A DNA stretch of 44,206 nucleotides from a virus (taxonomy: Duplodnaviria > Caudoviricetes). A program made the translations under genes and the position numbers. The notes beneath the pieces were generated by a model that worked only from the letters and a program-made list of their open reading frames with translations, did no database searches and was not told where the DNA came from. This document shows, piece by piece, positions 1 to 44,206 of the stretch; within the stretch, counting starts at the first letter, position 1, and each line of letters opens with the position of its first letter. The stretch covers positions 1 to 44,206 of IMG/VR virus record IMGVR_UViG_3300017911_001503, one strand, 5' to 3'.

Positions 1-141
1 AAAGTGCCCCTGATCGGCTCCGCAGAGTTCGGATCGTCTTGGGCCGACACTCACTGATATGACCAACGTACTCATCGACGCTGACGAACTGATTTACAAG
101 GCTTGCGCTGCTGCCGAGTTCGACTTGGAGATCAACGGCTT
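1..141. repeat. Terminal direct repeat (identical to 44066-44206); assembly circularisation overlap
   Basis: Exact 141-nt identity of both window ends; it cuts through the DNA pol/exonuclease junction, so it is not a biological terminal repeat. Confidence 0.95.
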
Positions 142-802
142 TCACGTCCTTGCTTCCGAGTTCGCTACGACGCAGAGGATCTTCTGCGACCAAGAGGCCA
201 AGATCTGCGAGGCCCTCGGCGCCTCTGAAGTGGTCATGGCCCTGTCCGATAAGCAGAACTTCCGCAAGGAGATCCTGCTGAGCTACAAGGCGAACCGCAG
301 TCACCGCAAGCCGCTCGCCTTCGGTCGTCTGCGCCAGTGGGTGGTGGACGAGTACCAGACGATCCAGCGGCCCGCGCTTGAGGCCGACGACATCCTCGGC
401 ATCTTCCACCGGGACTTCGAGTACATCGCATCGTCCGACAAGGACCTGCTGACGATCCCGACCAAGGTCTACTCGCTGCACACTGACAAGATCAGCGACG
501 TGTCCGAGGCTGAGGCCAACTGGAACTGGCTGCTTCAGACGCTCGTGGGCGACCGCGTGGACGGCTACGCAGGCTGTCTGGGTGCCGGGCCTGTGAAGGC
601 CCAGACGATCCTGCTGCGGGCCTGCGAGAGCGGCAGGGTGCCCCCTGAGCAGCTTCGGGAGGCGTGGGAAGTGGTCGTAGCGGCCTTCAGGAAGGCGGGC
701 ATGGAGGAAGATGCCCTGCCCAACGCCCGCGTTGCCCGCATTCTGCGGCCCGAGGATTGGGACGAGGAGACCCAGACCCCGATCCTGTGGACCCCGAAAT
801 AG
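59..802 (+). CDS. 5'-3' exonuclease (T7 gp6-like)
   Basis: LIDAD, NFRKEI..SYKANR, LEADDILG, SSDKDL and GDRVDGY motifs; follows DNA polymerase on the circle. Confidence 0.93.
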   Translation: MTNVLIDADELIYKACAAAEFDLEINGFHVLASEFATTQRIFCDQEAKICEALGASEVVMALSDKQNFRKEILLSYKANRSHRKPLAFGRLRQWVVDEYQTIQRPALEADDILGIFHRDFEYIASSDKDLLTIPTKVYSLHTDKISDVSEAEANWNWLLQTLVGDRVDGYAGCLGAGPVKAQTILLRACESGRVPPEQLREAWEVVVAAFRKAGMEEDALPNARVARILRPEDWDEETQTPILWTPK

Positions 803-816
803 GGGGGTCTATAAGA
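796..816 (+). promoter_or_regulatory. Putative phage-RNAP late promoter
   Basis: GAAATAGGGGGGTCTATAAGA; related copies at 26569 and 28981; sits just before the morphogenesis module. Confidence 0.6.
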
Positions 817-825
817 TAAATCCCT

Positions 826-1086
826 ATGGATAGCAAGATTGTAAAGAAGATCGTCGAGGAGGCGTTGGACCGTTTTCCCACCCGGCACGCCTCTGAACGC
901 CTCGACACTATGTCGGATCCGCACGCCCTCCTGCCCGCGATTATGCGCGATGCAGGGCGTCAGGAGGTCCTTGACTACTTTGTGTCGCGGCTGACCGGCG
1001 AGTACGACATCCGTTTCGACGAGCCCCGCGCCGAGCCTGAGCCTGCGGGGCCGATCCCCGTAGACCGCTACCTACAGAACCTCTGA
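826..1086 (+). CDS. Hypothetical protein (gp6.5-like position)
   Basis: 86-aa ORF after the promoter; TGATG-coupled to the next gene. Confidence 0.75.
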   Translation: MDSKIVKKIVEEALDRFPTRHASERLDTMSDPHALLPAIMRDAGRQEVLDYFVSRLTGEYDIRFDEPRAEPEPAGPIPVDRYLQNL

Positions 1087-1271
1087 TGTGCGGAAAGACC
1101 CCCAAGCCTCCCAGCATCCGCGAGATCCCGCCTCCCCCGGCGCCCGCCGAGACCGCCGTTCAGGTCCGGCAGACGATGGAGCAGAGCGAGCAGGCCCAGA
1201 TGGGTGCGGCACGCCAGACGCTACGCCGGTTCGATGTCCGGCTACCCGCGAACTTCCAGATCCCGCGATGA
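1086..1271 (+). CDS. Small virion/assembly protein (gp6.7/gp7.3-like)
   Basis: MCGKTPKPP Pro-rich start, typical of small pre-portal proteins in T7-like phages. Confidence 0.65.
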   Translation: MCGKTPKPPSIREIPPPPAPAETAVQVRQTMEQSEQAQMGAARQTLRRFDVRLPANFQIPR

Positions 1272-1663
1272 AAACCTGCCGGATCTGTCTGGAGCAAAAA
1301 GAGCTAACCGAGTTCCATCGGGATGCCAACAAGCCAGACGGGCGGCGGTCAAACTGCAAAGAGTGTCGAAGAGAAGTCTCTCGCTGGCAGAAGCTCGAAT
1401 CTCGGTACTCCCTCTCACGCGACGCCTTCTATGCCCTCCTTGGAGAGCAGGGAGGGCGTTGTGCTATTTGCCTGAAACACATGCCTAAGGGCACCGCCGT
1501 TGTAGACCACTGCCATGACACTGGCATCGTGCGCGGCCTCCTGTGTGCGCCGTGCAACCTAGGACTCGGTCACTTCAAGGACGGGCGCGAGCCCGAACTC
1601 TTTGACCGCGCCAAGCGGTACATCCAATGCAGAAATCCCTTCAATCCCAGTACCGGCTCCTAG
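1268..1663 (+). CDS. Endonuclease VII-family (His-Me) homing-type endonuclease
   Basis: N-terminal CxxC..CxxC; QGGRCAIC..VVDHCHDTGIVRGLLCAPCNLGLG; ATG at 1268 overlaps upstream stop (ATGA). Confidence 0.9.
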   Translation: MKTCRICLEQKELTEFHRDANKPDGRRSNCKECRREVSRWQKLESRYSLSRDAFYALLGEQGGRCAICLKHMPKGTAVVDHCHDTGIVRGLLCAPCNLGLGHFKDGREPELFDRAKRYIQCRNPFNPSTGS

Positions 1664-3189
1664 AGCAAGCTCGCTGGGAGTTTATCGAGACAGGCCATGC
1701 CTGCTCGGTACTGACGATCCCGTCGGTGCAGCCTCGAGAGAACATGTCTCGCACCGAACTGCCGCAGAACTTCCAGAGCATCGGTGCGCGGGGCGTCAAC
1801 AACCTGAGCAGCAAGCTGATGCTGTCGCTGTTCCCGCCCACGCTGCCGTTCATGCGTCTTGAGCTTTCGCCGGACGCCAAGGCGGCGCTCGTCGAGGAGT
1901 CGGGCGAGGAAGCTTCGCGCGTCATCTCCGAGATTGAAGCCAGTCTGCACCTGCTTGAGCAGCAGGCCCTGTCCGAGTTTGATACCGAGGGCTGGCGCCC
2001 CGCCCTGTCTGAGGCCATGCGCCTGCTGGTCGTCACGGGCAACGCGCTGATCTACGACCGGCCCGGCGGCAAGTCTCCGGTCACGGCGGACCTGCGGCAC
2101 TTCGTGGTCGAGCGGGACCCCGACAACCGCCTCCGCACCGTCATCCTGCGGCAGGGCATTGGCCGAGAGGACGCGGAGCAGCGACTGGGGCACGAACTGT
2201 CCAAGGAGCAACTGGCCGCTACGTCTTATGACGTGGCGATCGAGGGTGGCGTCAACAAGGACGTGCTGGACCTGTACACAGGTGCGCGGCGACTGCCCAA
2301 CGGCAAGTTCGAGTTCTTCCAAGAGATCGCTGGCGAGCCTGTTGCGGGCACGCTACGCGAGGTCAAGCAAGAAGACCTGCCGCTCATGCCCCTCCAGTTC
2401 TGCCCGATCTATGGCTACTCGTATGGCCGTGGGTTCGTCGAAGACGTGCAGGGGGACCTGTTGGTGCTTGAGCAGATCTCCCGCGCTCTCGCAGAGGCCG
2501 CGCTGGTCATGTCGAAGGTCATCTTCCTGACCCGACCCGGCTCTGCCACCAAGCCTGCCGCTATCGCCAAGGCGCCTAACGGCTCTGTGCGCGTGGGTGA
2601 CCCTGAGGACATCGGGGCCGTGCAGGCGAACAAAGGCCAAGACCTGATGGTCGCCTACCAGAAGCAGAACGACATCGCCATGTCGCTCTCCAAAGCGTTC
2701 CTGCTGAACTCGTCTGTGCAACGCGCGGGCGAGCGTGTGACCTCAGAAGAGGTCCGCTTCGTCGCGCAGGAGCTAGAGGACGCACTGGGTAACACCTACG
2801 CCGCGCTGGCTCAGACGGTGCAGCGGCCCATCGTCCAGTACCTGTTCAATCGCATCAAGCGCACGATTCCCGGCATCCCGCCGGAGGTGCAGCCGGTCAT
2901 TGCTACCGGCCTTGAGGCGATCTCCCGTAACCACCAAGCTGTCCGCATCCAGCAGTTCCTAGGCGCACTGCAAGCCAGCGTGCCGCCGGAGCAGCTTGTG
3001 GACTTCATCCGTTTCGACGCGGTTGCTGCCGACATGGCTACCGCGCTCAACCTTCCCAAAGACCAGTACATCCGTACTCCCGAGGAACTTGCCCAGATCA
3101 TGGCGCAGCGCCAACAGCAAGCCGCCGTTGAGGCCCTCGGCCCCGAGATGCTCCGACAAGGGGCGCAGCAGCAACAACCTGAAGCATGA
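1627..3189 (+). CDS. Head-tail connector (portal, gp8-like)
   Basis: FQSIGARGVNNLSSKLMLSLFPP, YGRGFVE, ERVTSEEVR motifs; 520 aa. Confidence 0.97.
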   Translation: MQKSLQSQYRLLEQARWEFIETGHACSVLTIPSVQPRENMSRTELPQNFQSIGARGVNNLSSKLMLSLFPPTLPFMRLELSPDAKAALVEESGEEASRVISEIEASLHLLEQQALSEFDTEGWRPALSEAMRLLVVTGNALIYDRPGGKSPVTADLRHFVVERDPDNRLRTVILRQGIGREDAEQRLGHELSKEQLAATSYDVAIEGGVNKDVLDLYTGARRLPNGKFEFFQEIAGEPVAGTLREVKQEDLPLMPLQFCPIYGYSYGRGFVEDVQGDLLVLEQISRALAEAALVMSKVIFLTRPGSATKPAAIAKAPNGSVRVGDPEDIGAVQANKGQDLMVAYQKQNDIAMSLSKAFLLNSSVQRAGERVTSEEVRFVAQELEDALGNTYAALAQTVQRPIVQYLFNRIKRTIPGIPPEVQPVIATGLEAISRNHQAVRIQQFLGALQASVPPEQLVDFIRFDAVAADMATALNLPKDQYIRTPEELAQIMAQRQQQAAVEALGPEMLRQGAQQQQPEA

Positions 3190-4196
3190 CCTCCATCTCT
3201 CTTAGCATTCGCACGACCGACGACACGGTCACCCTTGAGGACGGTGTGAAGCCGGTGTTCATCTGGACGGGCGACTCCGTCATGATGGGCGCGAGCAGCG
3301 AAGGCGCGGGTAGCCGGGCCAAGTGGACTACTCTTCCTGGCATCGAGTTTCCGCAAGCTCCTGAAGAGCGCAGGGTCTACGGGTACTACTGGGACCGCTG
3401 GCAGGACGTGAGCGGCAACACGCTGGACAACACGAACCGCACCACGACGACGGGTACTGGTTTTGTCTGGCAACAACTGCATCCGCTTGTCGGCGGCATC
3501 GCGAGCGGCGACTACACCACGGTCGACGGGCCTGACAACCAACTCCACCCTGTCTGGTTCTTTGCCAAGTCCATCTACGGGATGTTCCGCCGCGCCAGCG
3601 GCGAGATCGTCGAGCCTTACTTCATCCTGTGGAACGCTCCTAACACGGTCTCTGGAGATAACGGGTTCACTGTTCCCCAACAGATCTCCTGGGAGCCCGG
3701 AGTTGGCACCCCCGCCACCATCTTCGACAATTACATCGTCGAGGCGATCAATGCGATCACGGCTGGCGGCGACACCGCGGCTGTCTGCGGTATGTTCACG
3801 AACATCGGAACGGGCGACATCAACCCCGCTGCGGACCCGATGACCAACAGCACGCCTGACAACCTTGCCGTGATCCGGCGCAACATCGAGGAGCGCCTTG
3901 CCGACGGTCAGGCGTTCCCGTGGGTCCAGCTTCAGGCGTACCAGCCCGCTAACACGACGAGTTACCCGCCCGCGACGGTGCGAGCGCACAAAGCAGAGTT
4001 CATCCGGTTCAAGACTCTTGAGCCGTCTGTGCGACTTGTCGACTGGCACGCCGAGGTGTCCACCCTTGCCGACGGCATCCACCCGGACATTCCGGGCATC
4101 ATCGCCCTTGGCACGCTGCTGGGCACTGAATACAAGAAACACCTCAAGTTTGACGCGGGCGCTGCCGCGCCTCTTGTCTCCACTTCTATCAGCTAA
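3186..4196 (+). CDS. SGNH/GDSL-type hydrolase (putative carbohydrate O-acetylesterase)
   Basis: FIWTGDSVMMG (block I Ser) and DGIHP (block V Asp/His); coupled to the portal stop. Confidence 0.6.
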   Translation: MTSISLSIRTTDDTVTLEDGVKPVFIWTGDSVMMGASSEGAGSRAKWTTLPGIEFPQAPEERRVYGYYWDRWQDVSGNTLDNTNRTTTTGTGFVWQQLHPLVGGIASGDYTTVDGPDNQLHPVWFFAKSIYGMFRRASGEIVEPYFILWNAPNTVSGDNGFTVPQQISWEPGVGTPATIFDNYIVEAINAITAGGDTAAVCGMFTNIGTGDINPAADPMTNSTPDNLAVIRRNIEERLADGQAFPWVQLQAYQPANTTSYPPATVRAHKAEFIRFKTLEPSVRLVDWHAEVSTLADGIHPDIPGIIALGTLLGTEYKKHLKFDAGAAAPLVSTSIS

Positions 4197-4198
4197 AC

Positions 4199-4699
4199 AT
4201 GACCGAAGAAAGTACGAGCCCCGTTGAGCCCACCCCCGCCCCTGCCACGGCCCCTGCGCCGGTCGAGTCGCTGGAGATCCCTGCGGCTTCTGAGGCGGCA
4301 CCTGCTACCGCTGAGGACGTTGCTGCGCTCCAAGCGGAGATCGCCGAGATGCGGCGCCGAGAGGCCGCGCGTCAGGTCACTGAGACGCTTGGGGGCGACG
4401 AGGTCGTCCGTGGCGCCATGCAGTGGGCTCAGCAGAACATGAATCAGGCGCAATTGGACGCGATCAACGCTGATCTCGCCAACTCGTCTGTCGAAGGTCA
4501 GACCGCCATCATGCGCGGCCTGATCGAGCAGTCCGGCGTTGGCGCCGCTGCTTTCGCACAGGGCACCCAGGTTCCGTCCGGCACTGTGCCGTTCGCGTCC
4601 CACGAGCAGATGCTCGAAGCCCAGCGTAGCCCTCAGTACAAGAACGACCCCGCGTACCGCGACGAGTTCATGCGGCGCCTTGCCGTGTCTAACATCTGA
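4199..4699 (+). CDS. Capsid scaffolding protein (gp9-like)
   Basis: Acidic N-terminus; GGDE..AMQWA and PQYKNDPAYRDEFMRRLAVS C-terminus typical of gp9. Confidence 0.9.
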   Translation: MTEESTSPVEPTPAPATAPAPVESLEIPAASEAAPATAEDVAALQAEIAEMRRREAARQVTETLGGDEVVRGAMQWAQQNMNQAQLDAINADLANSSVEGQTAIMRGLIEQSGVGAAAFAQGTQVPSGTVPFASHEQMLEAQRSPQYKNDPAYRDEFMRRLAVSNI

Positions 4700-5058
4700 T
4701 GTTCAAGTACATTCTTCCCCTGCTCCTGCTAGCCCCCCTCTTTGGCTGTGGCGCGTTCTCGACGTTCCAAGCTGAAGTTGAGGGCATCCAGCAGGAAACC
4801 TCGGTCCTGCTTGACGGGGTCGACGACAAGTACACCAGCGGCGAGATCACTGCGGAGGAGCGTGACATACTCATCCGCGAGATCCTCGAGGAAAGCAAAG
4901 CCCGCCTCGACGGCGCTGCTCGAGTTGCTAGTGACGACATGATCTCTACGGGCTCCGAAGCTCTCGATCTGCTCCTCGTGCTGCTGTTTGGCGGCGCTAG
5001 CGGCACGGGCGCTCTGGCCCTGTTCCGCCGTATGCGCGGCGTTCGCCGGGAGGACTGA
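4699..5058 (+). CDS. Lipoprotein with C-terminal transmembrane helix (candidate u-spanin)
   Basis: Signal peptide plus lipobox LFG-C17; C-terminal hydrophobic stretch followed by RRMRGVRR. Confidence 0.6.
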   Translation: MFKYILPLLLLAPLFGCGAFSTFQAEVEGIQQETSVLLDGVDDKYTSGEITAEERDILIREILEESKARLDGAARVASDDMISTGSEALDLLLVLLFGGASGTGALALFRRMRGVRRED

Positions 5059-5059
5059 C

Positions 5060-5311
5060 ATGGTCGAGTACCGCGGTGAAAAGTTCAGCGGCTACAACAA
5101 GCCCAAGCGCACGCCTGGGCACAAGACCAAGAGCCACGCCGTGCTCGCCAAGGAAGGCGACAAGGTCAAGCTCATCCGTTTTGGTCAGCAAGGCGTCAAG
5201 GGCTCTCCTGAGGGCACCAAGCGCAACAAATCATTCAAAGCACGTCATGCCAAGAACATCGCCAAAGGAAAGATGAGCGCGGCATATTGGGCCTCAAAAA
5301 CCAAGTGGTGA
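5060..5311 (+). CDS. Small basic protein common in aquatic phages (putative DNA-binding/virion)
   Basis: YNKPKRTPGHKTKSHAVLAKEGDKVKLIRFGQQG...RH..SAAYW signature; ATG at 5060. Confidence 0.85.
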   Translation: MVEYRGEKFSGYNKPKRTPGHKTKSHAVLAKEGDKVKLIRFGQQGVKGSPEGTKRNKSFKARHAKNIAKGKMSAAYWASKTKW

Positions 5312-5314
5312 TCT

Positions 5315-5473
5315 ATGCCTAAGAAGAAAGGTCTGTACGCCAACATCAACGCCAAGCGTAAGCGCATCAAGGCCGGTAGCGGCGAGAAGATGCGTAAGCC
5401 GGGGAGCAAAGGCGCTCCGACTGACGCAGCCTTCCGCAAGTCTAGGAAGACGGCCAAGAAGAAGACTAAGTAG
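5315..5473 (+). CDS. Small very basic protein (52 aa, not in ORF track)
   Basis: MPKKKGLYANINAKRKRIKAGSGEKMRKPGSKGAPTDAAFRKSRKTAKKKTK, a recognisable marine-phage peptide type. Confidence 0.85.
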   Translation: MPKKKGLYANINAKRKRIKAGSGEKMRKPGSKGAPTDAAFRKSRKTAKKKTK

Positions 5474-5486
5474 CTTGAGCTACTGC

Positions 5487-5660
5487 CTCGGTTCGCTGGG
5501 GCACCCTTACAACCCTTGAGCCATCCGTCAGCCGCAGGCCAGCGCAGGATGCTCAGGGGTGCCGTGTAGGAGAGGAAGCAGCGGCCCACCCAAGGGTGGA
5601 TCAACCGAAGACGCGGGCACTCCAGAATGGCAACCCCTTCTCTTTATCCCTACACCCCCT
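5487..5660 (+). ncRNA. Structured RNA leader upstream of major capsid gene
   Basis: Stems GGCACCC..TGAG.CATCC/GGATGCTCA.GGGTGCC, GTGTAGG/CCTACAC and CCACC-CAAG-GGTGG. Confidence 0.45.
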
Positions 5661-5675
5661 ACCTAACTTTTAGTT

Positions 5676-6701
5676 ATGGCTTATCCCACCGTGGATACTG
5701 TGACTCAGCCGGGCGTCAGGAACCTGACCGGCGCTGAGGACCAGCTTTACCTCACCATGTTCAGTGGTGAGGTCCTCAACATCTTCCGAGACAAGAACGT
5801 GATGATGGAGAAATCCCGCGTCATGCAAGTCGGTCCCGGAAAGGATTTCCAGTTCCCGAAGCTGGGTCAGGCGTCCACCGCCTACCACGTCAAGGGTCAG
5901 TCGCTGCTGAATGACGCTCACAGTTACCTGAGCGACATCGAGCACACCGACACCGTCATTCCGGTTGACAAGATCCTGCTCTCCTCGATCTTCGTCGACA
6001 ACTGGGATGAAATCATTAAACATTATGAGACCCGCTCGGAGTACGCCTACCAGCTTGGCGCGGCCCTCGCCCGCAAGATGGACAAGCAACTCTTCGCGCT
6101 TGCTACCGCCAAGGGTCTTGCTGAGGCTACTCCCGGTGCGTCCTCGGACTTCACCGCGGCCCTCAACACTGACAAGACCAAGGCTTCGCTTATCGACATC
6201 GACGGTGTCAACGATGCGACCGACGCTGGTGTTGCGCTGCTTGAGCAGGGCATGGTCGACGCGGCTGCGGCTTTCGCGGCCAAGGACGTGCCGATGGACG
6301 ATGTGACGTTCTTCGTGCGCCCGGACCAGTACTACCAGCTTCAAAAGCAGGGCGCTCTGCTCAACGTCGACTACGGCAACGCGGGCAACGGCTCCAAGGC
6401 TGGCGGCGCGATCTTCCGCGGCTACGGCTTCAACATCGAGTGGACGAACCACCTTCCGCAGGCCGCTGTCACGGCGGACAACGGCGGCAACTCGGACTAC
6501 GCGACCACGCGCGGTATCACCGCTCTCGCCATGGAGCGCGGCGCCCTCGGCACCGTCATGCGCCAGAGCGTGCAGACCGAGACCGACTACCAAGTCGAGC
6601 GTCAGGGCTCGCTGGTCGTGTCCAAGGTCGTCTGCGGCCACGGGGTCCTTCGCCCCGAGTGCCTTGCTGTCATCTACGACAGCACGATCCCGCAGACCTG
6701 A
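5676..6701 (+). CDS. Major capsid protein (gp10-like)
   Basis: LYLTMFSGEVL, GKDFQFPKLG, YETRSEYAYQLGAALA, GHGVLRPEC motifs. Confidence 0.97.
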   Translation: MAYPTVDTVTQPGVRNLTGAEDQLYLTMFSGEVLNIFRDKNVMMEKSRVMQVGPGKDFQFPKLGQASTAYHVKGQSLLNDAHSYLSDIEHTDTVIPVDKILLSSIFVDNWDEIIKHYETRSEYAYQLGAALARKMDKQLFALATAKGLAEATPGASSDFTAALNTDKTKASLIDIDGVNDATDAGVALLEQGMVDAAAAFAAKDVPMDDVTFFVRPDQYYQLQKQGALLNVDYGNAGNGSKAGGAIFRGYGFNIEWTNHLPQAAVTADNGGNSDYATTRGITALAMERGALGTVMRQSVQTETDYQVERQGSLVVSKVVCGHGVLRPECLAVIYDSTIPQT

Positions 6702-6726
6702 TCCAGTCTCTGAGTAACCACTCACC

Positions 6727-6765
6727 GGGCGGCACCTTCTTCGGAGGGTGTCGCCCACCCTTTTA
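6727..6765 (+). terminator. T-phi-like terminator after capsid gene
   Basis: GGGCGGCACCTTC-TTCG-GAGGGTGTCGCCC 13-bp stem with C(UUCG)G loop, then ACCCTTTT. Confidence 0.75.
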
Positions 6766-6770
6766 TCACC

Positions 6771-7367
6771 ATGACCTTCGACGAGCTTCACGCGGTAAAC
6801 CGCATCCTGGCCGCACAGGGCCTGCCCCCGGTGAATACCATCGAGGGTGACACTTCCAAGAACACGCAGATCGCCCTGTCGATGCTGCGACAAACCTCGG
6901 TTGACGTGCAGTCTGAGGGCTGGGGCTTCAACACCGAGTACGAGTACACGCTGTCCATGGACGCTGCGACGGGTGAGATCAACATCCCGTCCACGATCAC
7001 GCGCTGGTACAGCGACGAAGAGCCTTGGCTCATCCAGCGGGGCACCAAGCTATACAACCGCAAGGACAAGACCTATGTCTTCGACGAAGCGAAGAAGGGT
7101 ACGGTCCAACTGCAACTCGAGTGGGACGAGCTGCCCATCGAGGCCAAGACGTTCATCACTGCCCGCGCTGCCCGTGTCACCTACGAGCAGTACGTCGGCG
7201 CTGACGAGACCCGTCAGAACCTGTACGTCGAAGAGAAGAACGCGCAGATGGTCCTCGACCAGCGCGAGGCGGACACGGCCCATGTGTCCATGCTGAACGA
7301 CCCGTACCTGCCGTGGCTCCGCGGGTCGACGTATGTCCCCGGAAGCCCCCGCTACCCTAACGTCTAA
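6771..7367 (+). CDS. Tail tubular protein A (gp11-like)
   Basis: ELHAVNRILAA.G..PV, VQSEGWGFNTE, WDELP motifs; synteny. Confidence 0.95.
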   Translation: MTFDELHAVNRILAAQGLPPVNTIEGDTSKNTQIALSMLRQTSVDVQSEGWGFNTEYEYTLSMDAATGEINIPSTITRWYSDEEPWLIQRGTKLYNRKDKTYVFDEAKKGTVQLQLEWDELPIEAKTFITARAARVTYEQYVGADETRQNLYVEEKNAQMVLDQREADTAHVSMLNDPYLPWLRGSTYVPGSPRYPNV

Positions 7368-10246
7368 TGACTTTCCGCCAATCCATTCCGGCCTTCTTGG
7401 GCGGCATCAGCCAGCAGTCCAAGGCGATCCGCCCGACGAACCTTGTCGACGATGCGGTGAACATGGAGTTCCTGCCGTCCGAGGGCGCTACCAAGCGTTA
7501 CCCGACTGAGTGGGTGGCGGACCTAGGGATCACGCTAGACGCCAGCAAGGCCCACGCGGTCGCCATGCCGCGCGATGACGAGGACTATGTGGTCGTTGTC
7601 GACGACACCACCGTGCGTGTCTTTGACTCGGCGGGCGTAGCTCAGACGGTCACGGAGGCAGGCAACGCCTTTGACTACCTGACGGGCGCTACGCACAGCG
7701 ACTTCCGATTCCAGCAGATCGCAGACACGCTGTATGTCGGCAACACCAACACGGTGGTTGCGGGTGAGGCCGGTCGAGACTACGCGCCTTGGCGTCAAGC
7801 TGGGGATGCTGGTGTGTTTATTAGGCAGTCCGGGTACGACTACACTTACACGCTGGATGTAGGTCCGACTTCGGTCTCTGTCACCACGCAGACTTCGCCT
7901 ACCTCTTTGGCGTCGCGTGGATACTCCAGCACTTTCACAAACACCGCCGCGCAACCCTACAGGCTGTCCCAAGCGGAGGCCGACGGGACAACGCCCATCG
8001 ATGTATCCGCGCTGTCCTCGCCGGTCAACTCCAACAGCGTAGGCGACTTCAGTTGCAGGCAGTGCCCTACCCAGTACATCAACGTAGGCAGCATTTCAAT
8101 CCTGTCTGGGCAGTGCATGGGCGTAACCAACGTGCCCACAAACGGGCAACCGACCGACTTCAGGACCGACTTCAACAATACAGGATTCCCTGGAGCCGCT
8201 TCGCTGCCAGAGGTCGCGGTAAAGTTCGACCCAGACTTCCAGCAACTCTGGATCGACGAAGACGCGAACGTCGCTGCGGGAGACTGGATCTTTATCGCGC
8301 GTAACGCGATCACCAAGCAGTACGAACTGCGCCCGTCATACGTCGCTCGAAAGTTGGCCGAGGCGCTCCTTGCAGCCGATCCGACGATCCAAATTGAGAG
8401 CGACTACATGTATCAGGCTTCCAAGGAGCCTGAAGCCACAGAGGGACAGTCGTCGTCGTTCTTCCTGACTGTAGGGGCCTTCAAGCCGACGACCCTAGAG
8501 ATTGCCGTAGTCCACCACAGTGCGTCAAGCCCAGTTGCTGACGCTGCCTACGTCTGGTCTGACGAGATCGAAGAGATCACGCATCTGCCTGTCTTCTTCA
8601 AGCAAGGTGCAGTGGTGCGGATCACGGGCGACCCGACTAGCGCACAAGACGACTACTTTGTGCAGTTCGCTACCGAAGAGTGGCGAGAGACCACTGACAA
8701 CGACGAAGACCGCTTCTTCACGTACTCCACCGACCTGTTCGGTCGCGGCGACTGGCGAGAGACTACGGAGCCTGGGTTGAGCACTGGGGGCCTTGATAGC
8801 TCCACGATGCCTCACAGGCTTCAGCGGGACTCTGGGGGCAACTGGACGTTCTCCAGCGTCGGCTGGGGCACGAGGCCCGCAGGTGACAACCTGACGAACC
8901 CTGAGCCCTCCTTCGTCGGCAGCAGGATCTTCGACATCTTCTACCACGAAGACCGCCTAGGCTTCGCAGCGGACGCCAACGTCATCATGTCGGAGTCGGG
9001 CGAAGTCGAGAACTTCTGGCGCACGACGGTGCTGTCCGTGCCGGGCTCTGACCCCATCGACATCACCCTAGCCGCCCTAGGTGGCAACGCGGTGTACCAC
9101 GTCGTGCCCTTTGACCGACGCCTCTTCGCTTTCTCCGAGTCCGCACAAGCGGCGATCTCCGGCGGCGACGGGGCCTTGACCCCGGCCACGGTATCTGCGA
9201 AGCCTGCTGGCAGTTACCGAACGTCCCCCTCGATCTCCCCCGTGCCCCAAGGTGTGTCGCTGTTCTCGGCGTTTACCACAGGCACGAACATGCAAGTTCG
9301 AGAGATGTTCCCTGGACAGTACGAAGGCGATCTACAAGCTTCGGAGATCACGCTGGCTGTGCCGCGGCTGATGCCCAACACGGTCCGCAAGGTCTTTGCG
9401 TCTAGCGGCGGCAGTGACCTGATCTGCCTGACCGAGTCCGGCCAGTTCTTCCTGTACCAGTACCTGCGATCGGGCCAGCAGAACCTCATGTCCGCATGGG
9501 GCCGCTGGACGTTCGACGGGGGCTCTCTGGTGGACGCAGTGACGATCCGCGACCTCGTGTACGTCCTCGTCAACCGAGACGGTACGACCCGCCTAGAGAA
9601 GATCTTTGTCGGATCTGGTCGGGGCGACGTAGACACGTCCTTCAAGCCGAGGGTCGACCGTCTTGCCAGCATCAGCGGCGGTACGTTCGACTTCGCTACG
9701 AACTCGACGACCTTCCAAGTGCCTTATGACTTCGCTGCGACCGACACGGTGCTGCTGGTATCCAAGGGTACGACCCTCGAGTACGGGGCACCGATCCCCG
9801 TCACCTCGCAGGACGCAGCGACCAACACCGTGACCGTGTCGATGGATCTGTCCACGGAGGAAGTCTGGGTCGGCACGAAGTACGACAGCCAGCTTGTCAT
9901 GACGCACCCGGTGGTGCAGACCCCTGCCCAACAAGGCGGGCGCACCTCGGTCGTCGGCGGCAACACGCTGGTGCGGGACATCGCCATGTCTCTGTCCGAT
10001 ACTGGCTACCTGAAGGCGACTGTGGAGGCCGTTGGGCAGTCCACGTCGACTGAAGAGTTCTTGGCAGACCGCATGGACGTGGGAGAGATCTCGCCGTCCG
10101 TCCTGTCCAGCCGAGAGTTCCTAGTGCCCATCCACGCCAGCGCAGACGAGTTCCGCCTGACGCTGTCCAACGACACTGCTATGCCGTCCACGCTCGTCAA
10201 CGGCGCGTGGGCTGTTCGATTCAACGCCCGATATCGGCAACTATGA
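7367..10246 (+). CDS. Tail tubular protein B (gp12-like)
   Basis: QSIPAFLGGISQQ, GDNLTNPEPSFVG, FYHEDRLGF, DPIDI, SAWGRW motifs. Confidence 0.95.
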   Translation: MTFRQSIPAFLGGISQQSKAIRPTNLVDDAVNMEFLPSEGATKRYPTEWVADLGITLDASKAHAVAMPRDDEDYVVVVDDTTVRVFDSAGVAQTVTEAGNAFDYLTGATHSDFRFQQIADTLYVGNTNTVVAGEAGRDYAPWRQAGDAGVFIRQSGYDYTYTLDVGPTSVSVTTQTSPTSLASRGYSSTFTNTAAQPYRLSQAEADGTTPIDVSALSSPVNSNSVGDFSCRQCPTQYINVGSISILSGQCMGVTNVPTNGQPTDFRTDFNNTGFPGAASLPEVAVKFDPDFQQLWIDEDANVAAGDWIFIARNAITKQYELRPSYVARKLAEALLAADPTIQIESDYMYQASKEPEATEGQSSSFFLTVGAFKPTTLEIAVVHHSASSPVADAAYVWSDEIEEITHLPVFFKQGAVVRITGDPTSAQDDYFVQFATEEWRETTDNDEDRFFTYSTDLFGRGDWRETTEPGLSTGGLDSSTMPHRLQRDSGGNWTFSSVGWGTRPAGDNLTNPEPSFVGSRIFDIFYHEDRLGFAADANVIMSESGEVENFWRTTVLSVPGSDPIDITLAALGGNAVYHVVPFDRRLFAFSESAQAAISGGDGALTPATVSAKPAGSYRTSPSISPVPQGVSLFSAFTTGTNMQVREMFPGQYEGDLQASEITLAVPRLMPNTVRKVFASSGGSDLICLTESGQFFLYQYLRSGQQNLMSAWGRWTFDGGSLVDAVTIRDLVYVLVNRDGTTRLEKIFVGSGRGDVDTSFKPRVDRLASISGGTFDFATNSTTFQVPYDFAATDTVLLVSKGTTLEYGAPIPVTSQDAATNTVTVSMDLSTEEVWVGTKYDSQLVMTHPVVQTPAQQGGRTSVVGGNTLVRDIAMSLSDTGYLKATVEAVGQSTSTEEFLADRMDVGEISPSVLSSREFLVPIHASADEFRLTLSNDTAMPSTLVNGAWAVRFNARYRQL

Positions 10247-10713
10247 CGACTCTGTACCTCGAAGAAGCTCACTCTGACCACGCCTATGTGCTGGCACCCA
10301 ACCTCTGCGAGAACGACCTGCGATGGATTGAGAACGCCTACAGTGACGGCGAACTCTACCCGCAGGAAGCTGTGCGCGCTTCGATTGAAGAGTCGGAGCA
10401 GGCCTTCACGATCTGTAACGAGGATGGGGAGCTTCTTGGGGTATGGGGTCACGGAGCCTGGGACCGACCCACTGGAGTCGGGTACATCTGGCTGCTGTCG
10501 TCTGAAAGGCTGTGGAACGAGTATTACCCGTCCCTCAACCGCGCTTGGCGTCGACACATCATTCCCAAGCTCGACGACATCTACACGCAGTACGGAGCGA
10601 CTGTCCTCAGCGACAACGCAAAGCTCGTCTCGTGGCTACGCCTCTCCGGTTTCAAACCTAGCGCCCGTTCCGATCGGACTGGCACACTGTTCACACACTA
10701 CACCAGATCATGA
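10243..10713 (+). CDS. Internal virion protein A (gp13-like, GNAT-like)
   Basis: LAPNL..ND..E, GYIWLL, N...WL..SGF pattern; synteny after gp12; ATGA overlap. Confidence 0.8.
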   Translation: MTTLYLEEAHSDHAYVLAPNLCENDLRWIENAYSDGELYPQEAVRASIEESEQAFTICNEDGELLGVWGHGAWDRPTGVGYIWLLSSERLWNEYYPSLNRAWRRHIIPKLDDIYTQYGATVLSDNAKLVSWLRLSGFKPSARSDRTGTLFTHYTRS

Positions 10714-11336
10714 TTCCTGTAGGACTAATCGGCAACGTCGTTGCTGGCGCAGCCACCAAGGGCATGGCAGGGGGCGGTTTTGGTCTCGGCCAAGCCGCTC
10801 TCGGTCTTCAAGGACTTGGCGGGCTGTTCTCGATCGCCACGGGCCTATCCGATCAGCGCAAGCAAGCCAAGTACGCTGAGAGGTACTTCGAGGAAGTCGC
10901 CCAAGCGTCGTTCAAGGACGCCAAGTTCAAGTTCGCCCAACTGGGGCGCCAAGAGCAGCAGCGCGTGCAGCAGGGCGCCCAGATCCTCCAGAACGTGCTT
11001 AGGCAGGCCGCGCAGGCTCGTGGTCAACTGACGGCCTCGGCAGCTGCTGGTGGCGTTGCAGGCGCCTCTGTGCAAGCCCTAGAGGCGGACCTCGCCCGCC
11101 AAAAGCTGTCCCAAGTTATCGCGCAGACCCAGGATATCCGCGGTGCGCGTGAGCAGTTGTCCGCCGAGAGGCAGCAGGTCGCCGCTCAGGCCACCAGCCG
11201 CATCCGGTCTGCGATGGCGCAGTACCAGCCCCAGCAGCCTGATGTCTTCGGCCAACTGTTCCAGCTTGGTACGTCGATGCTCGGCACCTACGCACAAGTC
11301 ACCACGCCCGGCCCGTTTGGCCGAGAGTTCATCTGA
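10710..11336 (+). CDS. Internal virion protein B (gp14-like)
   Basis: Gly/Ala/Gln-rich, A..GGVAGASV motif; synteny. Confidence 0.8.
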   Translation: MIPVGLIGNVVAGAATKGMAGGGFGLGQAALGLQGLGGLFSIATGLSDQRKQAKYAERYFEEVAQASFKDAKFKFAQLGRQEQQRVQQGAQILQNVLRQAAQARGQLTASAAAGGVAGASVQALEADLARQKLSQVIAQTQDIRGAREQLSAERQQVAAQATSRIRSAMAQYQPQQPDVFGQLFQLGTSMLGTYAQVTTPGPFGREFI

Positions 11337-14002
11337 TGAGAAAGCAGCCCCAGGAATTTGGCTTCGGCGTCCGAGGCGTACAAGCCTCTCCGGTGGACAC
11401 GTTCTCGCCTGAAGTCGTGCAGAAGCCCCGCGCATCTCGCGGGCAGGCGGTCAGTCAGGGCCTCTCGAACCTGTCGCAGACGCTGGCCGGGATGGCGCAG
11501 CAGAACCGCAAGTACGACGATAGTACGCTACAGCCCCTCGCCAACGCGGTGTACACCATGCGCGAGGAGGGTATGTCCGATGCCCAGATCGAAAAGGCGG
11601 TCTCTGCTCAGGGGCTTACCTCTGCTCGTGTCCTGTCTCGCATCCGTAAGGGCGGGGGCTTTGACGCTTTCACCGACCCTGCCTTCCGAATCACCTACGA
11701 CGAGCTTCAGGGCATCGGCAAGGTCGAGGACGCGGTCATCGCCATGGCAGAGGTCGACCAAGTTGCACGCAACCTCGCAGCGGGCCTCGGCATTGACGAC
11801 GACCCTGAGGAGATGATGGCGCAGGTGGAGGCGCTGTACAACGAGGCGATCTCCGGCGTCAAGAAGGGGCTGTCACCCTTTGCGCTTGCGGCGTTCAACG
11901 GGAAAGTCAACCCGATGCTGACCGACCGCTCGCTCAAAGCCATCCAAGCAGGCCGCAGAGCACAGGAGGTCGACTACGCCAACCTGACGGCCACCGATGT
12001 CCTCAACTCGGTTGACGGGTTCATCGGCGGTCTCACCAACGGGTTCGAGATGAACCGTGAACTGGTGGGCACGTTCAAACAGAAGCTCGGCAACGTGGCA
12101 CCTCAAGACGTTCCTGCCTTCCTCTCCACGGTCATCAGCGGACTTGAGGCCCGCTTGGAAGTCGCTGCGAGCAGCAACATGGTCCCCGAAGAGCACCAAG
12201 ATGACATCGAGGAGCTGTTTGAGGCTTTCGAGGATGCCATCCCGGAGGACGTGCTTGACGCTAACCCCGAGGCACAGACTCAACTGAACGGGGTCAAGGC
12301 GAAGTACTACCGCACTGAGGAGGACCTTGAGAACTACCGTGCGCGTGGTGAGCGGCGCAACAGCCTGTCTTCCGCCGAGATCAACAACATCGCCGTGGCG
12401 CAGCTCTCCGCTGTACACGAGGGCGACTTTGGGGCCTACAACGACCTAAGCAAGGTCGAGGAGGCGCTGAACTACACCCGTGCTCTCCAGTCGCGCCTGC
12501 AAGATATGCCCGCGGAAGACCGCGCGGCCCTTGCGGAGCGTCTTAGGGTGCCTGAAGATCAACTAGACGAGGTCGTGGGGCAACTCTCGAACGACTATGC
12601 TAGGCGTTCAAGCGAGATCCGAGGTGAAGACCGCAGCAGTCTGCTGTTTGACCAGTCTCAACAAGACCGCATCTCTCAGTTGGACGAGCGAGCCCGTAGG
12701 CAGGCGGACAAAGATTCTGCTGAAGCTCGCAGTGTCTACTCTGGACAGATCCGCAGTGCGGGTATTCAGGGCCGTCGCGCCAGTCTTGAGGGCATCGCTC
12801 AAGCAATCCGCGGCGACGGCACGCTCACTGACACCGACCGCGAGCTTCTGCTGCAAGAGTTTGACCTCATCAAGAGCGACCCCGGAGCACTACAGCAGAT
12901 CAAGCAACTGGCCCAGCCCTCTACGCAAGCCGCGGTACAGGCCCTCGTTGGCGCCCAAGAAGAGACGCCGCCCGATTCGGCCATTAGTGACCTACAAATT
13001 GCTCTCGCTGCTGAGGCCGAGGACATTGCTCTGGCGATGCTGACAGAGCCTGGAATGCGCGAGAAGCTTGCCGCAGGCGAGACTGCCGCGATCCAGAAGG
13101 AACTCAACGATCGGGTCAGGGCTCGCGCGGAAGAGTTCGCACTGGACACGTTCATCAAAGACCCCACCAACGATGCGCTTGATGCCATCTCCATCAGGGG
13201 TCTTGTAAGCCAGAGTGCGGCTGGTCTGAACTTTGAGGGCGTGCCGCTGACCAACGAGAATGCCCGGGAGGGCGCTCAGGTGATTCTACAGGACTCCCTG
13301 CTGAACCCCACGACGCAGCCCAAGGAGTACGCACGCCTTGTGAACGAGACGGTTGAAGGGTACAAGGCCGTGAACAATCTAGGCAGCGATTGGCTTATGG
13401 CTGGGCTGACGCGCCATGACGAGTTTAAGGGCCGACTGACCGACGAAGCCGATGACTTCATGCGCGGCCTTGAAGGCTTGGTTGATCAAGCACAGGACCC
13501 CGATCACGCCGTCAGCAGCAGCGCCAAAAAGGCGATCCGCAGCATCATCCTTGACATGGGGATTGTGCCCATGCAGGCCGAAGGCTCGGTGCTTGAGTCT
13601 ATCCGCGCCATCGCAGGTGTTGTACCCGAGGAAGTCATCGAAGAAGGTGACTACTACCAGAAGGAAGCGATCAAGTTCGCGGAGTTCTTCAACAGGCTCC
13701 AAGAGTCCTCTGACTTCACCCTGCGCTTCAACAGTTACGAGGAAGCCCTGCGATACCGAGCTGCGGAGTTCCAAACCAACGGCATATTCCACGGGATGTA
13801 TGACAGCAACACTGGGGACCTTGACACCAGCAAGACGTTCACTTCGGTAGACGCTGAGGGCAACGAGACCACGCTGGACTTCAAGGATGTCGTCAAGATC
13901 ACCCGAGACTTCCTCTCCACGAACATCCGCGGTTTCAACCCCTCGAACCAGCAGGTTCTGGATTTCATTTACCGCCAGTCCGTCATTGAGCAAGAGTTCT
14001 GA
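11336..14002 (+). CDS. Internal virion protein C (gp15-like)
   Basis: 888 aa helical protein; QASPVDTF N-terminal motif; synteny. Confidence 0.75.
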   Translation: MRKQPQEFGFGVRGVQASPVDTFSPEVVQKPRASRGQAVSQGLSNLSQTLAGMAQQNRKYDDSTLQPLANAVYTMREEGMSDAQIEKAVSAQGLTSARVLSRIRKGGGFDAFTDPAFRITYDELQGIGKVEDAVIAMAEVDQVARNLAAGLGIDDDPEEMMAQVEALYNEAISGVKKGLSPFALAAFNGKVNPMLTDRSLKAIQAGRRAQEVDYANLTATDVLNSVDGFIGGLTNGFEMNRELVGTFKQKLGNVAPQDVPAFLSTVISGLEARLEVAASSNMVPEEHQDDIEELFEAFEDAIPEDVLDANPEAQTQLNGVKAKYYRTEEDLENYRARGERRNSLSSAEINNIAVAQLSAVHEGDFGAYNDLSKVEEALNYTRALQSRLQDMPAEDRAALAERLRVPEDQLDEVVGQLSNDYARRSSEIRGEDRSSLLFDQSQQDRISQLDERARRQADKDSAEARSVYSGQIRSAGIQGRRASLEGIAQAIRGDGTLTDTDRELLLQEFDLIKSDPGALQQIKQLAQPSTQAAVQALVGAQEETPPDSAISDLQIALAAEAEDIALAMLTEPGMREKLAAGETAAIQKELNDRVRARAEEFALDTFIKDPTNDALDAISIRGLVSQSAAGLNFEGVPLTNENAREGAQVILQDSLLNPTTQPKEYARLVNETVEGYKAVNNLGSDWLMAGLTRHDEFKGRLTDEADDFMRGLEGLVDQAQDPDHAVSSSAKKAIRSIILDMGIVPMQAEGSVLESIRAIAGVVPEEVIEEGDYYQKEAIKFAEFFNRLQESSDFTLRFNSYEEALRYRAAEFQTNGIFHGMYDSNTGDLDTSKTFTSVDAEGNETTLDFKDVVKITRDFLSTNIRGFNPSNQQVLDFIYRQSVIEQEF

Positions 14003-15861
14003 TGCAAGACTACAACAAGACCAGTAGCTACGACTACTGGAGCACCTACAGGTCGCAGAAGGCCAGCAGGGATATCTCGTCGAACCCGGCGGATACCTTT
14101 GAGATGGGTGTGGGAAGCGTTGTGGGCGACATCACCAAAGGTGTCGTCAAAGGTGCGCTGGACGCTGGGTCTTCGATCACGAACCTCGGTATCTCGCTGA
14201 CCAACCTGATGAGCGGCTACGACTTGGAGCGCGTCAACTTCTCCGAGTCTTACGGCCTTCGCACCAACACCATCGCTGGCAACGTGACCAGCGTCATGAC
14301 CCAGTTCTTTGTGCCGTTTGGGCTGCTGGGCAAGGTGGGCAAAGGTATGCAGGCTTTCGGTGCCGCAAGGACCGGGAAGATCGGCGCGGGCACCGCGAAG
14401 ACCATTGGCAGAATTTTGAGTCCTACCAACGCCAAGGCGGTTGACAAGATCAAGAGCCTCGAGGCTGCGGGGCAAGTGTCCAAAGCGATGCTGCACAAGG
14501 CTCGGTTTGTCAACGCCGCCAAACTCGCGCCCAGGGGTATGGCTGCGGACTTTATCGCATTTGACTCAAACGAGGAGCGGTTCGCGGATCTGGCCCAGCA
14601 CGTCCCCGGTGTCGGCAAGCTCTTTGAGAACCTTGCCTACGACGAAGACGACTCTTGGTTCGAGGCCCGCATGAAGAACGCCATTGACGGCGCCATCCTT
14701 GGCTTCGTCGGTGACTACCTTTTCAGTGTCTTCAGGTCGCGCAAGGCTTACCAAGAGGTCATGGACGCTGGGGGCAAAGAAGAAGACGCCATCGTCGCTG
14801 GCGCAAAAGCCGCCCTAGAGTACGAGGAAGCTGCCAAGATCGCCCAGAAGACCGAGGTCGACGAGAACTTGGCGAAGGCAGACGAGTCCCCGCTCACTGT
14901 CAGTACAGACGCGGGTGACGACACCCTGCGTGCGGAAAGCTCCGCTGCGAAGGACGAGTACGACAAGGCCCGCTCCGACGGCAAGATCGTCGACGAGAAC
15001 GGCGATATCTACGACCGACCCACAGTCGACGAGGACGGCGTGCCCGCTGCCCCTTCCGCGCCCACGCGGCCCGCGTTCGGTGAAGGGGTCTTCCCCAAAG
15101 TGGACCCCGATACTGGTCGACTGTCCGTCGAGCTTTCGGCGCCGGTCAAGAAGCGCGTCATTGACGAAGCAGCTAAAGACATCGCTGGAGATGTGGCGGA
15201 AGCGATTGCGGACTCTGGCCGTCTGTCGGGCCGTGCGATCATGGACGCTGTCAAGAAGACCGCGGCCCGCACCGACCTACCGACCAACCCCCGAGCCCTC
15301 GGACCTGACGGTAAGCCGATTGAACTCCCCGAGGATCTGTCTCGCAAAGCGGCAAACCTCGAGACTCGGCGTGCCGCCTTGGCTGACCCGGACGGAGCCC
15401 TGTCGCTGACTCGTGCCTTGGAGGTTGAGTTCGGCAAGCAGAAGTGGGGCGAGACCATGAACCGAGAGCAACTGGAGATTGACGTGCTTCAAGGCATTGA
15501 AGACTTCGTCGATCTACCGCAATCCGAAGTCTCGCAAATGGCGTACAAGCTCGCCATCGCAAGCGAGGAAGAGCTACAGGGCGCTATCGTGACCATGCAA
15601 GTGCAGGGCGCGATGTCCACTGAGTACATGAACGAGGTCAGCCGCGTTGTCAAGGAGATGCTCCAGCACGAAGACACGCTTGACAACAAGGCCCTCAACC
15701 ATCTAGCAGACCTGTTTGAGGCGTTTGACGCTTTCCAGACGGGCTACACGCGGAAGAAGTCTCTGTTCGGCCTCGGACTGAGCCTGCCCGCGCCCCAGAC
15801 CAAACGACTGTTCCGCAAAGCGGCCAACGAGGCCCGCGATGCCTGCGGCCTGAAGCCCTGA
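14002..15861 (+). CDS. Internal virion protein D, N-terminal part (gp16-like, split)
   Basis: 619 aa; TQFFVPFG, ADFIAFD, EARMKNAIDG motifs seen in N-halves of large gp16-like proteins. Confidence 0.7.
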   Translation: MQDYNKTSSYDYWSTYRSQKASRDISSNPADTFEMGVGSVVGDITKGVVKGALDAGSSITNLGISLTNLMSGYDLERVNFSESYGLRTNTIAGNVTSVMTQFFVPFGLLGKVGKGMQAFGAARTGKIGAGTAKTIGRILSPTNAKAVDKIKSLEAAGQVSKAMLHKARFVNAAKLAPRGMAADFIAFDSNEERFADLAQHVPGVGKLFENLAYDEDDSWFEARMKNAIDGAILGFVGDYLFSVFRSRKAYQEVMDAGGKEEDAIVAGAKAALEYEEAAKIAQKTEVDENLAKADESPLTVSTDAGDDTLRAESSAAKDEYDKARSDGKIVDENGDIYDRPTVDEDGVPAAPSAPTRPAFGEGVFPKVDPDTGRLSVELSAPVKKRVIDEAAKDIAGDVAEAIADSGRLSGRAIMDAVKKTAARTDLPTNPRALGPDGKPIELPEDLSRKAANLETRRAALADPDGALSLTRALEVEFGKQKWGETMNREQLEIDVLQGIEDFVDLPQSEVSQMAYKLAIASEEELQGAIVTMQVQGAMSTEYMNEVSRVVKEMLQHEDTLDNKALNHLADLFEAFDAFQTGYTRKKSLFGLGLSLPAPQTKRLFRKAANEARDACGLKP

Positions 15862-15862
15862 C

Positions 15863-18181
15863 ATGAAAAAGAACCTAACTGGCGAGTGCGGAACTCTGTT
15901 TCAGAACCTCGCCGCGACCCTACGCAAGCACGGCGTGCCTGGGCAGGAGTCGGACAAACTGGTCCGTCGCTTGCTCAAGAGTGTGGATGAAGTCATTGAC
16001 GGCGGTGAGGGCAGCATCAAATCGCTGGAGGTCTTCGCAGAGAAAGACGTGTTTGCCCGCGGATTCGACATTGCTGAAGAGTGGCGTATGTTTGCGATGC
16101 TGTCCGGCATCAAGACGCAGATCATCTCCCCGGTATCTGCTGCGATCATGAGCCAAATGCGGACCGTCGAAGACACCGTGGGCTCAATCTTTGGTCGCCT
16201 GCTGTCGGACATGACGCCGCAAGAGCTTGCCCTTGTGCGCCGCCAAGCCTCCATTGAGCGCGGCGAGATCGCCAAAGGGCAGATCCAGATTGCCGAGAAC
16301 TTCAAGATGTGGTTTGGTCGCAAGGACGGCAGCAGCCCGTGGGATCTTGCGTCCAACAACAAGCTCGAAGAGTCCCAGATGAACTCTGCGGCGGCGATGC
16401 AGGCTCTTATGCGCCTCAACGACGGAAAGGACGGCTTCATCACCAAAGGGCTTCAGTTCTTCGGCAACATCAGCCAACTGTCCGGCAATATGCTACAGCG
16501 GGGCGACCAAGCCTCAAAGCTGATTGCGGGCCGCGCTCGGCACATCTCTTCGGCCTACGGCAAGTTCATCAAACAGGGCTTCAGCGACACCGAGGCTATT
16601 CGGATGGCTCGAGAGCAAGCCGATGTCATGCTGGAGATGCGTGGTAACGCTCGTCAGCAACTCCAGACGGCGCTGGTACACAAACGGGGCGCCACGCCTG
16701 ACCAGATGCCCAAGGATCTTGAGGAGATTTTGGAGCGGGCCAACGTCCGCAGCGAAGAGGACATCACTGACGCGCTTGACTCGATTGTCGACGGCATCAC
16801 TGCTGGCGAGAAGGCGACATTCACGCACAGGATTGAGAAGAAGAACTGGATCGACAAGATCGGTCAACACATCTCAAACTCTCAGCAGGATATCCCCGCG
16901 CTGAAGCTGGTCATGCCGTTCGTCAAGACGCCGACCAACATCGCCTCGGAGACCTGGGAGCGCACGTTTGGTACGGGACTAGGTCTTGCTGAGGCCACGA
17001 TCCGCAAGCTTCGGGCGACCATGGGCGGCGCTGACTCAATTGGCGAGCCCCTGAGCAACCTCGCCAAGCGTCTTGAGAGCCCCGACCCTCGCGTGCGGGC
17101 TAGGGCCATTGGCGAAATGACGGTGGGCGTGACCTCCATGTCCGCTATCGTGCATCTTGCAGGCCAGAACGACCCCGACACCGGGATGCCCAAGATCACG
17201 GGCACGGCTCCCTCTGACGCCCGCCTTGCGGCTGCGTGGAAAGAGGCCGGATGGCAACCGCGGAGCATCATGGTCGGCGGCAACTACATTTCCTACGACC
17301 GACTTGACCCGCTTGCGGGTGCCGTCTTCGGCTTTGCGGCGGACCTTACTGCGTCCATGAATTGGGCCAGCGATGACGGTGCGGCGCACCAAGAAGGCGC
17401 TGGTCTGTTCTTGGGCATCGCAGGTGCACTTGGGTCCAACATTACGTCCAAGACGTGGATGAAGGGCCTTCGTGAGGCTGCGGAGCTGGCTGCGGATCCC
17501 TCGGAGCGCAACGTCTACAGGTTCGTCAAGAACATTGTTGGCAGCGCCGCGCCGGGCGTCCTGCGAGACACCCAGAACCTCTTGTCGGAAGAGCAGCAGA
17601 TCAAAGACATCAGCACTTTGGGCGAAGCCTTCATGGCGAAGATCCCCGGCCTAAGCAGCAAAGTGGACGCTCGTCGCAACTTCATTGGCGAGAAGCTCCA
17701 GTATACGGACGTGCCGGGGCAGCAGAAGTGGAACACGATCATGCCCTTCAACATCACTCGTATCAAAGACGACGTGCTGTCCCGCGAGCTGTCCCGCCTG
17801 CCCCAAGGCTTCTCGATGCCCTCCACCAAGATGTACGGTGCAGACCTGAAGGACGCTGCGTTTGACCGACCGAACGGGCAAAGCGCCTACGACCGAATGC
17901 TCGAGATCTCCTCCAAGGTCAAGATCGGAGGCCGCACGCTTCGTCAGGAGATGCGCCGTATCGTCAAGAGCGCCGAGTACCAGCGTCTGGACATCATGGA
18001 CATCGAAGGTGAGATGAACCCGCGGACGGCTCTGCTGAGTAAGACGATCAACAAGTACAGGAAGAAGGCTCGAACCGAGCTTCTGAAAGAGAACAAGACC
18101 CTGCGTAATGACGTTAGAAACCGTCAGCGTGCCCGCCAAACTCGCCGTGCAGGTCTCGGCTTTGACTTCTACACCCGATGA
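15863..18181 (+). CDS. Internal virion protein D, C-terminal part (gp16-like, split)
   Basis: AMLSGIKTQ, PFVKTPTNI, GWQPRSI..G.NYISYDRLDP, KTWMKGL, RRNFIGE motifs. Confidence 0.8.
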   Translation: MKKNLTGECGTLFQNLAATLRKHGVPGQESDKLVRRLLKSVDEVIDGGEGSIKSLEVFAEKDVFARGFDIAEEWRMFAMLSGIKTQIISPVSAAIMSQMRTVEDTVGSIFGRLLSDMTPQELALVRRQASIERGEIAKGQIQIAENFKMWFGRKDGSSPWDLASNNKLEESQMNSAAAMQALMRLNDGKDGFITKGLQFFGNISQLSGNMLQRGDQASKLIAGRARHISSAYGKFIKQGFSDTEAIRMAREQADVMLEMRGNARQQLQTALVHKRGATPDQMPKDLEEILERANVRSEEDITDALDSIVDGITAGEKATFTHRIEKKNWIDKIGQHISNSQQDIPALKLVMPFVKTPTNIASETWERTFGTGLGLAEATIRKLRATMGGADSIGEPLSNLAKRLESPDPRVRARAIGEMTVGVTSMSAIVHLAGQNDPDTGMPKITGTAPSDARLAAAWKEAGWQPRSIMVGGNYISYDRLDPLAGAVFGFAADLTASMNWASDDGAAHQEGAGLFLGIAGALGSNITSKTWMKGLREAAELAADPSERNVYRFVKNIVGSAAPGVLRDTQNLLSEEQQIKDISTLGEAFMAKIPGLSSKVDARRNFIGEKLQYTDVPGQQKWNTIMPFNITRIKDDVLSRELSRLPQGFSMPSTKMYGADLKDAAFDRPNGQSAYDRMLEISSKVKIGGRTLRQEMRRIVKSAEYQRLDIMDIEGEMNPRTALLSKTINKYRKKARTELLKENKTLRNDVRNRQRARQTRRAGLGFDFYTR

Positions 18182-19248
18182 TTACTGAAACCCTCACTGT
18201 GACCGTTGGCGGGCAGCGTGACTTCACGTTCACGTTCCCGTACATCACCAAAAGCCACCTGAGCGTCAAGGTCAACGACGTGGCTACCAGCGACTGGTCG
18301 CTCACGTCGACCCAGGTCTTGCGCCTCGGTGACACTTTCTCTGGCGGCGGCGCTCTCAGCATCAACGACACGGTGGCTATCAGCCGCACGACGCCGATTG
18401 CTGACCCCCTCGTCACCTTCTCCTCCCCCAGCACCCTCAGATCCTCGGAGATCAACCTTGCGATACAGCAAGTCCTCTACAACCTGCAAGAGCAAGACGC
18501 GCAAACCCTCTCGACCCTCAACGCGGACGCGGGGTTCACGCGGTGGGAAGGGCAAAACCTCCCGCTAAAGAGCCTTGGAGCGCCTGTGGATGCCACGGAC
18601 GCGGCTCGCAAGACGGACATCGACAACGCGATCGTCGCTGGCGGAAACATCCCTGCCTTCTCGATCACGGACGCCGGGCGAGCTCTCAGCATCAACTCCA
18701 GCGGCAACGTGGGCTGGCAAAGCCCTGGCGGGGGCATCAGCACATTCAAGGTCTCCGCTGACCCCTCTCCGGTCACTGGCGCAGACGGTGGGCATCAGCT
18801 TGTCGACGGTAACACGACGGAGATCGCGGACTGGACGGTCACCGGCGCCGCTCTGCCGGTTGAAAAGGTGGCTGACGTGGCTGCATGGTGGTCGGGCACC
18901 GCACCTTCGGTGTCTGGTACCTCCAGCATCGTCCTACCGACCTCCGGTGTCTACGAGGTCACGGTGCGCGGCAAGGTCCGCTCGATCGCTAACGCGACGC
19001 CTGGCATTTCCTCTGCCGCCGCTGCGATCACCAACGACCTCGGCCTGACCGTGTTCGACCGCCAGACGAACATGCGCCTGGGTCAGTCTGGGACCGGCGA
19101 CACTTGGCAGGGCACCGAAAGCTTCGTGCTCACGGCCTACATCACGGTCTCTGGCTCGCAGAACATCAACCTGCGGGCTCTCAAGAGCAACCCGGCGGAT
19201 GTCGTCATGGACACGCCGACCACCATCACTGTCAAAGAAATCCGATGA
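18178..19248 (+). CDS. Tail fibre protein (gp17-like N-terminal anchor)
   Basis: FTFTFPYITKSHLSV...SRTTP..LVTF..L.SSEIN...QVLYNLQE, the T7 tail-fibre N-terminal domain. Confidence 0.9.
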   Translation: MITETLTVTVGGQRDFTFTFPYITKSHLSVKVNDVATSDWSLTSTQVLRLGDTFSGGGALSINDTVAISRTTPIADPLVTFSSPSTLRSSEINLAIQQVLYNLQEQDAQTLSTLNADAGFTRWEGQNLPLKSLGAPVDATDAARKTDIDNAIVAGGNIPAFSITDAGRALSINSSGNVGWQSPGGGISTFKVSADPSPVTGADGGHQLVDGNTTEIADWTVTGAALPVEKVADVAAWWSGTAPSVSGTSSIVLPTSGVYEVTVRGKVRSIANATPGISSAAAAITNDLGLTVFDRQTNMRLGQSGTGDTWQGTESFVLTAYITVSGSQNINLRALKSNPADVVMDTPTTITVKEIR

Positions 19249-19475
19249 GTGACCACCTTGAAGAGATGGACCGCCTGCTGGCGGAGTCGCATCTCAACGC
19301 TCTCCGCAACCCAGAAGCTACCGCGAGCGATAGAGAAGCTGCGCGGAAGTATCTTGCCGCCAAGGGCTATGCTGGCCCGTCTGTGGCGGGTCACGCCAAG
19401 GCTGAAGACGACCACCCTGTACTCCGTTTGGCCGAGTGGACGACTGACGAACTGCGTGCGGAGTATGGTAGCTGA
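19245..19475 (+). CDS. Terminase small subunit (gp18-like)
   Basis: LNALRNPEATASDREAARKYL matches the gp18 pattern; position before the large terminase; ATG at 19245. Confidence 0.75.
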   Translation: MSDHLEEMDRLLAESHLNALRNPEATASDREAARKYLAAKGYAGPSVAGHAKAEDDHPVLRLAEWTTDELRAEYGS

Positions 19476-19785
19476 CAGGGCCGCACGGAAGCGTGCCCGC
19501 GAGATCCTGACGGTTCTCACCAACGTGCTCCCCGTTCCCTTCCCGGTCAGTCTCCGCTGGAGACGACTTGAGGGGTTCGGGGAGTCTCTTGTATCGACAA
19601 AGAAGGATGGCTCGCGCAGCGCAGTCATTGATCTCCGCGCAGACCTCAACGAGGCCGTAGCCGTAGAGACTTTGTGCCACGAGTACGCGCATCTGATCTC
19701 GACTGACTACTACGGGACCTCTCACGACGCCGTGTGGGGTCTCGCATACTCTGACGTTTACAAGGTCGTCTACGGCGACCACTGA
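19465..19785 (+). CDS. Small HExxH zinc metallopeptidase-like protein (SprT/ImmA-like)
   Basis: ETLCHEYAH followed by HDAVW; ATG at 19465. Confidence 0.7.
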   Translation: MVADRAARKRAREILTVLTNVLPVPFPVSLRWRRLEGFGESLVSTKKDGSRSAVIDLRADLNEAVAVETLCHEYAHLISTDYYGTSHDAVWGLAYSDVYKVVYGDH

Positions 19786-19786
19786 C

Positions 19787-21511
19787 ATGCAAATCCCTGC
19801 CGATCACCCCGCAAGAGACTTCCGAGTCTTCTCAGAGCGCATCTGGAAGCACCTAAACCTACCTGCGCTGACCCCAGTGCAGCGGGATATCTGTGTCTGG
19901 CTCCAGCACGGGGGCAAGCGTAACCAGACGCACGCCTTCCGGGGTGTCGGCAAGTCTTACCTGTGCTCTGCCTACGTCCTTTGGTCGCTCTTCCTCAACC
20001 CTGAGGAGAAGTGCCTAGTCATCTCGGCGTCCAAGGAGCGTGCAGACAGCTTCGTGAAGTTCACGAGGCGCCTGATCGACGAGGTGCCTTTCCTCCAGCA
20101 CCTACGGCCTGACCGCAACCGCGGAGACCGCGATTCCAACATCTCGTTCGACGTGGGCGCGGCCAAGGCTGGGGCTCACTCGCCTTCCGTGCGCTCTGCG
20201 GGCATCACATCGCAGATCACGGGCTCTCGTGCGTCCCTGATCGTCCTCGATGACGTTGAGGTGCCCGCCAACTCGGCCACACCGGCCATGCGGGAGAAGC
20301 TGTCGGAGTCCATCAAGGAGATCGACGCTATTCTCCTGCCCGAGTCCAAGAAACTCAACGTCGAGCCCCGTGTCCGCATCCTGGGGACGCCCCAGAGCAT
20401 GGAGACGGTGTACGCAACGCTCGAAGAGCGGGGCTACCGCACCCGAATCTGGCCCATCGAGGTCCCTGAGGAGCACACAGCCGACGGCTACCGCGGAAAC
20501 CTAGCTCCGATGGTGCAGAAGATGCTAGACGACGGCGATGCGGCGGGCACATCGGTCGAGCCGTCGCGTTTCCCGAAGCACGACATCGCGGAACGGCGCC
20601 TTTCCTACGGCACGCTGGGCTTCATGCTTCAGTTCATGCTGTCCACGGCCCTCTCGGACTCCGAGAAGTTCCCGCTGAAGACTAAAGACCTCATGGTCGC
20701 CTCCTTCCCGGTCGATCAGGCCCGCGAAGTCTACGTCCACAGCAACCATCCGCAGTTCAAGCTGCGTGAACACCCCAATGTGGGTATGCACGGGGACGGT
20801 TTCTACGCGGTGGGGGACCAGATTGGCGACTACACCAAGTTCGACAACACGATTGTGGCTGTCGACCCGTCTGCACGGGGCCGAGACGAGACCGCAGTGG
20901 TTTCAATGTCCTCCCTAGGCGGTCAACTGTTCCTCCACAGGTGCTTCGGGCTTCTCAGCGGCTACGCAGAGGAGACTCTGGAGGCGATTGCACAGGAGTG
21001 CGCGCGCGTGAAGGCCCGCAGAGTGGTCATCGAGAGCAACTTTGGCGACGGCATGTTCTCGCAACTGCTCAAGCCGGTGCTCAACCGGGTGTACCCCTGT
21101 GCCATTGAAGAGGTACGCAACAGCCAGATGAAGGAGCAGCGGATCATTGACACGCTTGCCCCTGTCATTGAGGGCCACAGACTCATCGTACACGAGTCGG
21201 TGCTGTCATCTGACCGTGTCCCGCACGCCGAGGACTCACTCGAGCGCCAGCGGGACCGCCAACTGTTCTACCAGATGACGCACTTGACCGCTGAAAAGCA
21301 GTGCCTAGCGCACGACGACCGTCTCGACTGCCTTGCTCTGGCGGTCGGACACTTCAACTCCACCCTTCTACTCGACGCCCAAGCTGAGTACAGACTCCGT
21401 GCTGAGGCGTCGTGGGACAAACTTGCCGGTACGCCGGAACAACAGAACCACAACTGGCTTCACTTCGGGGCCAAAGCCACGGCCTTCGGCGCCGACCCAT
21501 TCTCCCTATGA
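19787..21511 (+). CDS. Terminase large subunit (gp19-like)
   Basis: AFRGVGKS Walker A, ITGSRASLIVLDDVE, LGTPQS, VDPSARGRDET, ESNFGDGMF, HDDRLD. Confidence 0.98.
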   Translation: MQIPADHPARDFRVFSERIWKHLNLPALTPVQRDICVWLQHGGKRNQTHAFRGVGKSYLCSAYVLWSLFLNPEEKCLVISASKERADSFVKFTRRLIDEVPFLQHLRPDRNRGDRDSNISFDVGAAKAGAHSPSVRSAGITSQITGSRASLIVLDDVEVPANSATPAMREKLSESIKEIDAILLPESKKLNVEPRVRILGTPQSMETVYATLEERGYRTRIWPIEVPEEHTADGYRGNLAPMVQKMLDDGDAAGTSVEPSRFPKHDIAERRLSYGTLGFMLQFMLSTALSDSEKFPLKTKDLMVASFPVDQAREVYVHSNHPQFKLREHPNVGMHGDGFYAVGDQIGDYTKFDNTIVAVDPSARGRDETAVVSMSSLGGQLFLHRCFGLLSGYAEETLEAIAQECARVKARRVVIESNFGDGMFSQLLKPVLNRVYPCAIEEVRNSQMKEQRIIDTLAPVIEGHRLIVHESVLSSDRVPHAEDSLERQRDRQLFYQMTHLTAEKQCLAHDDRLDCLALAVGHFNSTLLLDAQAEYRLRAEASWDKLAGTPEQQNHNWLHFGAKATAFGADPFSL

Positions 21512-21828
21512 GTTGGACTCCCACACAGACGCACGCGCACCGAATCGAACTGGACCCTGAGGGCAGGTTCGTGGTTCTGGAGCGTTCCTACGAACACAGG
21601 GGCCAGCGTAAGCCTGGAACCCCTAGCTACGACCATGTGCAGGATCTTGAGCAAGAGCTATGGGCGCCTGTTGCACGCTACAACACGCTTATGGAAGCTT
21701 GCCTCCTGTGCTATGTGCGAGGACTCGACAACAACCAAGCTATCCGCGAGCTTGATCTAGGCGGACTTGACCCGCTTGGCACGGAAGTCACGTTCGTCAA
21801 ACAGCAATTCGAGAAACTAACTATCTGA
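21508..21828 (+). CDS. Hypothetical protein
   Basis: ATGA-coupled to the terminase; 106 aa. Confidence 0.7.
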   Translation: MSWTPTQTHAHRIELDPEGRFVVLERSYEHRGQRKPGTPSYDHVQDLEQELWAPVARYNTLMEACLLCYVRGLDNNQAIRELDLGGLDPLGTEVTFVKQQFEKLTI

Positions 21829-21865
21829 GGTTACGCCCGACAACCCAGACGGAGGTGAGCATCTG

Positions 21866-21907
21866 CATACGGAGGAGTCTCAAGGTTCGCCGTGTCTCCT
21901 CCGTATG
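21866..21907 (+). promoter_or_regulatory. Perfect 12-bp stem-loop (RNA processing/terminator-like)
   Basis: CATACGGAGGAG...CTCCTCCGTATG, intergenic. Confidence 0.5.
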
Positions 21908-21931
21908 TTTCAACCCCTCCCCTACACATAC

Positions 21932-22291
21932 ATGGCACACGCACTCATCATTACCGCCAAGCCGGGCGGTGGCCTCACTTACGACGACAACGACGTGGTC
22001 CAAGTCCTTGACGGGCACCAAGACCCCGGCAACGCCGTCAAGCCCAGCAGCAGCGGCTTCCTGTTCGTCTACTGCTCCGACAAAGAGCACGACGACCCCG
22101 ACATCGCAGTCCTCATGTCCGGGTACGACGACGGCGCGGACCCGCCCAGCCCGATTGCCAAGCGTCGGTTCAGCCTGGCACTTTCCGGCACCGAGTTCGA
22201 GACTTGGGTGCCCTACGATCAAGCGTCAGCTGCGGGCATTGAGAAGACTTGGGCCGAGCTACAGGCCCTGATTACGGACAAGGGGGCCTGA
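21932..22291 (+). CDS. Hypothetical protein (probable partner of downstream virion protein)
   Basis: 119-aa ORF with phage-typical codon use; C-rich leader. Confidence 0.75.
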   Translation: MAHALIITAKPGGGLTYDDNDVVQVLDGHQDPGNAVKPSSSGFLFVYCSDKEHDDPDIAVLMSGYDDGADPPSPIAKRRFSLALSGTEFETWVPYDQASAAGIEKTWAELQALITDKGA

Positions 22292-22294
22292 TAC

Positions 22295-23413
22295 ATGGTC
22301 ACAGTTATTAACCGAACCATCGGGGCCACGGGCCGAGACTACGCCACGTTCTCGCTGGCTGAGGCGGATGTCGAGAACATCGGAACCTCTGCGGACCTTG
22401 TTGCAAACGACGAAGCCATTGTCTTCACGGCAGACGCGGGCACTTACGGCGGATACACAAATAGCAGCACTCTGACCACCGACAGCACGCGCAATGTCAC
22501 TTACCGCTGCGCGGACCGCTCCAATCGTCCTTTGATTGACGCAGGTTCTTCGTTTCAGGCCGTGCAAATTAGGGACGATCACACCCACTTCGACGGCATT
22601 GACGTACAGACCGCAGGCGGCTCTGGGTTCAAAGCATTTGATCCTCAGGTAGGTATCCGAATTGAGAACAGCCGCGCGACTACGCTTCGGGGGGTCATGT
22701 TCGCAAACGAAACCACCATGGGGTCCGCCTCGGATCCGATTGTACTTCGGAACGTCGTCAGCTCTGCTAAGGACCAAGACGTAAGGCTTGGTAACAACAA
22801 TGGTGCCATCTATGTAGATGTAATCAACATGACATCTGTGCCTTACATCGAGTCGAGGAGCGGTAAAACACAGCTTCTGTTCCAGTCAACGGCTGCGGGC
22901 CAAGCCAACATCTACAACTTTGTCAATCTAGACTCGACCGCCAATAGGCAGATTGACACCAGCGCAGCAGTCAGCGGCTCAAACAACATTGGCCTAGCCG
23001 GGGGCGACTCCAATCGCTCATTCTCCACTTACGGCATCGGCTCTGAGAAGACTCCGACTACGAACGACAACCCTGGCGCTGGTGACTGGGTGATCTTCAT
23101 CAGTTCGAGCGGTCAACTCGTGTACGACGACGACAACGACGCCGCAGGTCAAGGAGTAGGCCCGGCCTCCCAGGCGCTAGTCTCCTCGATTGGCATCCTT
23201 GGGCAAGCGCGGTCAGGCGCAACGACCGAAGTCGGAGCTTTCGCCACGCTGCACGGCGCACCGCCGCCCGCCCTACCCTCTACCGGAGGCGCCGACACCT
23301 CCGACCAGCTTCCCTTCCCCTCAGGTATCCGCGGAGCCGCCCTGCGTGGCCTGGGTATCCGAGGTGAGGCTATCCGCGGCAGGCACCTGCGAGGCCCCAG
23401 CCGACAGGAGTGA
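22295..23413 (+). CDS. Putative virion accessory/spike protein (beta-helix-like)
   Basis: TIGATGRDYAT N-terminus, Asn/Thr/Ser-rich beta repeats, EVGAF motif, Pro linker and [IL]RG-repeat tail. Confidence 0.6.
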   Translation: MVTVINRTIGATGRDYATFSLAEADVENIGTSADLVANDEAIVFTADAGTYGGYTNSSTLTTDSTRNVTYRCADRSNRPLIDAGSSFQAVQIRDDHTHFDGIDVQTAGGSGFKAFDPQVGIRIENSRATTLRGVMFANETTMGSASDPIVLRNVVSSAKDQDVRLGNNNGAIYVDVINMTSVPYIESRSGKTQLLFQSTAAGQANIYNFVNLDSTANRQIDTSAAVSGSNNIGLAGGDSNRSFSTYGIGSEKTPTTNDNPGAGDWVIFISSSGQLVYDDDNDAAGQGVGPASQALVSSIGILGQARSGATTEVGAFATLHGAPPPALPSTGGADTSDQLPFPSGIRGAALRGLGIRGEAIRGRHLRGPSRQE

Positions 23414-23418
23414 CAAAA

Positions 23419-23458
23419 GCAAACCCCCTAGGCCACCTAAGGCTCAGGGGGTTTCTTG
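23419..23458. terminator. Bidirectional terminator between convergent blocks
   Basis: AAACCCC...GGGGTTT stem flanked by A- and T-runs where plus and minus gene blocks converge. Confidence 0.75.
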
Positions 23459-23471
23459 CACTCTCTAGTGG

Positions 23472-23702
23472 CTACGCAGGTGTAGTCACTAGGTGCAGGG
23501 CATCTGGGTAGTCGACCCAGAACCCAAGGAGGTTGTTCATCTCCTCGAGACTGTCGTAGTCATCTACGTCACAGCAGACCATCGTCATGACCTCTTCGTC
23601 TTGTCCTAGCTCTAGGCGGATGCGTCCATCGCCAAGAGTCACGATCTCTGCGTAACGGCAGGAGTCGTCAATGCGGGTGGTAGTGCGGTTATGCGTAAAC
23701 AT
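23472..23702 (-). CDS. Hypothetical protein
   Basis: 76-aa acidic ORF; TGATG coupling with upstream gene. Confidence 0.7.
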   Translation of the reverse strand: MFTHNRTTTRIDDSCRYAEIVTLGDGRIRLELGQDEEVMTMVCCDVDDYDSLEEMNNLLGFWVDYPDALHLVTTPA

Positions 23703-23881
23703 CAAAAAGGCACGGGAGCTTCAGGCTGCTCCCAGGTCAGTTCGAGGACATTGTCTAGGCTCATGTAGACTTTGTCCGGGAGACCCTTGGGCACATCCAC
23801 GTCGGCCTGAGCCATGATCCGCAGCAGCGCCTCAAGGTTGATCTTGATCTGGACTTGGTTCTTCTTCTCGTAGTAGTTCAT
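23702..23881 (-). CDS. Hypothetical protein (59 aa, not in ORF track)
   Basis: MNYYEKKNQVQIKINLEALLRIM...; coupled at both ends to its neighbours. Confidence 0.7.
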   Translation of the reverse strand: MNYYEKKNQVQIKINLEALLRIMAQADVDVPKGLPDKVYMSLDNVLELTWEQPEAPVPF

Positions 23882-24195
23882 TGTCGTTTCTGGCGTCGGA
23901 TGAGTTTCTTGACGTTCGCGGACACGATGTCCTGCACATTGAAGTCGAGGGCGTTCAGGAGTGCAACATATCCCCAGAGAACGTCCCCAAGTTCGTCATG
24001 CAGCTTCTCAACGTCGTCGGGAGACAGACGGCCTCCTGCGCGGCGAGAAGCCTTCTGGAAGATCTCGGTGACCTCCCCTAGCTCCCCCTGAAGCTCCAGT
24101 AGGGCTCCGAGGGCTGCGTTGTCACTAGGCGTCGCGTGAACGAACCCGCGGTTCTTGCAGGTGCTCTCGACGAACTCTACATAGGCGTCTAGCAT
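23878..24195 (-). CDS. mazG: MazG-like nucleotide pyrophosphohydrolase
   Basis: GELGEVTE...DELGDVLW..NVKKL (ExxE...ExxD metal motif). Confidence 0.88.
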   Translation of the reverse strand: MLDAYVEFVESTCKNRGFVHATPSDNAALGALLELQGELGEVTEIFQKASRRAGGRLSPDDVEKLHDELGDVLWGYVALLNALDFNVQDIVSANVKKLIRRQKRQ

Positions 24196-25052
24196 GGGAT
24201 CTTGCTGATGAGGTCAGTGAGGGCTAGTTCGGCTTGCTGGGGAACGACTGCGTTGCCAAGGGCGCGAAGGCGGTCCACCCGATTGGAAAGCCCATCAGGG
24301 ACTCCACAAATATTGGATTGAGTCGCAGGCCAGAGGTGTTCGGGAACATCGCTCCAGTCGTCCGCGGGGCCGCGAGGCCCAATCTCCCCTTGGTCGGCTC
24401 CTTGAGGCTGGGATCCGTCCCGTCCTTGTGATCCCTTGCTGTCGGTGTCGGCCAGTTCTTCGCTGCTCCCGGCAGCTTCAGCACGACCTTGTTGTGATCG
24501 CCATTGCTGTACGCATACGCGCTCCCCGTTGAGTCGTTCACTGTCGCGGTAGGCCAAGATGAAGAGCCGGTTCCTGCGGTGGGGAAGTCCGGCTTGGGCT
24601 GCGCTGTATACACCCCACTCTGCATTGAACCCCAGTTGGGCAACTTCTTCGAGGACTTCGTGGAGCCCTTTGCTGACGTGTCCTTGGACGTTTTCGAGAA
24701 CAAGAGCCCTTGGCTGGATTTCTCGGATGATTCGCGCAACGTCAGGCCAGAGGTGCCTTGGGTCGTCTGCGCCCCTGCGTTTGCCTGCGGAGCTGAAAGG
24801 CTGACAGGGGTATCCCGCAGCGACGAGATCCACTGCTCCACGCCATGCTGTGCCGTCGAAAGACTTGAGATCCGTCCACACAGGTGCTGGATCCAGAGAT
24901 CCTTCTTCCATGCGCGTTGCCAAGATTTCGATGCACGCTGCTTCCCTCTCCACGTAACAGACTGTTCGAGAAGCTGGAAACACTCGTCGGATCCCAAGGT
25001 CCAACCCGCCGATTCCGGCGCAGAGCGACAAGACGCGGGGATTACTGCCCAC
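24189..25052 (-). CDS. DNA (cytosine-5) methyltransferase, alpha chain
   Basis: Motifs I (LCAGIGG), IV (GYPCQPFS), VI (ENV), VIII (RRNRLF), X (LGNAVVP); probable GTG start at 25052 after GAGGAGG. Confidence 0.92.
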   Translation of the reverse strand: MGSNPRVLSLCAGIGGLDLGIRRVFPASRTVCYVEREAACIEILATRMEEGSLDPAPVWTDLKSFDGTAWRGAVDLVAAGYPCQPFSSAGKRRGADDPRHLWPDVARIIREIQPRALVLENVQGHVSKGLHEVLEEVAQLGFNAEWGVYSAAQAGLPHRRNRLFILAYRDSERLNGERVCVQQWRSQQGRAEAAGSSEELADTDSKGSQGRDGSQPQGADQGEIGPRGPADDWSDVPEHLWPATQSNICGVPDGLSNRVDRLRALGNAVVPQQAELALTDLISKIPC

Positions 25053-25054
25053 AC
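24224..25054 (-). CDS. Nested out-of-frame ORF: putative methyltransferase beta chain carrying motif IX
   Basis: 276-aa stop-free alternative frame with WPT repeats and LNPIFVESLMGFPIGWT (motif IX-like). Confidence 0.7.
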   Translation of the reverse strand: MWAVIPASCRSAPESAGWTLGSDECFQLLEQSVTWRGKQRASKSWQRAWKKDLWIQHLCGRISSLSTAQHGVEQWISSLRDTPVSLSAPQANAGAQTTQGTSGLTLRESSEKSSQGLLFSKTSKDTSAKGSTKSSKKLPNWGSMQSGVYTAQPKPDFPTAGTGSSSWPTATVNDSTGSAYAYSNGDHNKVVLKLPGAAKNWPTPTARDHKDGTDPSLKEPTKGRLGLAAPRTTGAMFPNTSGLRLNPIFVESLMGFPIGWTAFAPLATQSFPSKPN

Positions 25055-25170
25055 TCTTCACCCTCCTCAACCTCCTCTTCCGGGAACCCCTCGCGGTCCC
25101 ACTGGAGCACCTGCTGAAGGTCCTTCATGATCTGGTCGATCATCTTGTCGACTTCGTCCTTGTCACTCAT
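25042..25170 (-). CDS. Small acidic protein (42 aa)
   Basis: MSDKDEVDKMIDQIMKDLQQ...EEEVEEGEECGQ; GGAGG upstream. Confidence 0.65.
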   Translation of the reverse strand: MSDKDEVDKMIDQIMKDLQQVLQWDREGFPEEEVEEGEECGQ

Positions 25171-25327
25171 CGTCGGCCTCCTTGGCGTCGCTGGCGATTT
25201 CTTCGGTCTCCTCAAGGAACTCTTGAGCAAGGCTCAGAGCGTCTTGAGTGGCTTTGGCGATGTCCTCAAGGAACTTGACAATGTCCTCTAGGGCATCGAA
25301 CTCGTCGTAGTCTTCGGTGTCAGTCAT
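25163..25327 (-). CDS. Small highly acidic protein (54 aa, not in ORF track)
   Basis: MTDTEDYDEFDALEDIVKFLEDIAKATQDALSLAQEFLEETEEIASDAKEADDE; ATGA-coupled to RuvC stop. Confidence 0.7.
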   Translation of the reverse strand: MTDTEDYDEFDALEDIVKFLEDIAKATQDALSLAQEFLEETEEIASDAKEADDE

Positions 25328-25812
25328 AGGTCAAGGGTTTCGTCTAGTCCGAACAGGGCGATGCAGAGGGCGTCGGCAATCCCGTCGCTCTCCTTGCGGC
25401 ACCCAGGGGGCACAAGGTTCACAGTCTTGAAAGTCTTGGCGGCTTTGTCAATGGCAGCGGCCTTGTTCCGCTCCTCGTAGCTCGCCAGCACCTTCTTCTT
25501 CCACGCCTGGGGCGTCACGAGCCTGACCGGGAGCTTGAAAGCCCCGCAGGCCCCAAACAGCCCCCCGTAGTTCGTGCCAAACTTGAAGGTCGAAGCCACA
25601 CCCTGCTTAGGCATGGAGTGGACCTTCTCGATGTACACGATCCCCGACCAGGGACGCAGCAGGTCTGCCACGCGCTCCCAGTCAATGCTCTTGTCGCCCC
25701 TCAGAGGCATCGGATGTGCCTCCGTGTGACCCTTAGGTCCGAGCAGAGGAATGATGGCAATGCCACCCTTCTGTCCCGGATCGATACCCACAACTGCCTT
25801 ACGTCTTCTCAT
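25324..25812 (-). CDS. ruvC: RuvC-like Holliday junction resolvase
   Basis: GIDPG, YIEKV, TFKFG, VTPQAWKK, DGIADALCIA catalytic motifs; ATG at 25812. Confidence 0.88.
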   Translation of the reverse strand: MRRRKAVVGIDPGQKGGIAIIPLLGPKGHTEAHPMPLRGDKSIDWERVADLLRPWSGIVYIEKVHSMPKQGVASTFKFGTNYGGLFGACGAFKLPVRLVTPQAWKKKVLASYEERNKAAAIDKAAKTFKTVNLVPPGCRKESDGIADALCIALFGLDETLDL

Positions 25813-25955
25813 GACTGTTCTAGTACGGGTTTTCCGCACAGCGAATGCACTTATCCTACAGAGCCTCTGTGAGCCCCTATGCTGCATTCTGACACAAATG
25901 TGACTTGGGAGTCATGTCGGACACAAGAGTCCAGTACGGGGCCTTACAGGGCCTC

Positions 25956-26165
25956 TCAGGGCATCCTACGCTCTAGGGCACTAAAAGCACGCTCAAGGGC
26001 CTCGAAGGCTTTGTTGGCTTCCTCGCGAAGCTTCACGATGTTCGGGTAGTCAGGGGAGTTGCGGTCCAGCCGGGCCTTCTCTGCGTAGTGGCAGGAGTGG
26101 CACTGGCCGTCGGGATGAGAGTGCCGCCATGTATGGCAGGTCTTACAGAGCTTCCTCAGCTTCAT
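25956..26165 (-). CDS. Hypothetical Cys/His (zinc-ribbon-like) protein
   Basis: CxxC..CxxC plus coiled C-terminus. Confidence 0.65.
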   Translation of the reverse strand: MKLRKLCKTCHTWRHSHPDGQCHSCHYAEKARLDRNSPDYPNIVKLREEANKAFEALERAFSALERRMP

Positions 26166-26466
26166 AGTCTCGGTGTCTGGTCGTCAGGGACAGGTTGATG
26201 GTCAGGCTGTCGATGTCACCCATGCGGATACCGCGGGGCGTATCTGCGAACCCAGGGTGTAGATCGACAGCTCGGCTCGTGGAAATGAGGGGTTCTCCAA
26301 TAAGAAGTTCCCCACGGTCCCTGGCTGCGTCCACGCGGGCCTGATGGACCCTGATGGCGGCTTTGAGGCCCTCGATGCTCGTGTGGCGCTTCTGCACAGC
26401 AGGCTGCGTGGACACTGCGTCAGCTTGGAGGCGAGGATCGAGAGTCTTCGGTGCGATGTCATTCAT
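26143..26466 (-). CDS. Hypothetical protein, first gene of minus block
   Basis: 107-aa ORF directly downstream of a sigma70-like promoter. Confidence 0.65.
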   Translation of the reverse strand: MNDIAPKTLDPRLQADAVSTQPAVQKRHTSIEGLKAAIRVHQARVDAARDRGELLIGEPLISTSRAVDLHPGFADTPRGIRMGDIDSLTINLSLTTRHRDYEAEEAL

Positions 26467-26472
26467 GACCCC

Positions 26473-26501
26473 GGTTTACAGGGTCTCTGACGAGGGCGCA
26501 A
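26473..26501 (-). promoter_or_regulatory. Putative host sigma70 promoter (leaderless transcript)
   Basis: TTGCGC-17 nt-TAAACC on the minus strand, 6 nt before the ATG at 26466. Confidence 0.45.
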
Positions 26502-26568
26502 GAGCCGGTAATCGGAAAAAATGGGGCTCTGGGGGTGCTATGTGTAAGTGTAGTAGTAGCAAGGAGTT

Positions 26569-26609
26569 GTAATTGGGGTGTCTATAAGGGGAACCTTATG
26601 TACATAGGT
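26569..26609 (+). promoter_or_regulatory. Putative phage promoter plus palindromic site
   Basis: GTAATTGGGGTGTCTATAAGGGG followed by CCTTATGTACATAGG. Confidence 0.55.
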
Positions 26610-26809
26610 GTGCTCTGTGTCCTCTCCTACCGCCCATAGATCCATCGAAGATGTGACGATATGGCTGGCAGGGGGACGAAACAGAGGTTTACCTGTATAG
26701 GTTCTGGGATTCCTCCTTCGTAGTTCTCTTGCCCTACCATACGGTGCTCGGTATCACCCAATCTGCTAGCTACCCCCACTACGCCCCCTATTGGCACAGA
26801 AGCGCCGCC

Positions 26810-26944
26810 ATGGACAAGAAGCTCCAGCAGATCATCCGGGACCTCACGGCCTTCCTCGAGGAGCACAGCGAGGGACAGCCGTACCCTTGGAGGGAATCGG
26901 GGGACGAAGGACAGGAGGGTGCTCAGGATCACCCGATTACCTAG
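26810..26944 (+). CDS. Small hypothetical protein (44 aa)
   Basis: MDKKLQQIIRDLTAFLEEH...; downstream of the promoter copy. Confidence 0.45.
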   Translation: MDKKLQQIIRDLTAFLEEHSEGQPYPWRESGDEGQEGAQDHPIT

Positions 26945-27130
26945 TCAGGATTTTCTGTCACAAATTTGTGAAAGCCCCTTTTATCGTTAGACGCGCCGCG
27001 GTTCCCCCCGTACCCCCTAGCTCCCCCTGTAGCGCCCTTGTATTCGCCTGTGTCGCACGTTATTTCCCGGCGCGACCCTAGACTCATGGAAGCTTCGGAG
27101 TGCGCTAGCGGGGCTCACGGGAGGCCTCGA

Positions 27131-27215
27131 GGGGGTAGGGGTGTACCCTTAGGGGTTAGGGGGAGGTTAGGGGGACGTTAGGGAGGTTGGGGCGTTAGGT
27201 TGTATGTTAGGTAGG
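27131..27215. repeat. Array of degenerate GTTAGG(G) repeats
   Basis: ttaggggttagggggaggttagggggacgttagggaggttggggcgttagg. Confidence 0.8.
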
Positions 27216-27248
27216 TCCCGCTTTTTTGTATCGGGATCGTATGGGCAC

Positions 27249-27284
27249 AAAAAAGCCCCGCCGGGCTCAAAAGCCTAGCGGGGC
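27249..27284 (-). terminator. Rho-independent terminator for the minus-strand early block
   Basis: GCCCCGC..GGCT-loop-AGCC..GCGGGGC stem with A6 on the plus strand (U-tract on minus). Confidence 0.85.
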
Positions 27285-27304
27285 CAAGGTTAGGGACGAT
27301 GGAG

Positions 27305-27583
27305 CTACGCGAGGAGAGATACCGTCCACACTACGCACCCCCCGCCCTTGATGGTCTCAAGCGTATCCCCTTCGTCTACATACTGGATCCAGCGATCCTC
27401 GCCGGCCGCGGCTTCCCGGAGCCCCTCCAGTGTGATGTGCGAGGCGTAGCGATGGTAAAGGTATCCCTCGACCTCCTCCACATCCTCGAACACTTCATCC
27501 CAAGCTTCCCCGGGATCGTTCGCGTCCCCTGCCTCGATATCCTCTGGGGTCCATCGGCGGCGCGTGATACGTAGGCGGATCAT
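27305..27583 (-). CDS. Hypothetical acidic protein (92 aa)
   Basis: MIRLRITRRRWTPEDIEAGD...; ATGA-coupled, GGAGG upstream. Confidence 0.75.
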   Translation of the reverse strand: MIRLRITRRRWTPEDIEAGDANDPGEAWDEVFEDVEEVEGYLYHRYASHITLEGLREAAAGEDRWIQYVDEGDTLETIKGGGCVVWTVSLLA

Positions 27584-27759
27584 TGGGAAGCCTCCACGCG
27601 TTCCTCGGCTTGCGCCCGTTCTTCGGCTTGGAGCTTCATGTGCCAGCGAATGACCTGCTTTAGAGTTTTCCGAATCTTCGGATCGTCGGTCGCGTGATAA
27701 GCCCAGCCCAGGGCGGCCGATAGGGACGCGATTCGCGCCTGTTCGTTTGTCTGCTTCAT
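27580..27759 (-). CDS. Hypothetical protein (59 aa, not in ORF track)
   Basis: MKQTNEQARIASLSAALGWAYH...; ATGA overlaps at both ends. Confidence 0.7.
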   Translation of the reverse strand: MKQTNEQARIASLSAALGWAYHATDDPKIRKTLKQVIRWHMKLQAEERAQAEERVEASQ

Positions 27760-27992
27760 CGGGAAACCTCCCGCGGCACAATCTCCGCGTAATCGTAGTC
27801 CTCTTGGGCGAGCATAAGCCCCATCGGGCGCAGATAGTCCTCGAGCTCCAAGAGAGATAGGAACAGTCGACGATTATCGGGGCCGATTCCGGGATGGCTC
27901 GTCTCCCGCGCGGGATCCGCGGGATCCCCGTAGAGGACAAGCCACGATTGCGTGAGGGGGCTGTATCGAGTGTGTAGTTTGGTTTGCTTCAT
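27756..27992 (-). CDS. Hypothetical protein
   Basis: 78 aa, ATGA-coupled chain. Confidence 0.7.
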   Translation of the reverse strand: MKQTKLHTRYSPLTQSWLVLYGDPADPARETSHPGIGPDNRRLFLSLLELEDYLRPMGLMLAQEDYDYAEIVPREVSR

Positions 27993-28231
27993 CGGTCAAG
28001 ATTGGTTTCTAGGGTCCAACCGAGACGCTCCATGCGTTGAGCGCGATTTTGGTTTGCGATGGTGGCGGAGATTAGATAGGGGCTCCACCTGTGCTCTACA
28101 GGTTCGCCTGTATCCCTATCGGTGTAGCGGATCACGGATTCGGCTTTCCCGGAACGCGGGGTGCCGTCAACGTAAAGCCGCACGACCTCGAGGGGCCTAT
28201 CGGGGCGCGTAAGGGTATGGGTCAATCGCAT
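27989..28231 (-). CDS. Hypothetical protein
   Basis: 80 aa, coupled chain. Confidence 0.7.
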   Translation of the reverse strand: MRLTHTLTRPDRPLEVVRLYVDGTPRSGKAESVIRYTDRDTGEPVEHRWSPYLISATIANQNRAQRMERLGWTLETNLDR

Positions 28232-28320
28232 TGGTCAAGAAAGAAGGGGGCAAGGGCGCACAAGGCCAGAACGAGCACGGAGAGGACACAGAAAAGCACG
28301 GCGAGGATGTCAAAGATCAC
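28222..28320 (-). CDS. Small membrane peptide (32 aa, not in ORF track)
   Basis: GTGA-coupled; MIFDILAVLFCVLSVLVLALCALAPFFLDQCD, a single TM helix. Confidence 0.55.
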   Translation of the reverse strand: MIFDILAVLFCVLSVLVLALCALAPFFLDQCD

Positions 28321-28613
28321 GACACGGCCTCCCAAGAATCCCGCGCCGTCCACTCTCCGAGAACTAGCAGGGTGCCGCCAATCTGGGAAGGGTTGAGGGA
28401 GACGACCTTAGCGCCGTCAAGGTTCCAGCCGTGCTCCCGCAGCCAACGGCACGCCGTGCCGATAGCTCCCTTCTCCCCGTAATCGTAAGAGACTGTTTTG
28501 TGTTTCTCAATGATCCCCCAAGTGTCCGCAAGCTTGACGCGGGCGCCAAGGTGGTTCGTCGGGGGCAGGAAGCGGATCAGGATTCCGCGGGCGGATTCGA
28601 TAGTCTGCTGCAT
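28317..28613 (-). CDS. Phage early-type hypothetical protein
   Basis: I.IRFLPPTNHLGARVK motif (PTN..G.R.K type seen in phage early genes). Confidence 0.75.
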   Translation of the reverse strand: MQQTIESARGILIRFLPPTNHLGARVKLADTWGIIEKHKTVSYDYGEKGAIGTACRWLREHGWNLDGAKVVSLNPSQIGGTLLVLGEWTARDSWEAVS

Positions 28614-28768
28614 GGTTTCGAAGGTTTCGAGCTAGGCCGCGCACAATCGCGCGACACCTCTAGTATCGGACCGCGCCCTGATTTCTGACCGGATTTCCGG
28701 GAAATCCTCGAGCCCCTAAGCTACGCCCCCGCAAGCGTTTACGGGCACCGCTCGAGTTTTCGGGGGAT

Positions 28769-28831
28769 ACACTACAGGTGGTGCCCGCGGCCTACCGATG
28801 ACCCTAGATGTAGTGGCACTACATATAGTAT
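28769..28831. promoter_or_regulatory. Cluster of NrdR-box-like sites
   Basis: ACACTACAGGTGGTGC (28769), ACCCTAGATGTAGTGG (28801), GCACTACATATAGTAT (28816) versus consensus acaCwAtATaTwGtg. Confidence 0.5.
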
Positions 28832-28832
28832 G

Positions 28833-28898
28833 TGCCAAAATGACAGGCACTAGGGGTTGACCCTACCCTTAGGGGTTGACCCCACTGCCATTTTGGCA
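28833..28898. repeat. 14-bp inverted repeat enclosing a 13-bp direct repeat
   Basis: TGCCAAAATGACAG / CTGCCATTTTGGCA (1 mismatch) around two copies of TAGGGGTTGACCC. Confidence 0.8.
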
Positions 28899-28900
28899 GG

Positions 28901-28954
28901 TGTAGGTTCCGGTCTGTAGGTTCCGGTGTAGGTTCCGGTCTGTAGGTTCCGGTC
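28901..28954. repeat. Tandem repeat, 4 x TGTAGGTTCCGG(TC)
   Basis: Copies at 28901, 28915, 28927, 28941. Confidence 0.9.
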
Positions 28955-28980
28955 CTAACTACTGTAATCGCAGGCATTTG

Positions 28981-29028
28981 GAAATAGGGGTGTCAATAGA
29001 AGGGAGACACTCCCTTATGTACATAAGG
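28981..29028 (+). promoter_or_regulatory. Putative phage promoter plus perfect 16-bp palindrome
   Basis: GAAATAGGGGTGTCAATAGAAGGGAGA (SP6/T7-like ..ATAGAAG/GGGAGA end), then CCTTATGTACATAAGG at 29013-29028. Confidence 0.6.
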
Positions 29029-29138
29029 TCACCATATGACCACTGACGCCCACGGAATCCCATACCGCCGCGAAGCGGGAGAATGGAGAGGAGTGCCCGC
29101 CAGTGTCTACATATGTACCCCTCCTCCTCCATTCCCCC

Positions 29139-32100
29139 ATGTCTAGACGATACGACTTCCAGGACATCCTGAGGCGGTTCCAGCAGACGCAAGACCAGCG
29201 GTTCCGTGAACTCAGCGATGCTGTTGCGCGGCGCATTCTGGAGCTTCTCGGCGGCACCACTGTCCCCGACGACCCGCCCGATCCTCCCAGCGGCCTCACG
29301 GCCACCGACGACCAAGAGTTCCAGATCACCCTCGACTGGAACCCTGTAGCCACGGCGACGGGCTACAACGTGTACCGCTCGCCGGTCACGGAAAACAACT
29401 TCGCCCTGATCGGCAGCACCCCGGTCTCCGATTACGTTGACACGGGTCTGCCTGCGGACACCAGCTTCGACTACTACGTCACGGCCTACAACGGCGACGG
29501 CGAGTCGGACCCCAGCAGCACCGAGACGGGCACCAGCATTGACGGGAGCGCCCCCAGCCTCCCCGATACGCCTGCCAACTTCCGCACGACTTCCAACGAG
29601 AACCAAGTGGTGCTCGCGTGGGACGCCTTCACGGGTGGCACGGTGGCCTGCCGCATCGAGCGGTCGGTCGACCAACTGAACTGGACGGTGGTGGCGAACA
29701 CCTCGACCCTGACCTTCACGGACACCAACGTCTCCGTAGGCCAGACGTTCTACTACCGAGCCTACGGGGTCAACGCCACGGGTGTCACCTCGCCCGCCAC
29801 TGCGACCCTGACGGTCACTGTGGTCGACGGGGACACCACTGCGCCCCCTGTGCCTGTGCTGCTGTCGGGCATCCCGGCGAACCAGATGATCTCTGTGACT
29901 TGGGAAGGCGTCGTTGCGTCTGACCTTGCGGGCTACGAGATCGGGTGGGGCACCAGTTCGGGGACCTACACGAACACCTCCGATCTCATCACGGGTACGC
30001 AGGGGAACATCACGGGCCTGACGAACGGCACGCGGTACTACTTCGCTGTGCGTTCCGTGGACACGTCGCTGAACGAGAACAAGAGCGCGTGGTCTAACGA
30101 ACAGAGCGACATCGCTATTGACACGGCGGACCCCGGCACGACCCCGGACCCGCCCACGGCGCCCACGGGGCTGACCTCAACGTCTCCTGAGGTCAACCAG
30201 ATCCGAGTGCGGTTTACCCCTGGGCAGTCTTCGTTCCTCCGGCGGCACCGCCTGTACGCTCGGGTGAAGCCTGGGCAGACGATCCAAGGCAACCCCGTTG
30301 ACGGAACGTGGAGCCAGATCGACCAAGAGCTACAGCCTGCTACGGAGCTTGGCAAGGACGTTACTATCTTCCAAGGTAGTCTTGGCTACGAACTCAGCCC
30401 GGTGACGTGGCAGTTCTACGTCACGGCGGTGGACACCTACAACCAAGAGTCCGCACCCTCCGAGATCATCGAAGACATTGTCGACGGTGAAGACTGGGCC
30501 TTCGGTCCCGGCGGTGGCCCGATCGGCGGGCAGAACATCAACGGTGACACGGGCCTTGGGGCCAACCACCGTGCTCCGGGCTTCACGTTCGACTTCGCCA
30601 TTGACGTGTCGGACACGACGCAGTACGCGGGCGATGCAGTCGAGAGGGCCGCGGCGATCTTCAACAACCGGCGCAACCTCGACCCCAGCAACCCTGACTT
30701 CATCCAACTGTCGACGGACGACACGGCGCACATCGCCATCCTCCTGCCGACGGAGACGGTGAACAAGCGGCTGCACATCAACACTGGCGACACCAGCACG
30801 GGCGGCGAGCAAGCTCGTGAAGCTGCCAACTTCGACTTCGGCGGAGACCCTGGGTTCGAGTCGCAGATCGCCCTGCACTTCATCGGGCCTTGGGCGCAAG
30901 GCACCGACACGTTCCTTGAAGCACAGACCCGTATGCGCGACAACCCCGGCAGCGCCACACTGGGCTACAAGCGCACGTTCAAGGACTCAGACAACAAGTC
31001 TAAGTTCAACGACAACACGGGTGCAGACATCATCGTTGGCGACATCACGCGGCAGAACGCGGAAGGTGTCTTCTACTTCTGGAACTGGGACGTTGAAGTC
31101 AGCAGTAAGGACGGCATCCGTCTTGGCTCTGACGGCGACCGCGGCTCCGACTTCAAGTCGCACAAGTTCGACGTAGTCTTCAACCTGTGCAAGATCCACC
31201 AAGACGCGATCCTGCCCAAGGTGGAAGCCATCGGCCAGCGGGGTGTCACCGCGCGGTACATCCGCCCCTCGCTCATCGGTTGCTTCATCGACCTGCCCTG
31301 GCAGTCTGGTGCCGCCGTGCAGGCCCTCTCGCCTATGCGGGGCAGCTTCGCCGTGACGAACACTCGAGTCGCGCGGGCGGGCGGTGCAGCCTTCCAGATG
31401 TACACCCGTTCGACCTTCGACTCTGGGCTTCCCGCGGGCACCGACCCCGGCAGTCTCACGTTCACCGGAGTGCGTCACTGGGACGACTGGCCCACGATTA
31501 ACGACGGCATTGGCCGTGCCTCGGAAGCTGGTACGTTCTTCTTTGACCTCGGTGGCGTTGAACAGAACGTAACGCTTGCCGACTGTCACGTCATCGAGAC
31601 GAAGTCCGCGAACTTCCGCAGGCTTGCCGACTGGCCCCCTGGCGATCCGTATGACTGGCGTGTGTACACGACCTTTGTCCGGCAGACCAACTCGGCTCTG
31701 CGTATGCAGTACCTCGGCATCGAGCGCCCACTGGCGAGCGGCTACCGCACGGGCGCGATCAGCATGAGCAACTGCCTGTTCTACAGCAAGGTCCCGATCC
31801 GACCTGTTGTGGACATTGAGCACGCGAGCAGTATCACGCTGACCTCTGTCGGTGCGTTCACCGATGAACAGGCCGAGGTTCTGAGCTACGACAGCGCGGG
31901 CGTCTCGACTTCGCTGGGTGACTCCTCGCTGACTGGCTACCGTTACGGCAACAGCACCCCTTACAAGCCTGGGGGCGCCCCGTTCACCATCGGCGCTATG
32001 TCGGCTACCGGGCTCAACACCAACACCATGCGTAACACGCTGGCGAGTGCGTACTCGCTGACGGCGGCGGAAGTGGCTGTGGCGAACGCGGACATTGAGT

Positions 32101-33920
32101 TTGTGCCGGACACGGTCGATCACTTCGAGGTTACGGAGGATCACTCGTTCAACAGCTTCACGCCGCCGCACCAGTTGTTCCTACAGCCTGCGGGCCTCAA
32201 CCCCCCGGAGCCGCCGCCGACGCTGGAGCTTATCGATGCTATCGACATGTACGATCGCGGCCTGACGATGCCTCAGGCGAAGCTGGAGGCGATCCCGGCG
32301 CTGGTCGCATCGCGTTCGCCCCGCGCCGACGCCACCGGCAACGTCAACGTGCGCCGCTGGGCGTATCGTGGCCCCGGTACGGGCTACGCAGCCACGGGCG
32401 ACTGGCAGATCCACTTCGGCAACAACCTGAGCGGTCCTAGCACTAACCCCTACGTTCGCTTCGCGGATAACTTCTGCGTCATGCACCTTGAGGATGTGGA
32501 CCTGCGATTCCCCGGTTCTCAAAAGTGCTTTAGCTCCGACTACGAGACGAACAAGTACATCAGCAGCACCTGGGAGACCTCCACGGCCAACCAGAACCCT
32601 GCTGTGCCTAACGGGGAGGAAGATGTCTTCCCCCGTGAGGCGTCCGACAAGTGGGGAGCGCCGAACCCTGTGAAGGAGTACGTCACGAACTGCTACTTCG
32701 GGGACCACGGGGACCGTAGACGCTACGAAAGGCCGGAGTACTCAGGCAACGCCGGACTCAACTCGGATGTCAAGTGGGCTATCCGCCACAACGGGCTGGT
32801 CGACGTTACGTTCGAGAACTGCGACTGGCAGTACGTCCACCAAGAGCACGCCTGCTACTTCAACAGCATGGGTGATGCCGAGTGGCGTAACTGCACGTTC
32901 CGTGATATCGGATCGCAGGGCCTTCAGGTAGTCAACCGATCCGACAGCTGGGGGAAGAAGATCCACGACCCGAACGACGTGGAGAACCCTGAGTACTTCA
33001 ACGACGAGACGCGAGGCGGCAACCGCATCCTGCGGAACTGCCACTTCGCCGACGTGGGCAACTGGTCGAACCAGTCCCAGAACAAGTCCAGCGTCATCAA
33101 CTTCTACTCAGCGGGCTACCCGGACTCCCCGGCAGAGCTTGTGGCGATGGTGGACTGCTCGATCGTTACGGGGCTGACCTTCGCTGAATCCTCTGCGGAG
33201 CGGGCGGCTGCGGGCGACCCGGACACCTCGCCCTACTTCTTGCGGGATTCGCAAGGCGGTGACAAGCAGTCGTCGTCGCTGTTCGCCCTCATCCTAGAGG
33301 ACCAAGGCAGCCAAGCGGGCCAGCAACTGGACCCGACCCACGCAGAAAGCGGATCGGGGTCGGCTATCTCGGCCAAGCTGTTTAGGACCCCGTTCGCCAC
33401 TGCTGCCGCCGCTCGTGCCGACAACGCAGCAACGATGCACCAGATGGTGTACTTCAAGAACTGCTACTTCCACCAGCAGGACGCGGCGAACCCGATGTTC
33501 CGCTTCGACTCGTGCCACACGATCATCTTCGAGAACTGCGTGTTCATTCACGACGAGGTCTACGGCACGACGCAGAGAGCTTTCAGCATCGACTCCGGCC
33601 TGTCCGCCTACTGCGAGCCGGGTGCGTGGAACTACATGGCAGACGGTGACCTGCACGGCACCCACAACCTAATCTTCCGCAACTGCCGTGCGGAGATGCG
33701 GGATGTTACTGAAGGCCGCGTGGTCACTTCGACAAGCCCCATGAGCATTCGCTGGTCGCACGTCGAGACGGACGACATCTCCTTCATCGGGTTCGGAAAC
33801 TCGGTAAACCAAGAGTTGCACTTCAAGGGGCTTCAAGGGGGTCGGACGGAACCGATCCTAGACTACCAAGGCCCGATCGATCCCAACAGGCCCGGCTACA
33901 TCGCGCCGCCTGTGGTCTAA
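29139..33920 (+). CDS. Giant protein: about 4 fibronectin type III domains plus beta-helix regions (adhesin/depolymerase-like)
   Basis: PPSGLTAT..ITLDWNPV..ATGYNVYRS..YYVTAYN..GES FN3 repeats; C-terminal FENC/FRNC beta-helix turns; 1593 aa from ATG 29139. Confidence 0.85.
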   Translation: MSRRYDFQDILRRFQQTQDQRFRELSDAVARRILELLGGTTVPDDPPDPPSGLTATDDQEFQITLDWNPVATATGYNVYRSPVTENNFALIGSTPVSDYVDTGLPADTSFDYYVTAYNGDGESDPSSTETGTSIDGSAPSLPDTPANFRTTSNENQVVLAWDAFTGGTVACRIERSVDQLNWTVVANTSTLTFTDTNVSVGQTFYYRAYGVNATGVTSPATATLTVTVVDGDTTAPPVPVLLSGIPANQMISVTWEGVVASDLAGYEIGWGTSSGTYTNTSDLITGTQGNITGLTNGTRYYFAVRSVDTSLNENKSAWSNEQSDIAIDTADPGTTPDPPTAPTGLTSTSPEVNQIRVRFTPGQSSFLRRHRLYARVKPGQTIQGNPVDGTWSQIDQELQPATELGKDVTIFQGSLGYELSPVTWQFYVTAVDTYNQESAPSEIIEDIVDGEDWAFGPGGGPIGGQNINGDTGLGANHRAPGFTFDFAIDVSDTTQYAGDAVERAAAIFNNRRNLDPSNPDFIQLSTDDTAHIAILLPTETVNKRLHINTGDTSTGGEQAREAANFDFGGDPGFESQIALHFIGPWAQGTDTFLEAQTRMRDNPGSATLGYKRTFKDSDNKSKFNDNTGADIIVGDITRQNAEGVFYFWNWDVEVSSKDGIRLGSDGDRGSDFKSHKFDVVFNLCKIHQDAILPKVEAIGQRGVTARYIRPSLIGCFIDLPWQSGAAVQALSPMRGSFAVTNTRVARAGGAAFQMYTRSTFDSGLPAGTDPGSLTFTGVRHWDDWPTINDGIGRASEAGTFFFDLGGVEQNVTLADCHVIETKSANFRRLADWPPGDPYDWRVYTTFVRQTNSALRMQYLGIERPLASGYRTGAISMSNCLFYSKVPIRPVVDIEHASSITLTSVGAFTDEQAEVLSYDSAGVSTSLGDSSLTGYRYGNSTPYKPGGAPFTIGAMSATGLNTNTMRNTLASAYSLTAAEVAVANADIEFVPDTVDHFEVTEDHSFNSFTPPHQLFLQPAGLNPPEPPPTLELIDAIDMYDRGLTMPQAKLEAIPALVASRSPRADATGNVNVRRWAYRGPGTGYAATGDWQIHFGNNLSGPSTNPYVRFADNFCVMHLEDVDLRFPGSQKCFSSDYETNKYISSTWETSTANQNPAVPNGEEDVFPREASDKWGAPNPVKEYVTNCYFGDHGDRRRYERPEYSGNAGLNSDVKWAIRHNGLVDVTFENCDWQYVHQEHACYFNSMGDAEWRNCTFRDIGSQGLQVVNRSDSWGKKIHDPNDVENPEYFNDETRGGNRILRNCHFADVGNWSNQSQNKSSVINFYSAGYPDSPAELVAMVDCSIVTGLTFAESSAERAAAGDPDTSPYFLRDSQGGDKQSSSLFALILEDQGSQAGQQLDPTHAESGSGSAISAKLFRTPFATAAAARADNAATMHQMVYFKNCYFHQQDAANPMFRFDSCHTIIFENCVFIHDEVYGTTQRAFSIDSGLSAYCEPGAWNYMADGDLHGTHNLIFRNCRAEMRDVTEGRVVTSTSPMSIRWSHVETDDISFIGFGNSVNQELHFKGLQGGRTEPILDYQGPIDPNRPGYIAPPVV

Positions 33921-33932
33921 CAGGAGTGAGAT

Positions 33933-34238
33933 ATGACTGACAGACTGTCCCCGGAGGTCGAGGCAACGCTGCTTTCGATCCTCGGGGGCGGGCTGGCCTT
34001 GCTGGTCAGAGCCCTAAAAGAAGTTTGCTACCACAAGCCAAAGCGGCTCAGGCACCACGACCGTCTCAAGCGCGTCGAACGTGACCTGAACAAGCTGGCA
34101 TCTAATTTGCCCCCTGGTAAGGGGATCATGATCGAGGCGTGGGAGTTGGACAGTGCCGACATCGTCGAACTGACCTCTTGGGACTCGATCCACCTCAAGT
34201 ACCACGATCTAACCGCCGATAACAACGACGAAGGGTAG
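33933..34238 (+). CDS. Hypothetical protein with N-terminal TM helix
   Basis: AGGAG RBS; TLLSILGGGLALLV followed by a basic coiled segment. Confidence 0.7.
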   Translation: MTDRLSPEVEATLLSILGGGLALLVRALKEVCYHKPKRLRHHDRLKRVERDLNKLASNLPPGKGIMIEAWELDSADIVELTSWDSIHLKYHDLTADNNDEG

Positions 34239-34257
34239 GCCCTGCCACCCACCGCCT

Positions 34258-36708
34258 ATGCTCGACCCCTACGAACTGATGCGCCAAAATGGCGTATCTC
34301 TCCGCGAGAAAGCGATTGACTCTCGCCAAAAAGGCAGGCTGTCCACGACGCCCATCGGGGCGCGGATGCTGCGCGAAGGCTCTGCCTTGGTGCTGAAGTC
34401 TTTGCGGAAGTGGGTCAACACGATCCGCAGGACACGCAGAGGTCCCAAGGGGCACAGCCCTAGGGTGCTCCAGCTTTTCGAGGCTGTCGGGCTGGAGCGA
34501 GCGGTGGCGATCACCCTTCAAACACTGATTGACAAGACTTCTAGCTCGTCGTCTCAAGACTGCACTGTGGGCTCGCTCCGCACAATCTTGGGGCGCGGGC
34601 TGGAGGTCGAGGCGGAGTGGGCGCGGTTCCGCCAAGTCGACGGGGTGGGTTTCAGTTACACCTCGAAAGACTACCAGCGTGCTCACGGAGCACAGAAGGC
34701 TCGCCTGCACCGAAAGATGCAGGAACGCCTCACAGAGATCGAGGGGATGCTCGACTGGGACGCGCAGGACCGCGCTCTGCTCGCGTCTGTCCTCATTGAA
34801 CACGCGGTCACCGCCTCTGGGTTGTTCGTCGAGAAGAAGGAGCAGTTGCCCGGCAAGAAGCTTCGCAACATCATCGCGCTGCACCCCGCGATGCAGTCAT
34901 GGATCGCAGACGGGGAGGACCTTCTCGGAGTCCTGCCGCGCTACATGCCGATCACCGAGAAGCCCCTACCGTGGGGCAAGGGCCTGCAAGGCGGCTTCGA
35001 CGCCGAGTTCGTCGCGCCTGTGCCGTTTATGTCTGGCCGCAGTGCCGCCCAGAAGAGGGCACTCGAGGAGTCTGATTGTGCGGCTGTGTACACCGCGGTC
35101 AACGCTCTGCAAGAGACGCGGTGGTCGGTGAATCAGCACGCGCTGGACCTGCTGCGGCACTCAGTCGATTGCGGCTGGTCGGAGTGCGGCGTGCCTGCGG
35201 ACCCTGGGGAGCCTCCTGCCAGCCCGGACACAGAGTTCGACAAGAAGGCCCCTGAGTGGATCGAGTACTTCCGCCGCAAGCGTGCATGGCACATCGCCAG
35301 CAGCGACTTCCACGCGGCAGCGGGAGGGGTGGGCCGGTCACTGGCAATCGCTAGTGAGTACCGAGACCTCCCCCAGTTCTACATGGTCCACACGGTGGAC
35401 TTCCGTGGGCGCTGCTACCCCGTAGGCGCGGACCTAGGCTATCAGGGCGCCGACTACCAGCGGGCGCTGGCGCAGTTCGCAGAGGCACGCCCTGTGGGGG
35501 AGGGGCTTGACTGGTTTCTGGTCACTGGGGCGAACCTGTTTGGGGAGGACAAGTGCTCGCTCGATGAGCGCATCGCGTGGGTCCGCGCCAACTCCGAAGA
35601 GTTGATTGCGTGCGGGCAAGACCCGACGCGCCACCGGATCTGGATGGAGGCCGACAAGCCGTTCCAGTTCGCCGCATGGACTGCGGAGTACGCCAAGCTT
35701 CAGCACGAAGGCGACGCCTTTCGGTCTCGACTGCCCATCGGAATGGACGGCAGCAACAACGGCCTCCAGATCTACTCGCTGCTGCTGCGGGACAGTGTGG
35801 GCGGCAAGGCCACCAATTGTCTGCCGGGTGAGCGGCCCAACGACATCTACCAGATTGTTGCTGACCGCGCGACAGAGATCATCCGGCACGAGCTAAAGCA
35901 CTCCGACGAGCCCAAGCAGCGGCGGTGGTGCAGGCAACTGCTGGACTTCTGCAAGTCGCAGGGACACGAGGGCTTGCCCCGCAAAGCTGCGAAGCGCCCG
36001 ACGATGGTCCTGCCGTATGGCGGCACCCTGTACTCTTGTCAGGGCTACCTGTCGGAGTGGTACACGGACATTGTCCGCGGCAAGAACCTGCCTGAGGATG
36101 AGCACCCGTTTCCGCAGCGGGACGTGTTTCAGGCGCTGAACTATCTCGGTGGCCTGCTGTGGCAGGCGCTGGGCGACGTGGTTGTCAAGGCCCGCGAGGC
36201 GATGGACTGGATGCACGCAGTCAGCGACATCGTCTCGGAAGCGAACCAGCACGTCCGGTGGACGACGCCGATGGGGTTGCGCTGTCACCAGTCCTACCTC
36301 AAGGGCCGAGTGAAGCGCGTGAAATTGATGAGCGGCGCCAAGTTGGACATCGCTGTCTGGGAAGCCACCGATAAGGTAGACCCGCGTAGATCGCGCAACG
36401 GCTTTGCGCCCAACTTTGTCCACTCGCTTGACGCCTCGGCCATGATGCACACGACCAACCTGCTCAAGTCGCAGGGCGTCAACGACTTCCGCATGATCCA
36501 CGACGATTACGCGGTACACGCAGAACACGCAGTGACCTTGTTCAAGACACTGCGCTATGCTTTCGTAGACATTTTCCGGCACGACCTGTTGTCGGCCCTA
36601 CGCAACGAACTACAAGAGCAACTTCCGGAAGCGGAGATCCCGCCTCCTCCGATCGAGGGTGACCTCGAACTCGACAAGCTACTTACCTCAAACTACTTCT
36701 TCGCATGA
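34258..36708 (+). CDS. Single-subunit T7-type RNA polymerase
   Basis: DFRGRCYP, DGSNNGLQ, RKAAKRPTMVLPYG, APNFVHSLDA, IHDD motifs. Confidence 0.98.
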   Translation: MLDPYELMRQNGVSLREKAIDSRQKGRLSTTPIGARMLREGSALVLKSLRKWVNTIRRTRRGPKGHSPRVLQLFEAVGLERAVAITLQTLIDKTSSSSSQDCTVGSLRTILGRGLEVEAEWARFRQVDGVGFSYTSKDYQRAHGAQKARLHRKMQERLTEIEGMLDWDAQDRALLASVLIEHAVTASGLFVEKKEQLPGKKLRNIIALHPAMQSWIADGEDLLGVLPRYMPITEKPLPWGKGLQGGFDAEFVAPVPFMSGRSAAQKRALEESDCAAVYTAVNALQETRWSVNQHALDLLRHSVDCGWSECGVPADPGEPPASPDTEFDKKAPEWIEYFRRKRAWHIASSDFHAAAGGVGRSLAIASEYRDLPQFYMVHTVDFRGRCYPVGADLGYQGADYQRALAQFAEARPVGEGLDWFLVTGANLFGEDKCSLDERIAWVRANSEELIACGQDPTRHRIWMEADKPFQFAAWTAEYAKLQHEGDAFRSRLPIGMDGSNNGLQIYSLLLRDSVGGKATNCLPGERPNDIYQIVADRATEIIRHELKHSDEPKQRRWCRQLLDFCKSQGHEGLPRKAAKRPTMVLPYGGTLYSCQGYLSEWYTDIVRGKNLPEDEHPFPQRDVFQALNYLGGLLWQALGDVVVKAREAMDWMHAVSDIVSEANQHVRWTTPMGLRCHQSYLKGRVKRVKLMSGAKLDIAVWEATDKVDPRRSRNGFAPNFVHSLDASAMMHTTNLLKSQGVNDFRMIHDDYAVHAEHAVTLFKTLRYAFVDIFRHDLLSALRNELQEQLPEAEIPPPPIEGDLELDKLLTSNYFFA

Positions 36709-37283
36709 GCACGATTCTCAAAACCCCTATCGGTACGACCCTGTTTGCCTCGCTGACTAAGGCGGTGGTCTTCTCGCCCGGTGGCAAGATGGAACCTACG
36801 CCTGAAGAGCCGGGGCACTTCGAGACGCTTCTTGTTCTCGATCCCGCCAAACCCGAAGTCGAGGCTTTCCTCACGGAGCTTGCCGACAAGGCGGATGAGG
36901 CCGCGTCGGCACTCGGTGGTAAGAACCGCCGTGATCCCCTGTACTCGTTGAGTGATGATGTCGACGAGAACAAGCAACCGACGGGGTTTGTCCGTCTGAA
37001 GTTCCGGTGCCCGGCTGGCGGCACGACCAAGACTGGGAAGAAGTGGGCTACGACGATCCCGTTCTTCGATCACCAAGGTGAGGCGTTCCAGCCCGAGGCC
37101 GAGCTTGCCAACGGCAGCAAGATCCGCTGCTCGTTCGAGCTTCGTCCGTACTCCACGGGTGGGCTGACGGGGGTGTCGCTGCGCCTTCGGGCCACGCAGG
37201 TGATCTCCGCGGAGTATCGTGCCCAGAACTCGGCGGGTGACTTCGCTGGGGAAGCGGTGGAGTCCGAAGACTTCGACTTCTGA
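36705..37283 (+). CDS. ssDNA-binding protein (gp2.5-like)
   Basis: KTPIG, NGSKIR, GVSLRL.ATQVI and an acidic tail ending in Phe (EDFDF). Confidence 0.92.
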   Translation: MSTILKTPIGTTLFASLTKAVVFSPGGKMEPTPEEPGHFETLLVLDPAKPEVEAFLTELADKADEAASALGGKNRRDPLYSLSDDVDENKQPTGFVRLKFRCPAGGTTKTGKKWATTIPFFDHQGEAFQPEAELANGSKIRCSFELRPYSTGGLTGVSLRLRATQVISAEYRAQNSAGDFAGEAVESEDFDF

Positions 37284-37360
37284 TTGCTAGGCGGTAGCGT
37301 GGCCGTCAGCACGCCGAGAGGGTGGGAGGCCCAACACACACAAACACACACAGCACCGAA

Positions 37361-37801
37361 ATGAAGCTAGTACACGTCGAACTAAAAGAGGCCAACGCTT
37401 TCGTGGACAAACTGCACCGCCACTGTAAGCCGATAACAGGTCACCGCTTTTCGATTGGAGTGGAGAAGGACGGAGTCCTTGTAGGCGTTGCGATCGTAGG
37501 CCGACCCGTCGCAAGAAAGACCTGCCAGCGCACAATTGTCGAGGTGTCTCGCCTATGCACCGACGGCACTAAGAACGCTTGCAGCTTTCTCTACGGCGCA
37601 GCCGCGCGTGCCGCGAAGGCATTGGGCTACGTCAAAATCCAGACGTTCATTCTGGAGGAAGAGCCGGGCACCTCCTTGAGGGCCGCTGGCTGGTCTTACC
37701 TAAGCGACACGCCCGGCAAGGGTTGGTCAGTCAATAGCCGACCGAGACCCAACGATCCGTCACCCCGAGGTATGAAACAGCGTTGGGGCAAAACACTTTG
37801 A
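37361..37801 (+). CDS. XF1762-family protein (Mom/GNAT-like, putative DNA modification)
   Basis: ANAFVDKLHRH, GVAIVGRPVAR, EVSRLCTDGTKNACSFLYG, E.GTSLRAAGW; ATG at 37361. Confidence 0.8.
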   Translation: MKLVHVELKEANAFVDKLHRHCKPITGHRFSIGVEKDGVLVGVAIVGRPVARKTCQRTIVEVSRLCTDGTKNACSFLYGAAARAAKALGYVKIQTFILEEEPGTSLRAAGWSYLSDTPGKGWSVNSRPRPNDPSPRGMKQRWGKTL

Positions 37802-39441
37802 CATTCACCGCACAAAGGCTCCCCTGCCCCAAGTGTGGTAGCTCCCGCTCTCTTGCCATCGACGAAGAGACTGGCTGGGGCTACTGCCACCGCAACGAGT
37901 GCAGGGTGAAGCCGGACCCGACATACGACTTCAGCCCCAAGGAGATTAGCTTGGCCGAACTCATCCCGCAGGAGCAGATCACGTTTGGAGACCTTACAAG
38001 CCGAGGCATCTCCATCCTGACCTGCCGCAAGTACCGCTACGGCGTGGCGACCTACAACGGCCAGAGGTGTCAGGTGGCGCAGTTCACCGACGCAGCCGGG
38101 GTGGTGCGAGCGCAGAAGCTTCGACTGCCGGACAAGAGGTTTGTCTGGCTGAACGGGGAGGGCGCAGAGGAGGTCAAGGGCCTCTTCGGGAAGACGCTGT
38201 TCCACGACGGCGAGAAGAGCAAAGCCAACGGGCTCAAGTCGCGCATCGTCATCACCGAGGGCGAGCTTGACGCCTTGGCGTGCGCGGAGGCGCTCGGTAA
38301 CTGGCCCGTAGTGTCTGTGCCTGACGGCGCGGCGTCGGCGCAGCGGTGGCTCAAGAAGGACCTTGAGTTCCTTGAGACCTTCGAGGAGATTGTGCTGGCC
38401 TTTGACGGCGACGAGGCGGGACAGGATGCGACGCAGAAGGCTCTTGACCTGCTGTCACCAGGGAAGGCCAAGATCGTCCGCTGGCCTGCGGGCTGCAAGG
38501 ATGCCTGCGACGTGCTCGGTGAGCGCAGTGGACAGGAGCTACGCAAGATCCTGTGGGACGCCTCGGCCTACGCGCCTGAGTGGGTCGTCGACGGCGACAA
38601 CATCCTCGACGAGATCTTTGAGGGCGGACTAGAGCCGGGATTCCCGTGGCCTTGGAAGGGTGTCGACCACGCCTTTGAGGGCATTCGACCCAAGCAGATG
38701 ACTCTGATCGCTGCGGGCACCTCGTCGGGCAAGTCGCTGTTCTGCCGCCACCTTGCGCTGCACTGCGCTGAAGCAGGCAAGCGGGTGGGCTACATCGCGC
38801 TTGAGGAGAGCCCGCGCCAGTCGGCGCTGGGGGTCTACGGCGTCGCCCTGAAGCGGCACCTGCAACTAGAGCGGGACCTGCCCGAGGACGAGATCCGCGA
38901 GGTCCACGAGCGTCTCGGGCACAACCTTGTGTTCACGAAGCACTGGGGGTCTGCCGAGGACGACTCGCTGGTCAAAAAGATCCGCTACTGCGTCAAGGCT
39001 CTCGACTGCCCCGTCGTGTTCCTCGATCACATCTCAATTGCTATTTCTGGACTTGACGCGCAAGACGAGCGAAAGGCCATTGACAAGATCATGACTGATC
39101 TTCGGACTCTGGTCGAGGAGACTGGCGTCCACCTGTTTATCGTCAGCCACCTTCGTCGACCGAAGGACGGTAGCCACGAAGAGGGCATGGCGATTTCCAC
39201 TGGGCACCTCCGGGGCTCTCACAGCCTTGGGCAGATCCCCGACAACATTCTCGCTTTGGAGCGCAACCAGCAGGCCGAGGACATGGATTCCCGAAACACC
39301 ACTAAAGTCAGAGTCTTGAAGAACCGAGATATGGGGAGACTCGGTATTGTCGAGCACCTAAAGTTCGACCCGACTAACCACTGCCTTGAGGTAACTCCGA
39401 TCGACACTACACCCGAAGTTTCTTACGAAGAGTTCGACTGA
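37798..39441 (+). CDS. DNA primase/helicase (gp4-like)
   Basis: CPKCGSS zinc finger, TOPRIM ITEGELDAL and FDGDEAG, GTSSGKS Walker A, LDHISI, LRGS; probable TTG start overlapping the upstream stop. Confidence 0.97.
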   Translation: MTFTAQRLPCPKCGSSRSLAIDEETGWGYCHRNECRVKPDPTYDFSPKEISLAELIPQEQITFGDLTSRGISILTCRKYRYGVATYNGQRCQVAQFTDAAGVVRAQKLRLPDKRFVWLNGEGAEEVKGLFGKTLFHDGEKSKANGLKSRIVITEGELDALACAEALGNWPVVSVPDGAASAQRWLKKDLEFLETFEEIVLAFDGDEAGQDATQKALDLLSPGKAKIVRWPAGCKDACDVLGERSGQELRKILWDASAYAPEWVVDGDNILDEIFEGGLEPGFPWPWKGVDHAFEGIRPKQMTLIAAGTSSGKSLFCRHLALHCAEAGKRVGYIALEESPRQSALGVYGVALKRHLQLERDLPEDEIREVHERLGHNLVFTKHWGSAEDDSLVKKIRYCVKALDCPVVFLDHISIAISGLDAQDERKAIDKIMTDLRTLVEETGVHLFIVSHLRRPKDGSHEEGMAISTGHLRGSHSLGQIPDNILALERNQQAEDMDSRNTTKVRVLKNRDMGRLGIVEHLKFDPTNHCLEVTPIDTTPEVSYEEFD

Positions 39442-39848
39442 TGAAAACTAGAATCACCTGCAAAGCCTACTTCGACGCAGCGCACAGGATGTCGCCTGCA
39501 CCTGAAGAGGGCTACGATCGTTGGCACGGACACAGATACGAGGTTGAAGTCACCGCCAACACGTATGTCTGGAGCCATCTCCCGCTCGACGATTTCAGGA
39601 AAGGGGTCGCAGAAGTGTTGTCTGCCTATGACCACCGAACACTGACGTGGATTGGAGACGCTGAAGGGTGCAAGATAAACGAAGCTGTTGTGTTTCCTTC
39701 ACAGCCGACAATGGAGACGATCGCGCGGGCCATTTACGCTCAGATGCACTCGTGGATCGAAGAGCACTCAAAGGCAAAGTTGTACTCGGTGCGCGTGTCA
39801 AGTCAGCCGGACGCATATGCGGTAGTGTTCAATGATTGTGATGCCTAG
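39441..39848 (+). CDS. queD: 6-carboxy-tetrahydropterin synthase (QueD)
   Basis: FDAAH, HGHRYEVEV, DHRTL, PTMETIA motifs. Confidence 0.88.
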   Translation: MKTRITCKAYFDAAHRMSPAPEEGYDRWHGHRYEVEVTANTYVWSHLPLDDFRKGVAEVLSAYDHRTLTWIGDAEGCKINEAVVFPSQPTMETIARAIYAQMHSWIEEHSKAKLYSVRVSSQPDAYAVVFNDCDA

Positions 39849-40488
39849 CAACAGCGGTCGCTGGAATGTGCATTACTGGCAGGGCAAGTATGGAGGTTTG
39901 GGGCATTTGTACTCGCCTGGGGGCGCTAGAGGTCCGTTTGAGCATCTCCCATATGCACTGGACAACGGCGCCTATGGCGCCATGAAAAACAACCGCCCGT
40001 TTGACGAAGAGGGTTTTGAGCGGCACGTTGTGTGGGCTTCTGAGAAGGACAAGCAGCCTTTGTGGTTGGCTGTTCCAGACGTTGTAGGAGACCGAGAAGC
40101 CACTGTGCGCGAGTGGCGGCTTCGTGCCCCGAAGCTGCGAGATCGCTTTGGTTGGAATCTTGCTCTTTGTGTGCAGGATGGCATGAGGCCCGAAGAAGTC
40201 GTTGAACTCGGGCCGGACGTTGTTTTCGTTGGCGGGTCTACTGAATGGAAGTGGTCGACCGTGGCTGAATGGTGCGCGGTTTTCCCCAGAGTGCATGTTG
40301 GACGCTGCAACTCACCCCGTAGACTCTACGAATGCGCGGAGCTTGGCGTAGAGTCAGTTGATGGCACTGGCTGGTTCCGAGGCAACCAAAAGCAATACGA
40401 AGGACTCCATGATTTCATCAAGCAACAATCTCAAGGGCGGCGACCCTCGATACCGCGTCAAAGAGATCTTCCCTTCACTACAGGGTGA
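39832..40488 (+). CDS. TGT-fold protein; candidate DNA deazaguanine transglycosylase (divergent DpdA-like)
   Basis: ALDNGAY (cf. TGT DSGG[FY]), PDVVGD, VQDG, FVGG, VHVG, ESVDG order matches a TGT barrel; embedded between queD and queE. Confidence 0.65.
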   Translation: MIVMPSNSGRWNVHYWQGKYGGLGHLYSPGGARGPFEHLPYALDNGAYGAMKNNRPFDEEGFERHVVWASEKDKQPLWLAVPDVVGDREATVREWRLRAPKLRDRFGWNLALCVQDGMRPEEVVELGPDVVFVGGSTEWKWSTVAEWCAVFPRVHVGRCNSPRRLYECAELGVESVDGTGWFRGNQKQYEGLHDFIKQQSQGRRPSIPRQRDLPFTTG

Positions 40489-41080
40489 AGGCTCGAAGGT
40501 GGGCACACCGTGTCTGTTTGTCAGGTTTGCTGGGTGCAACCTGTGGAATGGCAAGGAATCCGGGAGGTCCGACGCCGTCTGCAAATACTGCGACACTGAC
40601 TTCTTGGGCGGGGACACGTTTACGCACAACGAGCTTGTCACAGAAGTCGAGCGTGCGTGGAATGCGGCCTTGGCACCGCCACTGATTGTGCTGACTGGAG
40701 GCGAGCCGCTACTTCAGGTGACAGACAAGATGGTTGAAGAACTGTCATACTTGGCTGAAGTCGCTATTGAGACGAATGGCACCGTACCAACTCCTACGGC
40801 TGACTGCCACATCGTGTGTTCTCCCAAGCCCGGAGCGCCTTTGCACCGCAAGGTAGCCGTTGACGAGTACAAAGTTGTCTACCCACAAGAGGGGCTACAA
40901 GGTCCCGATGAGCTACGCGAGTTCGTTCTAAGTTTGCCTGGACGTTTCCTAAAGGCTCCGGTTTACATCCAGCCTAACGCAAACGTGGCAAACGCTGAGC
41001 GGGCCGTCCTCAGGTTTCTGAAAACGAACGTCAACTGTCGAATGTCTCTTCAAACACACAAAATCCTGAATCTTCGATGA
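40409..41080 (+). CDS. queE: 7-carboxy-7-deazaguanine synthase (QueE, radical SAM)
   Basis: EIFPSLQGEG, FVRFAGCNL, CX14CX2C cluster motif, LTGGEPLLQ, IETNG, SLQTHK. Confidence 0.95.
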   Translation: MISSSNNLKGGDPRYRVKEIFPSLQGEGSKVGTPCLFVRFAGCNLWNGKESGRSDAVCKYCDTDFLGGDTFTHNELVTEVERAWNAALAPPLIVLTGGEPLLQVTDKMVEELSYLAEVAIETNGTVPTPTADCHIVCSPKPGAPLHRKVAVDEYKVVYPQEGLQGPDELREFVLSLPGRFLKAPVYIQPNANVANAERAVLRFLKTNVNCRMSLQTHKILNLR

Positions 41081-41601
41081 AAACGCTACTTCTCAGTGGA
41101 GGTCGTGAATCCTCGTATTTAGCCGCGACTCTTGGTGACAAACTAGATCGAGCGGTTCATTTCTATTATGGCCAGCCGCATATGAACGAGCACGCTTACG
41201 CGAATAAGATCGCTCGGCGTTTCGGCATCCGGCTGCATCACCACGACTTGCCTAACCTAAAGATGTCTCGTGAGAGGTTTGTGGTGCCTCACCGAAATCT
41301 GCTGATGCTTACAGCGGCGGCAGCTTTGGGCGCCACAGAAATCTGGCTTGGCGCGAACGCAACGGACTACGAGCTCTTTCCCGATTGCCGCCGCCCGTAC
41401 CTAGATCGCGCCGAGACTATGTTGGATGTGAAAATCCACACACCGCTGATCTACATGAAAAAGTCAGAGATTTCCGAAAGGCTGGAAGGTTTGGGCGTAC
41501 CTCTTGCCGATACATGGAGTTGTTACTTCCCTGTGTCTCACGGGGATCTCCACTATGAACCCTGCGGCGACTGCGCCGCTTGCCTTTCTTTCAACGACTA
41601 G
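41077..41601 (+). CDS. queC: 7-cyano-7-deazaguanine synthase (QueC), compact
   Basis: LLSGGRES PP-loop, VPHRN, FPDCR, TWSCY...PCGDCAAC zinc site. Confidence 0.9.
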   Translation: MKTLLLSGGRESSYLAATLGDKLDRAVHFYYGQPHMNEHAYANKIARRFGIRLHHHDLPNLKMSRERFVVPHRNLLMLTAAAALGATEIWLGANATDYELFPDCRRPYLDRAETMLDVKIHTPLIYMKKSEISERLEGLGVPLADTWSCYFPVSHGDLHYEPCGDCAACLSFND

Positions 41602-41602
41602 T

Positions 41603-41761
41603 ATGCCCCGCACCAAACGACGCAAGATCATCGCCAAGACCATCCACAAGGCGTTCCCGGATACCAACACCGCTATTCGCCAAGAGAGTAGCTTCCTAGA
41701 TATCATCATTGTGCTGCTGGTTGTGGTCGTGTTTCCGATTATCGCCATGCTCTTTGTCTGA
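41603..41761 (+). CDS. Small membrane protein (52 aa)
   Basis: Basic N-terminus plus C-terminal TM IIIVLLVVVVFPIIAMLFV. Confidence 0.65.
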   Translation: MPRTKRRKIIAKTIHKAFPDTNTAIRQESSFLDIIIVLLVVVVFPIIAMLFV

Positions 41762-42276
41762 TGGGTGACACGTCCAATCGCAAGTTGTTTGGCCTCGTCG
41801 GCTATCCCGGCAGCGGCAAAGACGCAGTCACTAGCGAGCTTTGCAGGTGGGGCGGCTACACGCGCTACGCATTTGGCGATGCTGTCAAGTCTCTCTTGCT
41901 AGCCATCGACCCTACTTACGAGAACTCAAGGACAAGGCTGGAGCGTTGGAAGCGCCGCAATGTCAACGACACTCGTGACAAGTTGCAACGCCTAGGACAG
42001 CGGCTACGCGACTTCGACGAGGACTTCTGGGTGAACTCCATGCCTCAGGTACTCGCTGATAAGTCCATCGTTACGGACATCAGGTACGAAAACGAGTTCA
42101 ACTGGGTCAAGGAGCGCGGAGGCATCATCGTAGCGATCCACAGAGAGGGCTTCGGTCCTATCAATGACCACCAATCTGAGCGAAACACAACCCGCCTGCT
42201 GAACATGGCGGATCACGACATACACAACAATGGAACGATCCCCGATCTCGCCGCTCGATTCCACACTCTCCTCTGA
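41761..42276 (+). CDS. Deoxynucleoside monophosphate kinase
   Basis: GYPGSGKD P-loop, AFGDAVK, RDKLQRLG, DEDFWV, TDIRYENE, HQSE motifs. Confidence 0.92.
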   Translation: MGDTSNRKLFGLVGYPGSGKDAVTSELCRWGGYTRYAFGDAVKSLLLAIDPTYENSRTRLERWKRRNVNDTRDKLQRLGQRLRDFDEDFWVNSMPQVLADKSIVTDIRYENEFNWVKERGGIIVAIHREGFGPINDHQSERNTTRLLNMADHDIHNNGTIPDLAARFHTLL

Positions 42277-44122
42277 TGTCCTAGTCTTCGACATCGAAAC
42301 CAACGGCCTCCTCCATGAGCTACACACAGTTCACTGCATTGCAGTTGCGTCAACGGATGCTGCGTCTCCTGAGGAGGTTGCGCTCTACCACGACGACCCG
42401 TCGATCACGCCGCGCCAAGGCTCTACGCAGGAGGGTGTCGACTTCCTCGCAGCCCACCTTCGACGAGGAGGTAAGTTGGCGGGGCATAACGTCATCGGCT
42501 TCGATGCTCCGGCGCTCGAAACGCTGTTCGATCTGTCATGGTCTGCTGACGACCTCTACGACACAGCCGTGTGGTCGCGCTTGGTGTACTCAGACCGGCG
42601 CGAGCGGGACTTCGCACTGAAGGAGCAGGGGCGCATCGAGGGGCGCTACATCGGCCAGCACACGCTGGCTTCGTGGGGCAGCAGGCTGGGGGAGCCGAAG
42701 GCCGACTACGACGGCGGCTGGGCGGACTTCAACCAAGACATGGCTGACTACTGTCGGCAAGACGTAGTCACCAACTGCAAGCTCTACCGCGTGCTGTCGA
42801 AGCGCCTGCCGGAGGGCGACTGCCACGTCTGGGAGACGCGCTTCGCTGACCAGTGTGAGCGCATGGGGCGCAGGGGCGTCCAGCTTGACCGCGAGGCGGC
42901 TATGAGCCTGCTGCGGCATCTGGAAGAGCGCAAGATGGTGCTGGAGGAAGAGATCAAAGAGGTCTTCCCTCCCAAGTACATGAAGCACAAGCCGTACCCC
43001 AGCGGCAAGCCGCGCCTAGTCATGTGCAAGTACCGCGGGGTCAAGTGCGAAGACAAGATGATCCCGTTCAACCCCGGCTCTCGCCAGCAGCTTGCTCGGC
43101 GTCTGTCCGAGGAGTACGGATGGGTGCCGAAGGAACTGACGGCCAAGGGCAACCCTGCGCTGCATGAGAAGGCGCTGATGGAGGTCGCCAAGGTGTACCC
43201 GGTGGCCGCTAAGGTCGCGGAGTACCACATCGTCAAGGCCCGCATCGGCGTGCTGTCCGACGGAGACCAAGCGTACTTCCGTCTTTGCGACGACGCTGAC
43301 GTGCTGCACGGTAGGACGATTCACAGCGGCACCGTGACTGGACGCTGCGCTCACCGCTCGCCTAACACTGGCAACATCTGCTCGATCCGCAAGCCTTACG
43401 GTAAGGAGATGCGGTCCATCTTCATCCCGTTCAAGGGCTACCGGCAGGCTGGCTTTGACGCGGACGGGCTGGAGCTACGGATGCTGGCGAACCGTCTGGC
43501 GCCGTATGACGACGGGGCCTACGCGCACTCCGTCCATGCGGGCAAAAAGGAGGACGGCACGGATGTACACACCATGCACGCCCAGGCGATCTCGGAGATC
43601 CATGAAGTCACCCGCGACGCTGGTAAGTCCGTCACCTACGCCTTCCTGTACGGTGCGGGCAACAAGCTTCTAGGCCGTCTGGTCAAGGGTGGGGCCAAGA
43701 AGGGTGCCGCTGTCCGCCGTGCGTTGATCCGCAAGATCGACGGGATGGACATGCTGCAAGACGACTTGACTGCCTCTTACAAGCGCGGGCACGTCACCTC
43801 GCTGCTTGGGATGCGCGTCGGCATCCGACACGAACACGCAGTGCTGAACTCGCAACTACAGAGCGACGGCGCTGCGGTCATGAAGGTTGTGCCTGTCATC
43901 CTCGATGACTTGCTGGCCGATGCGGGCATCAAGCCCGGCGTCGACTGGCTGCAAACTGGGCACATCCATGACGAGGTGCAGGGCTCGCTGCGGCCCGGCC
44001 TTGAAGACACGTTCACCGCCTGCGTTGAAAAGGCGTTCCAACTCACTCAAGACCTCCTCGATGTCAAAGTGCCCCTGATCGGCTCCGCAGAGTTCGGATC
44101 GTCTTGGGCCGACACTCACTGA
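42230..44122 (+). CDS. DNA polymerase family A (gp5-like)
   Basis: FDIETNG, GHNVIGFD, YCRQDV exonuclease motifs; TVTGR, DADGLELR, RDAGKSVTYAFLYG, IHDEVQ. Confidence 0.98.
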   Translation: MERSPISPLDSTLSSDVLVFDIETNGLLHELHTVHCIAVASTDAASPEEVALYHDDPSITPRQGSTQEGVDFLAAHLRRGGKLAGHNVIGFDAPALETLFDLSWSADDLYDTAVWSRLVYSDRRERDFALKEQGRIEGRYIGQHTLASWGSRLGEPKADYDGGWADFNQDMADYCRQDVVTNCKLYRVLSKRLPEGDCHVWETRFADQCERMGRRGVQLDREAAMSLLRHLEERKMVLEEEIKEVFPPKYMKHKPYPSGKPRLVMCKYRGVKCEDKMIPFNPGSRQQLARRLSEEYGWVPKELTAKGNPALHEKALMEVAKVYPVAAKVAEYHIVKARIGVLSDGDQAYFRLCDDADVLHGRTIHSGTVTGRCAHRSPNTGNICSIRKPYGKEMRSIFIPFKGYRQAGFDADGLELRMLANRLAPYDDGAYAHSVHAGKKEDGTDVHTMHAQAISEIHEVTRDAGKSVTYAFLYGAGNKLLGRLVKGGAKKGAAVRRALIRKIDGMDMLQDDLTASYKRGHVTSLLGMRVGIRHEHAVLNSQLQSDGAAVMKVVPVILDDLLADAGIKPGVDWLQTGHIHDEVQGSLRPGLEDTFTACVEKAFQLTQDLLDVKVPLIGSAEFGSSWADTH

Positions 44123-44206
44123 TATGACCAACGTACTCATCGACGCTGACGAACTGATTTACAAGGCTTGCGCTGCTGCCGAGTTCGACTTGGAGATCAA
44201 CGGCTT
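44066..44206. repeat. Terminal direct repeat (copy of 1-141)
   Basis: Exact sequence identity. Confidence 0.95.

Follow-up and report, generated by a model that had tools for sequence, protein, structure and literature searches.

A T7-like marine phage gene whose two overlapping conserved frames probably encode the two chains of a C5-cytosine DNA methyltransferase

M.EcoHK31I of E. coli is an alpha/beta C5-methyltransferase that acts on YGGCCR, and the accessible parts of its descriptions place the TRD in alpha (PMC2836561, PMC3404938). M.AquI also consists of two chains, one with motifs I-VIII and the other with the distal variable region and motifs IX-X, as stated in the accessible text of PMC3404938. 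Among phages, the Bacillus phages SPR, phi3T, H2 and rho11 are described, in the part of PMC8936443 available to us, as encoding multispecific C5-methyltransferases with tandem TRDs.

The locus presented here lies in a phage genome of 44,206 bases, referred to below as the window, meaning the whole stretch of DNA that was analysed. As in M.EcoHK31I, which was compared through the accessible parts of its published description, alpha has motifs I-VIII together with X and beta, encoded in another frame of the same DNA, has motif IX. As in the SPR, phi3T, H2 and rho11 enzymes, to the extent that the accessible text describes them, it is an orphan phage C5-methyltransferase whose tandem variable modules lie between motif VIII and motif IX. 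From sequence comparisons and structure prediction we consider it likely that this accessory phage gene holds two conserved frames one base apart, probably translated separately from adjacent starts, and that alpha (cofactor binding and catalysis) and beta (motif IX and the likely target-recognition modules) fold into one C5-cytosine DNA methyltransferase. A description of a phage family of this design was not found in the literature searched, subscription journals and REBASE lying outside that search.

Two reading frames in a phage methyltransferase gene

The window, a complete virus record, has direct terminal repeats and comes from a T7-like marine phage; it contains genes for a T7-like RNA polymerase, primase-helicase, DNA polymerase A, capsid, portal and terminase. 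Two sequencing runs that cover most of it are seawater metagenomes from a single study, and the DNA may derive from one of them. The methyltransferase locus is found in a minus-strand block composed of a RuvC-like resolvase, two small acidic genes, the methyltransferase and a MazG-like gene (23878..24195, minus strand), the ATG of which overlaps the end of alpha. Elsewhere in the genome, QueD, QueE and QueC-like genes at 39441-41601 (plus strand), with a 218-aa gene of phrog_15826 between QueD and QueE, point to a possible deazaguanine DNA modification in a T7-like phage; FolE and DpdA had no match among the window ORFs scanned. A Mom-like protein of the XF1762 family (37322-37801, plus strand), flanked by SSB and primase-helicase, is a candidate DNA-modifying enzyme. 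A 1605-aa protein with fibronectin type III domains is encoded directly ahead of the RNA polymerase (29103-33920, plus strand), a position that is unusual for a T7-like early region.

Alpha is a C5-cytosine methyltransferase of 287 aa (24189..25052, minus strand) in which motifs I (LCAGIGG), IV (GYPCQ), VI (ENV) and VIII (HRRNR) are followed by a linker and motif X (LGNAV), and it matches PF00145 (E 8e-39) and phrog_363. The features of the PF00145 family, namely motifs I, IV (PC), VI (ENV), VIII (RxR) and X and a Rossmann-like catalytic domain, are all found in it. The catalytic residue in motif IV, Cys83 (24804..24806, minus strand), is invariant (87/87), and the motif X core GNAV (24246..24257, minus strand) lies just past beta's motif IX on the DNA. 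The structural model of alpha (pLDDT 77) shows a C5-methyltransferase catalytic domain nearest to M.HaeIII and M.HhaI, with residues 194-230 at low confidence. A search for a motif IX-like string in alpha's own frame returned none.

Relative to alpha, beta is read in the +1 frame (24224-25054, minus strand); it has 276 aa, no Pfam match and a match to phrog_1008. Both phrog_363 and phrog_1008 are PHROG families labelled DNA methyltransferase, a pairing to which no function is attached. The C-terminus of beta, LNPIFVESLMGFPIGWT, is preceded by two WPT units and includes motif IX (L245-T261; 24272..24322, minus strand), which is predicted to pack on motif X of alpha. Motif IX was found solely in beta and was called by position, conservation and the predicted IX-X contacts; the motif numbering, and motif IX as the name for LMGFPIGW, are assigned by consensus and position, without a profile hit. 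An alignment profile of beta matched nothing among PDB sequences or in Pfam. When alpha was recoded synonymously (20,000 draws), the +1 frame was open with a probability of 0.014; the +1 stop rate of the genome gives 0.0008, and the longest +1 open run among 28 other genes of this genome has 200 codons. These values, together with the conservation of both frames presented below, led us to reject beta as a chance ORF.

Both frames begin in an overlapped GTGTG (25050..25054, minus strand), beta at 25054 and alpha at GTG 25052, with a Shine-Dalgarno-like GAGGAGG (25062..25068, minus strand) located 7 and 9 nt ahead of the two starts. An acidic upstream gene of 42 aa (25042..25170, minus strand) ends across these starts, its stop lying past both, and its last codons contain the shared SD, which falls within Glu codons. 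Alternative starts of alpha are GTG 25061 and TTG 25070, from which the longest ORF runs; as a second GAGGAGG (25071..25077, minus strand) stands 9 nt before GTG 25061, alpha has a possible ribosome-binding site of its own. In L001, a related locus from a different phage, GGAGG is kept at the same 7-nt spacing and the upstream GTG is absent.

An earlier note on this DNA, made from the sequence alone, had already reported a main frame with motifs I, IV, VI, VIII and X and without IX, a second frame open for 276 aa that ends in a motif IX-like string after WPT repeats, paired starts 7 and 9 nt past one GAGGAGG and, in the third frame, the end of a 42-aa gene. The motif strings and the PF00145 match bear out the first of these and openness beyond chance the second; the starts and the upstream gene are read directly in the sequence, and the pairing of the starts recurs in relatives. 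The 103 non-redundant loci comprise 60 whose start pair is close to motif I, 40 in which beta starts 46-394 nt inside alpha and 3 that are unpaired. The start pair stands at -2 (NTGTG) or +4 (ATGNATG), the two closest offsets possible, in 49 of 62 loci against 10.1 expected from codon shuffling with stops ignored (third-frame control, 3; a parallel count gave 47/60). Moreover, the N-terminus of beta has an M-x-W-L-Y-x-P-like form that tracks an alpha start located 15 to 75 nt before motif I, and a W-L-Y-x-P-like start was seen in 53 of 60 loci with a pattern derived from the same sequences. The paired starts of alpha and beta are thus conserved, and the 40 loci with internal starts show that the enzyme does not need them. 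That one ribosome-binding site sets the alpha/beta stoichiometry, as the earlier note suggested, is only plausible, given the second GAGGAGG with its alpha GTG, the placing of the shared SD in Glu codons and these 40 loci.

Conservation of both frames and position of the constraint

Relatives were collected through each chain separately. With alpha alone, the best 80 were picked out of 462 loci from viruses and the best 80 out of 400 from bacterial genomes, and the +1 frame contained motif IX in 79/80 and 77/80 of them, respectively. Of the four loci that missed it, L045 is cut by the contig end, L193 has an assembly gap, L223 is truncated and L234 carries an inserted transposase. Among the best 80 of 488 loci picked by beta, 77 overlapped alpha by pattern, one was a pattern miss and two were cut by the contig end. 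An open beta frame spanned motifs I-VIII in 44 of the 45 loci selected by alpha and thinned to less than 90% identity, against 1.0 expected; L020, which does have motif IX, was left out of this count as a pattern mis-pick. The alpha linker was open in 99 of 101 loci of a set thinned to less than 90% identity, against 9.1 expected, and the third (+2) frame was open in 0/45 loci. All these locus counts lack phylogenetic independence, since many of the loci are related alphaproteobacterial prophages and their occurrences are therefore not independent events. The exceptions among alpha-selected loci were linker stops in L022, L075 and L195 and a beta stop in L005. Variants checked in three of four sequencing runs, among those listed (40 of 92), introduced no stop in either frame, which is a weak test. 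Interruption of beta by stops in homologues, which the earlier note had set against its own reading, is not seen as a rule, and the methyltransferase gene appears to be a case of real dual coding.

From 168 loci, 72 disjoint pairs were formed to compare the substitution pattern. Substitutions fell mainly at the third codon position of alpha in motifs I, IV, VIII and X (54-64%), and mainly at the third position of beta in the modules and motif IX (61% and 55%, respectively), with an amino acid identity in the latter regions of 0.86-0.88 for beta vs 0.70-0.71 for alpha. Between the window and L001, changes at alpha positions 1/2/3 numbered 6/6/17 in motifs I-VIII and 24/5/4 in the modules. The variable region is where C5-methyltransferases read DNA, according to the accessible text of PMC3404938 and PMC2790894, and in alpha this region is poorly conserved, with top-residue frequencies of 0.16-0.38. 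Since changes across the modules fall on the third codon position of beta, it is beta and not alpha that is constrained in the variable region. The earlier reading overlooked this constraint, as well as the swappability of the WPT units.

Annotation of these genes varies in the frame that it follows. Two Synechococcus phages with matching hits, PP438429.1 (L244) and OM868082.1, carry opposite-frame annotations, one of them having beta as a hypothetical protein and the other a cytosine methyltransferase. In phage Ssp-JY39 the annotation covers just one of the two chains, beta, as a hypothetical protein, and in GenBank gp56 of phage Shelly carries the note 'g55 internal gene', so that there the nested ORF is annotated. 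The -2 start pair of the window recurs in Synechococcus phage Yong-M2-251 and in Ssp-JY39, both of them cultured. Searched by term, two P. larvae phage papers did not discuss the nested gene, and no Paenibacillus-phage or E. coli out-of-frame-gene paper on a two-frame methyltransferase family was found. Two loci depart from the common arrangement: in L067 (3733-4266) motifs IX and X are separated by an insertion through which alpha's frame stays open and whose +1 frame has an ORF, HNH-like by eye, resembling the out-of-frame HNH insertions described in the accessible part of PMC11855218; and in L148 (2627-3560) alpha stops after motif VIII, with motif X downstream in alpha's frame beyond the stop, which represents either a broken gene or a three-piece form.

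Variable modules in a mobile cassette

Between motif VIII of alpha and motif IX, beta carries 0-7 units (234 loci) formed by W-P-T-P-x-A-x-D, a Gly/Arg/Ser/Lys-rich core and L-x-x-A-V, with a median internal length of 28 aa and a counting pattern that over-counts some. Only 4 of the 234 loci are without a module by the pattern used, and the number of modules follows the length of the alpha linker (rho 0.87). Among close relatives whose core is near-identical, the number of modules is one, two or three, with at least five module types in differing combinations, and distinct module types reappear in distant loci. Natural variants with one, two and three modules are P0042, P0002 and P0008, respectively. 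The window has two: the swappable module 1 (W167-N200; 24455..24556, minus strand), and the terminal module 2 (WPTPTARDHK..., W201-R244; 24323..24454, minus strand), with residues 198-209 in the predicted interface. In a related contig, from run X3, one module (module 1) is missing in frame, with a net loss of 102 nt. The frame of alpha may cross the module region as a free linker, which would allow modules to be gained, lost and swapped in multiples of three.

Profiles of the modules and of beta did not match two phi3T methyltransferases, and a profile of the beta of L118, a locus with a different split of the enzyme, did not match PDB sequences. WPTPT can be likened by eye to the PTIK and PTLT strings (PT-x-T) of the phi3T enzymes. 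No profile match to known TRDs was obtained, so that the case for target recognition is made by where the modules lie, their variability and composition and this by-eye likeness; on these grounds the modules probably have a role in DNA recognition. That each module corresponds to one DNA site is a more tentative suggestion. With the same reserve it can be imagined that these genes form a widespread phage family of dual-coded multispecific methyltransferases, in which each WPTP module would read a different site, module swaps under the free alpha linker would retune protection against host restriction, and overlapped starts at one ribosome-binding site would give matched amounts of the two chains; we find this extended picture somewhat doubtful.

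L001 shares with the window only the cassette 25066-24195 (24195..25066, minus strand), at about 90% nucleotide identity, its flanks having no match. In L243 and in contigs of runs X4 and X5, the acidic gene is joined to MazG and the methyltransferase is absent. Sharing restricted to the cassette, together with its absence from these contigs, indicates a mobile accessory cassette. The earlier note had called the enzyme an orphan with no cognate restriction enzyme, in agreement with our scans: no restriction-enzyme family was found among the window ORFs scanned (part of 170 ORFs) with Pfam, which detects such enzymes poorly, nor among 133 neighbouring ORFs (up to 4 per locus, of at least 140 aa, in 40 loci). 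In L095 (73-579), a gene for a TET-associated glycosyltransferase lies about 2.4 kb from the two-frame methyltransferase, which hints at cytosine hypermodification in that phage.

The genome of the window avoids many 6-bp palindromes, such as GACGTC (0 vs 38 expected) and CTGCAG (0 vs 32), with both strands counted, and CCWGG occurs at 0.36 of expectation. The avoidance of palindromes fits host restriction pressure as a motive, and together with that of CCWGG it suggests a host rich in restriction enzymes. In the k-mer avoidance analysis of the genome no single methylation target stands out.

Predicted complex, alternatives and relation to known enzymes

The predicted alpha-beta complex had a score of 0.85 (median of three runs), and the best of three controls reached 0.01. 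Of 157 solved complexes, 116 attain the mark applied to this score, as do 2 of 215 mismatched pairs; the mark is only roughly applicable here, own alignments having been used. The runs agreed in at least 67% of contacts, with a partner pLDDT of at least 59. The best predicted contacts are those of beta motif IX on alpha motif X and of beta 140-144 with the alpha strand 143-148, and further contacts to alpha involve beta 1-9 and beta 198-209. A multimer prediction of both products was among the checks named in the earlier note, and its outcome favours a two-chain enzyme; however, the halves of a split enzyme may pass by their likeness to solved monomeric C5-methyltransferases, in which IX and X touch, so that the score shows likeness and not binding. 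In the model that we favour, either GTG would be chosen by ribosomes that load at the shared SD or re-initiate once they have read the upstream gene, beta, largely unfolded alone, would wrap alpha, and the resulting enzyme would methylate phage DNA against host restriction.

The same DNA could in principle yield a single chain by programmed frameshifting, in which motifs I-VIII would be read in alpha, ribosomes would slip by +1 to read the modules and motif IX, and would return to alpha's frame for motif X. Monomeric enzymes indeed have their parts in the order seen here on the DNA (I-VIII, modules, IX, X), and selection changes frame at those same borders. Nevertheless, such a mechanism needs neither the openness of beta over motifs I-VIII (44/45 loci vs 1.0 expected) nor an open alpha linker (99/101 vs 9.1), nor a conserved beta start and N-terminus, and yet all of these are found; a scan of alpha for the X XXY YYZ heptamer found none. 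As both frames are open far beyond chance, double frameshifting was rejected and we regard it as highly improbable. Even more remote is the idea that beta is not a subunit at all, and that it acts independently or as a regulator, or is a shadow ORF that alpha's codon use keeps open. Beta alone models poorly (pLDDT 57, pTM 0.21), and its N-terminal half is largely Ser/Thr-rich, as expected of a +1 shadow of alpha. On the other hand, beta has the motif missing from alpha, at the canonical place, selection acts in its frame, its binding to alpha is predicted, and in L118, whose alpha stops after motif VIII, motif X is fused to the same beta.

Another alternative would make the phage enzyme exactly what is described for M.EcoHK31I, with specificity in alpha, beta providing motif IX and structural support, and the WPT units being neutral or structural repeats. 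The accessible description of M.EcoHK31I (PMC3404938) favours it, as do the lack of a statistical match between the modules and known TRDs and the 4 of 234 loci that are module-less by the pattern used. However, the variable region of alpha is poorly conserved (0.16-0.38), has low model confidence and changes at non-synonymous positions where the frame of beta is conserved, and distinct module types recur across distant loci, which makes this alternative unlikely. The two-chain reading after M.EcoHK31I given in the earlier note therefore holds in part: conservation, frame-specific selection and the predicted complex agree with it, and the placing of the constrained variable region in beta, not alpha, departs from it.

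If two chains are indeed made, two-chain enzymes would stand behind hundreds of genes of phages and prophages that carry the annotation of one methyltransferase or one hypothetical protein, and the specificity of these enzymes would need to be sought in the frame that annotation usually discards. With an overlap of about 830 nt, both products being halves of one enzyme and selection changing frame along it, the gene would be a clean natural model for the origin of overlapping genes. If the modules are recognition units, they would offer a natural set of parts with which to reprogram C5 methylation and would give a readout of the restriction races between phage and host.

The phage enzyme differs from each of the described systems. 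The target sites of the SPR, phi3T, H2 and rho11 enzymes are shown to be several, and the modules have no profile match to the phi3T TRDs; moreover, these enzymes are single chains, the phi3T genes having 18-60 stops in the other frames, in contrast to the two-frame phage gene. Unlike in M.AquI, alpha holds motif X and the overlap of the frames is almost complete. The exception is L118 (2291-3471), in which alpha ends after motif VIII and beta has the modules, IX and X, an M.AquI-like split with partial overlap; it is the one locus of 80 selected by beta (best 80 of 488) with IX and X together in the small chain, and could be an intermediate from an M.AquI-like split. The two-chain design of M.EcoHK31I has reportedly been known since 1995, and the basic design being known from one E. 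coli enzyme for so long limits the surprise. As far as the accessible description of that enzyme goes, the phage frames differ from it in overlapping over about 96% of alpha with paired starts, in that the constrained frame of the variable region is, by an indirect test, that of beta, where M.EcoHK31I has its TRD in alpha, and in a cassette in which no restriction enzyme was seen, where M.EcoHK31I has a restriction partner; the phage beta also has an array of variable modules. What is new relative to M.EcoHK31I is thus the overlap of nearly the whole gene, the lack of a restriction partner and the 0-7 swappable WPTP modules in the target-recognition position.
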